Source of the DNA: Chiloscyllium plagiosum
Taxonomy: Eukaryota
NCBI RefSeq assembly: GCF_004010195.1
Contig: NC_057718.1
Coordinates: forward strand, 6,876,474 to 6,940,473
DNA length: 64,000 nucleotides
Direction of reading: 5' to 3'
In this document: positions 1-64,000 of the stretch, one piece after another
Layout: the number at the start of each line of letters is the position of its first letter
Position numbering within the stretch: the first letter of the stretch is position 1
Notes under the pieces: model-generated
Databases searched by the model: none
What the model saw: the letters and a program-made list of their open reading frames with translations, nothing else
What the model was told of the DNA's origin: nothing
Translations under genes and position numbers: made by a program

Positions 1-325
1 TAAGGGGTGGGGGTGGGGGGAATGTAGGTGGGAAGGCAATAGGTGGATGCAGGTGGGGGATGATAGTGCTAGGTCAGAGAGCAGGGTGGAGTGGATAGGT
101 GGGAAGGAAGATGGGACAGGTGGGACAGGTCAAGAGGGCAGTGCTGAGTTGGAGGGTTGGATCTGGGATGAGGTGGGAGGAGGGGAGTTTTGGAAACTGG
201 TGAAGTCAATGTTGGTGTCGGGTGGTTGGAGGGTCCCAAGGTGGGAGATGAGGCATTCTTCCTCCGGTCGGCGGGTGGCTTGGATTTGGTTGTGGAGGAG
301 GCCCAGGACTTGCATATCCTTGGGC
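1..325 (-). mobile_element. Penelope-like element 3' fragment (end of GIY-YIG endonuclease region plus 3' UTR), cut by window edge
   Basis: Minus-strand translation KDMQVLGLLH...TRRPEEECLISHLGTLQPPDTNIDFTSF resembles the C-terminus of vertebrate PLE ORFs and is followed by a C-rich 3' region. Confidence 0.75.
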
Positions 326-879
326 TGAAGAAACTTCAGATGTGTGCCATGTAATGCCGCCCAGTGAAGGATTCTGCAAGTGGCCCTAAAAAGCTGAAGT
401 GTTGAAATGCGGAAATCACACTGCAAATATTTACACAAACAATCACAAGACTATCTGGGCATGCAGAAATGCATGGGAATGGGAAACAGTTTAATTGAAC
501 CAAAAGTGTGAGCCCGTCCAAGTATTTTCACAACAACAACTTACATGGGGTTTGTGCCAGAATAGTTAATACATCATGAATACCATTGGAGAGTGGACTC
601 TGCTGCATGCCAGTGAGACATGTTGGAATTGCCTTAATCATAAGATTTATAAGCATAGATTATACTGACACCTGAAGTTTACAACATTTTCCTTTTGAAC
701 AGTTGCTGTGTTTAATGTTTCCACAGTATTTAGTCCACTTCTGCATCCAGCTCATGGAGGCAGGGTTGTCCCTGAGGAGCTAACCTCAATCAGAGTTTGC
801 ACAGCCTTGGAGAGAGGGCACTGTCACTATCAGAGAGAGGGATTAAAGCAACCTCTGATCAAACTACTAGGCTGCCCCA

Positions 880-2262
880 TAGTTGTGTGTGTGCATGAGT
901 ATTGGCATATGTATGTATGTGTGTGTGTGTATGTATATGAGTGTGTATGTGCACGTATGCGGGTGTATGTTTGTAGGCATATGTATGTGAGTGGATTTAT
1001 GTGTGGATATATGCATGTGTATGTGTGCGTGTATGAGTGTGTATGTGTGCATATATGTGTGCATATTTGTGTGGGTGTGTATGTGTGTACATGTGTACGT
1101 ATGTGTGTGTATGTTTCTATATGTGTTTAAATGTATGTATGTGTGTGTGGGGGTGTACATGCATATAGATGTGTTTGTGTATATGTGTGTGTGCATATAT
1201 GTCTGTGTGTGCCTGTGTGCATGTGAGTGTATGTTTGTGTGTGTGCAAATGTGTACGTATGTGTGTGTATGTATATGTGTGTGTACATGTGTGCATGTGT
1301 GTAATCGTGTGTGTGCATATGTTTGCATTTGAGTCTGTGTGNNNNNNNNNNNNNNNNNNNNNNNNNNNNNNNNNNNNNNNNNNNNNNNNNNNNNNNNNNN
1401 NNNNNNNNNNNNNNNNNNNNNNNNNNNNNNNNNNNNNNNNNNNNNNNNNNNNNNNNNNNNNNNNNNNNNNNNNNNNNNNNNNNNNNNNNNNNNNNNNNNN
1501 NNNNNNNNNNNNNNNNNNNNNNNNNNNNNNNNNNNNNNNNNNNNNNNNNNNNNNNNNNNNNNNNNNNNNNNNNNNNNNNNNNNNNNNNNNNNNNNNNNNN
1601 NNNNNNNNNNNNNNNNNNNNNNNNNNNNNNNNNNNNNNNNNNNNNNNNNNNNNNNNNNNNNNNNNNNNNNNNNNNNNNNNNNNNNNNNNNNNNNNNNNNN
1701 NNNNNNNNNNNNNNNNNNNNNNNNNNNNNNNNNNNNNNNNNNNNNNNNNNNNNNNNNNNNNNNNNNNNNNNNNNNNNNNNNNNNNNNNNNNNNNNNNNNN
1801 NNNNNNNNNNNNNNNNNNNNNNNNNNNNNNNNNNNNNNNNNNNNNNNNNNNNNNNNNNNNNNNNNNNNNNNNNNNNNNNNNNNNNNNNNNNNNNNNNNNN
1901 NNNNNNNNNNNNNNNNNNNNNNNNNNNNNNNNNNNNNNNNNNNNNNNNNNNNNNNNNNNNNNNNNNNNNNNNNNNNNNNNNNNNNNNNNNNNNNNNNNNN
2001 NNNNNNNNNNNNNNNNNNNNNNNNNNNNNNNNNNNNNNNNNNNNNNNNNNNNNNNNNNNNNNNNNNNNNNNNNNNNNNNNNNNNNNCTGTGTGTGTGAGT
2101 GTGTGTGTGTAAGTGTGTGTGTGTGAGTGTGTGAGTGTGTGTGTGTGTCTGTGTGTGTGTGTGAGTGTGTGTGTGCGTGTGAGGTGTGTGTGTGTGTCTG
2201 TGTGTGTGTCTGTGTGTGTGAGTGTGTGTCTGTAAGTGTGTGTGTGTATGAGTGTGTGTGGT
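880..2262. repeat. Degenerate (TG)n/(TATG)n microsatellite spanning an assembly gap (N 1342-2086)
   Basis: Directly visible. It generates the spurious HT/CV-rich ORFs. Confidence 0.97.
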
Positions 2263-3127
2263 TGGGGTGGTGACCATCTCAGCAATTTCCACAATGAAGC
2301 CACAAAAGGCCAGTTAATGGCCTGATTCTGCAAATGTTGATGCCTTGGGAATGCTCATGGCAATTTCATTCAACAGGAGGAAGCTGTCTCAGGTCTCAAA
2401 ACACTGTCGAACCGAATGGGAAAAAATAATCTGCACCTTTTGAGATGAATTACTATTGGTGCGTGATAGCCTCACAACAAGCAGATCTGGAGATATTACT
2501 AATTTCACACGTTGCAACAAATTCTTCAACTGTCTTCCAAGTGGAGATGAACTTTCAAAATCTGTGATCAAGTACTCTTGATACTACTGCCACCAACTGA
2601 GTACACTTCCTTTGATACCACCAATTCTGCTGTTCAGAAGCAGTAGCAACACAATGCAGTCTGTTTCACAATCCGTGACTGAACCATACATCCAACAGGA
2701 TGGGAGCAAGAATGGGAGGATCCCATGGCCAGGGAAAAGAACATTTCAGCAGCAGCACGGATGTCAGAGGACATCCTCAGGTTGAATATTTGGGATATCA
2801 AAGATCCACGAAGGTTCAGCGTGGAACAAACTGCATGTGAATATCACATCCTCAGCAAATGGGGGAAAGCAAAGAGCCCCCAAGTTCTGCTGAGACATTG
2901 AATTGCACCTAAATATTTCAATTTCATGCAGTTGACTTTCATCTGAACTAAGTCATTATTCATTTGTACAGGCATGACATAGGGGAGGATGGAATATTGA
3001 TAAACCTACAGTGTATGTTCGAAACAATTGTATTCAGTCATAGAGTCATAGAGGTGTACAGCACGGAAACAGACCCTTCAGTCCAACGCGTCCATGCTAA
3101 CCAGATATCCTAATCTAATTTAGTCCC

Positions 3128-3340
3128 GATTTGGAGATGCCAGTATTGGACTGGGGTGTACAAAGTTAAAAATCACACAACACCAAGTTATAGTACAGTA
3201 AGTTTAATTGGAAGCACACTAGCTTTCGGAGTGCCGCTCCTTCATCAGATGTTAGTGTCACCTAATGAAGGAGCGACACACCGAAAGCTAGTGCTTCCAA
3301 TTAAACCTGTTGGACTATAACCTGGTGTTGTGTGATTTTT
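3128..3340. mobile_element. Palindromic PLE-derived mini-insertion with two opposed hammerhead-bearing arms
   Basis: Arms AAAAATCACACAACACC..GGAAGCAC..TAGCTTTCGG and CCGAAAGCTAGTGCTTCC..GGTGTTGTGTGATTTTT; flanking direct repeat TAATTTAGTCCC at 3116-3127 and 3340-3351. Confidence 0.85.
3217..3251 (-). ncRNA. Minimal type I hammerhead ribozyme motif (family A)
   Basis: Minus strand reads CAU-CUGAUGA-A-GGAG(CGGCA)CUCC-GAAA-GC-UA/GUG: conserved core, stem II, palindromic AGCU stem III, stem I CAU/GUG. Confidence 0.75.
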
Positions 3341-4127
3341 AATTTAGTCCCATTTGCCAGCATTTTGCCCATATCTCTCCAAACCCTTCCTATTCATATA
3401 TCCATCCAGATACCTCTTAAATGCTGTAATTGTACCAGCCTCCATCATTTCCTCTAGTAGATCATTCCATACACGCACCACCCTCTGCGTGAAAAAGTTG
3501 CACCTTAGGTCCCTTTTCTATCTTTCACCTCTCACCTGAAACTATGCCATCTAGTTCTGGATTCCCCACCCCAGGGAAAAGACTTTGCCTATTTACCTTA
3601 TCCATGCCCCTCATAATTTTGTAAACCTCGATAAGGTCACCCCTCAGCCTCTGGCGCTCCAGGGAAAACAGCCTCAGCCTGTTTACCCTCTCCCCATAGC
3701 TTAAGTCCTCCAACCCTGGCAACATCCTTGTAAATCTTTTCTGAACCTTTTCAAGTTTCACAACATCCTTCCGACATGAAGGAGACCAGAATTGCACGCA
3801 ATATTCCAACAGTGGCCTAACCAATCTCCTGTACAGCCGCAACATGACCTCCCAACTCCTGTTCTCAATGCTGTGAAGAACAAGGTTAAATCTTGGTGGG
3901 GAGGTGCTGTATAAGGCAATTAATACCTGGAAAGGTTAATTGATGTCATAAGAAGAGTTCTGCCCATTAGGTTATTACAAACTGCTCCTGGGAGGAACTG
4001 ACCACTTCTCTGGGAGCCACAGAGAGTTGCGTGAGTCCTTGGCTTGTTACCAACTCTACACGAAACAGGTTAACATTTCAAGTCTAACATGACTCCTCTT
4101 CAGAACTTAGCTTATTTCAGCCTTCCA

Positions 4128-4242
4128 TGATTCGGAGATGCCGGTGTTGGACTGGGGTGTACAAAGTTAAAAATCACACAACGCCAGGAAGCTTCCAATT
4201 AAACCTGTTGGACTGCAACCTGGTGTTGTGTGATTTTTAACT
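4128..4242. mobile_element. Short palindromic PLE-end fragment (same family as 3128-3340)
   Basis: GGAGATGCCGGTGTTGGACTGGGG..AAAAATCACACAAC followed by inverted CCTGGTGTTGTGTGATTTTTAAC. Confidence 0.75.
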
Positions 4243-4385
4243 CAGATTTCCAGCATTTGGAGTATTTGCTTTCAACTGAAGTTCAAGTTTTGTGGTGTTT
4301 CTTCAAATGAGGTTATTGATAATTTTTTTGTGTCTTCCTGGAAATCACGTGATTGGTAGTAATGTATTATTTCATGGTGGAATAT

Positions 4386-4692
4386 GAGATTCCCTACAGT
4401 GTGGAAACAGGCCCTTCGGCCCTATAAGTCCACACCGATCCTCTGAAGAGTAACCCACCTTGTCTCATTTCCCTCTGACTAATGCACCTAATACTACAGG
4501 CAATTTCTCATGGCCAATTCACCTGACCTGCACATCTTTGGACTGTAGGAGGAAACCGGAGCACCCGGAGGAAACCCACGCAGACACGGGGAGAATGTGC
4601 AAACTCCACACAGACAGTTGCCCGAGGCTGGAATTGAACCTGGGACCCTGGTGCTGTGAGGCAGCAGTGCTAACCACTGAGCCACTGTGCCA
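4386..4692 (-). mobile_element. HE1-type shark tRNA-derived SINE
   Basis: Minus-strand head GGCACAGTGGCTCAGTGGTTAGCACTGCTGCCTCACAGC with B-box GGTTCAATTCC; CR1-like tail GGCCTGTTTCCACACTGTAGGGAATCT. Confidence 0.9.
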
Positions 4693-5044
4693 CTCTCTGA
4701 GGCTGTTTTGAAAGGTGGCAGAATTGGACAGGCCTTTGTTTTAAACAAAATCTGAAATTGCTGGAGAAATTCAGCAGGTCTAGTGACATCTGTGGAGAGA
4801 GAAACAGAGCGAATGTTTTGAGTCTGGTGACCCTTCTCCAGAACAAGCTTTTGAAAATCTGGTTGGATTGGGGAAATCCTGCTCAGAATATGGAGCCCAG
4901 CTGATCTCTTCCAGGTCTGAAAAGCAAACACTCTTGTGGAATTCTGGGTGAAATCTATTTATTTTTTCTGGAAAGAGTGATTAGAAAGAATACTTCACAA
5001 TTACAATTCCTGAGTAACCTATGTAAGATTGTATTTTGCACAGA

Positions 5045-6320
5045 TTACAGAACAGTACAGCATGTTACAGGCCCTTCAGCCCTTGATGTTGTGCTGACCT
5101 TTTATCCTACTCTAAGATCAAACTAACCTACATACCCTTCATTTTACTATCATTCATGTGCCTACCTAAGAGTCGCTTAAATGTCCCTAATGTATGTGAC
5201 ACTACGACCACCACAGGCAGTGCATTCCATGCCCCCACTCCTCTCAGTGTAAAGAACCTACCTCCCATCATCCTAAAATTATGGCCTCGCCATTTCCACC
5301 CTGGGAAAAAGTCTCTGGCTATCTATTCTATCTATGCCTGTCATCATCTGGTACACCTCTATCAAGCCACCTCTCATCCTTCTTCACTCCAATGAGGAAC
5401 ACCCAAGCTCCCTCAACCTTTCTTCAGTCCAGGCAGCATTCTGGGAAATCTCCTCTGCACCCTCTCGAAGGCTTCCACATCCTTCCTATAATGTGCTGAC
5501 TAGAACTAAACACAATATTCCAAGTGTGGTCTAACCAGGGCTTTACACACCTGCAGCATAATTTCACAGCTCTTAAACTCAATCCCCTTGTTAATGAAAG
5601 CCAACACAACATGCACCTTCTTAACAACCTTATCAACTTGGGTGGCAATTTTGAGGGATCTATGGATAGAGACTCCAAGATCCCTCTGTTTCTCCACACT
5701 TCCAAGAATCCTGCCTTTAACCTTGCAATCTCTATTCAATTTTGACCTTCCAAAATGAATCTCTTCACACTTTTCCAGTTTGAATGCCATCTGCCACTTC
5801 TCAACCCAGCTTTGCATCCTGTTAATGTCCCGTTATAAGCTACAGCAGCCCTCCAGACTATCCACAACTCCATCAACCTTATGGTCATCAGCAAACTTAC
5901 TAACCCACCCTTTCACTTCCTCATCCAAGTCATGTATAAAAATTGCAAAGAGCAGAGGTCCCAAAACAGACCCCTGTGGAACACCGCTGGTCACCCAGTT
6001 CCAGGCTGTATACCCTTTTATTCCTGATGAAGGGCTTTTGCCCGAAACATCAATTTTACTGCTCCTCGGATGCTGCCTGAACTGCTGTGCTCTTCCAGCA
6101 CCACTAATCCAGAATCCAGGCTGTATACTGTCCATCCGCTACCACCCTCTGTCTTTTATGGGCTAGCCAATTCTGTACCCAGACAGTCAAATTTCCCTGT
6201 ATCCCATGCCTCCTTACTTTCTGAATGAGCCTACCATGAGGAACTTACCAAATACCATGTAAAATCCATATATACTACATCTACTGCTCTACCTTCATCA
6301 ATGTCTTTGCCACATCTTCA
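5045..6320 (-). mobile_element. CR1 LINE RT/3' fragment, degenerate
   Basis: VTSGVPQGSVLGPLLFAIFIHDLD..SKFADD (5833-6135) and downstream CR1 motifs, with frameshifts. Confidence 0.92.
6014..6114 (+). mobile_element. PLE-derived ~100-bp insertion carrying a hammerhead motif (family B)
   Basis: CTGATGA-A-GGGC-TTTT-GCCC-GAAAC-ATC at 6024-6051; 14-bp TSD TCCAGGCTGTATAC at 6000-6013 and 6115-6128, inside the CR1 RT region. Confidence 0.85.
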
Positions 6321-7067
6321 CATTTCCCAAGAAAACAATGGACAATTAGTGAGGTGACCACGCGTGCCACAACATCAGAACAACAGACTTTGGAATATTC
6401 CACAATTTATCCATTTAACTTCAAGAATTTATTTTCCTTCAGAAAGTCAATCCCCACAGAGAAATCTGTTTTGTTCTCTCTTTTCCTGAAATTGTGCATG
6501 TTTTTATAATAAGGAGATGTTTATAATAAGCCTTACACTTTATTACAGGCTTTTGTATTTGCACATCACTGACTGTGAATGCTAACTAATAATTTTATTT
6601 TCAGTGAATAAGTTTTGCTTTGATAATAAACCAATAGATGTGTGAATTAGGAAACTTGGTTAATAGATCATCTTTGTAACTGGAAGAAGTATTTTTAATT
6701 TGATGTTGAAGTAGTGCATTTCTCTAGCCTGTCATATTATTTATAATAAATTTATTTAGTGTTAATTGAGATTGATTTGATCTTCTGTCTAAGACGTCAC
6801 ATGGATATCCTTCCAGTAACCTAGACTAATAAAGGGTAAAGAGAAAGTCACCATCATTCTACTGCAAGCACACAGTTATACTCTCTCCTTACAGAGGTTT
6901 AATTTAAGGGTCACTATACCTCAGGCGAGGTAAAAGACTGAGAAAGATAATCATTCATCACGATCTTAGCTGCTGGGAGAATTGAACCCACACTGTTGGC
7001 ATCACTCTGCATTGCAAACCAGCTGTCCAGACAACTGAACTAACCAACCGCTCCCACACTTTGTTAG

Positions 7068-7376
7068 CTGCACGGTGGCTCAGTGGTTAGCACTGCTGCC
7101 TCACTGTGCCAGGGACCTGGGTTCGATTCCAGCCTCGGGCGACTGTCTGTGTGGAGTTTGTACATTCTCCCCGTGTTTGTGTGTGTTTTCGCCGGGTGCT
7201 TGGTTTCCTCCCACAATCCAAGGATGTGCAGGTTAGCTGAATTGGCCATACTAAATTGCCCGTAGGTACATTAATCAGGGGTAAACGTAGGGGAATGGGT
7301 CTTTGGAGGGTCGGTGTGGACTTATTGGGCCAAAGGGCCTGTTTCCACACTGTAGGGAATCTAATCTAATCTAATC
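7068..7376 (+). mobile_element. HE1-type SINE
   Basis: tRNA head with A/B boxes (GGTTCGATTCC), conserved body, (CTAAT)n tail. Confidence 0.92.
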
Positions 7377-7524
7377 ACTTACACCCATAAAGAGAATTGG
7401 TGGCAGGGAATCTGGGAGAGTTCCCCAGATACTTCAAGTGAATAAGCATAAAAACAAAAGACACCAGAGAGAGAAGATTCAACAATCTAATTTACTTATT
7501 GAATGTGGGGCTGAAGTCACGTGT

Positions 7525-8145
7525 ACATAGCAACAAGAAGCAGGAGTAGGCCATCTGGCCCCTCGAGCCTGCTCCACCATTCAGTAAGATCATGGCTGAC
7601 CTTTTCATGGACTCAGCTCCACTTACCCACCCTCTCAACATAACCCTTAATTCCTTTACTTTTCAAAAAGTTATCTGTCATTGCCTTAAAGAAATTCAAC
7701 AAGGTAGCCTCAACCGCTTCACGGGGCAGGGAATTCCACAGATTCACAACCCTCTGGGTGAAGACGTTTCTCCTCAACTCCATCCTGAATCCTGCTCCCC
7801 CTTATTTCGAGGCTATGCCCCCTAGTTCTAGTTTCACCCGCCAATGGAAACAACCTCCCTGCTTCTCTCTTAACTATTCATTTCATAATTTTATGTTTCT
7901 ATAATATTCCCCTCTCATTCTTCTTAATTCCAATGAGGACAGTCCCCGTCTATGCAATCTCTCCTCATAAACCAACTCTCTCAACTCTGAAATCAACCCA
8001 GTGAACCTCCTCTGCACCCCCTCCAGTGCCAGTACATCCTTTCTCAAGTAAGAAGACTAAAACAGCACGCAGTACTCCAGGTGTGGCCTTACCATCACCC
8101 TGTACAGCTGCAACATTACCTTCCTGCTTTTAAACTCGATCCTAA
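7525..8145 (-). mobile_element. CR1 LINE 3' fragment (older subfamily)
   Basis: AGGAGTAGGCCATC..CTCCACCATTCA tail and decayed ORF2 C-terminal motifs on the minus strand. Confidence 0.8.
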
Positions 8146-8804
8146 CCAAATGGGAACATCAGATTCCCCTTCCTGAATGATAATAGTTAAACATTTGCAA
8201 ATATTCGGGAGGAATCACAGAACTTTCCCTTTCTCCCAGTTCCACATATACCTAGCTTGTTGAATTCAAATATCACATTACAATATTGTTCTCATGCAGT
8301 CCATCATCACAAGGCTACCATTCCCTCCATGAACAGAAAACAAGGAAGCTGGACAGAAAGACGGCTATGAGCTTTGTCTTTGGTGTTTTGCAGCTGTCTT
8401 CCATCAGTCCATTTTCTTCAAAGTTTATTGTGTAGCTGAAAAAAGCCCACAATCTATCCACACATCGGCATCCTGGGTGGGATATTTGTAACAGCTGTCA
8501 ATTCTCCTTCACAATTAGGTTTTAATGTCAGCAGCTGGCAAGTGGGCCCCTTTACAACTTGCTGAAACCGTGCAACTTCAGCTGAACATTCCCCCACTGC
8601 CCTGTGCTCGAATCTCGAGGGGCCATGGAAAAGCCGCAAGGCAGAGACAAGAAGGCAGAGGCAATCCCAAGTCGAAACAGTCGACACTGGAAAGGCTGTG
8701 GATTCAGGCAGCAGCTGCAGTGTGACCAACAAGAGTTAAAATTGCACATCGATGGTTTCTCTTCAGGACAGGTGCAACAATTTGCTTTTTATTCATCCGG
8801 TTGA

Positions 8805-9285
8805 TTGAATCATCCAGCACCGAAACAGGCCCTTCGGCCCAACTCGTCCATGGTTTCCCAAACTGAACTAGTCCCATTTTCCTGCTTTTGGACCCTATCC
8901 TTCTGAGCCTTTCCTATTCATATCCCCATCCAGGTGCCTTTTAAATGTTGCAATTGTACCAGCTTCCCCCACTTCCTCTGGCAGCTCGTTCCGTACATGC
9001 ACCACCCTCTGTGTGAAAAAGTTTTACACCTTTCTCCTCTCACTTTAAACCTAAGCCCAGTTTTGGACTCGCCTACACTGGGGAAAATACCTTTGCTATT
9101 CACCTTATTCATCCCTCTCAAAAACCTCTATAAGGTCACCCCTCAGCCTCTTATACTCAAGGGAAAAATGTCCCAACCTATCCAACCTCACCTTATAACT
9201 CAACCTTCCTATCTCAGTAACAGCTTTATAAATCGTTTTACATCCTTTTCAGTTTAATAGCACCCTTTTGTTTAGCAGGGCACCT
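8805..9285 (-). mobile_element. CR1 LINE 3' fragment
   Basis: MRGMNKVNSKGIFPSVGESKTG..FKVRGE motif; same family as 3036-3880. Confidence 0.85.
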
Positions 9286-11378
9286 TGCTGGTTGGAGAAA
9301 CATTAATTGCCATTCCCTAGTTGCCGTGTGAAGGTGGCATTTGATATTGCCACCAGGTGATGTTTGATAAGATGAATAATCACTGTCAGGTAGATTGTGA
9401 ACAGTGTAGCCTTGCTGTGTTAAAATAGGACTTGAAATGCTTCACCTGGAATTACACTGAATAACAGATGGATGAAATTCTCCTTATCAGGGGAGTAAAT
9501 GAGAGGAAAAACTCAGCAGAACTCAAGGGCAACTAGGGATGGGCATTAAATACTGACCAGCCAGTGATGCCCAAGTCCCACCAGGAAACACAAGAAAGAT
9601 CTGGCAACAGAGAAAGAGAATCAATTACTGTTCCAAGTCCTAAGTATGACTTCTTCAGAACTGAGAGGTGTTCTTATTTCTGTCATAATTACATTGGCCT
9701 ATGTATGACGTCTGGTATCATTGCCTGCTCCTCATACTTTACTGGCTGTTATGTTCACATATATTAGTTCTGAAGATTTGAAATATTAACTCTGTTTCTC
9801 TCTCCACTGATACCGTGAGATGGCTGAGTTTCTCCAGCACCTCTGGATTTGTTTCAGATATCCAACATCCGCGGTATTTTGCTTTGACTGTTGCAATAAA
9901 GAAGAGGTTTCTGTTCAGCACCTTCAGGTTGTAAACCCACTCCCATTCCTTCCCTTAGTTTTAGCTTTGCTTGTTACTTTCTCTGTCCTCCCTCCTTTCC
10001 CCCATCCCAGTGGGATTGTCTGTTCTTCCCAGTCTGGCAGTTAGACACACCGTTACTCTGTCATTCTCACATTCCGGTCACTTAGTCTGAACTATCAACA
10101 CCCTTTCTCCCTCAGCACTGCAACTCCCCACCCCCCAACTATTGTAGAAATGCTGCCCTCCTCCACACTTCAGTTCTGATGGACTCGAAACATTAGCTCG
10201 CTCTCTCTCCATGGATGCTGTCTGACCCACTGTGACCTCCAGCATTTATTGGTTTTAGCTTCTGTCTTGGGTTTAATTGTACTCAAATTCTGAAGAAGGA
10301 ACAATGGAAGATGCATCTGTATTTAAAATGCATGTAAGCTTTGCCAGGTCAAGAAATATCGAAGCATAAGTTTAACTCAACAAGTTGTGTCTCTGCAAAT
10401 GATATGAGCTGCCAGACTGATCAATCAGGTCTGATAAGTTTTATGTAATTGAATCTTTGCATTCACATTTGCTTCCAGCAAACTCACATTCCAATTTGCT
10501 GTATACTTTTCCAACTATCCTTCTCTTCTCAGTAGAATATCGTCTTAAACTCACAGTAATTAAAATTTCAGTGTGTGGGGTGGTGCATTTAGATATAACA
10601 TAGTGCCACTTATTCCTTGGAAAATAAGCAATATCTATAGTGATTCTCAAAGAATCATGACACAAACAAATCTAAGGAAGCAGACCAACGTCTCGCGATA
10701 AGTGGGAAGATAGTGTTTAAGGTCATAAAGTACAGAAAGCAATTTAATTCATCTCTGGAAGAATATAGTTGAAAAGAGAGAAGCAATATAAAATGTGCAT
10801 CAAGTCTCAATGAACACTTGTGGAGTTCTGTAAACAATATCAAAGCAGAGACGGAAACAGTGGAGAAACTGCAAAGGAAGATTTACAAAAGCAGCACCAA
10901 GGAAGGTTTAGAGGAGCCTGAGGGTAGAATTGAACCCAAGACCCTCTGCTGTGAGGCAGCAGTGCTAACCACTGAGCCACCATGGAGCATAGGCAGGGTA
11001 GGCCAAAACACTGATGGAAGGATCAATGAACTGGTGGCGTAGATTTAAAGTAAGGGGCTGGAGCTTTAGAGGAGATTTGAGGAAAACATTTTTCAGAATC
11101 CAGAACTCGCTGCCTGTAAGGGTGGAAGAGGCAGAAACCCTCATCATGTTGAAGGAAGCATTTAGATGTACACTTGAGATACCAGGGTGTAGAAGTCTCT
11201 GGGCAATGTGAAGGAAAATGGGAATAGAATAGTCAGGTGGTTGTTCTTGACTGGAGTGAGTGTGATAGGCCAAAGGGCTATTTTCGGTGTGAAAATCAGT
11301 GAGAAACTGGAACACAGTGAGGAGCAAATGATGCTTCAAGGAGAATTGAGTTTGATGCTGACCTCAGGAAGTATCTTC

Positions 11379-11510
11379 TAGGAGAAAGTGAGGACTGCAG
11401 ATGCTGGAGATCAGCCCTTCCTGAAGAAAGGCTCATGCCCGAAACGTCCATTCTCCTGCTCCTTGGATGCTGCCTGACCTGCTGCGCTTTTCCAGCAACA
11501 CATTTTCAGC
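11379..11510. mobile_element. PLE-derived mini-insertion with hammerhead motif (family B)
   Basis: CTGAAGAAAGGCTCATGCCCGAAACGTC at about 11420-11448; flanked by CTCAGGAAGTATCT / CTCAGAAAGTATCT. Confidence 0.75.
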
Positions 11511-13645
11511 TCAGAAAGTATCTGTTGGCCATGGAAGTGTTACAGCACATGGTCCCCAGAATTAACGCACTGTTCAAAGAGTTATTTGCGTAGGGCTGTG
11601 CTGGTTTAATGACAATGTTGCTAGGCTAGTGATCTAGAGGTCTAGCATTATAACATGGAAGTACAAGTTCTAACCCAGCCATGGGGATTTTCAATTTGTA
11701 TTTATTAAATAAATGTGGAATGAGGAAGAGTCTATACCAGCTATGATGGCTGTAAACCCATTGGAATGTCATTAAAAAAAATCACCATCTGTTCCAACAA
11801 TGTTCCTTATAGGAAAGCTGGAGGCCTGATCTGGCTGAATTGTAACACTTGGATCACAGTAACAGGCAGAGACTTACAAAGGTCTGAGTAAGATGGACTA
11901 CTGCAAGAGTTGAGATGGAATGGGATGAGAAATCTAGCAAGGTCTATTTCAATCAGAAGAAACTTGAATCTTAGATTGATAGATTCTTGTTGTTTAGAGG
12001 AATTAAGGGCTACAGGGAGAACGCTGGTAAGTGGAGCTGAAATGCGCATCAGCCATGATTGAATGGCGGAGTGGACTCGATGGGCCGAATGGCCTTACTT
12101 CCACTCCTATGTCTTATGGTCTTATGGTCTTATGGTCTAAAGGAAATTATTGCTTGTAAAACACCTTATTAATGCTTTCTATCCTATCAAACGTTCCAAT
12201 CAAGTTAGACATCGCGATGTCATGAGGTGGAAGTCACAGCAGGTACTTGGTGATTGTAGTTTGCTATTGGTTAAATGTGCCTCTTTGTTACTCAACACCA
12301 AACACCATCCTCTCAGGGCACAATCCGCGGGCACCAGGAGCATGCAGCCCTCGTCCACAAACACTGGCATCCAGGCATCCAGCATTTGCTAGGTTTTCAC
12401 CATCCTCGTGGCACATCTCCAATCCAAAGTTCAGGATGCCTAAGAAGCACACACTTACACCCACCCCCCAAACCTCGGCATTGAAAGACTGCTGCAAAGG
12501 ACGAGATACCTACCTGCCAAATCAGACCAGGCGGCATCTCAGGGATACTCTCTTGGTGCCTACCTGCGTGCTGGCTGCATCCACGCTTTGCCTAGTTGTG
12601 CCATGTCAGTTGGTATATCGGTGCTTTCGTCAGGCCCACCAGCTATCATGCTCAGGATCGATGTGCCCTTTTGTGCAGTCGCACAGGCAGGATGGTCGCC
12701 AGTCAGGGTTTGTCAAGTGTTGCTACATGGCACCTGAGACGTCAATCCAATACCTAGAGCAGCAATCACAGTGCACATTTATCCAACCAGTATGTAAGAG
12801 GCTTGATCCTCAGTACAGTCAAAGGGTGGCACTGTTGGACAAGGGTTCCAGTTTCTGGTCATCATGGGTACAGCCCACCGATGGTCAAGGGGCATGGCCA
12901 TGGTCATTTATCTGCTCGGATCCGGCATGGTGCCCTACAGGACAATGGCAATACTCCAGTGGTTATTGAGGACAGAGAAGTAATGATTTACGGAGAGTGT
13001 TTAGACAAGATAATATTAAGGACAGGTAAACAGTATGGCTTGGTAGTCAGTCAGTGACTCAGGTGAGAGAATGAGGTTGTAGGTGCAAGGGAATGTCAGC
13101 CATGCCAACTGTGTGCCAGAAACGGTGTACTTTCATGGCTGCTGTGCCATTGTGTTGCCAGTGAGAATTGCCAATGCTTGTCCCAATGCACCATGGCCTT
13201 TTGAAGATGGCATGAGTGAAGGAAGGGATGCCCATCTTTCAAAGATTTTTTGGCAAATTGCTGCTACATGGCAAGTTGTTCTGAGAATGGTGCCTGGTAA
13301 TACAGGGCTAGAATCAAACGAGGGGGCACCATAGGGGCAGGGGAACTTGTTGACGAGGCAAGTTTGGTAAGATATCAAATTTCAAGAAATTTTGCTCGGC
13401 TTAATACTGAAAAGCTCTCCAACAAATCAGACATGACTGGCTCTTAGGCAAAAATGATGAGGGATTCGGTCCAATGTCTTTGACTGTTAAGTGCTCTTTC
13501 TAATGATCAGATGGGAAAGTCACACAGTCGCCTTTGCAAGTTCATGGAGGGATGGACACTTGGTGCATTCTGAAGAAGAAGAGTGAAAATTACCTTCAAA
13601 GTATTAGTGTCATTCCTGTGAAGTTGGCAAAATAGATGCCAAGAT

Positions 13646-13912
13646 CGGGTGGTGCAGTGGGACCCGAGTTTAATTTTATCCTCGGGTGACCATCTGTGGA
13701 GAGTTTGCACATTCTCCCTGTGCCTGCGTGGGTTTCCTCCGGGTGTTCTGGTTTCCTCCCACAATCCAAAGATGTGCAGGTTGGGTGGATTGGCCATGGA
13801 AATGCAGGGTTACAAGGACAAGGTAGGGAATGGGTTGAGTTGGGATGCTCTTAGGTGGGTCGGTGTGGATTTGGTGGTCCAAATGGTCTGCTTTCACATG
13901 GTAGGGAATCTG
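13646..13912 (+). mobile_element. HE1-type SINE, diverged
   Basis: GAGTTTGCACATTCTCCC..GGTTTCCTCCCACAATCCAAAGATGTGCAGG body. Confidence 0.85.
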
Positions 13913-14284
13913 TGAAGATGGATCCAGTTCCCATAGCCATTGTCTTTAATGAAATATCAGGATTGGACCACAAAAGCATTTTGAAATGTTCAAGCTGGTT
14001 GGTGATAGGTGTGAGTGGAGATTGAGATAAAAAATTTGAGCATGTGGGAAGGTGGATTACGATAGAATTCACCTTAACTTTAAAATCTCACTTGGTGAAG
14101 GACTCTGGCTCAAAACGTCGATTTTCCTGCTCCTTGGATGCTGCCTGACCTGCTGTGCTTTTCCAGCAACTCTCAACTCTGATCTCCAGCATCTGCAGAC
14201 CTCACTGTCTCCTTTAAAATCCCACTGCCATTCTTCACAGTAGAGTTATTAAGTCATAGAGCATGGAGATCCTTTGTGCTGAGG

Positions 14285-14985
14285 AGTGGCAATGGAGTTT
14301 AATTTGGATAAATGCATTTTGGTAACACAAACAAAGGGCAGGAGTTATACAATTAACGCTCAGGACCTGAGTTGTAGAACAGAGAGACCTCGAGGTTCAG
14401 GTACATGATTCTTTGAAATTTGCATCACAGGTAGAGAGAAGGCATTTAGCATGCTTAGATCTTTGAGTACAGGAGTTGGGAAATCATGTTGAGGTTGTAC
14501 AGGACATGGGTGAGGCCTCTTCTGGAGTACTGTGTACATTTATAGTCGCCCTGTTATAAGAAGGATTTTATTAAATTGGAGAGGGTTCAGGAAAGATTTA
14601 ACAAGATGCTTTTTGGAATGGAGGGTATGAGTTAGAGCAATAGGCTGGGACATTTTTCACTGGAGTGTAGGAGGCTGACAGGTGACCTTATAGAGATTTA
14701 TAAAATCATGACAGACATAGAATAGCAAGGTTCTTTTCCCAAGGGTGGGGGAGTTCAAACTGGGGTGGGGCACATTTTTAAGGTGAGGGGGAGAAAGTTT
14801 TTAAAAGGACATGAGTAGCAAGCATTTTACACAGATAGTGGTCTGTGTCTGCCAAAGGAAGTGATAGTTGTGGGTACAATTATGATATTTAAAAGACATT
14901 TGAGTAAGTACATGAAAAGGAATGGTTCAAAAGGATATGGGCCAAGTCAAACTAGTTTAGTTTGGGAACACGATCGACACGGGCT
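14285..14985 (+). mobile_element. CR1 LINE 3' fragment, decayed
   Basis: TGGCAATGGAGTTTAAT..CTGGAGTACTGTGT..GGTGACCTTATAGAG..TATAAAATCATG motifs. Confidence 0.85.
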
Positions 14986-15137
14986 AGCATGGTGGGATTG
15001 AGTGGGTACTGTGATGGCAATGTCAGAGATCAGAAATCCAAAGGCACAGCAATAAATCTGGAGTTATGGGTTAAAATCCCATCATGGCATGAAATTTTGA
15101 ATTAAAGTAACAAATTCTGGAAGTTAAATCTAGTCTC

Positions 15138-16504
15138 AGTCATGGTGCCAATAAACTCATCTGGTTCATTGATGCAGTCAGCCATCTTTACCTGGTCTGG
15201 CCGATATGTGACTCCAGATCCACAGTAACGTGGCTTGACTCTTATCACCCTCTGAAATGACCCTAGCCAGTCACTCAGTTGGTCAACAAATACTGGCCTT
15301 GCCACATCCCACGAAAGATTCAAAGAAGACAAATCATAGAAGGAAGCTGTTTGACTCATTGTGCCTGGTATCACTCTGTATTGAGCCCCTTCCCAATCAC
15401 CCTGGATTGGTTTTCCCTTTGAGTATATCTCCAGTTCTGTTTTGAGAGTTACCACTGAGGCTGCTTCTGCTGCTCCCACATATTTCATGAAATATCTTTC
15501 TTACTAAGTATAATGTGTATAATGTGGGGAAACGTGAAAGCTATTCATTTTGGAAAGGAGAACAAAAGAACAGCATACAAAATCATGAAGGGTATAGACA
15601 GGGTGGATAGAGATAAGCCTTTTCCTAGGGTGAAGGATTCGATAACGAGAGGTCACACGTTCAAGGCGAGAGGTGAAAACTATAAAGGGGATATGTGGAA
15701 AGTACTTTACACAGAGGGTGGTAGGGGCCTGGAACATATCGCCAGCAGAGATAGTAGAGGCAAGCACGGTAGGTTCATTTAAGGTGCATCTGGACAGATG
15801 CATGAGTAGATGGGGAGCAGAGGGTTGGAGATCCTTATGAATTGGCGATAGGTTTAGACAATGGATTTGGATTGGCACAGGCTTGGAGGGCTGAAGGGCC
15901 TGTTCTTGGGCTGTAAATTTTCTTTGTTCTTTGTTCTACATTATTTAAATGGAGAGCAACTGCAGAAAGCTGTAACATAAAAAGGGACTTGGGAGATGAT
16001 TGTGCATGAAACACAGAAAGTTAGCACACAGGTACAGCAGGTAATCAGGAAGACTGATGGAATGTTGACCCTTAATTCAAGGGGTTTGGGGCATAAGAGT
16101 AAGGAAGTCTTACTTTAACTGTACAAGGTACTGGGGAGACCACATCTGGAGTATTATGAGTAGTTTTGGTCCCCTTATTTAAGGAAAAATATCATTTTTT
16201 GGAAGCAGTTCAGAGAAGGTTCATTAGGGCTGAACTCAGGTATGTAGAGATTGTCTTATGAGCAAAGGCTAAACAGTTTGGGACTTTACTCAGTGAAGTT
16301 TAGCAGAGGGTGGCACCGTGGCTCAGTGGTTAGCACTGCTGCCTCACAATGCCAGGGACCTGGGTTTGATCCCACCCTTGGGTGACTGTCTGTGTGGAGT
16401 TTGCACATTCTTCCTGTGGATTTCCTCTAGGTGCTCCGGTTTCCAGACAGTTATTAGGCACACACGCTCTTCCCCAATGAGATACACTCTTGAGTCCCTC
16501 GACT
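15138..16504 (+). repeat. Left arm of a 1,367-bp inverted repeat
   Basis: Reverse complement of 17064-18430. Paired coordinates always sum to 33568, and ORF pairs such as 15504-15878/17690-18064 and 15513-15782/17786-18055 are identical. Confidence 0.97.
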
Positions 16505-17017
16505 CAGTCCAAATATGTGTAGGTTAGGGTGGATTGGCCATGGGTAATGGAGGGTGCATAGATAGGGTTGGGTCTGGGTGGGATGCTCTTTGAAAGGTTG
16601 GAGTGCACCAAATGACCTGTTTCCACACTGTAGGGATTGGATGAGAATGAAACACAGAGGATTCTTAAGGCATTTGCTAGGATGAGTGCAGAGAGGATGT
16701 TTCCCCTCATGGGAGAGTCTAGGACCAGAAGGCATGGTCTCAGAATAAAGGCACACCAATTTAATACTGAAATGAGAAGGAGTGGCTTCTCTCAGAGGCT
16801 AGTGAGTCTTGAAACCCCTTGCCATAGAGAGATATGGAGGCAGAGTCCTTGAGTGTTTTTAAGGCAGAGATAGATTTTTGATTAATCGGATGGGGAAAGG
16901 GTAGGAAATTGGACATGAGGAATGCCAGATCAGCTGTGATCCCATTGAATGGTGGAGCAGGTTTAAGGGGCCGAATGGCCTACTCCTGTTCATATTTCTT
17001 TTGGCCTTATGAACTTA
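15495..17017 (+). mobile_element. Decayed CR1 3' region with a nested CR1 tail (~15575-15935) and nested HE1 SINE (~16308-16637)
   Basis: CR1 ORF2 motifs resume after each nested element; ends GGCCGAATGGCCTACTCCTG..CTTATG. Confidence 0.8.
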
Positions 17018-17063
17018 AGTAAGGAATCCGACGTAACTGATACCCACTTAGAGATTGTAATGT

Positions 17064-18430
17064 AGTCGAGGGACTCAAGAGTGTATCTCATTGGGGAAGA
17101 GCGTGTGTGCCTAATAACTGTCTGGAAACCGGAGCACCTAGAGGAAATCCACAGGAAGAATGTGCAAACTCCACACAGACAGTCACCCAAGGGTGGGATC
17201 AAACCCAGGTCCCTGGCATTGTGAGGCAGCAGTGCTAACCACTGAGCCACGGTGCCACCCTCTGCTAAACTTCACTGAGTAAAGTCCCAAACTGTTTAGC
17301 CTTTGCTCATAAGACAATCTCTACATACCTGAGTTCAGCCCTAATGAACCTTCTCTGAACTGCTTCCAAAAAATGATATTTTTCCTTAAATAAGGGGACC
17401 AAAACTACTCATAATACTCCAGATGTGGTCTCCCCAGTACCTTGTACAGTTAAAGTAAGACTTCCTTACTCTTATGCCCCAAACCCCTTGAATTAAGGGT
17501 CAACATTCCATCAGTCTTCCTGATTACCTGCTGTACCTGTGTGCTAACTTTCTGTGTTTCATGCACAATCATCTCCCAAGTCCCTTTTTATGTTACAGCT
17601 TTCTGCAGTTGCTCTCCATTTAAATAATGTAGAACAAAGAACAAAGAAAATTTACAGCCCAAGAACAGGCCCTTCAGCCCTCCAAGCCTGTGCCAATCCA
17701 AATCCATTGTCTAAACCTATCGCCAATTCATAAGGATCTCCAACCCTCTGCTCCCCATCTACTCATGCATCTGTCCAGATGCACCTTAAATGAACCTACC
17801 GTGCTTGCCTCTACTATCTCTGCTGGCGATATGTTCCAGGCCCCTACCACCCTCTGTGTAAAGTACTTTCCACATATCCCCTTTATAGTTTTCACCTCTC
17901 GCCTTGAACGTGTGACCTCTCGTTATCGAATCCTTCACCCTAGGAAAAGGCTTATCTCTATCCACCCTGTCTATACCCTTCATGATTTTGTATGCTGTTC
18001 TTTTGTTCTCCTTTCCAAAATGAATAGCTTTCACGTTTCCCCACATTATACACATTATACTTAGTAAGAAAGATATTTCATGAAATATGTGGGAGCAGCA
18101 GAAGCAGCCTCAGTGGTAACTCTCAAAACAGAACTGGAGATATACTCAAAGGGAAAACCAATCCAGGGTGATTGGGAAGGGGCTCAATACAGAGTGATAC
18201 CAGGCACAATGAGTCAAACAGCTTCCTTCTATGATTTGTCTTCTTTGAATCTTTCGTGGGATGTGGCAAGGCCAGTATTTGTTGACCAACTGAGTGACTG
18301 GCTAGGGTCATTTCAGAGGGTGATAAGAGTCAAGCCACGTTACTGTGGATCTGGAGTCACATATCGGCCAGACCAGGTAAAGATGGCTGACTGCATCAAT
18401 GAACCAGATGAGTTTATTGGCACCATGACT
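17064..18430 (-). repeat. Right arm of the 1,367-bp inverted repeat
   Basis: As for the left arm; no mismatch or indel seen in the segments checked. Confidence 0.97.
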
Positions 18431-18494
18431 AGCAAAGTGTACAATGGGTGAATGGGGGTGGGGATGAAGGTGATAGGTCAGAGAGGAGGGTGGA

Positions 18495-19130
18495 GGGTAG
18501 TGAAGAAGGCCTTTGGTCTGCTTATCTTTATTGGCCAGTGCATTGAATAAAAGAGCTGAGAGGTTTTGATGTAGCTGTACAGGAAATTGGTTAGACCACT
18601 TTTGGAATACTGTGCGCAATTTTGGTCTCCCTCCTATAGGAAGGATTTGTGAAACTTGAAAGGGTTCAGAAAAGACTTACAAGGATGTTGCCAGGGTTGG
18701 AGGGTTTGAGCTATAGAGAGAGGCTGAACAGGCTGGGGCTGTTTTCCCTGAAGCGTCAGAGGCAGGGGGGTGACCTTAAAGAGGTTTATAAAATCATGAG
18801 GAGCATGGATAGGATAAATAGCCAAAGTCTTTACCACAGGTTAGTGGAGTCCAAAACTAGAGGGCATAGATTTAAGGTGAGAGGGGAAAGATATAAAAGA
18901 GACCTAAGGGGAATCTTTTTCACAGAGAGGGTGGTACGTGTATGGAATGAGCTGCCAGAGGATGTGGTGGAGGCTGGTACAATTGCAACAATTAAAAGGC
19001 ATCTGGATGGATATATGAATAGGAAGGGTTTGGAGGAATATGGGATTCAATTAGTTTATGATGTCAGGTCAACATGGATGAGATGACCAGAAGGTTTGTT
19101 TCTGTACTCTACATCTCTATGACTCTATAT
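18495..19130 (+). mobile_element. CR1 LINE 3' fragment
   Basis: ORF 18649-19086 LERVQKRLTRMLPGLEGLSYRERLNRLGLFSL..TRGHRFKV..FFTERVVRVWNELP. Confidence 0.93.
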
Positions 19131-19704
19131 TTCAAAGTAGTTTGAGCTTACAAACTTCAGAACACAATGTCCAACATTGGATGTGATTCTGCTACTGCGC
19201 CAAATGTTAATTTAAGATTGTCAGTTGGCCTCATAGTTGAACGTATTTGCACACGCCAGAAGTTAAATTTATTCACACTTGGCTCTGTTATTTTTTAAGC
19301 AAAACTAATCCATCCACATATTGCCCCTTTGTCAATGAGGAAAGGGCTACAAAGGCAGCTAAAGCCCTGCTCCATTGCTATAGGACCTATCCAAATTGAC
19401 TTGTCTGGTTTGAATTTAATCAGTTAACAAAAACAGTTAACAATTCCTGCAATATCTCCATAAGACATTCTGCTATTCAATGAGATTGTAGTTGATCTGA
19501 TAATCCTCAACGCTTTTGCTTTTTCACCAAAAATCTTGATTCCCTTATTGAATAAAAGCCTATCTGATTTAACCTCGAATATAATTTGTGATAAATCTCA
19601 ACAGCCCTGTGCAGTAAAGTATTTCACAGAGTTGCTAATTTCTGAGGAAAGAAATTTCTCCTCATCTCTGTGCAACCCCTTACTCTGACGTGATGTCCTC
19701 AGCC

Positions 19705-22080
19705 CATGGGGTGGGGGAGACCAGAACCAGAGGGCATAGGTTTAGGGTGAGAGAGAAAAGATATAAAAGAGACCTAAGGGGCAACTTTTTCATGCAGAGG
19801 GTGGTACGTGTATGGAATGAACTGCCAGAGGAAGTGGTGGGGGCTGGTACAGTTGCAACATTTGAAAGGCATTTTGATGGGTATATGAATAGGAAGGTTT
19901 TGGAGGGATATGGGCCGGGTGCTGACAGGTGGGACTAGATTGGGTTGGGATATCTGGTTGGACCGAAGGGTCTGTTTCCATGCTGTACATCTCTATGACT
20001 CTATGTTATAGGCAAATCCGTCCTGGAGTCAAACCACCCTCTTCGCGTGCTGTGGAAATCATTGTTTCATTTCTGAATTGTCTTTCTGGTTGAGGGCACT
20101 GTGAAACATTTCCACTTCATGTCTCCATTTGCCAATTTTTAATTTCTGTGCAGCTAAACAATTATTTAGACTTCATTCTTTGTGAGATCCTTCAGGATGT
20201 CCTGAGGCACGATAAGATTGCAAATGTTTTCTTTATTTTTCATGAGGGTCTTTTCTAGGGAAAGTTACATACAGAGGTTTCTGCATTTATTGAAAACCTT
20301 GTTAAATCCATGAGAAACAGGAACAGGAATAGACCATTCAGCCCCTTGACCCTGCTCTGCCATTTAATAGGATCATGGTTGACCTAAAACTCCTCACACC
20401 CACTTTCCTGTCTTTTCCCTGTAACCTTTTGATTCCCCAACAGCTCAAGAATCTATCTCTCTCGGTTTTAAATATACACAAGGATTCTGCCCCAACAGGT
20501 CTCTCTGTGGCAGCGAGTTCCAAAGACTTACAACCCTCTGAGTGAAGAAATTCCTCCTCATCCCAGTCTTAAATTGCTGTCCCTTTATTCTGAGACTGTT
20601 CCCTCTGGTCCTCAGCTTTCCCCCTGACGGGAAGCATACTCTCAGCGTTGACCCTGTCAAGTCCCTTAAGAACTCAACGTATTGCAATAAGATCACCTCT
20701 CATTCACCAGTGAGGAAAGTCCCAACCTGTTTGAACTTTGCTCATAAGATAGTTCCTGCGCACCATCTAGTGAACGTTCTTCCCTCATCCCTTAAATAAA
20801 GGGACCAGCACTGCTCACAGTACTCCGGCTGTGGTCTCCCCAGCACCTTGTACAGTTGCAGTGAGACTTCCCTACTCTTATGCTTCAAGCTGAAACAGCC
20901 GACCCTGGCACTTAGCACACCACGGAGAGCATTGTCTCTTTGTCTCATCAGTTCTTCGGCCTAGCCGTTTAGTGCTCGGAAGATGAGTATCTCAGCAACA
21001 AATCTCAAGGGAGGCAAAACATAACCATGCATTGCCCAGGATCTGCAATCGGTATGTATAAACAACAAGTCCACTTGATGCCAGTTGTAGATAGAAAAGA
21101 TAGATTTCCAAATATGTAGGACTCTTCATGTCCTCAAGACATCCCAAAGCAATTTACAGATAGGGAGGGGCTTAGTTGGCTGGGGCTGCAGGGTGATCTT
21201 ATAAAATCACGAGGGGTGTGGGACAGGGGGAATAGCTACGGTATTTTTCTCTTGAGTGGGGGAAGTCCAAAACTAGAGGGCATAGGTTTAAGGTGAGAAG
21301 GGAAAGATTTAAAAGGGACCTAAGGGGCAACTTTTTCACATGGAAAAGCATGTGTGGAATGAGCTGCCAGAGGAAGTGGTGGTGGCTGGTACAATTACAA
21401 CAATTGAAAGCATCTGGATGCATACATGAATAGAAAGGTTTTAAAGGAATATGGGCCAAATGCTGGCAAATGGGACTAGATCAGTTTAGGATATCTGGTC
21501 GGCATGGACGAGTTGGACTGAAGGATCTGTTTCCATGCTGTACATCTCTAGCCCTCTTGAAATAAGGGCATTAAGATGATCAATAGTGAAACTTAAAAAA
21601 GTTCAAAAAGATTTACAAGGATGTTGCCATGGTTGGAGGATTTGAGCTATAGGGAGAGGTTGAATAGGCTAAGGCTGTTTTCCCTGGAACGTTGAAGGTT
21701 GAGGGGTGATCTCAGAGAGGTTTATAAAATCATGAGGGGCATGGATAGGGTAAATAGACAAAGTCTTTTCCATGGGATGGGGGAGTCTAGGACCAGAGGG
21801 CATAGGTTTAGGGTGAGAAGGAAAAGATATAAAAGGGGCAACTTTTTCATGCAGAGGATGGTGCGTGTGTGGAATGAGCTGCCAGAGGAAGTGGCAGAGG
21901 CCAGTACAATTGCAACATTTAAGAGGCATTTAGATGGGTATATGAATAGGAAGGGTCTGGAGGGATATGGGCTGGGTGCTGGTAGGTGGGACTAGATTGG
22001 GTTGGGATATCTGGTCGGCATGGACGGGTTGGACCGAAGAGTCTGTTTCCATGCTATACATCACTATGACTCAATGACTC
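19705..22080. mobile_element. Cluster of CR1 3' fragments (+19705-20005, -20310-20890, +21185-21550, +21590-22080) with short unique spacers
   Basis: Repeated TRGHRFRV..FFMQRVVRVWNELP motifs and CR1 tails. Confidence 0.85.
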
Positions 22081-23774
22081 TAATAGTTAATATCAACTCA
22101 AGGCCATGTTTTGTTGTATGGCAGTACATTTTGTTTCTTTTCGATGAATATCATGAGATAATGCTTTCAGTCTTTGGACGGACTGTTCATTCCTTATGCA
22201 AGCAGTGCCCAGGAAAATAAATAAGCGATTCTTCTCAATAAATATGAGATCTTAGAAAGATAAAATATTCAACGTTGTTGTCTGTACCCATTGCTTTTTA
22301 TATGAAGTAGAAATTAGCCATCACTGTGTAAATATTCCAGGCATAAATCAGGGGACAAGATGACAACCTTCGTAGGATTAAGCTCTGATCTCCATTAAAG
22401 ACTCAAAACACATCCCGTTCCATGTTAATGCAGCTGGCCCAGACTCTCGGAGCGATTACATCTACAAATAAAGGGCTTTACAGTCGTGGAGAGCTTTTTG
22501 TCATTCATGCATGGTTTTGCTGCTTAAACCAAAGTTTATTGCCCATTCCTGAATACCCAAAGGGCCTTTAAGTGTCAACTCCATTGCTGTGGTTCTGGAG
22601 TCACCTGTAGGATGGCAGTTTTCTTCCCTCAAGGACATTAGTGAACCACATGGGTTTTTCCAAGAAACAACAATAATTCCACAGTCATTGTTAATCTTTG
22701 AATTCCAGAGGGGAAGGATACAGAGTGAGCCTTGAACATGCCCAGAGTTTTAAAGGCAAGTTGTTACAAGATTGGAAGTCAGTGCATTTCAGAGAACACA
22801 CGGCGATGGGTAAAAAGAACTTACTCAGAGATAGAACCTGGACAGCAGAGATTTGAATTAATGGAGAGGTTACAAAGGTTGGGACAAAAACATAAAGTGC
22901 TGGTGAAACTCAGCAGGTCCAGCAGCATCTAACATTGAACATTACATTACAGTGGAGGCCCTTCGGCCCTCAATTTTGCACCAGCCTGTGAATTCAATCT
23001 GATACCCATCTAACCTACACTGTGTCATTATTATCCATATGTATATCCAATGCCCATTTCAATGCCCTTAACATCGGTGAGTCTACTACTATTGCAGGCA
23101 GGCCGTTCCATGCCCCTACTACTGTCTGAGTGGTGTATCTACTGTCTGGTAGATACCCCTGATACCTTCCTATACCTATCACACCTCAATTTAAAGCTAT
23201 GTCTTCTCATGTTAGCCTTCACCATCTGAGGAAAAAGGCTCTCCCTGTCCATCCTATCGAACCCTCTGGTATCTTATACGTCTTGATTAAGTCACCTCTC
23301 AACCTTCTTCTCTCCGAAGAAAACAGCCTCAGTTCCCTCAGCCTTTCCTCCTAAGACCTTCCCTCCATCTCCTCTGAACCCTTTCCAAAGCTTCCATATC
23401 CTTCCTATAATGCGGTGACCAAAACTCTATGCAATACTCCAGGTGCGGCCTTACCAGTGTCTTGTACAGCTGAAGCATGACCTTGTGGCTCCGAAACTCA
23501 ATCCCCCTCCCAATAAATGCCAACACGCCATAAGCCTTCTTAACAAACCTATCAACCTGGGTGGCAACTTTCAGGGATTTATGCACCTGGACACCGAGAT
23601 CTCTCTATTCATGGACACTGCCAAGAATTTTACCATTAGTCCAGTACTCTGCATTCCTGTTACTTCTTCCGAAGTGAACTACCTCACGTTTTTCCACATT
23701 AAACTCCATTTGCCACTTCTCTGCCCAGCTCTGCATCTTATCTATGTCCCACTGTACAGCTAAAGCATGACCTT

Positions 23775-26700
23775 GGATGTCACCGATCGGCTGCAGAGCA
23801 TTCTGAAAGGGGAGGGTGAACAGCCAGTTGTCGTGGTGCATAGAGGCACCAACGATACAAGAAAAAACAAGAAAAGGTCCTGAAAGCAAAATTCAGGGAG
23901 CTAGGAGAGAATTAAAGAGGAGGACCTCAAAGGTAGTGATCTCAGTATTGCTACCAGTGCCACATGCTAGCCAGGGTAGAAATGAAAGAATGGCAGGATG
24001 AACACGTGGCTTGATGATGTTGTAGGAGGGAGGAGTTCAGATCTGTGGGACATTGGGACCGGTTCTGTGGAAGGTGGGACTATTATAAATTGGATGGTCT
24101 ACGCCTGAACCAGACCCGGAACAAATGCCCTTGGGGGAGTTTTTGCTACTGCTGTTGGGGAGGATTTAACCTAATGTGGCAAGGGGCTGGAAACCAGAAG
24201 AGAAGACTGGTAGACAGTGAGGTGGAAACGAGAGACTGGAAGGAACAGGATCATGAAGTTAGCATTACCAAAGGAAAGAGTAGACAGGAAGTAGGTGAAC
24301 ACAAAAGACCTTTAATGAAAGGAGTATCATGGGTAAGACAGACAAACTTAGGCCTTGGATTGGTGCCCGGGAGTTTGACGTTATTGTGATCACAGAGACT
24401 AGATTGAAGGAAGGGCATGATTGGCAACTAAATATTCCAGGATACAAATGTTTCAGACAGCACAGGGAGGGAAGTAAAAGTTGGAGGGGTGGAGTTGCAT
24501 TGCTGTTCAGGGATGATATCATGGCTGTGCTAAAGGAGGACACTATGGAGGGCTTGAGCAGTGAGGCATTATGGGTAGAGCTGAGAAATAAGAAGGGTGC
24601 AGTTACATTGTTGGGGCTGTACTACAAGCCTCCCAACAGTGAGTGTGAGGTAGAAGAACAAATAGGCAAACAGATTATGGAAAGATGTAGAGGCAACATG
24701 GTAGTGGTGATGGGAGATTTTAATTTTCCTAACATTGACTGGGATGCACTTAGTGTCAGAGGTCTAGATGTGGCAGAATTTGTAAGGAGCGTCCAGGAAA
24801 GTTTTCTAGAGCAGTATGTCAATAGTCCAACGAGGTAAGGGGCCATATTGGACCTGGTGTTGAGGAATGAGCCAGGCCAGGTGATAGAAGTTGCAGTGGG
24901 GGATTTCTTTGGGAATAGTGACCACAATTCTGTAAGTTTTAGAATACTCATAGACAAAGATGAAAGTGGTCCTTAGGGAAGAGTACTAAATTGGGCCAAG
25001 GCCAATTATATCGAAAATTCAGCAGGAGCTGGGAAATGTGGATTAGGGGCAGCTATTTGAAGGGAAGTCCATATTTGATGTGTGGGAGGCTTTCCAAGAT
25101 AGGTTGAAGATAATGCTGGATAGGCATGTCCCTTTGAAAACAAGGGCTAGGAAAGGCAAGATTCATGAACTGTGGATGACAGGAGAAATTGTGTGACTAG
25201 CCAAGAGGAAAAGGGAAGTGTACATAAGGTCCAGGCAGCTAAGAACAGGCTTTGGAGGAATATCGAGAGAGTTGGACCAATCTTAAATGAGGAATCAAGC
25301 AAGCTAAAAGGGGTCATGAAATAACTTTAGCGAGCAGAATTAAAGGGAATCCCAAAGCCTTTTATTCAGATATATAAGAGGCAAAAGGGTAACTAGAGAA
25401 AGTGTTGGTTCACTAAATGATAAGGAAGGAAGGCTGTGTGTCGAACCAGAAAAAATGGGTGAGATTCTGAATGATTACTTTGCATCAGTGTTCACTGAGG
25501 AGAGGGACATGATGAATGTTGAGATTAGAGATAGAAGTTTGTTTACTCTGGATCTCGTTGCCATAAGGAGGGAAGATGTGTTGGATAGGCTAAAGGATAT
25601 TAAGGTGGACAAAACCCCAGGACCGGATGGGATCTATCCCAGGTTGCTGAGGGAGGCAAGAGAGAAAATAGTTGGGGCCCTGACAGATATCTTTGTAGCA
25701 TCCTTAAACACAGGTGAAGTGCTAGAAGACTAGAGGGTTGCTCATGTTGTCCCCCTGTACAAGAAGGGTAGTAGGGATATTCCAGGTAACTACAGACCAG
25801 TGGGCCTGATGTCAGTGGCAGGAAAGTTGCTGGAAAAGGTACTGAGAGATAGGATCTATGTATATTTGAAAGACAATGGGCTTACCAGTGATAGGCAACA
25901 TGGTTTTGTGTGGGGGAGATCATGCCTTACCAACTTAATAGATTTCTTTGAGGAAGTGACCAAGTTGATAGATGAAGGAAGGGCTGTAGATGTCATATAC
26001 ATGGACTTTAGTAAGGTGTTTGATAAGGTTCCCAATGGTAAACTAATGGAGAAAGTGAATCGCATGGTGTGCAGGGTGTTCTAGCTAGGTGGATAGAGAA
26101 CTGGTTGATTAACAGGACACAGAGAGTAGTAGTTGAAGAGAGTTTCTCGAAATGGAGAAAGGTGACCAGTGATGTTCCACAGGGGTCAGTGTTGGGGACA
26201 CTGTTGTTTGTGATATACATATATGATCTGGAAGAGGGCCCTATTGGTATGATCAGCAAGTTTGCAGATGACACGAAGATTATGGAGTAGCAGAAAGCAT
26301 AGGGGACTGTCAAATAATACAGGAGATTATAGACAGACTAGAGAATTAGGCGGAGAAGTGGCAGATGGAGTTCAATCCGGGCAAGTGTGAGGTAATGCAT
26401 TTTAGAAGTCTAACTCTAGAGGGAACTATACTCTAAATGGAAGAGCCTTGGGTAAAGTTGATGAGCACAGAGATCTGGGAGTGCAGGTCCATTGTACCCT
26501 GAAAGTGCATAGACAAGTGGATAGAGTGGTCAAGAAGGCATATAGCATGCTTGCCTTCATCGGACGGGGTATTGAGTATAAGAGCTGGAAGGTCATGTGA
26601 AAATTGTACAAGACAATGGTTCGGCCACATTTAGAATACTGTTACAGTTCTGGTCTCCACATTACCAAAAGGATGTGCACACTTTGGAGACGGTACAGAG

Positions 26701-26815
26701 AAGGTATACGAGGATGTTGCTTGGTATGGAAGGTGCTAGCTATGAAGAGAGGTTGTGCAGGTTAGAATTGTGTTCATTATAAAAAAAGAGATTGAGGGGG
26801 GACCTGATTGAGATT
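23775..26815 (+). mobile_element. Near-full-length degenerate CR1 LINE (ORF1 esterase-like remnant, APE endonuclease, RT), 3' truncated
   Basis: ORF1-like EGEQPVVVVHRGTND and KVVISVLLPVP; endonuclease DVIVITET..GGVALL..VVMGDFNFPNIDW..GNSDH; RT KTPGPDGIYPRLL, QHGF..GRSCLTNL, YMDFSKVFDKV, VPQGSVLG, KFADDTK. Many stops and frameshifts. Confidence 0.95.
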
Positions 26816-27569
26816 TAGCCTGTGCACGTCGAATCTCCTGTTCCCTGGATGCTGCCTGACCTGCTGTGCTGTTCCAGCAATAAAGTTTCAACTTTACTTT
26901 GTAACCCACAACATCCTTCAGCACTATCCACAACTCTGCCTACTTTAGTGTCATCCGTAAATTTACTAACCAATCCTTCTACATCCACATCCAGATCATT
27001 TATAAAAATGACAAACAGCAGTGGCCCCAAAACAAATCCTTGATGTACACCACTTGTAACAGAGCTCCAGAATGAGCATTTCCCATTAACCACCCCCCTC
27101 TGTCTTCTTTCAGCTAGCCAATTTCTAATCCAAACCACTAAATCACCTTCAATCCCGAAACTCCATATTTTGTGCAACAGACTACTGTGTGGAACCTTAT
27201 CACATGCCTCATTGAAGTCCTATCTGCCAACAACTTCTCATGTCCTCTCCTGGTTCTTCTTAGCCTTCTGTTTAGATCTTTTCTGGCTGATGTATAACTC
27301 TCAAGCCCCTTAACTGAGCCTTCTTGCCTCATCCTCACATAAGCCTCCTTTTTCCTCTTGACAAGAGCTTTAATTTCTCTAGTAAACTGTGGCTCCCTCT
27401 GTCGATAAGTACCTCCCTGCCTGATAGGTATATACATATCAAGGACCCGTAGTAGCTGTTCCTTGAATAAGCTTCATATTTCAAGTGTGCCCATCCCCTG
27501 TAGTTTCCTTCCCCATCCTATGCATCCTTAATCTTGCCTAGTTGCATCATAATTGCCTTTCCCCCAATT

Positions 27570-27755
27570 ATTGGACTGGTGCTGGAAGAGCACAGCAGTT
27601 TAGGCAGCATCCGAGGAGCAATAAAACCGACGTTTCGGGCAAAAGCCCTTTATTTTACTACTCCTTGGATGCTGCCTGAACTGCTGTGCTCTTCCAGCAC
27701 CACTAATCTAGAATCTAGTTTCCAGCATCTGCAGTCATTGTTTTTACCTAGTTGA
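27570..27755. mobile_element. Palindromic PLE-derived mini-insertion (family B)
   Basis: GGTGCTGGAAGAGCACAGCAG..GACGTTTCGGGCAAAAGCCC / CTGCTGTGCTCTTCCAGCACC; flanked by TTTCCCCCAATTA / TTTCCCCTAATTA. Confidence 0.8.
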
Positions 27756-28864
27756 TTTTTTCCCCTAATTACACCTCTTTCCCTGCGGTATATACCTAGC
27801 CCTGCCCATTGCTATTGTAAACATAAGCGAATTATGGTCACTATCACCCAAAGTGCTCACCTGCCTCCAAATCTAACACCTGGCCATGTTCATTCCCCAG
27901 TACCAAATCCAATATGGTATCGCCCCTTGTTGGCCCCTGTCTACATACTGTGTCAGAAAAACCTCCTGCACACATTGAACAAAACTATCCCACGTAAACT
28001 ATTTGAACAATAGTATTCCCAGTCAATATTGGGGATGTTAAAGTCCCCATAACAACTACCCTGTTACTCTCGCTCTAATCGAGAATCATCTCATTTGTGG
28101 AGAGAAAGTAGAGTTAACATTTTGAGTCCAGTGACCCTTCCTCATCAGAACTAATGCCAGATCTGCTGAGTTTCCTCCAGTAATTTCTGTATTCTTTTCC
28201 AACATCTGTTTTTCTTGGTTTTCTTTCGAAAGTTGGGAAGTTGGCAAGGAGGGAGTTGGTGTAATTGAGCTTAATGGTTTGGGGATACAGATAGTGGAGT
28301 CACTTATATATTCAGACCACTAGCTGAAGACGCACTCATTGGATTCAATGCATGTCCCATGTACATCTTTAGAACCTTTAGTCCTCTTCTATTGTAGATA
28401 TTCATTTAGCTCTAGTTTTAAAGCAGTGCTTAGCACAACATTAATTATTCCTGCTGGAAGCAATTCTTTGTTTCAATGATCCTGTGTACATTTTTGTTTC
28501 TAATTTCAAATCTCACAAGTTCACCAGTTACACCCATCATCTGCCTTTCAGTTCACCATTTGGAGTGAACATCCAGCTTACATTTAGATTCATTGTTGAT
28601 CAATGATAATGAACTTTGACAGATTGGAGCCAATAAGTATCCATTTTCAGTCAAGCCACTGTCAGGATGAAATAACTGGAGACAGGAGGTGAATATACTG
28701 TTCTTGTGTCATCTCCCAAAAATTCCAAATTTCCCCAGTCAATCCATCAATCTCTACTCAACATCATCAAGGGTTTCAAAAGATGTTAACAATTGTTAAT
28801 CTTGGTACAATAATCTACATTGAAACACGTCAACCCTCCAAAGAAAAGCAAGAAGGCACCTTCC

Positions 28865-29357
28865 AATTTTCACGGATGCACCATAGAAAGCATTCTATCT
28901 GGATGCATCACGGCTTGGTGCGACAACCGCTCTGCCTAGGACCGTAAGAAAATACAGAGAGTTGTAAACATGGCCCAGTCCATCACACAAACCAACCTTC
29001 CATCCACTGACTCCATCGACACTTCTTGCTGTCTTAGGAAGGCAGTTAATATAATCAAAGATCCTATCCCAACCTGGTTATAACCTCTTCTGACCTCTTC
29101 CGTCAGACAGAACACAGCAAAGTTTAAACACACGTGCTACCAGATTCAAGAACAGGTTCTTCCCTACTGTCATTAGACTTCTGAAGGGACTTCTCAAATT
29201 TTAAATTAAATGTTGATCCCTTGTCTGCAGCTGTAACATTGTATTCCTCACTCTGTTCTATTGCCCTAATGCACTTTTGTATGCTATGATCTGCCTGTAC
29301 TGTACACAAAACAAAACATTTCACAGTACTTTGGTACATGTGACAATAATAAATCAA
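28865..29357 (+). mobile_element. Rex1/Babar-clade LINE 3' end
   Basis: Translates CTIESILSGCITAW..RKKIQRVVNMAQSIT; ends TGACAATAATAAATCAA. Confidence 0.85.
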
Positions 29358-29528
29358 GTTAAAAATATTCCAAAGTATGATATAGCTAATAAACCGACAG
29401 ACTACTTCTGAATAAAGTACTTCTGACGCATAGTCACAGTTATAATATAGGGATCACCCAGAATGTTCTGATCAAAACAGAAGACATGGAAAAAAGCTGA
29501 TGAATTTGCTAATTAAAAAACCCAACGA

Positions 29529-29879
29529 CCAGCTATCCCTAGTAGCCACACATGCAGACGACAAGCAACATGAATTTGATTGGGACAACACTACCATTAT
29601 AGGGCAAGCGAAACAAAGAACAGCCAGGGAATTCCTAGGAGCTTGGCACTCATCCACAAACTCCATCAACAAACACATCGACCTGGACCCAATATACCGG
29701 CCACTACAGCGGACAGCTGAAACTGACAACCAGAAGCAGCAGGGACAGGCCACTATAAATGCCGGAGGAAACACCACAGAAGCGCTTCACAGGAGGCTCC
29801 CAAGCACTGAGGATGTCACCTAGACAGGGGACGTAACGTTTGCAACAAAAACTTCCAGCTCGGCGAACAGAACCACAGC
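29529..29879 (+). mobile_element. Penelope-like element 3' end (GIY-YIG C-terminus plus mutated hammerhead, family C)
   Basis: SLVATHADDKQHEFDWDNTTIIGQAKQRTAREFLGAWHS..INKHIDLDPIY; GCACTGAGGATGTCACCTAGACAGGGGACGTAACGTTTGC (GAAA mutated to GTAA); imperfect TSD AAAAAACCCAACGA / AAAAAATCCAATGA. Confidence 0.88.
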
Positions 29880-30179
29880 AAAAAATCCAATGAGAAGTCT
29901 ATGACACTTTGATGAAATATCATGGTATACACAGACTGGAATCACCAAAGTCTACGTACGTTGCTCATATATTCCAATGTTGTTCTCTTTACTGACAGGC
30001 ACTAAGTGTGGACTGACTGATTTGTCTCCATAAATTTATTCGGCTCTCATGTTCGTACTGTCATGGAAGTAAAGACTGAGAGAAAAAGCCACTGTGAAAA
30101 GTTCCCAAGTTTCTCTCTGACCCCACGATCTCACTAGATGGCTTTCATTCAGAAAGCAATATGTGAAGAAGTGGCCCTA

Positions 30180-30995
30180 GTGGGGAGGTGATGGCCTGTG
30201 GTGTTAATGTTGGACTGTTGATCCAGTGACCCAGATAATGTTCTAGAGTCCTGGGTTCAATTCCTGCCATGGCAGATAGTGTAATTTGATTTCAGTGAAA
30301 ACCTGGAGTTAACAGACAATTACAACATTTAAAAGGCATCTGGATGGAAAAATGAATAGGAAGGGTTTGGAGGGAGATGGGGCAAGTGGTAGCGAATGGG
30401 CCTAGATTAATTTAGGGTATCTGGTCAGTATGGCTGAGTTGGACCAAAGGTCTATTTCTGTACTGTACATCTTTATTATTCCATGATGACTATGAATCGA
30501 TTGTCAGGAAAAACCCACCTGGTTCACTAATGTCCTTTAGGGAAGGAAACTGTCATCCTTACCAGATTACATTAGATTAGATTATATTACAGTGTGGAAA
30601 CAGGCCCTTCGGCCCAACAAGTCCACACCGACCCGCCGAAACGAAACCCACCCATACCCCTACATTTACCCCTTACCTAACACTACGGGCAATTTAGTAT
30701 GGCCAATTCACCTGACCTGCACATCTTTGGACTGTGGGAGGAAACCAGAGCACCTGGAGGAAACCCACGCAGACACGGGGAGAATGTGCAAACTCCACAC
30801 AGTCAGTCGCCTGAGGCGGGAATTGAACCCAAGTCTCAGGCACTGTGAGGCAGCAGTGCTAACCACTGTGCCAGCGTGCCGCCCACAATCTGGCCTACAT
30901 GTGACTCCAGACCCACAGCAATGTGGTTGACCCCGACAGTTAGGGATGGGCAATGAATGCTGGGCTGGCCAGCGATTCCCTCATCCTGTGAATGA
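30180..30995 (+). mobile_element. Second tRNA-derived SINE family with a nested CR1 tail (~30315-30485) and nested HE1 (minus, ~30566-30885)
   Basis: Head GGGGAGGTGATGGCC..GGGTTCAATTCCTGCCATGGCAG; tail TAGGGATGGGCAATGAATGCTGG..GAATGAATAAA shared with the CR1/L2-clade LINE. Related copies near 14990-15320, 39888-40170, 52063-52520 and 54691-55310. Confidence 0.8.
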
Positions 30996-31145
30996 ATAAA
31001 TTAAAGTCAAGAAGTTTTTTAAGACAAGATGTGTATAAAGTTCATCGTGTTTGGGAGGAGCAGGTGTCTTTGTTCAAGAACAAGCATAGAGAACATTGCG
31101 AAAACTCAGCCGGTCTGGCAGCATCTGTGGAGAGAGAAAAACAGA

Positions 31146-31181
31146 GTCAATGTTTCGAGTCGAGTGACCCTTCTTCAGAAC
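31146..31181 (-). ncRNA. Minimal hammerhead ribozyme motif (family D) in a short PLE-derived repeat (~31090-31182)
   Basis: Minus strand reads GUU-CUGAAGA-A-GGGUC(ACUC)GACUC-GAAA-CA-UU/GAC. Confidence 0.7.
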
Positions 31182-31664
31182 ATAACAGTTATTCAGACTC
31201 ATTTTTGAAAAACTCTTTCATGGGACATGGACGTCATTGGCTGGGCCAGGATTTATTGCCCATCCCTAATTGCCCAGAGGGATAGTTAAAGAGCCAACTG
31301 CATTCCTGTGGGTCTGGAGTCAGGTGCTTTCCCTCAAGGACATTAGTGAACCGGATATGTGTTTTTCCCCCGTCAACAATGGATTCATGGTAACCATTAG
31401 ATTCTTATTTCCAGACTTTATTGAATTCAAATTCCACATCTATCATAGCAGCATTCAAATCTGAGACCCCAGAACATTACCTGGATCGCTGAATTAATAG
31501 GTTTAGTTAAAATATCACAAAGTTATCACCTCCCTTTGCTGCATCAACTCTGTCTCCACAAATGCTGGTAGGCCTGCTGAGTTTCTCCAGCATTCTCTAT
31601 GCTTGGTTCTGACTTCCAGACTTCAAGGTAATTTGTCGTTATCACTTTGTTCCAAACGGACAAA

Positions 31665-32620
31665 CGATCAAAGAACAGAACAGTACAGGAGCAGGCCCTT
31701 TGGCCCACCAATCTTGTGCCAACATGCTTTTCGAATTTAATAGCATCTTGCCTCTATGCGGTCTTGATGCCTCTGTTCCCTGTCTGTTCAGTATCTGTCA
31801 AGATGTCTCTTAAATGTTGCTATTGTATCTGCTTCTACCCCCCTCCTCTGGCAGCGCATTCCAACCACTCTGTGTAAAACATCTGCCTCTCACATCCCTT
31901 TAACATCGCCCCTGCTACCTTAAACCTATGTCCCCTAGTAATTGACATTTCTGCGCTGGAAAAACAGACTCTGACTATCCATTCTATTCATGCCTGTTGT
32001 AACTTTGTAAAAGTCTGTCAGCTTGCCCCTCAACCTTTGTATTTCTACGGAAAACAAACCAACTTTGTCCAGTCTCTTTTCACAGCTAATACCCTCCAAA
32101 TCAGGCAACATCCTGGTAAATTCTTTCTGTACCCTCTTCAAAGCCTCCACGTCCTTCTGGTCATGTGGCAACCAGAACTGTGCGTAATATTCCAAATGTG
32201 GCCTAGCTAAAGTTCTATACAGCTGCAACACGACTTGCCAATTATTAAACTGTACGCCCTGACTGAAGGCAAGCAAGCTGTATGCTTTCTTGACCAACTT
32301 ATCCACTTGTGTTTCCACTTTCAGGGAACTATGGATCGATAAGCCTAGATGCCTTTGTATGTTGATTCTTCTAATGTTTCTGTCATTGACTGTGTACCTC
32401 CCTCCTGTATTAGACCTTCCAAAATGCATCACCTCGTATTTATCCAGATAAAATTCCATCTGCCCACATCTCTGGCATATCTCTATCCTGCTGTATCCTC
32501 TGGCAATTGTCCATACTAACTGCAGCTCCCCCAATCTTTGTGTCATCCGCAAGCTTATTGATTAGGCCATCTATATTTTAATGCATATATATTACAAACA
32601 GCAGGGCTCCCAGCACTGAT
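31665..32620 (-). mobile_element. CR1 LINE 3' fragment
   Basis: ORF 31935-32552 QMEF..KYEVMHFGRSN..LYRTLARPHLEYYAQFW..LKRVQKEFTRMLP. Confidence 0.92.
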
Positions 32621-35172
32621 CACCATGATCCCCAAAGATTTCCAGCTTTTGGAGTTTTCCTTAGCTCGCTGGATTATGTATCAATTTAAATGATGGCAGA
32701 TGCACTAGATGGATCTTGTTTTGTTTTTGTCCTCTGCTGTACTACAATGTTATACCATTAGAATGATCATGATTTGTCAGATGTTTTATTGTCCCGATGT
32801 GGTTAACACCTTATTTTCAGAATCAAATATTTCGCCGATTCACCTTTAATCAAATTCTAACTGGCGTCATAGAAAAGTAGGTTTAACAAGACATAACTTA
32901 GTTCCACCCCAAACCTTAATTCCTCCTAGAAACTGCTTCCTCCCCAAGGTTGGATGCAGTGAACCTACTGTGACATGACCAAGGGTAGCGTGTGTCTGGT
33001 TTTTACAACCAACCCACTGCGCAATGTTCAAACGCTCACAACGTTGCTGAGAAGGGCCATATGTGGCATGAATGGTGTGAAAAGTCTTCGACAATCTGAC
33101 TTTAAATCCAACAGAATAAAACTAAGAACAGAATCGGTTCTGATAAAGAAGGCTTTCTGGATTTGAAACATTAACTCTCTGCAGATGCTGCCAGACCTGC
33201 TGAGTTTCTCCAGCAATTTCTGTTTTTGTTTCTTTGAATCCAACAGAGACCTCTGAGGCTTACCGAGCAACTGTTGAGAGATTTAATATAAATTTCTAAA
33301 AAATAAAAAGCAGATTTAAGATAAAGTAAGAAGCTGTCCCCCAGAGAAAATGGATTCAAAATTCAATTTAATCACTGGGCTAGAGCTCTAAGGTTACAGT
33401 ATCAAAGGTGGATGAATGGAGTTCTGATAGGCCCGAGCTTACTGAATGGTGGAACTAACTCTATCTCAGGATTTTGTGGACCTTTAATTTTTTTATTCAT
33501 TTGGGGATGAGGACAATGCTGACTAACCCAACATTTATTATCCATCCTTAATTGTCCTGGAGCTGTCTTCTGGAGCCACTGCAGTACATGTGCTGTGGGT
33601 TGATCCACAATGTTGTTAGGAAAAGAATTCCATAGTTTTAACCCAGTGACACTAGGAGGCATATCTCTACATCAGGATAGTGAGTGACTTGGAGGGGGAG
33701 TTGCAGGTGGTGGTATTCCCATGTAGCTGCTGCTCTTGCCCTTCGAGATAGAAGTGGTCATGAGTTTAGAAGGTGCTCTCTGAAGATCCTTGGTGGGTTG
33801 CTACAGTATACCTTGTAGATAGCACACACTGCAGCTACTGAGCATCACTGGAATGAAGCCTAAGTTGGTGGATGCTGGGTCAGTTTGATAGACTTTAAAA
33901 TGTGTTGCTGGAAAAGCGCAGCAGGTCAGGCAGCATCAAAGGAACAGGAGAATTGACGTTTCGGGCATAAGCCCTTCTTCATTTTTAAGCTCTGATCTCC
34001 AGCATCTGCAGTCCTCACTTTCTCTCAGTTTGATAGACTGTCTAGTTCTGAGTGCTGTTGAGCTTCTTGAGTGTTGTTGGAGCTGCACCCATCCAGGCAA
34101 GTGGGGAATGTTCCATCAACACTCCTAACTTATGACTTGCAGATTTGGACAAGCTTTGGGGTATCAGGATGAGAGTTCCTCCCACTGCAGAATTCCCAAC
34201 CTCTGACCTGTTCTCATGCTTATTTGGCACGTCCAGTTGAGTTTCAGAACAATAGCAATTCCCAATGAAGTGGACAGTGGGGAATTCAGTGATAGCACAC
34301 TATTGCATGCCAAGGGTCAATGATCATCTCTCATCTTGTTGGAAATGGTCATTATCAGGCTCCGGCTTTCCTTCTAAACTGTGTAACTGCTCCATGCAAT
34401 CACCTTTCACGGCGTTGACTTCTGGATCTGGAGTTCACTACCACACACAGACGCTGGAGGTCCACGCAGGAGAAAACACATGAAAAGGAACAATGCTTGA
34501 CACTTGTCAGCCCAAGCCTGAATATTGTCGCGATCTTATTGCATTTGAACATGGACTGCCTCAGTATTTGAGGAGTCGTGAAGGTTACTGAACATTGTGC
34601 AATCATCGGTGAACACCTCCACTTCTGACCTTATGATGGAGGGAGGTCACTGATGAAGCAGCTGGAGATGTGGGAACGAGGACACTACCCTCAGCAACTC
34701 CTGCAGAGATGTCCTGGAGCTGAGATGACTGACCTCCAACAGCCACAACCAGCTCCCTTTGTGCCTGGTATGATTCCAATGAGCAGAGAGATTACCCTCT
34801 GAGTCCAATTGACTGCAGTTTTGTTAAGGCTCCTCTGTTCTATCAGGAAGGTTAGAGTTGTGCCGGAAAAGCACAGCAGGTCAAGCAACATCCGAGGAGC
34901 AGGAAAATCGCTGTTTCGGGAAAAAGCCCTTCATCGGGAATGGTCTATCTGGGAACTGGTTAGCTCAGTTGGCTTGTTTGGAGTATTGCTTAAAACCAAT
35001 AATAAGGGTTCTGTCCCACACACTGGCTGAGGCTACTGTGACAGAAGTCTCCTCCTTAAGCTTTTCCCCTCACCTGTGATGTGGTGATCCTCAGGTTAAA
35101 CCTCTCTAATGAACAATCACCACAGTATGGTAGGACTGTGTAGCCTTTTATTTCAGTCATGTACTACCTCAT

Positions 35173-35266
35173 TGTTGTGGTTCTGTTCGCCGAGCTGGAA
35201 GTTTTTGTTGCAAACGTTTCGTCCCCTGGCTAGGCGACATCATCAGTGCTTGGGAGCCTCCTGCGA
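35173..35266 (-). mobile_element. 94-bp PLE 3'-end insertion consisting mainly of an intact hammerhead motif (family C)
   Basis: Homologous to 29780-29879; perfect 18-bp TSD AGTCATGTACTACCTCAT at 35155-35172 and 35267-35284. Confidence 0.9.
35210..35249 (-). ncRNA. Minimal type I hammerhead ribozyme motif, intact core
   Basis: GCA-CUGAUGA-U-GUCGCCU(AGCC)AGGGGAC-GAAA-CG-UU/UGC: core, stem II, palindromic ACGU stem III, GUU cleavage triplet, stem I GCA/UGC. Confidence 0.82.
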
Positions 35267-36429
35267 AGTCATGTACTACCTCATGTCAAGGGCAATCACT
35301 GTCACCTCACCTCTTTTGTTCATGTTTGGACCAAGGCTGTAATAGCAACAGAAGGTATATGGACCTGACAGAACCCAAACTGATTATCAAGAACAAGTTG
35401 CGTCTGAGTAATAGCATTCAATGGCACTCTTGACACCCATCATTGTGCTGAGTAGACTGATGATGGTGGTCAGTCTGGATTTGTCGCACGATTTGTGCTC
35501 AGGACATACTCAGGCAATGTTCCACGTCACTGGGTAGATGTTGGCATTGTAATAGTGCTGGGGACGGCATTGCTAGGGGCATGGCAAGTTCTGGAAAGTG
35601 GAGTGCATTCCTTAGAACTTAGACAATGAACACAAAGGTAATGTCTCATCCAGGATTCTCAGGCCAGATCCTGGCTGGAGAATTGATGTTCTCGGACTTG
35701 TTTCTGCAGTGCCTGCCGACAGATGGTTTCGCTTTGGACTCTTGCACTGTCTTGGGTCCTTTCTTGGTTCAGGGGCCTCAGCCCATGTGCCTGAGAAAAC
35801 AGATGGTAAGCCTTTCTTCACTGAGAGCAAAAATGGATAAAAAAAAACCTTTTGAAAAGAATGCCAACAATGTTCCAAGTCTTTTTGCTAAATACTCTAA
35901 AGACTGAGAGGCTCTTTTTTTGTGTGTGTTTCCTGATCTGCCAAGTAATCAGAATTCACCAGACAGATCATCCCAAAAAATGGTTTCACTCAGCTGTTAG
36001 CCTCAACATAGGCCCATCACCATGGTTACCATCAAGGTCAGAGCCATCTCTCAAGGTAGCTGAGATAATGCAAAGGAAGCTCTCACTTTTCAAATTGTTT
36101 TTTTAAACTCGTGTGTCTCACTCTCCAGCTGATCTTCGGAATATCTGCATTACATGTTTTCGAAAGTGTACTTCAGCTTATGAAACCACAAGAAAAATCT
36201 CAGAGCGCATCTGTCGGTGATGTTTGAACAATCAATGTTCTCTCAAGGGTTACTTATCCAATTATTTCCACTTCCATATTTAATAATAATTCATTTTTTA
36301 AAGAGAACAGTCTGTGGCTATTGCAACAGCAACAGCAAGAGGCCCTTCAAGGCATATCACCCAAGCCATTTTTGGTTGAAAATGATGACTAACAAGCACT
36401 CCCTTGATAGACGAAAAGTTTCTGTGTAC

Positions 36430-37057
36430 TAGCATATGTGTGCGTCTACACGTGTATCTCTGCATGTGTGAGTGCATGGGTGTTTCTATGAATACATGTG
36501 TACATGTGTCTATATGTGCTTCTGCATGTTTTTGTGTATATGGGTATACATGAGTGTGTGTACATGTAACTGTGCACAAATGAGCATGTGTATGTGTGCA
36601 TATGTATGTTTATACACGTGTATTTATATGCATGTGCTTGTGCATGTGTAAGTGTGGCTGCATTTCTGCACATGTGAATGTGTGTTTATGTACAAATGTG
36701 TGTGTGTTCATGCATGTGTATATGTGCGTACTTGTGCAAGCGCATGAATGTGTGTGTATGTACATATGTATATGTGTACGTACATATGCAAGTGCATTAA
36801 TGTGTGTGTGTATGTCTGTATATACAATGCAAATATATGAATGCGTGTACACGTGTGTCCATGTGCAAGTGTGCGTGTTTGTGTTATTACATTCCCGTAC
36901 ATGTGCATGTGTGTGAATGTGTATGTGTGTACTTGTCTGCACCTGTGTGTATGAGCATACATGTGCAAGTGTGTGAATGTGTTTGTATATGTGTATGTTT
37001 GTCTGTGTGTACTGTGTACATGTGCAAGTGTGTAAATGTATTTGTGTGTATGTGTGT
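36430..37057. repeat. Degenerate (TG/TA)n low-complexity tract
   Basis: Directly visible. Confidence 0.95.
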
Positions 37058-38059
37058 TAACAATGAGAGAAGCCTATGATTGTGTTGAGGACAGGACTGA
37101 TTAAATGATAAAAAGATTGATGGTGTTTGTCAGAAAAGAGAGACAATTTTATTGATATTGGTGGACAATAAAACATTGGCCAGTGCATTAAGTGCACCCA
37201 TATTCATCTTCAGTGTGAATCCAGATGAGCTTGTGGGTGGTGTCACTGAGAGTGCGGCACTTCCTTAATCCTGGACTAGAAACATCGACCATGATAGTGC
37301 ACTCAGGCTGCGAGCATGGGATTATAACCCACTAAACGTGTCTGTCTGTCTGTGTTGAATATAATCATTACGGTTCCACTGTATTCAGAACAGAGGGAAA
37401 GGTGTAAGAAATTTTGAATACATTAATCAACCTGCTCAGACACATTGGGTCAAAATCCAGGAATTCCCTCCCTAAGGACATCATGGGTCAACCCACAGCA
37501 GGTGGACTGCAGTGATTCAAGAAAGCAACTCACCCCCACCTTCTCAAGGGCAACAAGGGATGGGTAATAAATGCTGGGCCCAGCCAGTGATGATTACATC
37601 CCACAAAATAAATAAATAAAAATTAAAATAGTGACACTTATCTGAAGCAAGTGGGACTTGAACATGGGTTTTCTGATCCAGAGTAGAGATGTGATTGTAA
37701 GAGCTCAGCAGCCTGAGCTAATACCCCAGAGTTATTTTGAAAGAAAATGTCCCAGATACAATGTTAAGCTGTAAGAAGTCATTGGTTGGTATGATGCTTT
37801 GAGAAGGTACTCTGCTTGTACACATTGGTTGAAAAATCATAAGTGTGGCCAGATATTTATGGTTCAGAATGAGATTAGGATAGTTACAGGACCAGTTAGA
37901 CATGTGGAGGGCCTAAAGGTCCTAAGGTGTTGACATCACAAGATTGTGCTGAGAAATGAGTTGACATGTCATGCAAAAAAAATCTCCTGAAATACAAATC
38001 AAATATTGTAGATGCTAGAAATCAGAAACAAACACAGAAAGAGTCCAGAAACTAAATGT

Positions 38060-38330
38060 TTAACGTGAGAGGGGAAAGATTTAAATAAGGACCTATGGGG
38101 TAAATTTATCATGCAGAGTGGTGTGTGCATAGAATGAGCTGCCAGAGGAAGTGGTGGAGACTGGTACAATTACAGCATTTAAAAGGCATCTGGATGGGTA
38201 GATGAATAGGAAAGGTTTAGAGGGATATGGGCCAAATGCTGGCAAATGGGACTGGATTAATTTAGGATATCTGGTCAGCAAAGACGAGTTGGACTGAAGG
38301 GTCTATTTCTGTGCTGTAAAAGTCTATGAC
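38060..38330 (+). mobile_element. CR1 3' tail
   Basis: GAATGAGCTGCCAGAGGAAGTGGTGGAG..GGGCCAAATGCTGGCAAATGGGACT. Confidence 0.88.
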
Positions 38331-40419
38331 TTAGTAACACTGGAGAAGCTCAGCAAGTCTGGCAGCACCTGCAGAGACAGAAAAACAGAGTTAACTTTTC
38401 GAGTCCAGTCTGCAAAACTTCAGCGCAGATTCAGAATGTTCAAGTTAACAAGCCAGATATCGGTCAGTGCAGGAAACAGAGATTCATAACATCGGATTAC
38501 ACACATATTGTCAAGATGATAGCAGGGTTACAGACATGAGTGAGCAGGCTGCGTGAACACATTATAACCTAGAGGTCAGAATCTTCAGGAAAAGATGTGA
38601 TTGAGAGAAATGGTTGGCTAGTGAGGTAATTGGAAAGGACTGGACAAAAAAGAATAAAAGTTTTGCTCCCATTGAGCTGTCTGTTCTGGAAAGTTCTTCA
38701 GCAAAACAAAGGTCAGTAAAAATGAAATCAGCTGTGGAACACAGTGGAAAACAGAGAGTCGGACAATATTTTTGACAGTTATGACATCTCCTTTGATGTG
38801 CCAGATTTCTAACGGCTGTGCCTTGCCAGTGAAGTTCACTTAATGAGATTGCAATGGAGAAAAGGAAAGAGAGACTGGCAGGGCTTTGTTTAATACTTTT
38901 TCCACACCTCTCTCCAGTTTTCATCGCAATGTCCAGATTCCTACACTGCTAAAATATGAAAGTCATGTAGTTGGGGAATATAATCGTTTGCCGAATGTAG
39001 GAAGGTTCTGAATTCTACCCTCTGCTCCAAAGGAGATCTCCTCTGATTGGACAATCAACCTGGGTAGTAGGGAGGAGGGATGTTGATTTGGGATAGTCAC
39101 TAAGAGAAGGAGTTGAGTGTCTCAAAGACATTTTGTCCTACAGACGCTTGTGAAACATGGAATTCTCTATTGTCACAGGGATTGAGATATAGACCATTGT
39201 GAATCAGATGGTTAGTTTGAACAAGAAGGCACTAGTGAAAGGATCCTTCCAGAATAGAACCAACACAGTTACTCCAGGCTGTATGGTCTTTCCATCCACA
39301 TCAGGCTTCAACGGTGAGAAAGAATTGATTTTGTATCAAGATTTTACAAATTTGTTCTCGGGACATGGCCATCCCTGGCGAGACCATCATTGATTGCATA
39401 TCCCGAACAGCCCTGTTGGAGTTAGTAGTGAGTAGATTTCTGCAATCTTTGTTAGTATGATACCCATAATGCCCTTATGTAGGGAGCTCCAGGATTTTGG
39501 CCCAACAACACTGAAGGAATCAGCCATACCTTTCCAAGTCAAGAATGTGTAAGGCTGGGATGGGAACTTGTGGGGAGCTAGTGACAATGTCACCTGCAAA
39601 GGTCAAAGAAGGACCAGGAGGTGAAAGTATTGAACAGCAAGAGCTTTATCACTCTAGGCAGCAAGGTTAGATAGCCAATTACATTATCACTATGTCACAT
39701 AATCTTTAAGTGAAAATCCACTATATTTGCACAAATACATGCCATCACCAGATTAGGAATCTAGACATCACATTGAAGTCTGTTCTAAAGTCAAAGTTTC
39801 AAATCCTACTATGGTAGCTGGTGAGATTTGAATTCAGTATAAGAAAGATATGAATTTAAAAATGGTAACTCATCTACATCACATCAAGGGGAGGTAATGG
39901 CCAGGTCGTATTATTGCTAGACTATTAAACTAGAGACCCAGGCAATGTTCTGGGGACCTGGATTCAAATCCAACCATAGTGGTTGTTAATTGAATAAAAA
40001 TCTTGAATTGAGAGTCTAATGATGACCACAGAACCATTATTGATTGCCAGGAGCAAAAGCCTATCTGGTTCACTAATGCCCTTTGAGGATGGGAATCTGC
40101 CATCTTTACCTGCTCTGGCTTTCATGTAAACTCCTGATGCACAAAAAGGTTATTGACTTGCAACTGCACTTTGAAACAGAAGAGAGCTAATGAGTTGGAA
40201 GCTTTATTCCCATGTAAGAATCAAAAGTTTTTGATCTTCTAGGTGGTAGAGATTGAGGGTTTGGGAGGTGATGTTGAACGAGCTTTGGTAAGTTGCCCTC
40301 TTCAGCTTTATTGATTATATTATCCAATAGCAATCACTGTACATTTGGCAGACCTAGAATATTGCTTCACTGTTTGTCTGATTCAAACTCCAACACCGGC
40401 ATCTCCAAATCTTGAGTAG

Positions 40420-40815
40420 TCTCAGTCAGCTATTGTTCTGTGGGTATCAGTCCCCGCTCGCTGTCAGAAGATTGTGAGTTCAAATTCCCTTCGAGAGAGA
40501 GCAATCCAAGTTTTTACTTGACACCTGAACAAGTTCTGCATCACTGGAGATCCTGTCTTTTGAATGGAATGTTCAACCCAGGCCCTGTTAACCAACTCTG
40601 GGGAATAAAGAGGACGAGACAGAGAGCTCACATTACTCAAGCAACAAGTATTCCTGGATAATTGGCATTACTAAAGCAGAGAGTCTCGTTATGATCACAT
40701 TGCTGATTGTGGGAGCTTGCTGTGTATAAACTGGTTACCGTGCTTCCTATATTACAACAATGACTGTACTTCATTGGCACTGACATCCTGAGGTGCTATA
40801 TGAATGCAAGTCCTT
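40420..40815 (+). mobile_element. Ancient Deu-domain-type SINE (SacSINE/AmnSINE-like), decayed; related pieces at ~43600-43780 and ~47430-47680
   Basis: GTCAGAAGATTGTGAGTTCAAAT head; CACATTGCTGATTGTGGGAGCTTGCTGTG..ACAACAATGACTGTACTTCA..TATATGAATGCAAGT tail, matched from memory. Confidence 0.6.
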
Positions 40816-41653
40816 CCCTGCGAAGGATATGGAAACCTTTGTTTGACCTAGAGTACCAATTAAGATAAAGTATTAGCCAGGGCAACTCAGTGCTTCTGAC
40901 GATAGAAAGTCTGGACGTTAACTTTCCCATTTGGTGCTGCCTCCCTTTCCAACTATTTTATGGGGAATAATATTTGATTGCATGAGTCAAAGTTTCCCTT
41001 AAATTAAAAAAAAGTTATACTTGTTTTCAAATTTGACTTTTTGCTTATTTTTTGCAGCTTGCAGGATTTGTAACCTGGTTGTTATGGTATTAATCGAAAG
41101 TCCCCTGAGGCCAGTAGTCTAATTCTGAACTTTTTTGGGTAGGCATGCGGTTGCTGCGCATTTTTCTGGCCACATCCCAGGCTTTCGGCCTGAACGTCCT
41201 GTTAATGTTGACCTAACTTGCTGATGTTGATCTTACCTAGCGCACACCCTGTGCAATGCAACCTAAATGCCTCTGTCTAAGTATGTTTTCACCCTCTGAT
41301 CTGCATGTCTTTGCTTACTATATCCTGCCTGTACTGATTGCAAACAAAGTTTTTTGCTGTAGGTAGGTATACATGGCAATAAATCAATCAAATCATATCA
41401 AATTTCTAAGAAATAGTGTATCTTTCACTGACTAAACATGCTGTTGAGAGGCTCAGTAAAATCGTCCCTGGTGACCTGGCAGTTTAACTGAACCTGTTTG
41501 ACGAGCGGGAAAATGGGGATGAGACCCAATGTTAGCCAAGATATTGAGTGGCCCAGCATTGTTCCAACATTCGGGGGATTTCCTGCCACGTTTAACTTTG
41601 CACCTTGGATATTAAAGGGCCAATGTTGTAAGGATAAAAGCCTTCTTTGATAT

Positions 41654-42951
41654 AAAGTTAAAAATCACACAACACCAAGTTATAGTCATCACGAGGCCAT
41701 CCCCATCCCCGAACCTGGCCATCAGCCTCCGCCTGGCCACACCACGCAAATGCTCGTCCCGAACCCTGTCTCAGAGGACGGCCACCCAAGGCCCGAGGCC
41801 GAACGTCCCGGACCGCTGAAGCGCTCCCTGACAGGGAGGGAATACCCCTGGCCAACGGTTCCCATGCGGTGTCCTTTCATTCGCCACCACAGCCTCCGCT
41901 CGGTCCCGCCAGCGCACCATGCCTCAGGGCATCCCCGCCTCGGCCGGGGCTTTTGGTTTATGTTGCACTGCGGGTGGCCCTGCTGCATTGCGCATTCTGT
42001 CTCTCTCGCACACACATGCGGTCGAGCATACACACAGACACACACATACACCCCCCCACAAACACACACACACACACACACACGTACACACACTCACACA
42101 CAGCCACACACACACATCCTTTCTCTCTCTCTCACACACACATACACATGCTTTCTCTCTCANNNNNNNNNNCCCCTACACAGACACACCCACACGTGCA
42201 CACACTCACATGCACATACACTCACATAGACCCTCTCTCATGCACTAGCTCTCTCTCTCACATATACCCATACATACACACCCCCTACACTCATACCCAC
42301 ACACGACCATCTCATAGACTTATACCCCTTTACACTCTCACATATACGCATACACACATTGTCTCACAGACACTAACACTGCACCCCCCCAACACACACA
42401 CACTCATGCATGCACACACACACACACATACACACAAATGTAAGTTTGTGGGGTGAATTTGTACTTGCAGAATTACATTTTACTTTGCTCAAAAACTGCT
42501 TGAATCCATGTAAGATTCTGTAAATCCCTTTTTTAGAAATAGAATCAGTCTGAACATTGGGGCGCAGACAGTCTCACACAGGGCAACTCACACCTTCAAT
42601 GCATTGTCTGGGCCGACATGGCACCTATTGTTAAAGTTCACTTGACAATGCAAATTCTTAAAAAATGTTCTAGGATATACATATGAAAGAATGAAACCAC
42701 CATGGTCATTCTAAAAGATGAGAGACTTAACAAACAATCCAGGTCTTTTTCAATATATAATTTCAGTTACATCACACTGAAAACTTTTGCTATAAATTCT
42801 ATGTCATACAATCTTATACTCCACAACCACCTCATGAAGTAGCGGCATTCCGAAAGCTAGTGCTTCCAAATAAACCTGTTGGACTACAACCTGGTGTTGT
42901 GTGATTTTTAACTTTGTCCACCCCAGTCCAACACCGGCATCACTAAATAAT
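41654..42951. mobile_element. Rearranged Penelope-like insertion: inverted terminal piece, inverted GIY-YIG segment, then sense 3' region with CA tract and decayed family-A hammerhead
   Basis: 11-bp TSD TTCTTTGATAT at 41643-41653 and 42952-42962; terminal inverted copies of AAAGTTAAAAATCACACAACACC; minus-strand translation GCPEAWCAGGTERRLWWRMKGH..SLPVRERFSGPGRSASGL. A 10-N gap lies at 42163-42172. Confidence 0.88.
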
Positions 42952-43477
42952 TTCTTTGATATCTGAGCCAGTCACTGAATGAGCAGTCTCACGCTGTGAG
43001 ATTTCTGAAAAGAATATTCACTGGAAGTGATCAAGTCTCAATTTCTCCAGATCAAAACAAAAATCAACGTGTGAAGACATAAGCAGGACCAAATTCAAAC
43101 TGCTTTTCGAGACGAAAATGTCAAATGTGAAAAGAACATGTTATCCCTAAAGGACACCATGGATCATTGCAGAACTCCCACTGTGCTTCATCATGTTGAT
43201 GCATTTAGCAAAGAGAAGATAAGTTTCAATCTCACTCCTTGAGACCTGAGCATCAAATATAGATTGTCACTCGAGTGTTACACTGCCTTAGAGGTCTCTT
43301 AGGTAGGCATGAATGATCAATCCCATAACCCCACTCCAATGAAGAATGAGGTGGTTATCCTGAAAATCTGTCCAGTTTTAATTCCTGACTCCACCCCACA
43401 TATGAACCCAATGTCACTGAGACAGAGTTATCTTTAATTCTCAAGCATAGTAAATGGTTGCCATCATCATTATCATT

Positions 43478-43627
43478 AAGTCAGAAGTCACACAACACCA
43501 GGTTATAGTCCAACAGGCAGAAGCAGCGTTCCAAAAGCTTGTGATTTCAAATACAACCTGATGGACTATAACCTGGTGTCATGTGACTTATGACTTTGTC
43601 TACTCCCGTCCAACATGGGCACCTCCA
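43478..43627. mobile_element. Palindromic PLE-end mini-insertion (family A variant)
   Basis: AAGTCACACAACACCAGGTTATAGTCC / GGACTATAACCTGGTGTCATGTGACTT; flanked by CATCATTATCATT direct repeats. Confidence 0.75.
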
Positions 43628-44466
43628 CATCATTATCATTCAGGAAGCCATTAACCTATCGCTGGTTATGGAAGATTGCTGTGCACAAATTGTTTGCCAC
43701 GTCACCAACATTGCAACAAAGACTAGGCTTCAGAGAAATTTCATTGGCTGTCATCCTGTGAAAGTCACTATATAAATGCATTGTTATTTTCTTCACGATT
43801 GTGGACTGCAATCCATCTGTTTCAAATGAGCTTCTCAACATTATCTTGCTGTCCCCATCAAATCCAAAGTGTTACGTGTGCTCTGCCTTTTCAGGTTTGA
43901 ATATCTGATCTCCTCCCTCCCACTCGCCTCTGCGCTGTGTTGGGAACCAACGCCTCAGCTGTTGGCAATGATGTACTGTTTCCATAGTGTTCACAATGGA
44001 TATTCTGTTAATTGCACCATTTATTACAGTGAACATTTTCTCTGGCACAAACTAACTCCCCACGCGTTCTGCAGTGTGTCACTCTCCATATGGCCTTCCA
44101 TGCTTTTCCTTTAATGGACCTTTCCCTTCCTGACATCAACCATTTGTATCCATTGTTGCCCTTTCAATGCTCCTTCCCAGAAACTACACAGCTGCAGTTT
44201 CATGAGGTAAAACCTCAGCGATCTTCTGCTCCAACCTCATTTATCAACATAATCATATCAAATGTTGGAAAGCAGGGCAACAACACTTGCCAGTGTTTTC
44301 CATTTTTATTTTTGCTTTTGTACTCAATCATCTTTAAGCCGTGTCTCAACATTGTCAGCTTGATTGAGCCTCCACTGGATTGGTGGTCTGGGTCTGGTTG
44401 AAGTGTCACGATAGGGGCACTTTGTGGTACAGTCAACTGTCCCATTTGACACAATGGGGACATGCA

Positions 44467-44660
44467 CATGATTTGGAGTTGATGGTGTTGGACCAAGTTA
44501 AAAATCACACAACACCAGGTTATAGTCCAACAGGTTTATTTGGAAGCACTAGCTTTCGGAGCGCTGTTCCTGATTATCTGATGAAGGAGCAGTGCTCCGA
44601 AAACTAATGCTTCCATTTAAACCTGTTGGACTATAACCCTGTTTTTTTTATTTTTAACTG
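44467..44660. mobile_element. Palindromic PLE mini-insertion with hammerhead motif (family A)
   Basis: CTGATGAAGGAGCAGTGCTCCGAAAACTA from 44578, with an opposed partial arm upstream. Confidence 0.8.
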
Positions 44661-45097
44661 GGAATGTGCCCAGTCATTTCAAATTCCAAGGTGTCTTCTA
44701 TAGTTCCCTCACACCGCACCATTGCTATGTTCATGTGTCAGTAGATGCATGGGAACACCCTCCAAGATCATAGAGTCATGGTGTCACCCAGCACAAAAAC
44801 AGACCTTTCGGTCCAACCAGTCCATGCCAACCATAATCCTAAACTAAACTAGCCCCGCCTGCCTGGTCCTGGCCCACATTCCTCCAAACCCGCCCTATTC
44901 ATGTATCCATCCAAATGTCTTTTAAACATTGTAATTGTACGCACATCCACCAGTACCTCAGGAAGTTGACTTCACATACAAGTCAACCGCTGTGTAAAAA
45001 ATCTGCCCCCATGTCTTTTTTAAATCTCTCTCCTCTCATCGTAACAATGTGCCCCTAGTCTTGAAATTCCCCATCCTAGAGAAAAGACAACTACCAT

Positions 45098-45529
45098 GAA
45101 CACCAACTAGCCACAAAAAGACATGACCCTCTCTCACTAGTATCCTCACATATGGATGAGGAAGGACACCACTTCAACTGGGACAATACATCCGTCCTAG
45201 GACAAGCCAAACAAAGACATGCACGAGAATTCCTAGAAGTATGGCATTCCAACCAGAACTCTATCAACAAACACATCAAATTAGACCCCATCTACCACCC
45301 ACTGAGAAGAGGAAAAGGAAGTGACTTCACTACAGGAAATAACATCACCAACCCAAAGAAATCCAAATATATAAATAGAAAGCAGGAATTTTCAGCATTG
45401 CTTCACATGAGTCCACTGAAGATGTTACCTAGTAAGGTAACGAAACATCTGGAAATGAATCTTTCAGCTCAGCGAGCAAACCTACATCCAAAACCTCAAC
45501 CTGAGCTACAAATCTTCCCAAAACTCACT
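45098..45529 (+). mobile_element. Penelope-like 3' end (GIY-YIG C-terminus plus hammerhead) inserted in a minus-strand CR1 tail (~44765-45560)
   Basis: HEHQLATKRHDPLSLVSSHMDEEGHHFNWDNTSVLGQAKQRHAREFLEVWHS..INKHIKLDPIY; TSD AACTACCAT at 45089-45097 and 45530-45538. Confidence 0.9.
45412..45453 (+). ncRNA. Minimal hammerhead ribozyme motif (family C variant)
   Basis: UCCA-CUGAAGA-U-GUUACCU(AGUA)AGGUAAC-GAAA-CA-UC/UGGA: perfect 7-bp stem II and 4-bp stem I. Confidence 0.8.
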
Positions 45530-46606
45530 AACTACCATTAACTTTATCTCTACCCCTCATAAACTTCTGTCAACACATCCTCCTGACTTGAAACTATATC
45601 ACTGTTGCCTCATCATCATTAGGTCAAAATCCTGGAACTCACTCTGCATTGGCATTTTGGGTCTTTATACACCACCTTTACTGCAGTGCTTCAAGGAAGT
45701 GACTCACTGATACTAAGGACAATTAACGATGCACAGTAGCCAGTGACTGGAGGTCATGATTTTTCATGCCCTTTCAACATGCACTAAAGGTCAGAATCAG
45801 AGTGTTCAGGGAGAGCTGCAGGACTGGGGGAATAGCAGAGCTTGGGAACCCTGAGTCCAGCAGGGATTCACACACCAGACTGTTGGTGAATCCAAATTTG
45901 AGACATTGTCAGTGCAGGAGCTAACATAGATCAGACAGGACTTGGGTTGAATCTCTCAATCAAAGATCTTTATCCCCAACAATATGTCTCAGTTTCCATG
46001 CAGCATTGAAATCTCACTAACGATGTGCCTGAGAAAATCCTGGTACTTTTATATTTGTCTTATGGCTAGCTGCACAAAAGCTGAACATTCTGGCATTGGT
46101 ACAGACTTTCCACAATGGATAATGGCAACAGAGGTGATCAAGTGATTTGCCTGAGCATCAGGGAACTATGCAAAGCCAGGAAAGTCATCATCAATTTATG
46201 GTATGTGATATAGGATTACTTGGATGTTGAGGATGTCTCATTCATATTGATGGAAGTGAGAAAAAAGACTGCAGCAACTTTCCCCCGGAGCTGAACTGAA
46301 TTGAAAAGAATCTAGAATCATTGCCTGAGGACAATAAAATGGATTGCATGGTCATGAAGTGGCAAAGTATCTTACAGTGGTTACCATGATTCATCAGACA
46401 GTACTCTGTGTCAGAAAGTTTTCTGAAGGTCACATTCTACTCTCTGTGTAAAACATTTACCTCTCATGGCTTTTTTGAAACTCTCTTGTCTCACCTTAAA
46501 AATGTGCCCCCAGTCTTGAAATTCTCCAGCTTAGGAAAAAGGACGATTGCCATCAAAAAGCCAGCCTGATGCTCCAGGGTTTTATCTTGGGCTAATGATA
46601 CTGTAC

Positions 46607-46816
46607 TGAAAATGTGTTGCTGGAAAAGTGCAGCAGGTCAGGCAGCATCCAAGGAGCAGGAGAATTGATGTTTCGGGCATGTACCCTTCTTCAGGAAGAA
46701 GGGCTCATGCCTGAAACGTCGATTCTCCTGTTCCCTGGATGCTGCCTGACCTGCTGCGCCTTTCCAGCAACACATTTTCAGCTCTGATCTCCAGCATCTG
46801 CAGACCTCACTTTCTC
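46607..46816. mobile_element. Palindromic PLE mini-insertion (family B) with ~85-bp arms
   Basis: TGAAAATGTGTTGCTGGAAA.. / ..TTTCCAGCAACACATTTTCA; 15-bp TSD CTAATGATACTGTAC at 46592-46606 and 46817-46831; minus arm keeps CTGAAGAAGGGTACATGCCCGAAACATC. Confidence 0.9.
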
Positions 46817-46831
46817 CTAATGATACTGTAC

Positions 46832-47405
46832 AGAATCATGGAGTTATACAGCATGAGAACAGATCCTTCAGTCCAACCAGTCCATGTCAAACATTATTCT
46901 CACCTACCTGCTCCAGGCCCATAGCTCCTACTTGTGTCCTTATCCAAATGTCTTTTAGATGTTGTAACCGTACCTGCATTTACCACTTCCTCAGGAAGTT
47001 CATTTCACACGTGAATCACTCTCTGTCTAAAAAAATTGACCCCTCCTCTTTTTTTAAATCTCTCTCCTCTCACCTTAAAAATGTGCTAGGGTTAGAGTAG
47101 TGCTGGAAAAGCACAGCAGGTCAGTGCTTTTTCAGCACTACACTAATCTTGACTCTAATCTCCAGCATCTGCACTTTCGCCTTAAAATTGTGCCCCTTTC
47201 TCTTGAAATCCCCCTTCCTAGGGAAAAGACAACACCATTAACTCCATCTATACCTCTCAATATTTTATAAACCTCTATAAGGCCGAGGCTCAACCTCCTA
47301 CGCTCCAGTGAAAAAATTCTCAGCCCATCCAGCCTTTCTTTGTAACTCAAACCCTCCATACCCGGCAACATCCTGGTAAATCTCTTCCTAACGCTCCTCA
47401 GTTTG
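46832..47405 (-). mobile_element. CR1 3' fragment with a nested PLE mini (~47087-47176)
   Basis: VRKRFTRMLPGMEGLSYKERLDGLRIFSLERRRL..LIEVYKIL. Confidence 0.85.
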
Positions 47406-48229
47406 AAAACATTCTGACAAAAACTCATTTGCTCTCTTGGGTGAATGTAAAAGATTCTATGGCAATATTTTGATGAACAACAGGAGAGATTTTCCCTAGT
47501 ATTCTGGTTAACATTTGTCCCTTAACCAGAATCACACATCATTATCACTGTCATTGTCACATCACCGTTTGTGGGAGCTTTCTGTGTTCCTGTTGACTGC
47601 TGTGTTTCTTCATAACTTCAGAAGCACGTATTTGGCTGTGGAATGCTGTGAATAAACACGATGTAAATGCACATGCTTTCTGTTTCAATGTCCCTTTACT
47701 GTCTTCTCTATTAAAATCTAAAGTTTAACAAATCACAGGTAAATAGGAGCTCAATCCAGAAACATACAGATCCATTTCCCTGTCCTTGTGCATTTGAATT
47801 AGTTTTCATTTATTGATTCTATCTTTGCCCACATTGGAGTTGCCAGTTTTCTGGGTTCTTTGCCAATTCACAGCCAGTTTTAATTCATAAGATGGTAATT
47901 GGCAATGATAGAGCACCATTACATCTGGAGACAGCAAACACGACACAGAATATAATTACCTGCATTGAACTGTCTCTGGCACCAATTTGCCCGTTGCTGA
48001 AATCTTCAGGATATGTCCTCACAGTTTGAAGTGACCCACAACTTAGCTGCATCACCAAAGTTTTAATCTTATTCCTATCCTACTTATATTTAAATTTCTT
48101 AGAGTTACTTGCTTCAACAGAAAACATAATAAATATTGTCAAAGAGCTTCCATTTACCCTACTCAATATTTAATGCCACCCAACAATCTTTCTGCTCATG
48201 TAGCTACATTCTTTCTACTCCTTCATGTT

Positions 48230-48565
48230 AGAATGACAGAATTCTTACAATGTGGAAGCATTCAGCCCATTGAGTCCACACCAAAGAGAATCCCACCCAG
48301 GCCCAGACCCTATCCCTGTAACCCTTCATTTCCCATGGCTAACCCATCTAGCCTACAAATCCCTGTACACCATGGGCAATTTCGCATGGCCAATCCACCT
48401 AACCTGCATATCTTCGGACTGTGAGAGGAAACCGGAGCACCCGGAGGAAACCCATGCAGATACATGGACAACGTGCAAACTCCACACAGACAGTCGCCCA
48501 AGAGTGGAATCAAACCCGGGTCCCTGGTGCTGTTGGGCAGCAGTGCTAACCACTGAGCCACTATA
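48230..48565 (-). mobile_element. HE1-type SINE
   Basis: Minus-strand head GTGGCTCAGTGGTTAGCACTGCTGCC and conserved body. Confidence 0.9.
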
Positions 48566-49954
48566 TCATTATCTTGGGAGCAAAGGTGGAGAATATTTTA
48601 CTTAAACACCATTTTGCGAGCTCATTTTGGATCTAAGGGTTCTGAGGCAGTTTGGAGGATAGATCCAGGGAGGCTATTTATGGAAATGTAGAAGTAGGGC
48701 AACTTAAAAATAAAGGGTGTCCCATTTAAGGCAGAAAAGAGGAATTTCTTTCCTCAGAGGATTATATCTTTGGAATTCCCTGCCCTACACAGCAGTTGAG
48801 GCTGCACCATTCAATGTGCTCAATGCTGAGTTTGATTTTTCATTGACAAGGAGTCAAGGGTTTAGGGAGACAAACAGGAAAGTGGAACTGGAAACCACAT
48901 CAGCACTACAGATTGGGAGCAGAGATTCAAGGGGCCGAATGGCATCCTTCTGCCCCTATTTCTTTATGACTTTACATTCTATAATGACCTTATACACCCA
49001 CTAGAATGGATACTTCCAGATTACAGCCCCTCCTCAGCACTGTATTGAGGGGGTGCTGGCTAATTAATATGGTCAAATACAGGGCAGAAGCGACTGAGTT
49101 CTGTCATAAATGCAAGGTGCTATCAATAAAGCCATGTTGTAGCATATTACATAAAATTACATGCAATTAACTGTTCAAAAATTCAATCCAACTCCTCTAA
49201 AACCCACAGAGATCTCCTCAGTCCGCTTATCATTAGAATCTCAATCAGAATCTTTTTCCTTTTTCCTCCCTCATGCATTTACCTAGTTTCCCTTAAATGT
49301 GTGTTGTTAAAAGATCTGTTAGAATCCCAGTCAAGTCCAAAATGCTTTAACATATGTGACCATGAGCAAACTAGTCACTAAGGACTAGCAAGGAAAGATT
49401 TGTCTACCTTTTGTTAAAGAGACTTTTAACTTGTCCAGTGCTAACATCATTGTTAATATATGATGATTGAATAATAGTTAAATTTTATACATAAAAAGTA
49501 GTTTTATAGTTCCTGCACCACAGGGCGCAGTGAAAAGCAGTTGAAGAGAACATTTTCAGATGGTACTGCGGAAGGTGTTACATGGGAGATGTATTATGCA
49601 GATCTGAAGATCAGAGAGTTCAGATAAGATGGAATTGTAATCAGTCTCTGAAATGTTGCATCTTGTGGGCTTTTGGCAATGCATTCAAACACACAAAATT
49701 GCCACATCCATTCTGCCTCGAACTGTGGAAGTCATTGCTTTTAAAATACGACAAATCAAATTTGAATTAATTTCTACACAGCAAGAAATGGCTGTTACAT
49801 ACTTATCCTACATACATTGTCTTGTAATAAGGTTAGTATTGACAGCAGTTTCCTCATCATCCTAGAAAACCCGGTAACATTGTCTTTGTCTTGGGGCTTG
49901 CATAATAATTGGCCCTCCTTTTCAGAATGACACTGGTCTCTCTTTGATTTGCTG

Positions 49955-50173
49955 GGAGAAAGTGAAGATGGAAGATACTGGAGATCAATGTCGAGAGTGT
50001 GGTGCTGGAAAAGCACGGCAACATCCAAGGAGCAGGAGAATCAATGTTTTGGGCATAAGCCCTTCTTCAGGAATGGCTTATGCCCTAATGATGAGCTTAT
50101 GCCTGAAACATTAATTCTCCTGCTCCTCGGATGCTGCCTGACCTGCTGTGCTTTTCCAGTACCACACTCTCAA
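49955..50173. mobile_element. Palindromic PLE mini-insertion (family B), decayed hammerheads
   Basis: GAGAGTGTGGTGCTGGAAAAGCAC.. / ..GTGCTTTTCCAGTACCACACTCTC with central GGGCATAAGCCCTTCTTCAGG. Confidence 0.8.
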
Positions 50174-50344
50174 CCCACTTCAATTAACTTCAAATTGTAT
50201 ATTGCATCATATTAATTGGTGCTGTCCTTTTACTTCATTCATTCAGGGGACGTAGGTGTCACTGGCTGGGTCAGTATTTACTGCCCATCCCCCATTGCCC
50301 TTGAGGAGGTGGTGGTAAGCTATCTTCTTGAATCGTTGCAGTCC

Positions 50345-50955
50345 ATTTTGAAGAAGGTGTATGGCATGCTTGCCCTTATTGGTCGGACATTGAGTACAAG
50401 AGTCAAGGTGTCATGTTGTAGCTTTATAAGACTTTAGTTAGACTACACTTAGAGCATTGAGTTCAATTCTGGTCGCCACATTACAGGAAGGATGTGGAGG
50501 CTTTGGAGAGGGTGCAGAAGGAGTTTACCAGGATGCTGCCTGGATTAGAGGTTATGAGCTGTCAGGAGAGGCTGGGCGAACTTGGGTTGTTTTCTCTGGA
50601 GCAGTGGAGACTGAGGGGAGACTTGATAGAAGTCTACAAAATTATGAGATGCATACATAGGGTTGGTGGGCAGAATCATTTTCCCAGAGTTCTAATGTCG
50701 AAAACGAAGGGGCATGCATTTAAGTGAGAGGGGGTAGATTCAAAGGAGACTTGGGATGGACGCATTTTACAGAGAATGGTAAGTGCCTGGAATGTGCTGC
50801 CAGGGGTGGTGGTAGAGGCAGGTATGATAGAGGCTTATCGAAAAGCACATAAATATGCAAGGAATGGAGGGATATGGATCAAGGACAGGCAGAAAGGATT
50901 TGTTTGATTTGGCCCCGAAGGGCCCATAGGTATGCTGTACTGCTCTCGATTCTAT
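50345..50955 (+). mobile_element. CR1 3' fragment nested in a CR1/L2-clade tail
   Basis: ALERVQKEFTRMLPGL..RLRGDLIEVYKIM. Confidence 0.88.
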
Positions 50956-53314
50956 GTGCTGTAGATACACCCACAGTGCCCTTAGGGCGGGAATTTCTGG
51001 ATTGTGACCCAGCAACACTGAAGGAACTGTGATGCATTTCCAAGTCAAGGTGGTGAGGTGCTTGGAGGGGAAGGTGCAGGTAATTTCTATTGAAGTCACC
51101 AGAGAGTAGCGTGGATCTTGTAGCTGCTCCTGAGAGCGTAGGTTTATTCTTAGATTTACTTCTAAATTTCATACATCATTACACTTACATGAATAAGATA
51201 CATTTGGAATAATATGGGCCAAGCGCAGGCAAATGACACTAGTTTAGTTTGGGATTATGGTCGGCATGGACTAGTTAGACTGAAGGATCTGTTTCCGTGC
51301 GAAGTGACTCTATGACTATGAAAGCAGAATTGGATTTTATGCTATTGTGCAAACTCTGAACGACCCTCATCAGATTTTGAAATGAACTCAGATTGGAAGT
51401 CGCCTTTCGGGGTTACTAAAAGGCACCAGATGTCTCCTTTTCCCAAAGGAGAAAACTAAAAGGTAAAAGTAAAGAACAGTCTAAGGATAATTGAAATTGG
51501 ACAATAGACAAAGTGAAGAAATTCCAATGACACAAGTGTGGACGAGATGCTAATGTAAAGCGAAAGAGTCTACAGTATAGCACATGCAATTGATCCTTCT
51601 CTCTCCCTCTGTTTTACTGACACCACTCACACATAAGATAGACTGTCCAAATGTGAAAATGCTTTTGGATCTAGACCAGAATAGTGCAGATGCTGGACTT
51701 CCATAACAGAGAACAGCAAATCCTGTCAACAGCTCAGGTTGACTCTGTGGTGAGGGCACAGTAATAGGTTTCACCTTCTGTCAGTCGCTCTCGCCAAAGG
51801 GTCCACACTTGCATCTTTAACCCCTCTGCCCTCTCCACCCAAGTTGCCTGACCTACTAAGTGTTTCAGTTAATTAACAGTTTTAATTTATTATCAGAGGC
51901 TCGTTGGAGTAAATGTAAGTTTACAGCATTTCCACTGGAAATGCAAATTTTTGACAAAAGACCAGATGGGGGCAGGGAAGGATAGTGTTGTTTGTTGTTA
52001 TCTGGAATATACTACCTGAATGAGAACAGATTCAATGATAAATTTCTAAAAGACATTTGATGTGGGGCGTGATGGTTCAGTGGTGCTACCACTAGATGAC
52101 TAACCCAGAGACTCAACTAAAAAGGGACCTGTCTTTGAATCCTGCCATAGTAGATGGTGGAATTTGAATTCAAATTTGAAAAACATCTCAAATTAAGAAT
52201 CTACTAATGGCCATAAACTCATTGCTGATGTCTGTCTCACTCATGTCCTTCAGGGAAAGAAATCTACTGTGCTCACCTGGCCTGGCCTACAAGTGACTCC
52301 AGACCCAGAGCAATGTGGTTGACTCTAAATTGCCTTCCGAAATGGTTGGGCAATTTGTACCAATTGCTACAAAGTTTCATTGTGAATCAAACCTATAGCA
52401 GGTGGACTGCAGCGGTTCAAGAAGGCAGCTCATCACCACCTTCTCAAGGGCAACTAGGGAGGGGCAATAAATGCCAGGCCAGTCAGAGACATCCACTTCC
52501 CACAAAATGAATTTTAAAAATTGATGAATTCAATGAAACTGCCATCATTACCCAGTCCTGCCTCCATGTGTCTCAGAGCCACAACAATGTGGTTGACTCT
52601 CAATTGTCCTCTGGACAATTCAGGATGGACAATAAATGATGGCCTAACCAGAGGTACCCACGTCCTGCGAACAAATATAATCTATGAATTATCAAGGAAT
52701 TGAGGCTAAATCTAGACTTTGATAAAGAACAGTGCAATGGGACAGTGGCTTGAAAGATGGGCCAAGTGGTCTTCTTCTGTGGGAGGGCCTAAAAGTGATC
52801 ACCATCTTGGGATAAGTGATTTAGGACTGAGATGAGGAAAAATAACTTCTCTCTAAGAAGCACTGGAATTTTCTGCACCAACAAATTGTAGATTTAAGAG
52901 CAAGGTCATTTGATTTTGGTCAGTCAGGACGTAGGAAATATGGAATGGGTATAAGGTGGGAAAGTGGGGTAAAAGAATCAGACCAGCCATGATTTTCTTG
53001 AATGGTGGAACAGGATAAAAGTGTTGTGTGCTTTCTTCTACTCCTGGTTCTTATGTAAGACTGTTTGAAAATCCCCTGGGATATGAGCAGCACTGTGATA
53101 TTGCACACAATATCATCTGCCCAGCTCCATTCACACCATTCCAAATATACCCTGTTGTGATCAGGGAACTTAAGCAACTCATGTCTAATGAAGCAACTGC
53201 TGTGGCATGGAGGACAAAAGAAGGTGACCCCAAATATTTCACTTTTATCTGCTCAGTGGTAGGTTTAGGAATTGCGACAAAGGAGCATGAATCCAGAGGC
53301 AGTCCTGCTGTCCT

Positions 53315-53830
53315 TGTTTGATTTGATATGATTTGATTTATTATTGTCACATGTACCTAAGTACAGTGAAAAGTATTGCTTTACGTGCAGTACAGGCAGA
53401 TCATACCATACAAAGTGTATGAGGGTCATAGAACAGAGCGAGGAATACAATGTTGTGGCTGCAGAGAAGGTGCACAGAGAGCAAGATCAACATTAAATTT
53501 ACACTTTGGGAGGTTCATTCAGAAGCTTAATAACAGCAGGGAGGAAGCTGTTCTTGAATCTGTTGGTGCATGTTTTCAAATATCTGGATCTTTCCCAATG
53601 GAAGAGGGTGGAAGAGAGTAAACCCTGGGTGGGAGGGGTCTTTGATGATGTTGGCTGCTCACCTGAGACAGTGGGAAGTGTAGATGGAGTCAATGAATGG
53701 AAGGTCAGTTTGTGTGATGGACTGGGCTATGTTCATGACTCTCTGTAGTTTCTTGCTGTCTTAAAAAGAGCACTTGCCGTACCACACTGTGATGTGTCCG
53801 GATAGGCTGCTTTATATAGTGCACCATAGA
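53315..53830 (-). mobile_element. Rex1/Babar-clade LINE 3' end
   Basis: Reverse-complement homologue of 28865-29357; TNRFKNSFLPAVIKLLN motif; (ATTTG)n tail. Confidence 0.85.
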
Positions 53831-54690
53831 ATGATCAGATTATACTGGGCAGGTGACAAAACCTGGTGGTGCTGCTGTCTGTAGTCAGCACGTGTTTCCC
53901 ATCCTCTATTACCTTTCAACTGAGAGATTTTCTCTTCCACTTCACTGGGTAGTTAAGAATAAGCTGCCTTGCTGTTGGTCTGGAGTCACATGTAGGCCAG
54001 ACCAGGTATGAACAGTAGGGTTTCCTTCCCTAATATCAGTGAGCTTGTTAGGTCAAGTGCTGGTACTGTTTCACAGTCACCATCACTGAGGCTACATCCC
54101 AATTCCAGGTTGTATTCATTGGTTTTAAATGCTGCCATGGCTTGTATCCACAGAGGCATTATCCTGGGATTCTGGATGACTAGTCCACTAAGCCTTCAAC
54201 TCCTCCCTGAACAGAAGCTGATAACTTGGCCGAGGAGAGAGTTATGAATGAATAGCATGCAGAAGCTGGTCAGATGCCCTCCACCCTACCAGCTGTTGCC
54301 CCTTTCCCTTCTACGCATCAGTTCTGGCATTAATTCAATTGCAACTGACCTGCCTCCCAACTCCATCTATCTTTCTTAGTTTAATCAGTCACCATGAAAT
54401 CTTTCCCCAGGAAAAGTCTATTGACCTCCATCTTTCAAATTTCAACTCCAACCCCGACTCTTTTTTGGGAAACAGTATCTGACTTACTTCATGTTTAACC
54501 ATGGGTCTGATTGAAAATTGCAAAAATCTTCTCTGTCTTGCTTTTTCTCTCCAATGTCTCCCTTACCTCTCTTCCCCCACTTTCTCTCTTCCTTGAATTC
54601 TTCTAACTTCTCCTCTCTTCCCAATTTCTTTTCCTTTCCCTAGGCAAGAGTTAAAATAGATCCAGAACATAGTAAGCTAAAAATATAACA

Positions 54691-55310
54691 TGGGGAGGCG
54701 ATGGCACAGTGATGTTATCATTGGGCTGTTAATCCAGAGACCCAGGTTCAGCTCCTGCCATGGCAGATGTTGGAATTTGAATTCAATAAACATCTGGAAT
54801 TAGGAGTCTGCTGATGACCCTGAGTCAATTGTCAGAAAAACTCATCTAGGTCACTAATGTCCTTTAGGGAAGGAAACTGCCATCCTTGCCTGGCCTGGCC
54901 TACATGTGACTCCAGACCCACAGCAATGGGGTTGCACAGTGGCTTAGTGGTTAGCACTGCTGCCTCACAGCACCAGGGACCTGGGTTCAGTTCTTACCTG
55001 GGGCAACTGTCTGTGTGGAGTTTGCACATTCTCCCTGTATCTGCGTGGGTTTCTTCTGGTTTCCTCCCACAGTCCAAAGATATGCAGGTTAGGTGAATTG
55101 GCCATGTTAGATTGCCCGTAGTGTTAGGTGCACTAGTCAGGGGTAAAATGTAGGGGAATGGGTCTGGGTGGGTTGCTCTTCAGAGGGTCGGTGTCGACTG
55201 GTTGGGTCGAAGGGCCTGTTTCCACACTCTTGGCAATCTAATCTAATCTAAACTGCCTGCTGGGTAATAAATGCTGACCTAGCCCAAGAAGTCCACATCC
55301 CCTGAATGAT
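54691..55310 (+). mobile_element. tRNA-derived SINE (second family) with nested HE1 SINE (~54928-55250)
   Basis: GGGGAGGCGATGGC head; HE1 with (CTAAT)n tail; outer SINE tail resumes AATAAATGCTG. Confidence 0.85.
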
Positions 55311-55924
55311 TAAAAGACAATAATCCCCCACAACCTGACAAACCCTCAGATCTGGCGATGAAAGTGTCAATGTCAGGTCAGTTTCACAAAAAAACAGTGA
55401 TTATTGTGTGGAGAGATTATAGCCAATGTACAGGAAGGAACTGCCAGAAAGTCAAAAATGATTGCAGTGAGACAGAAACCAAACCTGAAAGGAAAAACAG
55501 AATTACAAGGAGACACTAAATATGATTCATTCCCTCTGAATTTCTAAGCTACTTGTTTTGATTGCAAATTAAACTTTGAAAAACCCACCTACAATTTATG
55601 GAAAGATGTTTTGCTTGGATCTGAAATTTTTTTTGGATCTAAATATGAATTGAAAATATTTTATTGAGTTATTTTGCAAGGCTTAAATCCTTTGTTTGAA
55701 TCCAACCTCATTTGGGAAAGTACTTGAATGGAAAAGATTGACGAAGAATGTGGAAAGCATTGGGTTTAATGAAAGTGCTGCTATTTTGAGGTGGGATTTC
55801 TTTGCAGAGTGGAAGAATTTTAATGGGATGTTGTTTAACAAATCAAAGAAGTGGAAATATTTGACTGTGGAGGAGGAGGTTAGTAAATGTTACACTTGAA
55901 CAAGAAATCCTCACTGGAACAATG

Positions 55925-56120
55925 TTGAAAAGTGTGGTGCTGGAAAAACACAGCAGGCCAAGCAGCATCCGAGGAGCAGGAGAATCGACGTTTCGGGCAT
56001 AAGCTCCTCGGATGCTAAATACATCGATTCTCCTGCTCCTCGGATGCTGCTTGGCCTGCTGTGTTTTTCCAGCACCACACTTTTCAACTCTGGTCTCCAG
56101 CATCTGCAGTCCTCACTTTC
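55925..56120. mobile_element. Palindromic PLE mini-insertion (family B)
   Basis: TTGAAAAGTGTGGTGCTGGAAAAACACAGCAGGCCAAGCAGCATCCGAGGAGCAGGAGAATCGA and its reverse complement; TSD TCCTCACTGGA(A/T)CAATG at 55908-55924 and 56121-56137. Confidence 0.9.
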
Positions 56121-56137
56121 TCCTCACTGGATCAATG

Positions 56138-56490
56138 ACAGAGTGGATGTTGGGAAGATGTTTCTACTGGTGGGAGAGACTAGGACCCGAGGACACAGCC
56201 TTAGAATAAAGGGAAGACCTTTCAGAACAGAGATAAGGAGAAACTTCTTCAGCCAGAGAGCAATGGATCTATGGAATTCATTGCCACAGAAGGCTGTGGA
56301 GGCCAGGTTATTGAGAAATTTTCAGATGGAGGTAGATAGGTTCTTGATTGTAAAGGGTATCAAGTGTTACAGGGAGAAAGCAGGAGAATGGGGTTGAGAA
56401 GCTTATCTGCCATGATTGAATGGCAGAGCAGACTTGATGGACCGAGTGGCATAATTTCTGCTCTTATGTCTTATGGTCTTGTCTTATAAG
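56138..56490 (+). mobile_element. CR1 3' tail
   Basis: GETRTRGHSLRIKGRPFRTEIRRNFFSQR..LWNSLPQKAVEA; CTTATGGTCTT tail. Confidence 0.88.
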
Positions 56491-56849
56491 GAAGTGCATT
56501 GGACCAGTTGTTATGTGAATGAGTTGCACAGGAGAGAAAGTTGGGTTGATTGACATTTGAAATTTCATTGAGTCAAGGACTTTAACGCTGACCCCACGAG
56601 GTCACAGAGAGGTCAACATTCCTGAGCCCACCTTTCCAAAAGAGGGGTGAAGGAAACTCCAGAGGAACATCCCATAGACATTTGTTTTCAAGTTCTGCGC
56701 CAGCTCATCAAATCCCAGTGAGATTCTTTTACTTAGGGCCTTAAGATAGATTTTGGAATTCTTTAAGAAACTGGAACTTGAAAGAGCAAAATGCTGAGGC
56801 AATTGGAAAAATATCTTGGAATTTCCTCCCTGAGGACATTGTGGATCTA

Positions 56850-57130
56850 CCTACAGTGTGGAAGCAGGCCATTCGGCCCATCATGACCACATCAATCCTC
56901 CAAACAGCCACCCTGCCTACCCAATCCCTGTAACCCCATGTCTTCCACTGTCAATCCACTTAACCTGCACATCGTTGGACGGTGGGTGAAAGTTGGAGCA
57001 CCAGGAGGAAACCCACGTGGATAGAGAGAGAATGCGCAAACTCCACACAGTGGGTCGCCCGAGGCTAGAATCAAACTCAGTCCCTGGCGCTGTGAGGTAG
57101 CAGTGTTAACCACTGAGCCACCATACCACC
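56850..57130 (-). mobile_element. HE1-type SINE, diverged
   Basis: Same head and body motifs on the minus strand. Confidence 0.82.
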
Positions 57131-57979
57131 CTGCATGTGAAGGCCAGCAGTTCAAGAAGGCAGCTTACCACCACTAGGGATGGGCAATAAACGCTGGCCC
57201 AGCCAGTGACGCACACATCCCATAAGTGAGTAAAACATAAGCTCTAAATGATTCTTCTGACAGGAAAGACAGAATCTTAATTTAAAATCAATTCAGAAGG
57301 GCACCTTAGTGCTCTCTCTGTAATGCAAATATGTCAGCTTAGGTTAGATGTGATTAAATATCTGTGGTGGGGCTTGAATGAAGGTTTATTGGAGATGGGT
57401 TGTGTAAAAGGCACTGGATTCAATCAGCCACATTGTTATTGAATGGTGGGGCAGGCTCGATGGACTAAATGGCCTACTTCTGTTCCTACATTCCAGTGAA
57501 CCCATAACCTTTTATTGTTGATATACTAATGCAACCCATTGAACCAGCCGCCATCACATGTCAACTCATTTTCATACAGCATCTTCACTGTGGAAACCAT
57601 CACAAGGTATCTCACATTGGGGGAGGAAGAGGACAGATGAAGGGTCGCTTGACTCAAAAAGACCAGAAGGGCATAAGATGTAGGAACAGAATTAAGTCAT
57701 TCAGATCATCCAACTTGCCCCACCATTCAATCATGGCTGACATATTTCTCAATCCCATTCTCCTGCCTTTTCCTCGTAATGCTTAATCCCTTCACTAATC
57801 AAGAATCTACCTATCTCTGTCTTAAACACACTCAAAGATTTTGCCTCTTCGGTCTTCTATGGTATTTGAGTTCCATGGAATCTCTTGCTGAAGAAATCCC
57901 TCCTCATCTCAAGGGTTTTAAAGGGTTATCCTTCACTCTGAGGCTGTTCCCTTGGGTTCCAGTCTCTTCTACCATACAG

Positions 57980-58650
57980 TGATAGAGTCATAGAGATGTA
58001 AAGCACGGAAACAGACCCTTCAGTCTAACTTGTCCATGACGACCAGATATCTCAACCCAATCTAGTCCCACCTGCCAGCACCCAGCCCATATCCCTCTAA
58101 ACCCTTCCTATTCATATACCCATTCAGATGCCTTTTAAATATTGCAATTGTACTAGCCTCCACCACTTCCTCTGGCAGCGCATTCCATACACGTACCACC
58201 CTCTGTGTGAAAAGGTTGCCCCTTGGGTCTCTTTTATATCTTTCCCTCTCACCCTAAACCTGTGCCCCAGTACTGGACTCCCCCACCCCAGGGAAAATAC
58301 CTTGTCTATTTACCCTATCCATGTCCCTCATTATTTTATAAACCTCTATAAGTCCACCCCTCTGCCTCCGATGCTCCAGGAAAAACATCCCTAGCCTATT
58401 CAACCTCTTCTTACAGCTCAAATCTTCGAACCCTGGCAACATCCTTGCAAATCTTTTCTGAACCCTTTCAAGTTTCACAACATCTTTCCAATAGAAAGGA
58501 GACCAGAATTGCACGCAATATTCCAACAGTGGCCTCACCAATGTCCTGTGCAGCCGCAACATGACCTCCCAACTCCTGTACTCAATACTCTGACCAATAA
58601 AGGAAAGCATACCAAACGCCTTCTTCACTATCCTATCTACCTGTGATTCT
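57980..58650 (-). mobile_element. CR1 3' fragment nested in an older CR1 tail (~57670-58800)
   Basis: ORF 58254-58628 KKAFGMLSFIGQSIEYRS..LVRPLLEYCVQFWSP. Confidence 0.92.
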
Positions 58651-59299
58651 CTGTGTCCACAATATCCAGGCCCTTTCAGTATTCTGTAAGTTTTAATCAG
58701 ATCCCACTCATCCTTCTGAACTCCGAGTACAGACCCAGAATCCTTAACTGCTCCTCATGAGAAGCCCTTCATCTCTGGGATCACTCTTGTAAACTCCTCT
58801 GGTTTTCTTGTCCCAATTCTTTCTTTGAAGCCTTCTAGGTTTTTCTGACTTTTCCCACAGAGAGAGAGAGAGAGAAAGGGTGGTGGGAACAGAGAGGGAG
58901 AGAGAGAAAGAGAGAGATGCTTTCTGTCTGCAGTCTCTGGATATATCTTCTCTTCAACTGCTCTTGGAAGATAAAACTTTTTAATGTTCTGCAGCTCAAA
59001 TAATCAGAGCACTGCTAATAGGTGGAATTTCTTTAAATCAAGATTTTCAGCACTGCTCAATCTCAAAATCTCTTTCTTACTTTTACAAAAAAGCAATGTT
59101 TTATCAAATAGCATATTAAGCACTTGTTTCTTTTAAATTATAAAACTCTCCTGATCAAAAATTTCAAATCATGCAACCTAGCTTCCATTTCAGTTTATGG
59201 TACCACAACAGAAACTATGATGTCTTTTACGTCATTAATACTGCTTCCAGGTTAAGCAAATCCAGCTCACATGGTCAAGCTCACATAACTACTGCCACT

Positions 59300-59570
59300 T
59301 AGAAGGATAAGGTAACAAATACATAGGAATGCCACCTCATGCAAGTTCCCCTCCAAGCCACTCACCATCCTGACTTGGAAATATATCACCGTTCCTTCAG
59401 TGTCACAGGGTCAAAATCCTGAAATTCCCTCCTGAACATCATTCTGGGTCACCTCCAGCACATGGACTGCAGTCGTTCAAGAAGGCAGCTCACTACCACC
59501 TTCTCAAAGGGTAACTAGGGACGGGCAATAAATGCTGGCCCAGGCAGCGATGCCCACATTTGTGAATAGA
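59300..59570 (+). mobile_element. CR1/L2-clade LINE 3' tail
   Basis: CCAAGCCACTCACCATCCTGACTTGGAAATATATC..CAAGAAGGCAGCTCAC..GGCAATAAATGCTGGCC; another copy at ~62960-63372. Confidence 0.78.
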
Positions 59571-59626
59571 TATTAAATAAAATACTTTTTATTATTATTC
59601 ACAAGTTTCTATTAATCACTGGACAA

Positions 59627-59900
59627 ACCTGTGTGGAGTTTGTACCTTGTCCCTGTGTCTGCGTGAGTTTCCTCCGGGTGCTCCAGTTGCCTCCCACAGT
59701 CCAAAGATGTGCAGGTCAGGGTGGATGGGCTGTGGGAAATTGCCCATAGTGTTCAAAGATGTAGAGGCTGGGTGGTTTGGCCATGGGGAATGCAAGGTTT
59801 CAGGGATGGGATCCGGGAGTGGGTCAGGGTGGGATGCTCTTCAGAAGTTGGTCTGGATTCAATGGGCCAATGGCCTGCTTTCACAGTGTAAGGATTCTAT
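59627..59900 (+). mobile_element. HE1-type SINE (5' truncated)
   Basis: GTGTGGAGTTTG..CCCACAGTCCAAAGATGTGCAGG. Confidence 0.82.
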
Positions 59901-60058
59901 GAATTGGTGCAACTCCTACAAAACTTTTTGAATGTATGCTTCCATATTTTCAACACATTTTATAGTAAATAAAAAATGTTCCTTACTGCTATTGCACAAT
60001 ATGGTGAAAGAAATTAAGACCAAAAGATGCGAAGCACCCTGAAAGAGATCTGAGAGAC

Positions 60059-60089
<31 letters not shown>

Positions 60090-60895
60090 GGGGTGGGGGG
60101 GGTTAAGAGCCAGAACATAGAGACTGTGCTGATATCTAAGCATTGGACAGGAGACAGGATTTCCGATCTGTGCTCTGATTGCCACATTTCTCAATCGCCG
60201 TGTTTGACTCAGTTATTCCCTTTCTTATTTGACCTCATCCTGACCTCTCCAAAAGGTGGGATGAGGCCCAAGCTCAGAGAAGGGGCAACAAAGCAACATT
60301 TAGTGTTTAACTATTTCAGGAAGAGCCTTGAGAATGCACAGAGGAGGCTGCTCAGGAACATAGTGCGGGGAAGCATTGAGTTGGCAGATTCAAGAGAAAA
60401 CCTGATGGATATTTGGCAGAACAAGTGCGTAAGAGCTACGGTAGCTTATAGTAATTTTCAAACTTTGAGATTGACCAGATGCAACGGCAACTGTCTCATC
60501 TCCTTTCACAGGATTCCTTTGCTTTAAGTTCCCCCAGTCCTGCCTCTGCTGATGAAATTCTGTCCGGCCTAGCTGCCAGGGCAGGTCATGGCCAAAGGCA
60601 CAAAGGGAGAGAAGTGACCAAATTGTCAAAGTTCACAAAAACTGAAAGAATTGTGGATGCTGTAAATCAGACAGAAAATAAAAATTGCTGGAAATGCTCA
60701 GCAGGTCTGAAAGCATCTGTGGAGAGAAATCAGAGGTAACCCTTCCTCAGAACCCCAATTGTTAATGGTCACGACGGGAGACTCATTGAAAAGCTATGGG
60801 AAGGTGGGTCTCCTTGACTTTTGACATGGTGGCAGTAATCTGTGAGAAGGGTATAGAAAGGTGAGAGGTCATATTCTGATGCCATCCAGTTAGCG

Positions 60896-61230
60896 TCGGT
60901 GACAGTGGTTCAATGGTTAGCATTGCTGCCCCACAATGCTTGGGACCCGGGTTCGAGTCCAGCCTTGGGCGACTGACTGTGTGGAGTTTGTATATTCTCC
61001 CCGTGTCTGCGTGGGTTTCCTCCGGATGTTCCGGTTACTTCCCACAGTCCAACGATGTGCAAATTAGGTGGATTGGCCATGCTAAATTGCCCATAGTGTC
61101 CAGGGATGCACAGGCTAAATGGAATAGCCATGGGAAGTTACAGGGTAGGGGTGTGGTTCTAGATGGGATGTTCTTTGGAGGGTTGATGTGGACTCCAATG
61201 GCCTGCTTCTACGCTTTAGGGATTCTATTC
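60896..61230 (+). mobile_element. HE1-type SINE
   Basis: tRNA head with GGTTCGAGTCC B-box and conserved body. Confidence 0.88.
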
Positions 61231-63384
61231 CGTCTATTGTCTAAAAGGCACCACCAGCACACAAAAGGTTGTGACAACTCCTTTGGAGACACATAAGGGG
61301 CAGTGTGGTTGGAGGTCTGCTGGCCTGTGAAACAATGGGATGTTTACAGGAAGGAGGGGAAAATCTCACACAGAGTTTTCTCTCCCCAAGTCAAATAATA
61401 TTTGACTCGAAGAGAAAAGGTGAAAGTCATTGTTTAACCATTTTCAGGATATTGTCAGGACGCCAGGAAAATGTTTGGCTGTTGCAGTTGGATGAGAATT
61501 CCTCACAGGAGAAGTGAGAATAGAGTGCATTGATCAGTTCTGATGTGAGTAAGTGCCATAGGGGAGGAAATGGGCTCTTAAACTTGATTGACATCAGAGG
61601 TTGTGCTCAGCTGAGTGAAGACTTCAACACTGAGGCCACAAGGTCACCATTGGAAAGCCGGTCCAGAAAAACCAGGACATCTATATCGCCAGACAGGCAC
61701 ACGGTTCCACCTCAACGTCTGGGAATTCCATTGAGCAGTCAGTCCCTGCCCCCTTCCACAATGATGATGAATGAGAGGAAATGTGAAAGAAGAATTGGAC
61801 TCGGATATGTAGATTTTTAAACACATTTGGGAATCTGGGATTGGAGTATCTCGGAGAATGACATCCCCATATGCTTGAAAACTATGCATTATCCTAGTGC
61901 CCTTAAAACCCAGCCAGCAGGAACAAAGATACAAGGAGAAGGGACTCCAACCTTTGGGTAAATCTCTGGATTTTGCATGACTGATGTCTGTAATGGCTCA
62001 ACAATCTATTTAACTCATATCGCTCCATGCCACTGCCTCTAGATTTGAAGGAGTGCAGTGGTCACAGTCCCATGATGTCTGGTTTTGGAGGCAAGACTGG
62101 GTGTTGTCTTTGAGGCCCCTGTTTTGCAGAGACGGCTTCCCCCTCTGGTAACGGGGATGCGCCGTCTTCATGCCCCCAACTCTACCTCTCAACCATATCT
62201 TCTGATTCGACCTGTGAGTCACAAAAACCTCCTCCCTGTAATGCATTGAAAATTCTGCATTGTGCATTCTGTCCATTTACAGTCAGGAGATGAGGGCACA
62301 AAGACGGTTTGTGGGGGAAGAGCAGAGGTTGGCCCATTGAGTCTGCATCGCCACTCAGTGAGATCATCAGTTGGTCACCCTCAATTCCACTTTTCTGCTT
62401 TATCCCCACGACCCTGGATCCCCTGACCGATTAAAAAACCTGTCTTGAATCGACCTCACCTCTGTTGTTAGCCAACTGAAAGAATGGCCCCCAGTGATGA
62501 AATACCATTTCAGCTGGTGTCTCCAAATGTGAGATGATGGACGCACCCCTGTATGAAAGGTCTCAGTCGCCCAAAGGGGAGAGGCGGGAATGGAGACTGA
62601 GCACAGGGAGAACAGTCGAGTAAAGGCTGCAAAATATCAGCCGCCATGCAACTAAGACGGATGTGTGGACAGGTAATGGAATGTGTAATGCTAGTGGCAA
62701 TGTCTGTGGCTGGTGAGTGCTGTCAGTCTGGAACATTCTGAGGTTCATCAAACTCCAACTATGTGACCCATGGCAACCAGACGTCCATCGGTGTGTCCCC
62801 TGGCAAGCACACAACAATCTCACTGTATCAGATTCCCATGGCTTTGGACATGCAGCAACAGAGTATCGGATCTAAACTGGGAGGGACTCTTCATATGGAA
62901 AAGAAGGAAGCTTGAATAATAGATTATCTATCTAAATAAATCCCCTTGCCTGGGTGAGTCAGCCTCAACAACACTCAAGCATGATCCAAGACAAAGCAAC
63001 CACTTGATTGGCACCACATCCACAAACATTCACATCCTCCACCATCGACACTGAGTGGCAGCAGGTTGTGCACTGCATCTGCTCACTAAAACTCTCCCAA
63101 CAGCACCTTTCAAACCCATGGCCACTCCATCTGGAAGGACAAGGGCAGCAGCTACATTGGAACACCACCCCCTGGAAGCTCCCCTCCAAGCCACTCGCCA
63201 TTCTGACTTGGAAATATATCGCTGTTCCTTCAGTGCCACGGGGTCACAATCCTGGAACTCCCTCCCTAAAAGCACTGTGGACATATCAAGCACCAAATGC
63301 TTCAAGAAGGTAATTCATCGAGGAATGGGCATTAAATACTGGCCCAGCCAATGAAGTCTGCATCTCATGAATTAGTCTGCATTC

Positions 63385-64000
63385 ACTACAGTATGGAAAC
63401 AGGCCCTTTGGCCCAACAAGTCCACACTGACCCTCCGAAGAGTGACCCATTCCCCTACGCTTTATTTACCCCTGACACTACAGGCAATTTAGCATGGCCA
63501 ATTCACCTAACCTGCACATTTTTGGAATGTGGGAAGGAGACCCACGCAGACACGGGGAGAATCTGCAAACTCCACACAGACAGTTGCCTGAGGGTGGAAT
63601 TGAACCTGGGACCCTGGTGCTGTGAGGCAGCAGTGCTAACCACTGAGCCACCGTGCCGCCCCAAAATGTCGGAATGTAAAGCTAGTTATGGTATTGCTAA
63701 CCTTGAAACTCTCATCAACTGCTGTTGAATCAGGCCATCTGGCCCAACAAGTCCACACTGACCCTCTGACCAGCATCCCACCCAGACCCACCGCACTACC
63801 CTATCCCTGCATTTCCCACGGCTAATCCACCCAGCTTGCACATCCCTGGACTGTGGGAGGAAACTGGAGCACCTGGCGGAAACCCACACAGACGCGGGGA
63901 GAATGTGCGAACTCCATACAGACAGTCACCCAAGGTTGGAATTGAACTCAGGTCCCTGGAGCTGTGAGGTAGCAGTGCTAACAACTGAGCCATCATGCCA
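63385..64000 (-). mobile_element. Two HE1-type SINEs (~63385-63662 and ~63730-64000)
   Basis: Minus-strand heads GGCGGCACGGTGGCTCAGTGGTTAGC and TGGCATGATGGCTCAGTTGTTAGC. Confidence 0.9.

What the first reader, a model, noticed from the sequence alone, without database searches (positions are those of the whole stretch)
41693..42010. Penelope copy with strand-coherent A-to-G hypermutation: possible genomic fossil of an ADAR-hyperedited retroelement RNA
Seen: this GC/CpG-rich island lies inside a TSD-flanked PLE insertion. Its minus strand (41693-41936) translates GCPEAW-CAG-GTERRLWWRMKGH..YSLPVRERFSGPGRSASGL. From recall, the shark PLE GIY-YIG consensus is roughly GCPEAW-YIG-ETEQRLRQRMNGH..CSLPVGEHFSGPGHSASDL. 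Most differences are A>G codon changes (TAC>TGC, GAG>GGG, CAG>CGG, CAC>CGC, CAT>CGT, GAC>GGC). Some look like A>G followed by CpG decay (CAA>CGG>TGG). After the inversion junction (~41936) the element runs on the plus strand and the bias flips with it: GCCTCGGCCGGGGC..GTTGCACTGCGGGTGGCCC, only 4 A in about 70 nt. So the change is A>G on the element's sense (RNA) strand in both arms. By hand count, 34 sense-strand A remain in the 244-nt inverted arm: 19 follow G, 10 follow C, 4 follow A and 1 follows T. This fits the known ADAR avoidance of a 5' G and preference for a 5' U, though G-richness inflates the effect. APOBEC editing would give G>A instead. Inference: a dsRNA-forming PLE transcript was A-to-I hyperedited, then reverse-transcribed and integrated, destroying the YIG motif. 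That would record ADAR acting on a retroelement in the shark germline.
Basis: partly seen in the sequence, partly recalled or inferred. Interest (0 to 1): 0.88.

Follow-up and report, generated by a model that had tools for sequence, protein, structure and literature searches.

The report
ADAR-type hypermutated Penelope retroelement copy
A broken retrotransposon copy in this shark-sized genome has about half of its adenines turned into guanines on its RNA-sense strand only, which looks like a preserved record of RNA editing on a mobile-element transcript before it was copied back into germline DNA.

Summary
Window 41654-42951 is a Penelope-like element (PLE) insertion flanked by an 11-bp target-site duplication. 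It has an inverted 5' arm (41693-41934, sense on the minus strand) joined near 41935-41937 to a direct arm.

Against 29 family copies, arm A has 31 A>G among 53 differences (31 of 63 A; T>C 2 of 37). The first ~65 nt of arm B has 10 A>G among 18 (10 of 15 A; T>C 0 of 11), both in element sense. Seven copies chosen without composition bias give the same result. The 3' 520 nt of the same insertion is normal (A>G 4 of 152).

Edited fractions by 5' neighbour run T>A>C>G, the ADAR order. Contigs from a second study reproduce the bases. No G-rich subfamily appeared among the scored hits.

A second locus elsewhere in the genome carries the same signature on a larger scale: A>G 129 of 327 A, 5'-neighbour p = 6e-14.

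Best reading, at about 0.75: an ADAR-hyperedited PLE RNA was reverse-transcribed and integrated. The enzyme, the dsRNA partner and the timing are inferred. The orthologous arms in two related species could not be read.

The parts
41643..41653 (.). left target-site duplication TTCTTTGATAT
   Evidence: It is identical to 42952-42962.
41654..41687 (-). 34-nt inverted copy of an internal part of the element's 3' tail; not hypermutated
   Evidence: It forms inverted repeat I1 with 42882-42915 (94%). None of its 7 A is changed. Contigs from three species run from the left flank into it.
41688..41692 (-). 5-nt linker between the inverted tail piece and arm A, matching no family sequence
   Evidence: Alignment to family copies.
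41693..41934 (-). arm A: inverted GIY-YIG-coding segment of the PLE ORF, carrying A>G hypermutation on the element sense (minus) strand
   Evidence: A>G 31 of 63 A and T>C 2 of 37 T against 29 copies. A>G 32 of 64 A against 7 copies chosen without composition bias.
41935..41936 (.). inversion junction; the family pentamer GCCTC is present at the breakpoint of both arms
   Evidence: Alignment of both arms to the family.
41937..42025 (+). arm B start: end of the ORF and first bases of the 3' UTR, with A>G hypermutation on the plus (sense) strand; G-richness ends near 42025-42030
   Evidence: A>G 10 of 15 A, T>C 0 of 11 T, C>T 6 of 21 C. Composition by 30-nt bins.
42026..42430 (+). CA-rich microsatellite-like 3' UTR with an assembly gap (N at 42163-42172); its editing state cannot be judged
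   Evidence: Family copies carry a variable CA-rich tract at the same place. Repeat families D1 and D2.
42431..42951 (+). 3' region and tail of the direct arm; not hypermutated, so it serves as an internal control
   Evidence: 457 aligned, 22 differences (4.8%), A>G 4 of 152 A, T>C 2 of 148 T against 22 copies.
42952..42962 (.). right target-site duplication TTCTTTGATAT

Best explanation
A sense-strand transcript of a Penelope-like retrotransposon was hyperedited by an adenosine deaminase acting on double-stranded RNA (ADAR). The edited stretch ran from at least the GIY-YIG coding region to the start of the CA-rich 3' UTR. Inosines were read as G by the element's reverse transcriptase.

The same RNA then served as template for two target-primed cDNAs, one from each DNA strand, in a twin-priming-like event typical of PLE inverted insertions. 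This placed the upstream part of the edited stretch in inverted orientation (41693-41934) next to its downstream continuation (41937 onward). The A>G changes therefore sit on the minus strand in the left arm and on the plus strand in the right arm. The copy was truncated, inverted and without the YIG motif from the moment it integrated.

Shown:
- the spectrum and the strand flip;
- the limits of the hypermutated zone;
- the neighbour preference;
- the validity of the base calls;
- a second locus with the same signature.

Inferred:
- ADAR as the enzyme;
- the existence and nature of the dsRNA partner, for example antisense PLE transcripts or a source copy with a palindromic 5' arm;
- editing before integration;
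- the twin-priming route.
For: 1. Spectrum. Sense A>G is 41 of 78 A over both arms, against T>C 2 of 48 T. The result is the same with 7 reference copies picked by similarity to the unmutated 3' part. Those copies themselves carry 0-4 A>G each.

2. Localisation. The 3' 520 nt of the same insertion has A>G 4 of 152.

3. The zone follows RNA coordinates. The 34-nt tail piece abuts arm A in the DNA but comes from the far 3' end of the RNA, and it has 0 of 7 A changed (P = 0.005 at the arm's rate). The two arms are contiguous in element coordinates, with a 5-nt overlap.

4. 5' neighbour of edited A. The fractions are T 7/7 > A 7/10 > C 17/30 > G 10/24 (chi-square p = 0.04). Depletion of G upstream is the ADAR motif (PMC4365171, passages read).

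5. Edited fraction. It is 49-67% of A, the range I recall for hyperediting of long duplexes.

6. Second locus (L024/L031). A>G is 129 of 327 A, T>C 4 of 239, and 129 of 179 differences are A>G. The 5' neighbour fractions are T 0.82, A 0.62, C 0.29 and G 0.18 (p = 6e-14). The 29 reference copies have 0-10 A>G each.

7. Base calls. A contig of run X1 covers 41659-42010 with 0 differences. A contig of X5 (other study, other sample) covers it with 2, both C>T at CpG.

8. Enzyme family present. The genome holds A_deamin (PF02137) exons above cut-off at six contig regions.

9. Anatomy. An inverted 5'-truncated copy plus a 30-40-bp tail is the described PLE insertion pattern (PMC8557442, passages read).
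Against: - No dsRNA partner was identified. A canonical full copy (L034) has no internal inverted repeat at E <= 1e-3.
- Enrichment of G at the 3' neighbour, the other half of the ADAR motif, is not significant at either locus (p = 0.16; p = 0.48).
- The window's own neighbour test rests on 71 sites (p = 0.04).
- Timing is not shown directly. The orthologous arms in the two related species that share the insertion junction were not covered, so an in-situ process in this lineage is excluded only by argument.
- At the second locus the A>G polarity follows one genomic strand across three segments of two different elements in different orientations. It stops at an inverted/direct junction. This needs a composite edited RNA and is not fully explained.
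- New CpGs made by the edits show C>T in 7 of 17 cases, against 1 of 16 for pre-existing CpGs (p = 0.09).
- In cell assays ADAR1 restricted L1 without editing it (PMC5224506, passages read). Editing of retrotransposon templates is therefore not a general rule.
Confidence: 0.75

Rival explanations
1. Error-prone DNA synthesis during integration. After the two cDNAs met at the junction, each was extended on the other by a polymerase that often puts G opposite template T. Candidates are the element's own RT with skewed dNTP pools or a translesion polymerase. This would give A>G on the nascent second strands running outward from the junction.
For: It explains the strand flip exactly at the junction and the fact that the zone brackets the junction. 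A preference for A or T before the changed base is, from recall, also a feature of polymerase eta errors, and the observed order T > A > C > G fits that.
Against: - The conversion rates are 49-67% of all A and 7 of 7 at TA. From recall, this is far above polymerase eta error rates.
- The zone stops at the boundary between arm A and the tail piece, where 0 of 7 A are changed although the nascent strand would run on.
- At the second locus the model predicts the wrong strand. The hypermutated strand of the PLE-2 inverted arm is the cDNA-polarity strand, and the direct arm next to the junction has 0 A>G among 170 A.
Confidence: 0.1
2. A post-integration, in-situ process in this lineage. Candidates are transcription-associated strand asymmetry around a divergently transcribed CpG-rich island, GC-biased gene conversion, or deamination of DNA adenines in RNA:DNA hybrids (R-loops).
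For: The polarity (A>G on the strand pointing away from the junction on both sides) is the one expected for divergent transcription. The region is now CpG-rich, with o/e 0.75. The second locus shows single-genomic-strand polarity irrespective of element orientation, which a DNA-strand process would explain simply.
Against: - GC-biased conversion should raise T>C as much as A>G, but T>C is 2 of 48.
- The magnitude is about half of all A over ~330 nt, while the remaining differences stay near family level and the adjacent 3' 520 nt is only 4.8% diverged. From recall, this is orders of magnitude beyond transcription-associated asymmetry.
- CpG>TpG polymorphisms in a second individual and 7 CA>TG changes argue that the island is methylated and decaying, not protected.
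- Deamination of cDNA or hybrid DNA would give T>C in element sense in the window, the opposite of what is seen.
Confidence: 0.08
3. The copy descends from a distinct G-rich PLE lineage, or the G calls are assembly or sequencing errors next to the CA tract and gap.
For: One other G-rich copy (L024) shares 20 of its 30 A>G sites with the window in the overlapping segment.
Against: - The best non-self matches to the arm are 71-77% identical.
- L024 finds only ordinary copies at 83-85% identity, among 40 scored of 4948 candidates, and it belongs to another subfamily.
- The sharing (20, against about 16 expected by chance) is inflated because L024 was found by similarity to the window.
- Two contigs from different studies reproduce the arm with 0 and 2 differences.
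Confidence: 0.03

Closest known systems
ADAR1 hyperediting recorded in integrated exogenous retroviral proviruses (BLV; HTLV-2 and STLV-3 as cited there). Source: PMC8025556, passages read.
   Same: Sense-strand A>G clusters become fixed in DNA because an edited viral RNA was reverse-transcribed and integrated.
   Different: Those cases are somatic proviruses of exogenous retroviruses with short clusters (7 or more A>G in ~70 bp of the LTR). Here the copy is a germline-fixed Penelope-like retrotransposon with 41 A>G over ~330 nt, and the second locus has about 170 over ~1.5 kb. The insertion junction is shared by three species.
APOBEC G>A hypermutated endogenous retroelements. Source: PMC4866542, abstract and methods passage read.
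   Same: A deaminase footprint is fossilised in a genome because a hypermutated retroelement still integrated. It is detected by comparing a copy with its family.
   Different: The enzyme family differs, the substrate is cDNA rather than RNA, the direction is G>A on the sense strand, and the context differs. In the window G>A is 5 of 53 differences in arm A and 0 of 18 in arm B.
Hyper-edited RNA clusters in transcriptomes. Source: PMC4365171, passages read.
   Same: Dense A>G clusters with G depleted one base upstream.
   Different: Those are RNA-only and not inherited. Here the changes are in genomic DNA of at least two individuals. The downstream G enrichment reported there is not significant here.
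PLE complex inverted insertions with a 'tail' (PMC8557442, passages read; PMC11167929, abstract read), and L1 twin priming (recalled, no call).
   Same: An inverted 5'-truncated arm next to the direct copy, a 30-40-bp tail signature at one end, and a target-site duplication. As in twin priming, the inverted segment lies just upstream of the direct segment in element coordinates, with a few bases of overlap.
   Different: The inverted arm carries an internal skip from the tail piece to the ORF end. In the family copies fetched, the tail match lies about 550-1200 nt beyond the end of the GIY segment. The hypermutation is not part of the described PLE pattern.
Endogenous Mtv61 5' end with excess A>G. 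Source: PMC12548423, passage read.
   Same: A germline retroelement copy with more A>G than expected, for which ADAR was considered.
   Different: There the authors state that the sequence context does not fit ADAR. Here the 5' neighbour order fits at both loci.

Membership tests
Penelope-like element (PLE) insertion | [quoted passage not shown] | tested here: inconclusive
   The L034 ORF of 437 aa hits RVT_1 at E 1.1e-5 and 25.6 bits, below the 29.6-bit cut-off. No Pfam GIY-YIG hit was found. The motif string ...YIGETEQRL...GH... is visible by eye in the ORF. The PLE assignment rests on this and on the insertion anatomy.
Penelope-like element (PLE) insertion | Inverted 5'-truncated copy next to the direct copy, a 30-40-bp tail at one end, and a target-site duplication | tested here: met
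   A 34-nt inverted tail piece, inverted arm, direct arm and an 11-bp TSD are present. The pattern is as described in PMC8557442.
Penelope-like element (PLE) insertion | Hammerhead ribozyme motif in the terminal repeat | tested here: not met
   An Rfam scan of 41500-43100 at E <= 1 gave no hammerhead hit. The motif may be degenerate in this copy.
ADAR hyperediting footprint | Dominant A>G clusters coherent on one RNA strand | tested here: met
   A>G is 41 of 71 differences and 41 of 78 A, against T>C 2 of 48 T. The control region has 4 of 152.
ADAR hyperediting footprint | 5' neighbour preference, with G depleted upstream (U>A>C>G) | tested here: met
   Window: T 7/7, A 7/10, C 17/30, G 10/24, p = 0.04. 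Second locus: 0.82, 0.62, 0.29, 0.18, p = 6e-14.
ADAR hyperediting footprint | G enriched at the 3' neighbour | tested here: inconclusive
   Window: 3' G 11/18 against 30/53 for other bases, p = 0.79. Second locus: G is highest at 0.44, but p = 0.48.
ADAR hyperediting footprint | A long double-stranded RNA substrate | not testable with these tools
   A canonical copy has no internal inverted repeat. The source locus and any antisense transcripts are unknown. At the second locus a 227-nt inverted arm lies next to the edited copy.
ADAR hyperediting footprint | The host encodes ADAR-type deaminases | tested here: met
   PF02137 exons above cut-off were found at six contig regions, 24 matches in all.
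APOBEC-type hypermutation | Sense-strand G>A dominance | tested here: not met
   G>A is 5 of 53 differences in arm A and 0 of 18 in arm B.
GC-biased gene conversion / ordinary CpG island | Strand-symmetric weak-to-strong changes (A>G about equal to T>C) | tested here: not met
   A>G 41 against T>C 2. A second individual shows CpG>TpG polymorphisms at 41856 and 41971.

The most novel reading that the evidence does not exclude
The hypermutation is mechanistically tied to PLE integration rather than merely preceding it. At both loci a boundary or the centre of the hypermutated zone coincides with an inverted/direct junction of a PLE insertion.

At the second locus the zone covers an inverted arm plus 1.3 kb of neighbouring sequence on one strand and stops at a 4-nt microhomology junction. 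Two readings would fit. Hyperedited dsRNA-derived RNAs, including composite host or TE transcripts, could be captured preferentially by template switching of the PLE reverse transcriptase. Alternatively, an adenosine deaminase could act on the nucleic-acid intermediates at the integration site. Either would be a new link between ADAR and retroelement integration in vertebrate germlines.
Probability: 0.12. Interest if true: 0.85.

Novelty: new variant of a known kind. Interest (0 to 1): 0.64.

Why it matters
ADAR editing of retroelement RNA is well known at the RNA level. Edited retroviral genomes have been seen as somatic proviruses. A 2016 review stated that a role of ADAR editing in mutating retrotransposon copies 'has not yet been determined' (PMC4982230, passage read). 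My seven literature searches found no report of a germline-fixed retrotransposon copy with an ADAR-context A>G hypermutation. They also found nothing linking ADAR to Penelope-like elements.

If the reading holds, three things follow:
- These loci are a heritable record that ADAR met PLE transcripts in the germline of a cartilaginous fish, and that edited RNAs can still complete retrotransposition.
- A single event made a GC- and CpG-rich 330-nt island (CpG o/e 0.75, against 0.44 for family copies) out of ordinary repeat sequence. That is a quick route to sequence novelty.
- Such copies fall to 71-77% identity with their family, so they can escape repeat annotation.

The approach used here (family majority, strand-specific spectrum, neighbour test) could be applied genome-wide to measure past conflict between ADAR and transposable elements.

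Tried and rejected
I worked from searches and loci instead.
- Rfam gave no hammerhead in the window's tail at E <= 1. Pfam gave nothing on the edited arm's translation.
- No RNA holder was listed among the sequencing runs, so nothing can be said on expression.
- Orthologous arms: in runs X13 and X16 (two other species labels) no contig covered 41756-41779 or 41948-42010 at >= 85% likeness. X13 also had none over 41732-41755. This is lack of cover only.
- G-rich subfamily: none appeared among the scored hits.
- Intramolecular dsRNA in a canonical copy: no inverted self-match.
- Reverse-transcriptase misincorporation next to inosine, as an explanation for C>T just 5' of edited A: 7 of 17 in the window but 1 of 39 at the second locus. 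Rejected.
- An apparent family-wide A>G excess in the first reference set (140 against 31 T>C) is a selection artefact of fetching copies by similarity to a G-rich query. It is absent in the other sets: 146 against 139 and 92 against 83.
- A target-site duplication around the composite at the second locus was not found.
- Earlier notes of this scan held nothing.
- The review by Knisbacher and Levanon (2015) is not held. I could not check whether it reports genomic ADAR footprints.

Full report
ANATOMY

The window segment 41654-42951 is one insertion flanked by an 11-bp target-site duplication, TTCTTTGATAT, at 41643-41653 and 42952-42962. From left to right it holds:
- a 34-nt inverted copy of an internal piece of the element's 3' tail (41654-41687), paired with 42882-42915 at 94%;
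- a 5-nt linker;
- an inverted arm, arm A (41693-41934), whose minus strand encodes the GIY-YIG end of the family ORF;
- a junction at 41935-41936;
- a direct arm, arm B, starting at 41937 with the last codons of the ORF.

Arm B then runs through a CA-rich 3' UTR, which contains an assembly gap at 42163-42172, to the 3' tail. The family pentamer GCCTC ends arm A and begins arm B, so the two arms are adjacent in element coordinates with a 5-nt overlap.

An intact relative (L034) has a 437-aa ORF ending ...GCPEAWYIGETEQRLRQRINGH...SLPVGEHFSGPGHSASDL.... It gives only a weak RVT_1 hit, at 25.6 bits below the cut-off. An inverted 5'-truncated copy plus a 30-40-bp tail is the published PLE insertion pattern (PMC8557442, passages). 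Internal initiation of reverse transcription underlies the tail (PMC11167929, abstract). Rfam found no hammerhead in this copy.

THE OBSERVATION

The genome (3.56 Gb, 101,977 contigs) holds many copies. Of 537 candidates, 40 were scored, and the best non-self matches to 41654-42010 are 71-77% identical. I compared the window with the column majority of 29 such copies:
- Arm A has 53 differences in 236 aligned positions. Of these, 31 are A>G on the element sense strand (31 of 63 A), and 2 are T>C (2 of 37 T).
- Arm B (41937 to about 42005) has 18 differences in 59 positions: 10 A>G (of 15 A), 0 T>C (of 11 T) and 6 C>T.

Those reference copies had been fetched by similarity to a G-rich query. 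I therefore repeated the count with 7 copies chosen only by similarity to the window's 3' part. Seven of the 10 stretches fetched contained the segment. The repeat gave arm A A>G 32 of 64 and T>C 2 of 37, and arm B A>G 10 of 15 and T>C 0 of 10. Those 7 copies carry 0-4 A>G each.

The 3' 520 nt of the same insertion is ordinary: 22 differences in 457 positions, A>G 4 of 152 and T>C 2 of 148. Fisher tests give p = 2.5e-6 for arm A, 9.6e-4 for arm B, and 3.4e-19 for the arms against the control region.

The bases are real. A contig of run X1 covers 41659-42010 with no difference. A contig of X5, from another study and sample, covers it with two, both C>T at CpG (41856 and 41971).

LIMITS OF THE ZONE

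G-richness ends at about 42025-42030, where the CA tract begins. On the other side, the 34-nt tail piece that abuts arm A in the DNA has 0 of 7 A changed (P = 0.005 at the arm's rate).

In element (RNA) coordinates the zone is therefore one contiguous block, from the 5' truncation point to the start of the CA tract. Both pieces derived from the RNA's 3' region are clean. In DNA coordinates the zone would have to stop abruptly at an internal join.

SIGNATURE

Neighbours were taken from the pre-edit family sequence. The fraction of A converted depends on the 5' base: T 7/7, A 7/10, C 17/30, G 10/24 (chi-square p = 0.04). The 3' base has no significant effect (p = 0.16). Depletion of G upstream is the recognised ADAR motif (PMC4365171, passages). 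The downstream G enrichment reported there is not seen here. The genome carries A_deamin exons at six contig regions.

Seven CA>TG double changes fit A>G followed by CpG decay. However, C>T at the new CpGs (7 of 17) exceeds that at old CpGs (1 of 16; p = 0.09), which I cannot explain.

A SECOND LOCUS

One of the 40 hits, L024 (contig C37), turned out to be hypermutated as well. Against 29 young copies that are each 2-5% diverged and carry 0-10 A>G, its 1.1-kb copy has 179 differences. Of these, 129 are A>G (129 of 327 A), against T>C 4 of 239. The 5' neighbour fractions are T 0.82, A 0.62, C 0.29 and G 0.18 (p = 6e-14). The 3' neighbour is not significant (p = 0.48). No copy resembles it more closely than 85%, so it is a singleton, not a subfamily.

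Its layout differs from the window's. A 227-nt inverted arm at its 5' end shows T>C 28 of 62 in its own sense. The inverted arm of an adjacent, unrelated young PLE shows T>C 15 of 47 in its own sense. That element's direct arm is clean: 0 A>G of 170 A and 26 differences in 893 positions. All A>G changes there lie on one genomic strand over about 1.5 kb, whatever the element or its orientation. They stop at an inverted/direct junction. No target-site duplication was found around the composite. An edited composite RNA of that polarity would explain this, but how it was copied into DNA is open.

WEIGHING THE MECHANISMS

RNA editing of a sense transcript, followed by two-sided target-primed reverse transcription, explains four features of the window:
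- the flip of polarity at the junction;
- the RNA-coordinate limits of the zone;
- the high conversion rate;
- the neighbour order.

An error-prone second-strand synthesis running outward from the junction also explains the flip. It does not explain the clean tail piece or the conversion rate, and it predicts the wrong strand at the second locus.

Deamination of DNA adenines in single-stranded or hybrid intermediates fits the second locus but predicts the wrong strand in the window.

GC-biased conversion is excluded by the A>G against T>C asymmetry. A protected CpG island is made unlikely by CpG>TpG polymorphism.

A G-rich lineage and sequencing error are excluded as far as the scored hits and two contigs allow. 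I put ADAR-edited RNA at about 0.75.

AGE

Contigs of two other species labels (X13, X16) run from the left flank across 41653 into the tail to 41676/41677, with 11 and 16 mismatches over about 305 nt. The insertion junction therefore predates their split from the window's species. Their arms were not covered at >= 85% likeness, so the key test, whether the arms are edited in all three species, remains undone.

LITERATURE

Seven full-text searches found the following:
- ADAR hypermutation recorded in somatic proviruses (PMC8025556, passages);
- an endogenous MMTV with A>G excess but without the ADAR context (PMC12548423, passage);
- APOBEC G>A fossils (PMC4866542);
- editing-independent restriction of L1 by ADAR1 (PMC5224506, passages);
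- a review stating that a mutational role of ADAR on retrotransposon copies was undetermined (PMC4982230, passage).

I found no report of a germline retrotransposon copy with an ADAR-context hypermutation, and none for Penelope-like elements. The 2015 review by Knisbacher and Levanon could not be read. Subscription journals are largely outside the library.

VERDICT

It is a new variant of a known kind, deaminase footprints fossilised by retrotransposition, here of the A-to-I type, in a PLE, in a cartilaginous-fish-sized genome, and seen at two loci. The second locus raises an unexplained link to PLE inversion junctions.

Noticed in passing
L031 1299-2629 / L071 (G000 contig C37, about 34,027,000-34,029,400): A second, larger hypermutated locus. 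A>G lies on one genomic strand over about 1.5 kb, spanning a 1.1-kb PLE copy, its 227-nt inverted arm and the inverted arm of a neighbouring unrelated PLE. It stops at that element's inverted/direct junction. No target-site duplication was found.
   Followed up: partly
window 41693-42005: C>T is concentrated at C followed by A (10 of 31) compared with other C (3 of 51). At edit-made CpGs it is 7 of 17, against 1 of 16 at pre-existing CpGs. The pattern is not seen at the second locus (1 of 39).
   Followed up: partly
window 42163-42172: A ten-N assembly gap lies inside the CA-rich 3' UTR of the insertion, so the true length of the tract is unknown.
   Followed up: no
window 41660-41683: The 34-nt tail piece is an extremely abundant word set. 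Summed contig word depth is about 2.0-3.0 million in runs of all three species labels, against 6-16 for the unique flank.
   Followed up: no
window 3166-3342, 44498-44657, 4384-4696, 7066-7372, 30574-30811, 54934-55249, 63381-63659: Further fragments of the same PLE family's 3' region are present, two of them as short head-to-head inverted pairs. No other copy of the GIY-YIG segment is in the window.
   Followed up: no
G000 contigs C5, C7, C17, C32, C41, C51: Six regions carry exons of the adenosine-deaminase (A_deamin) domain, so several ADAR/ADAD-type genes are present.
   Followed up: no
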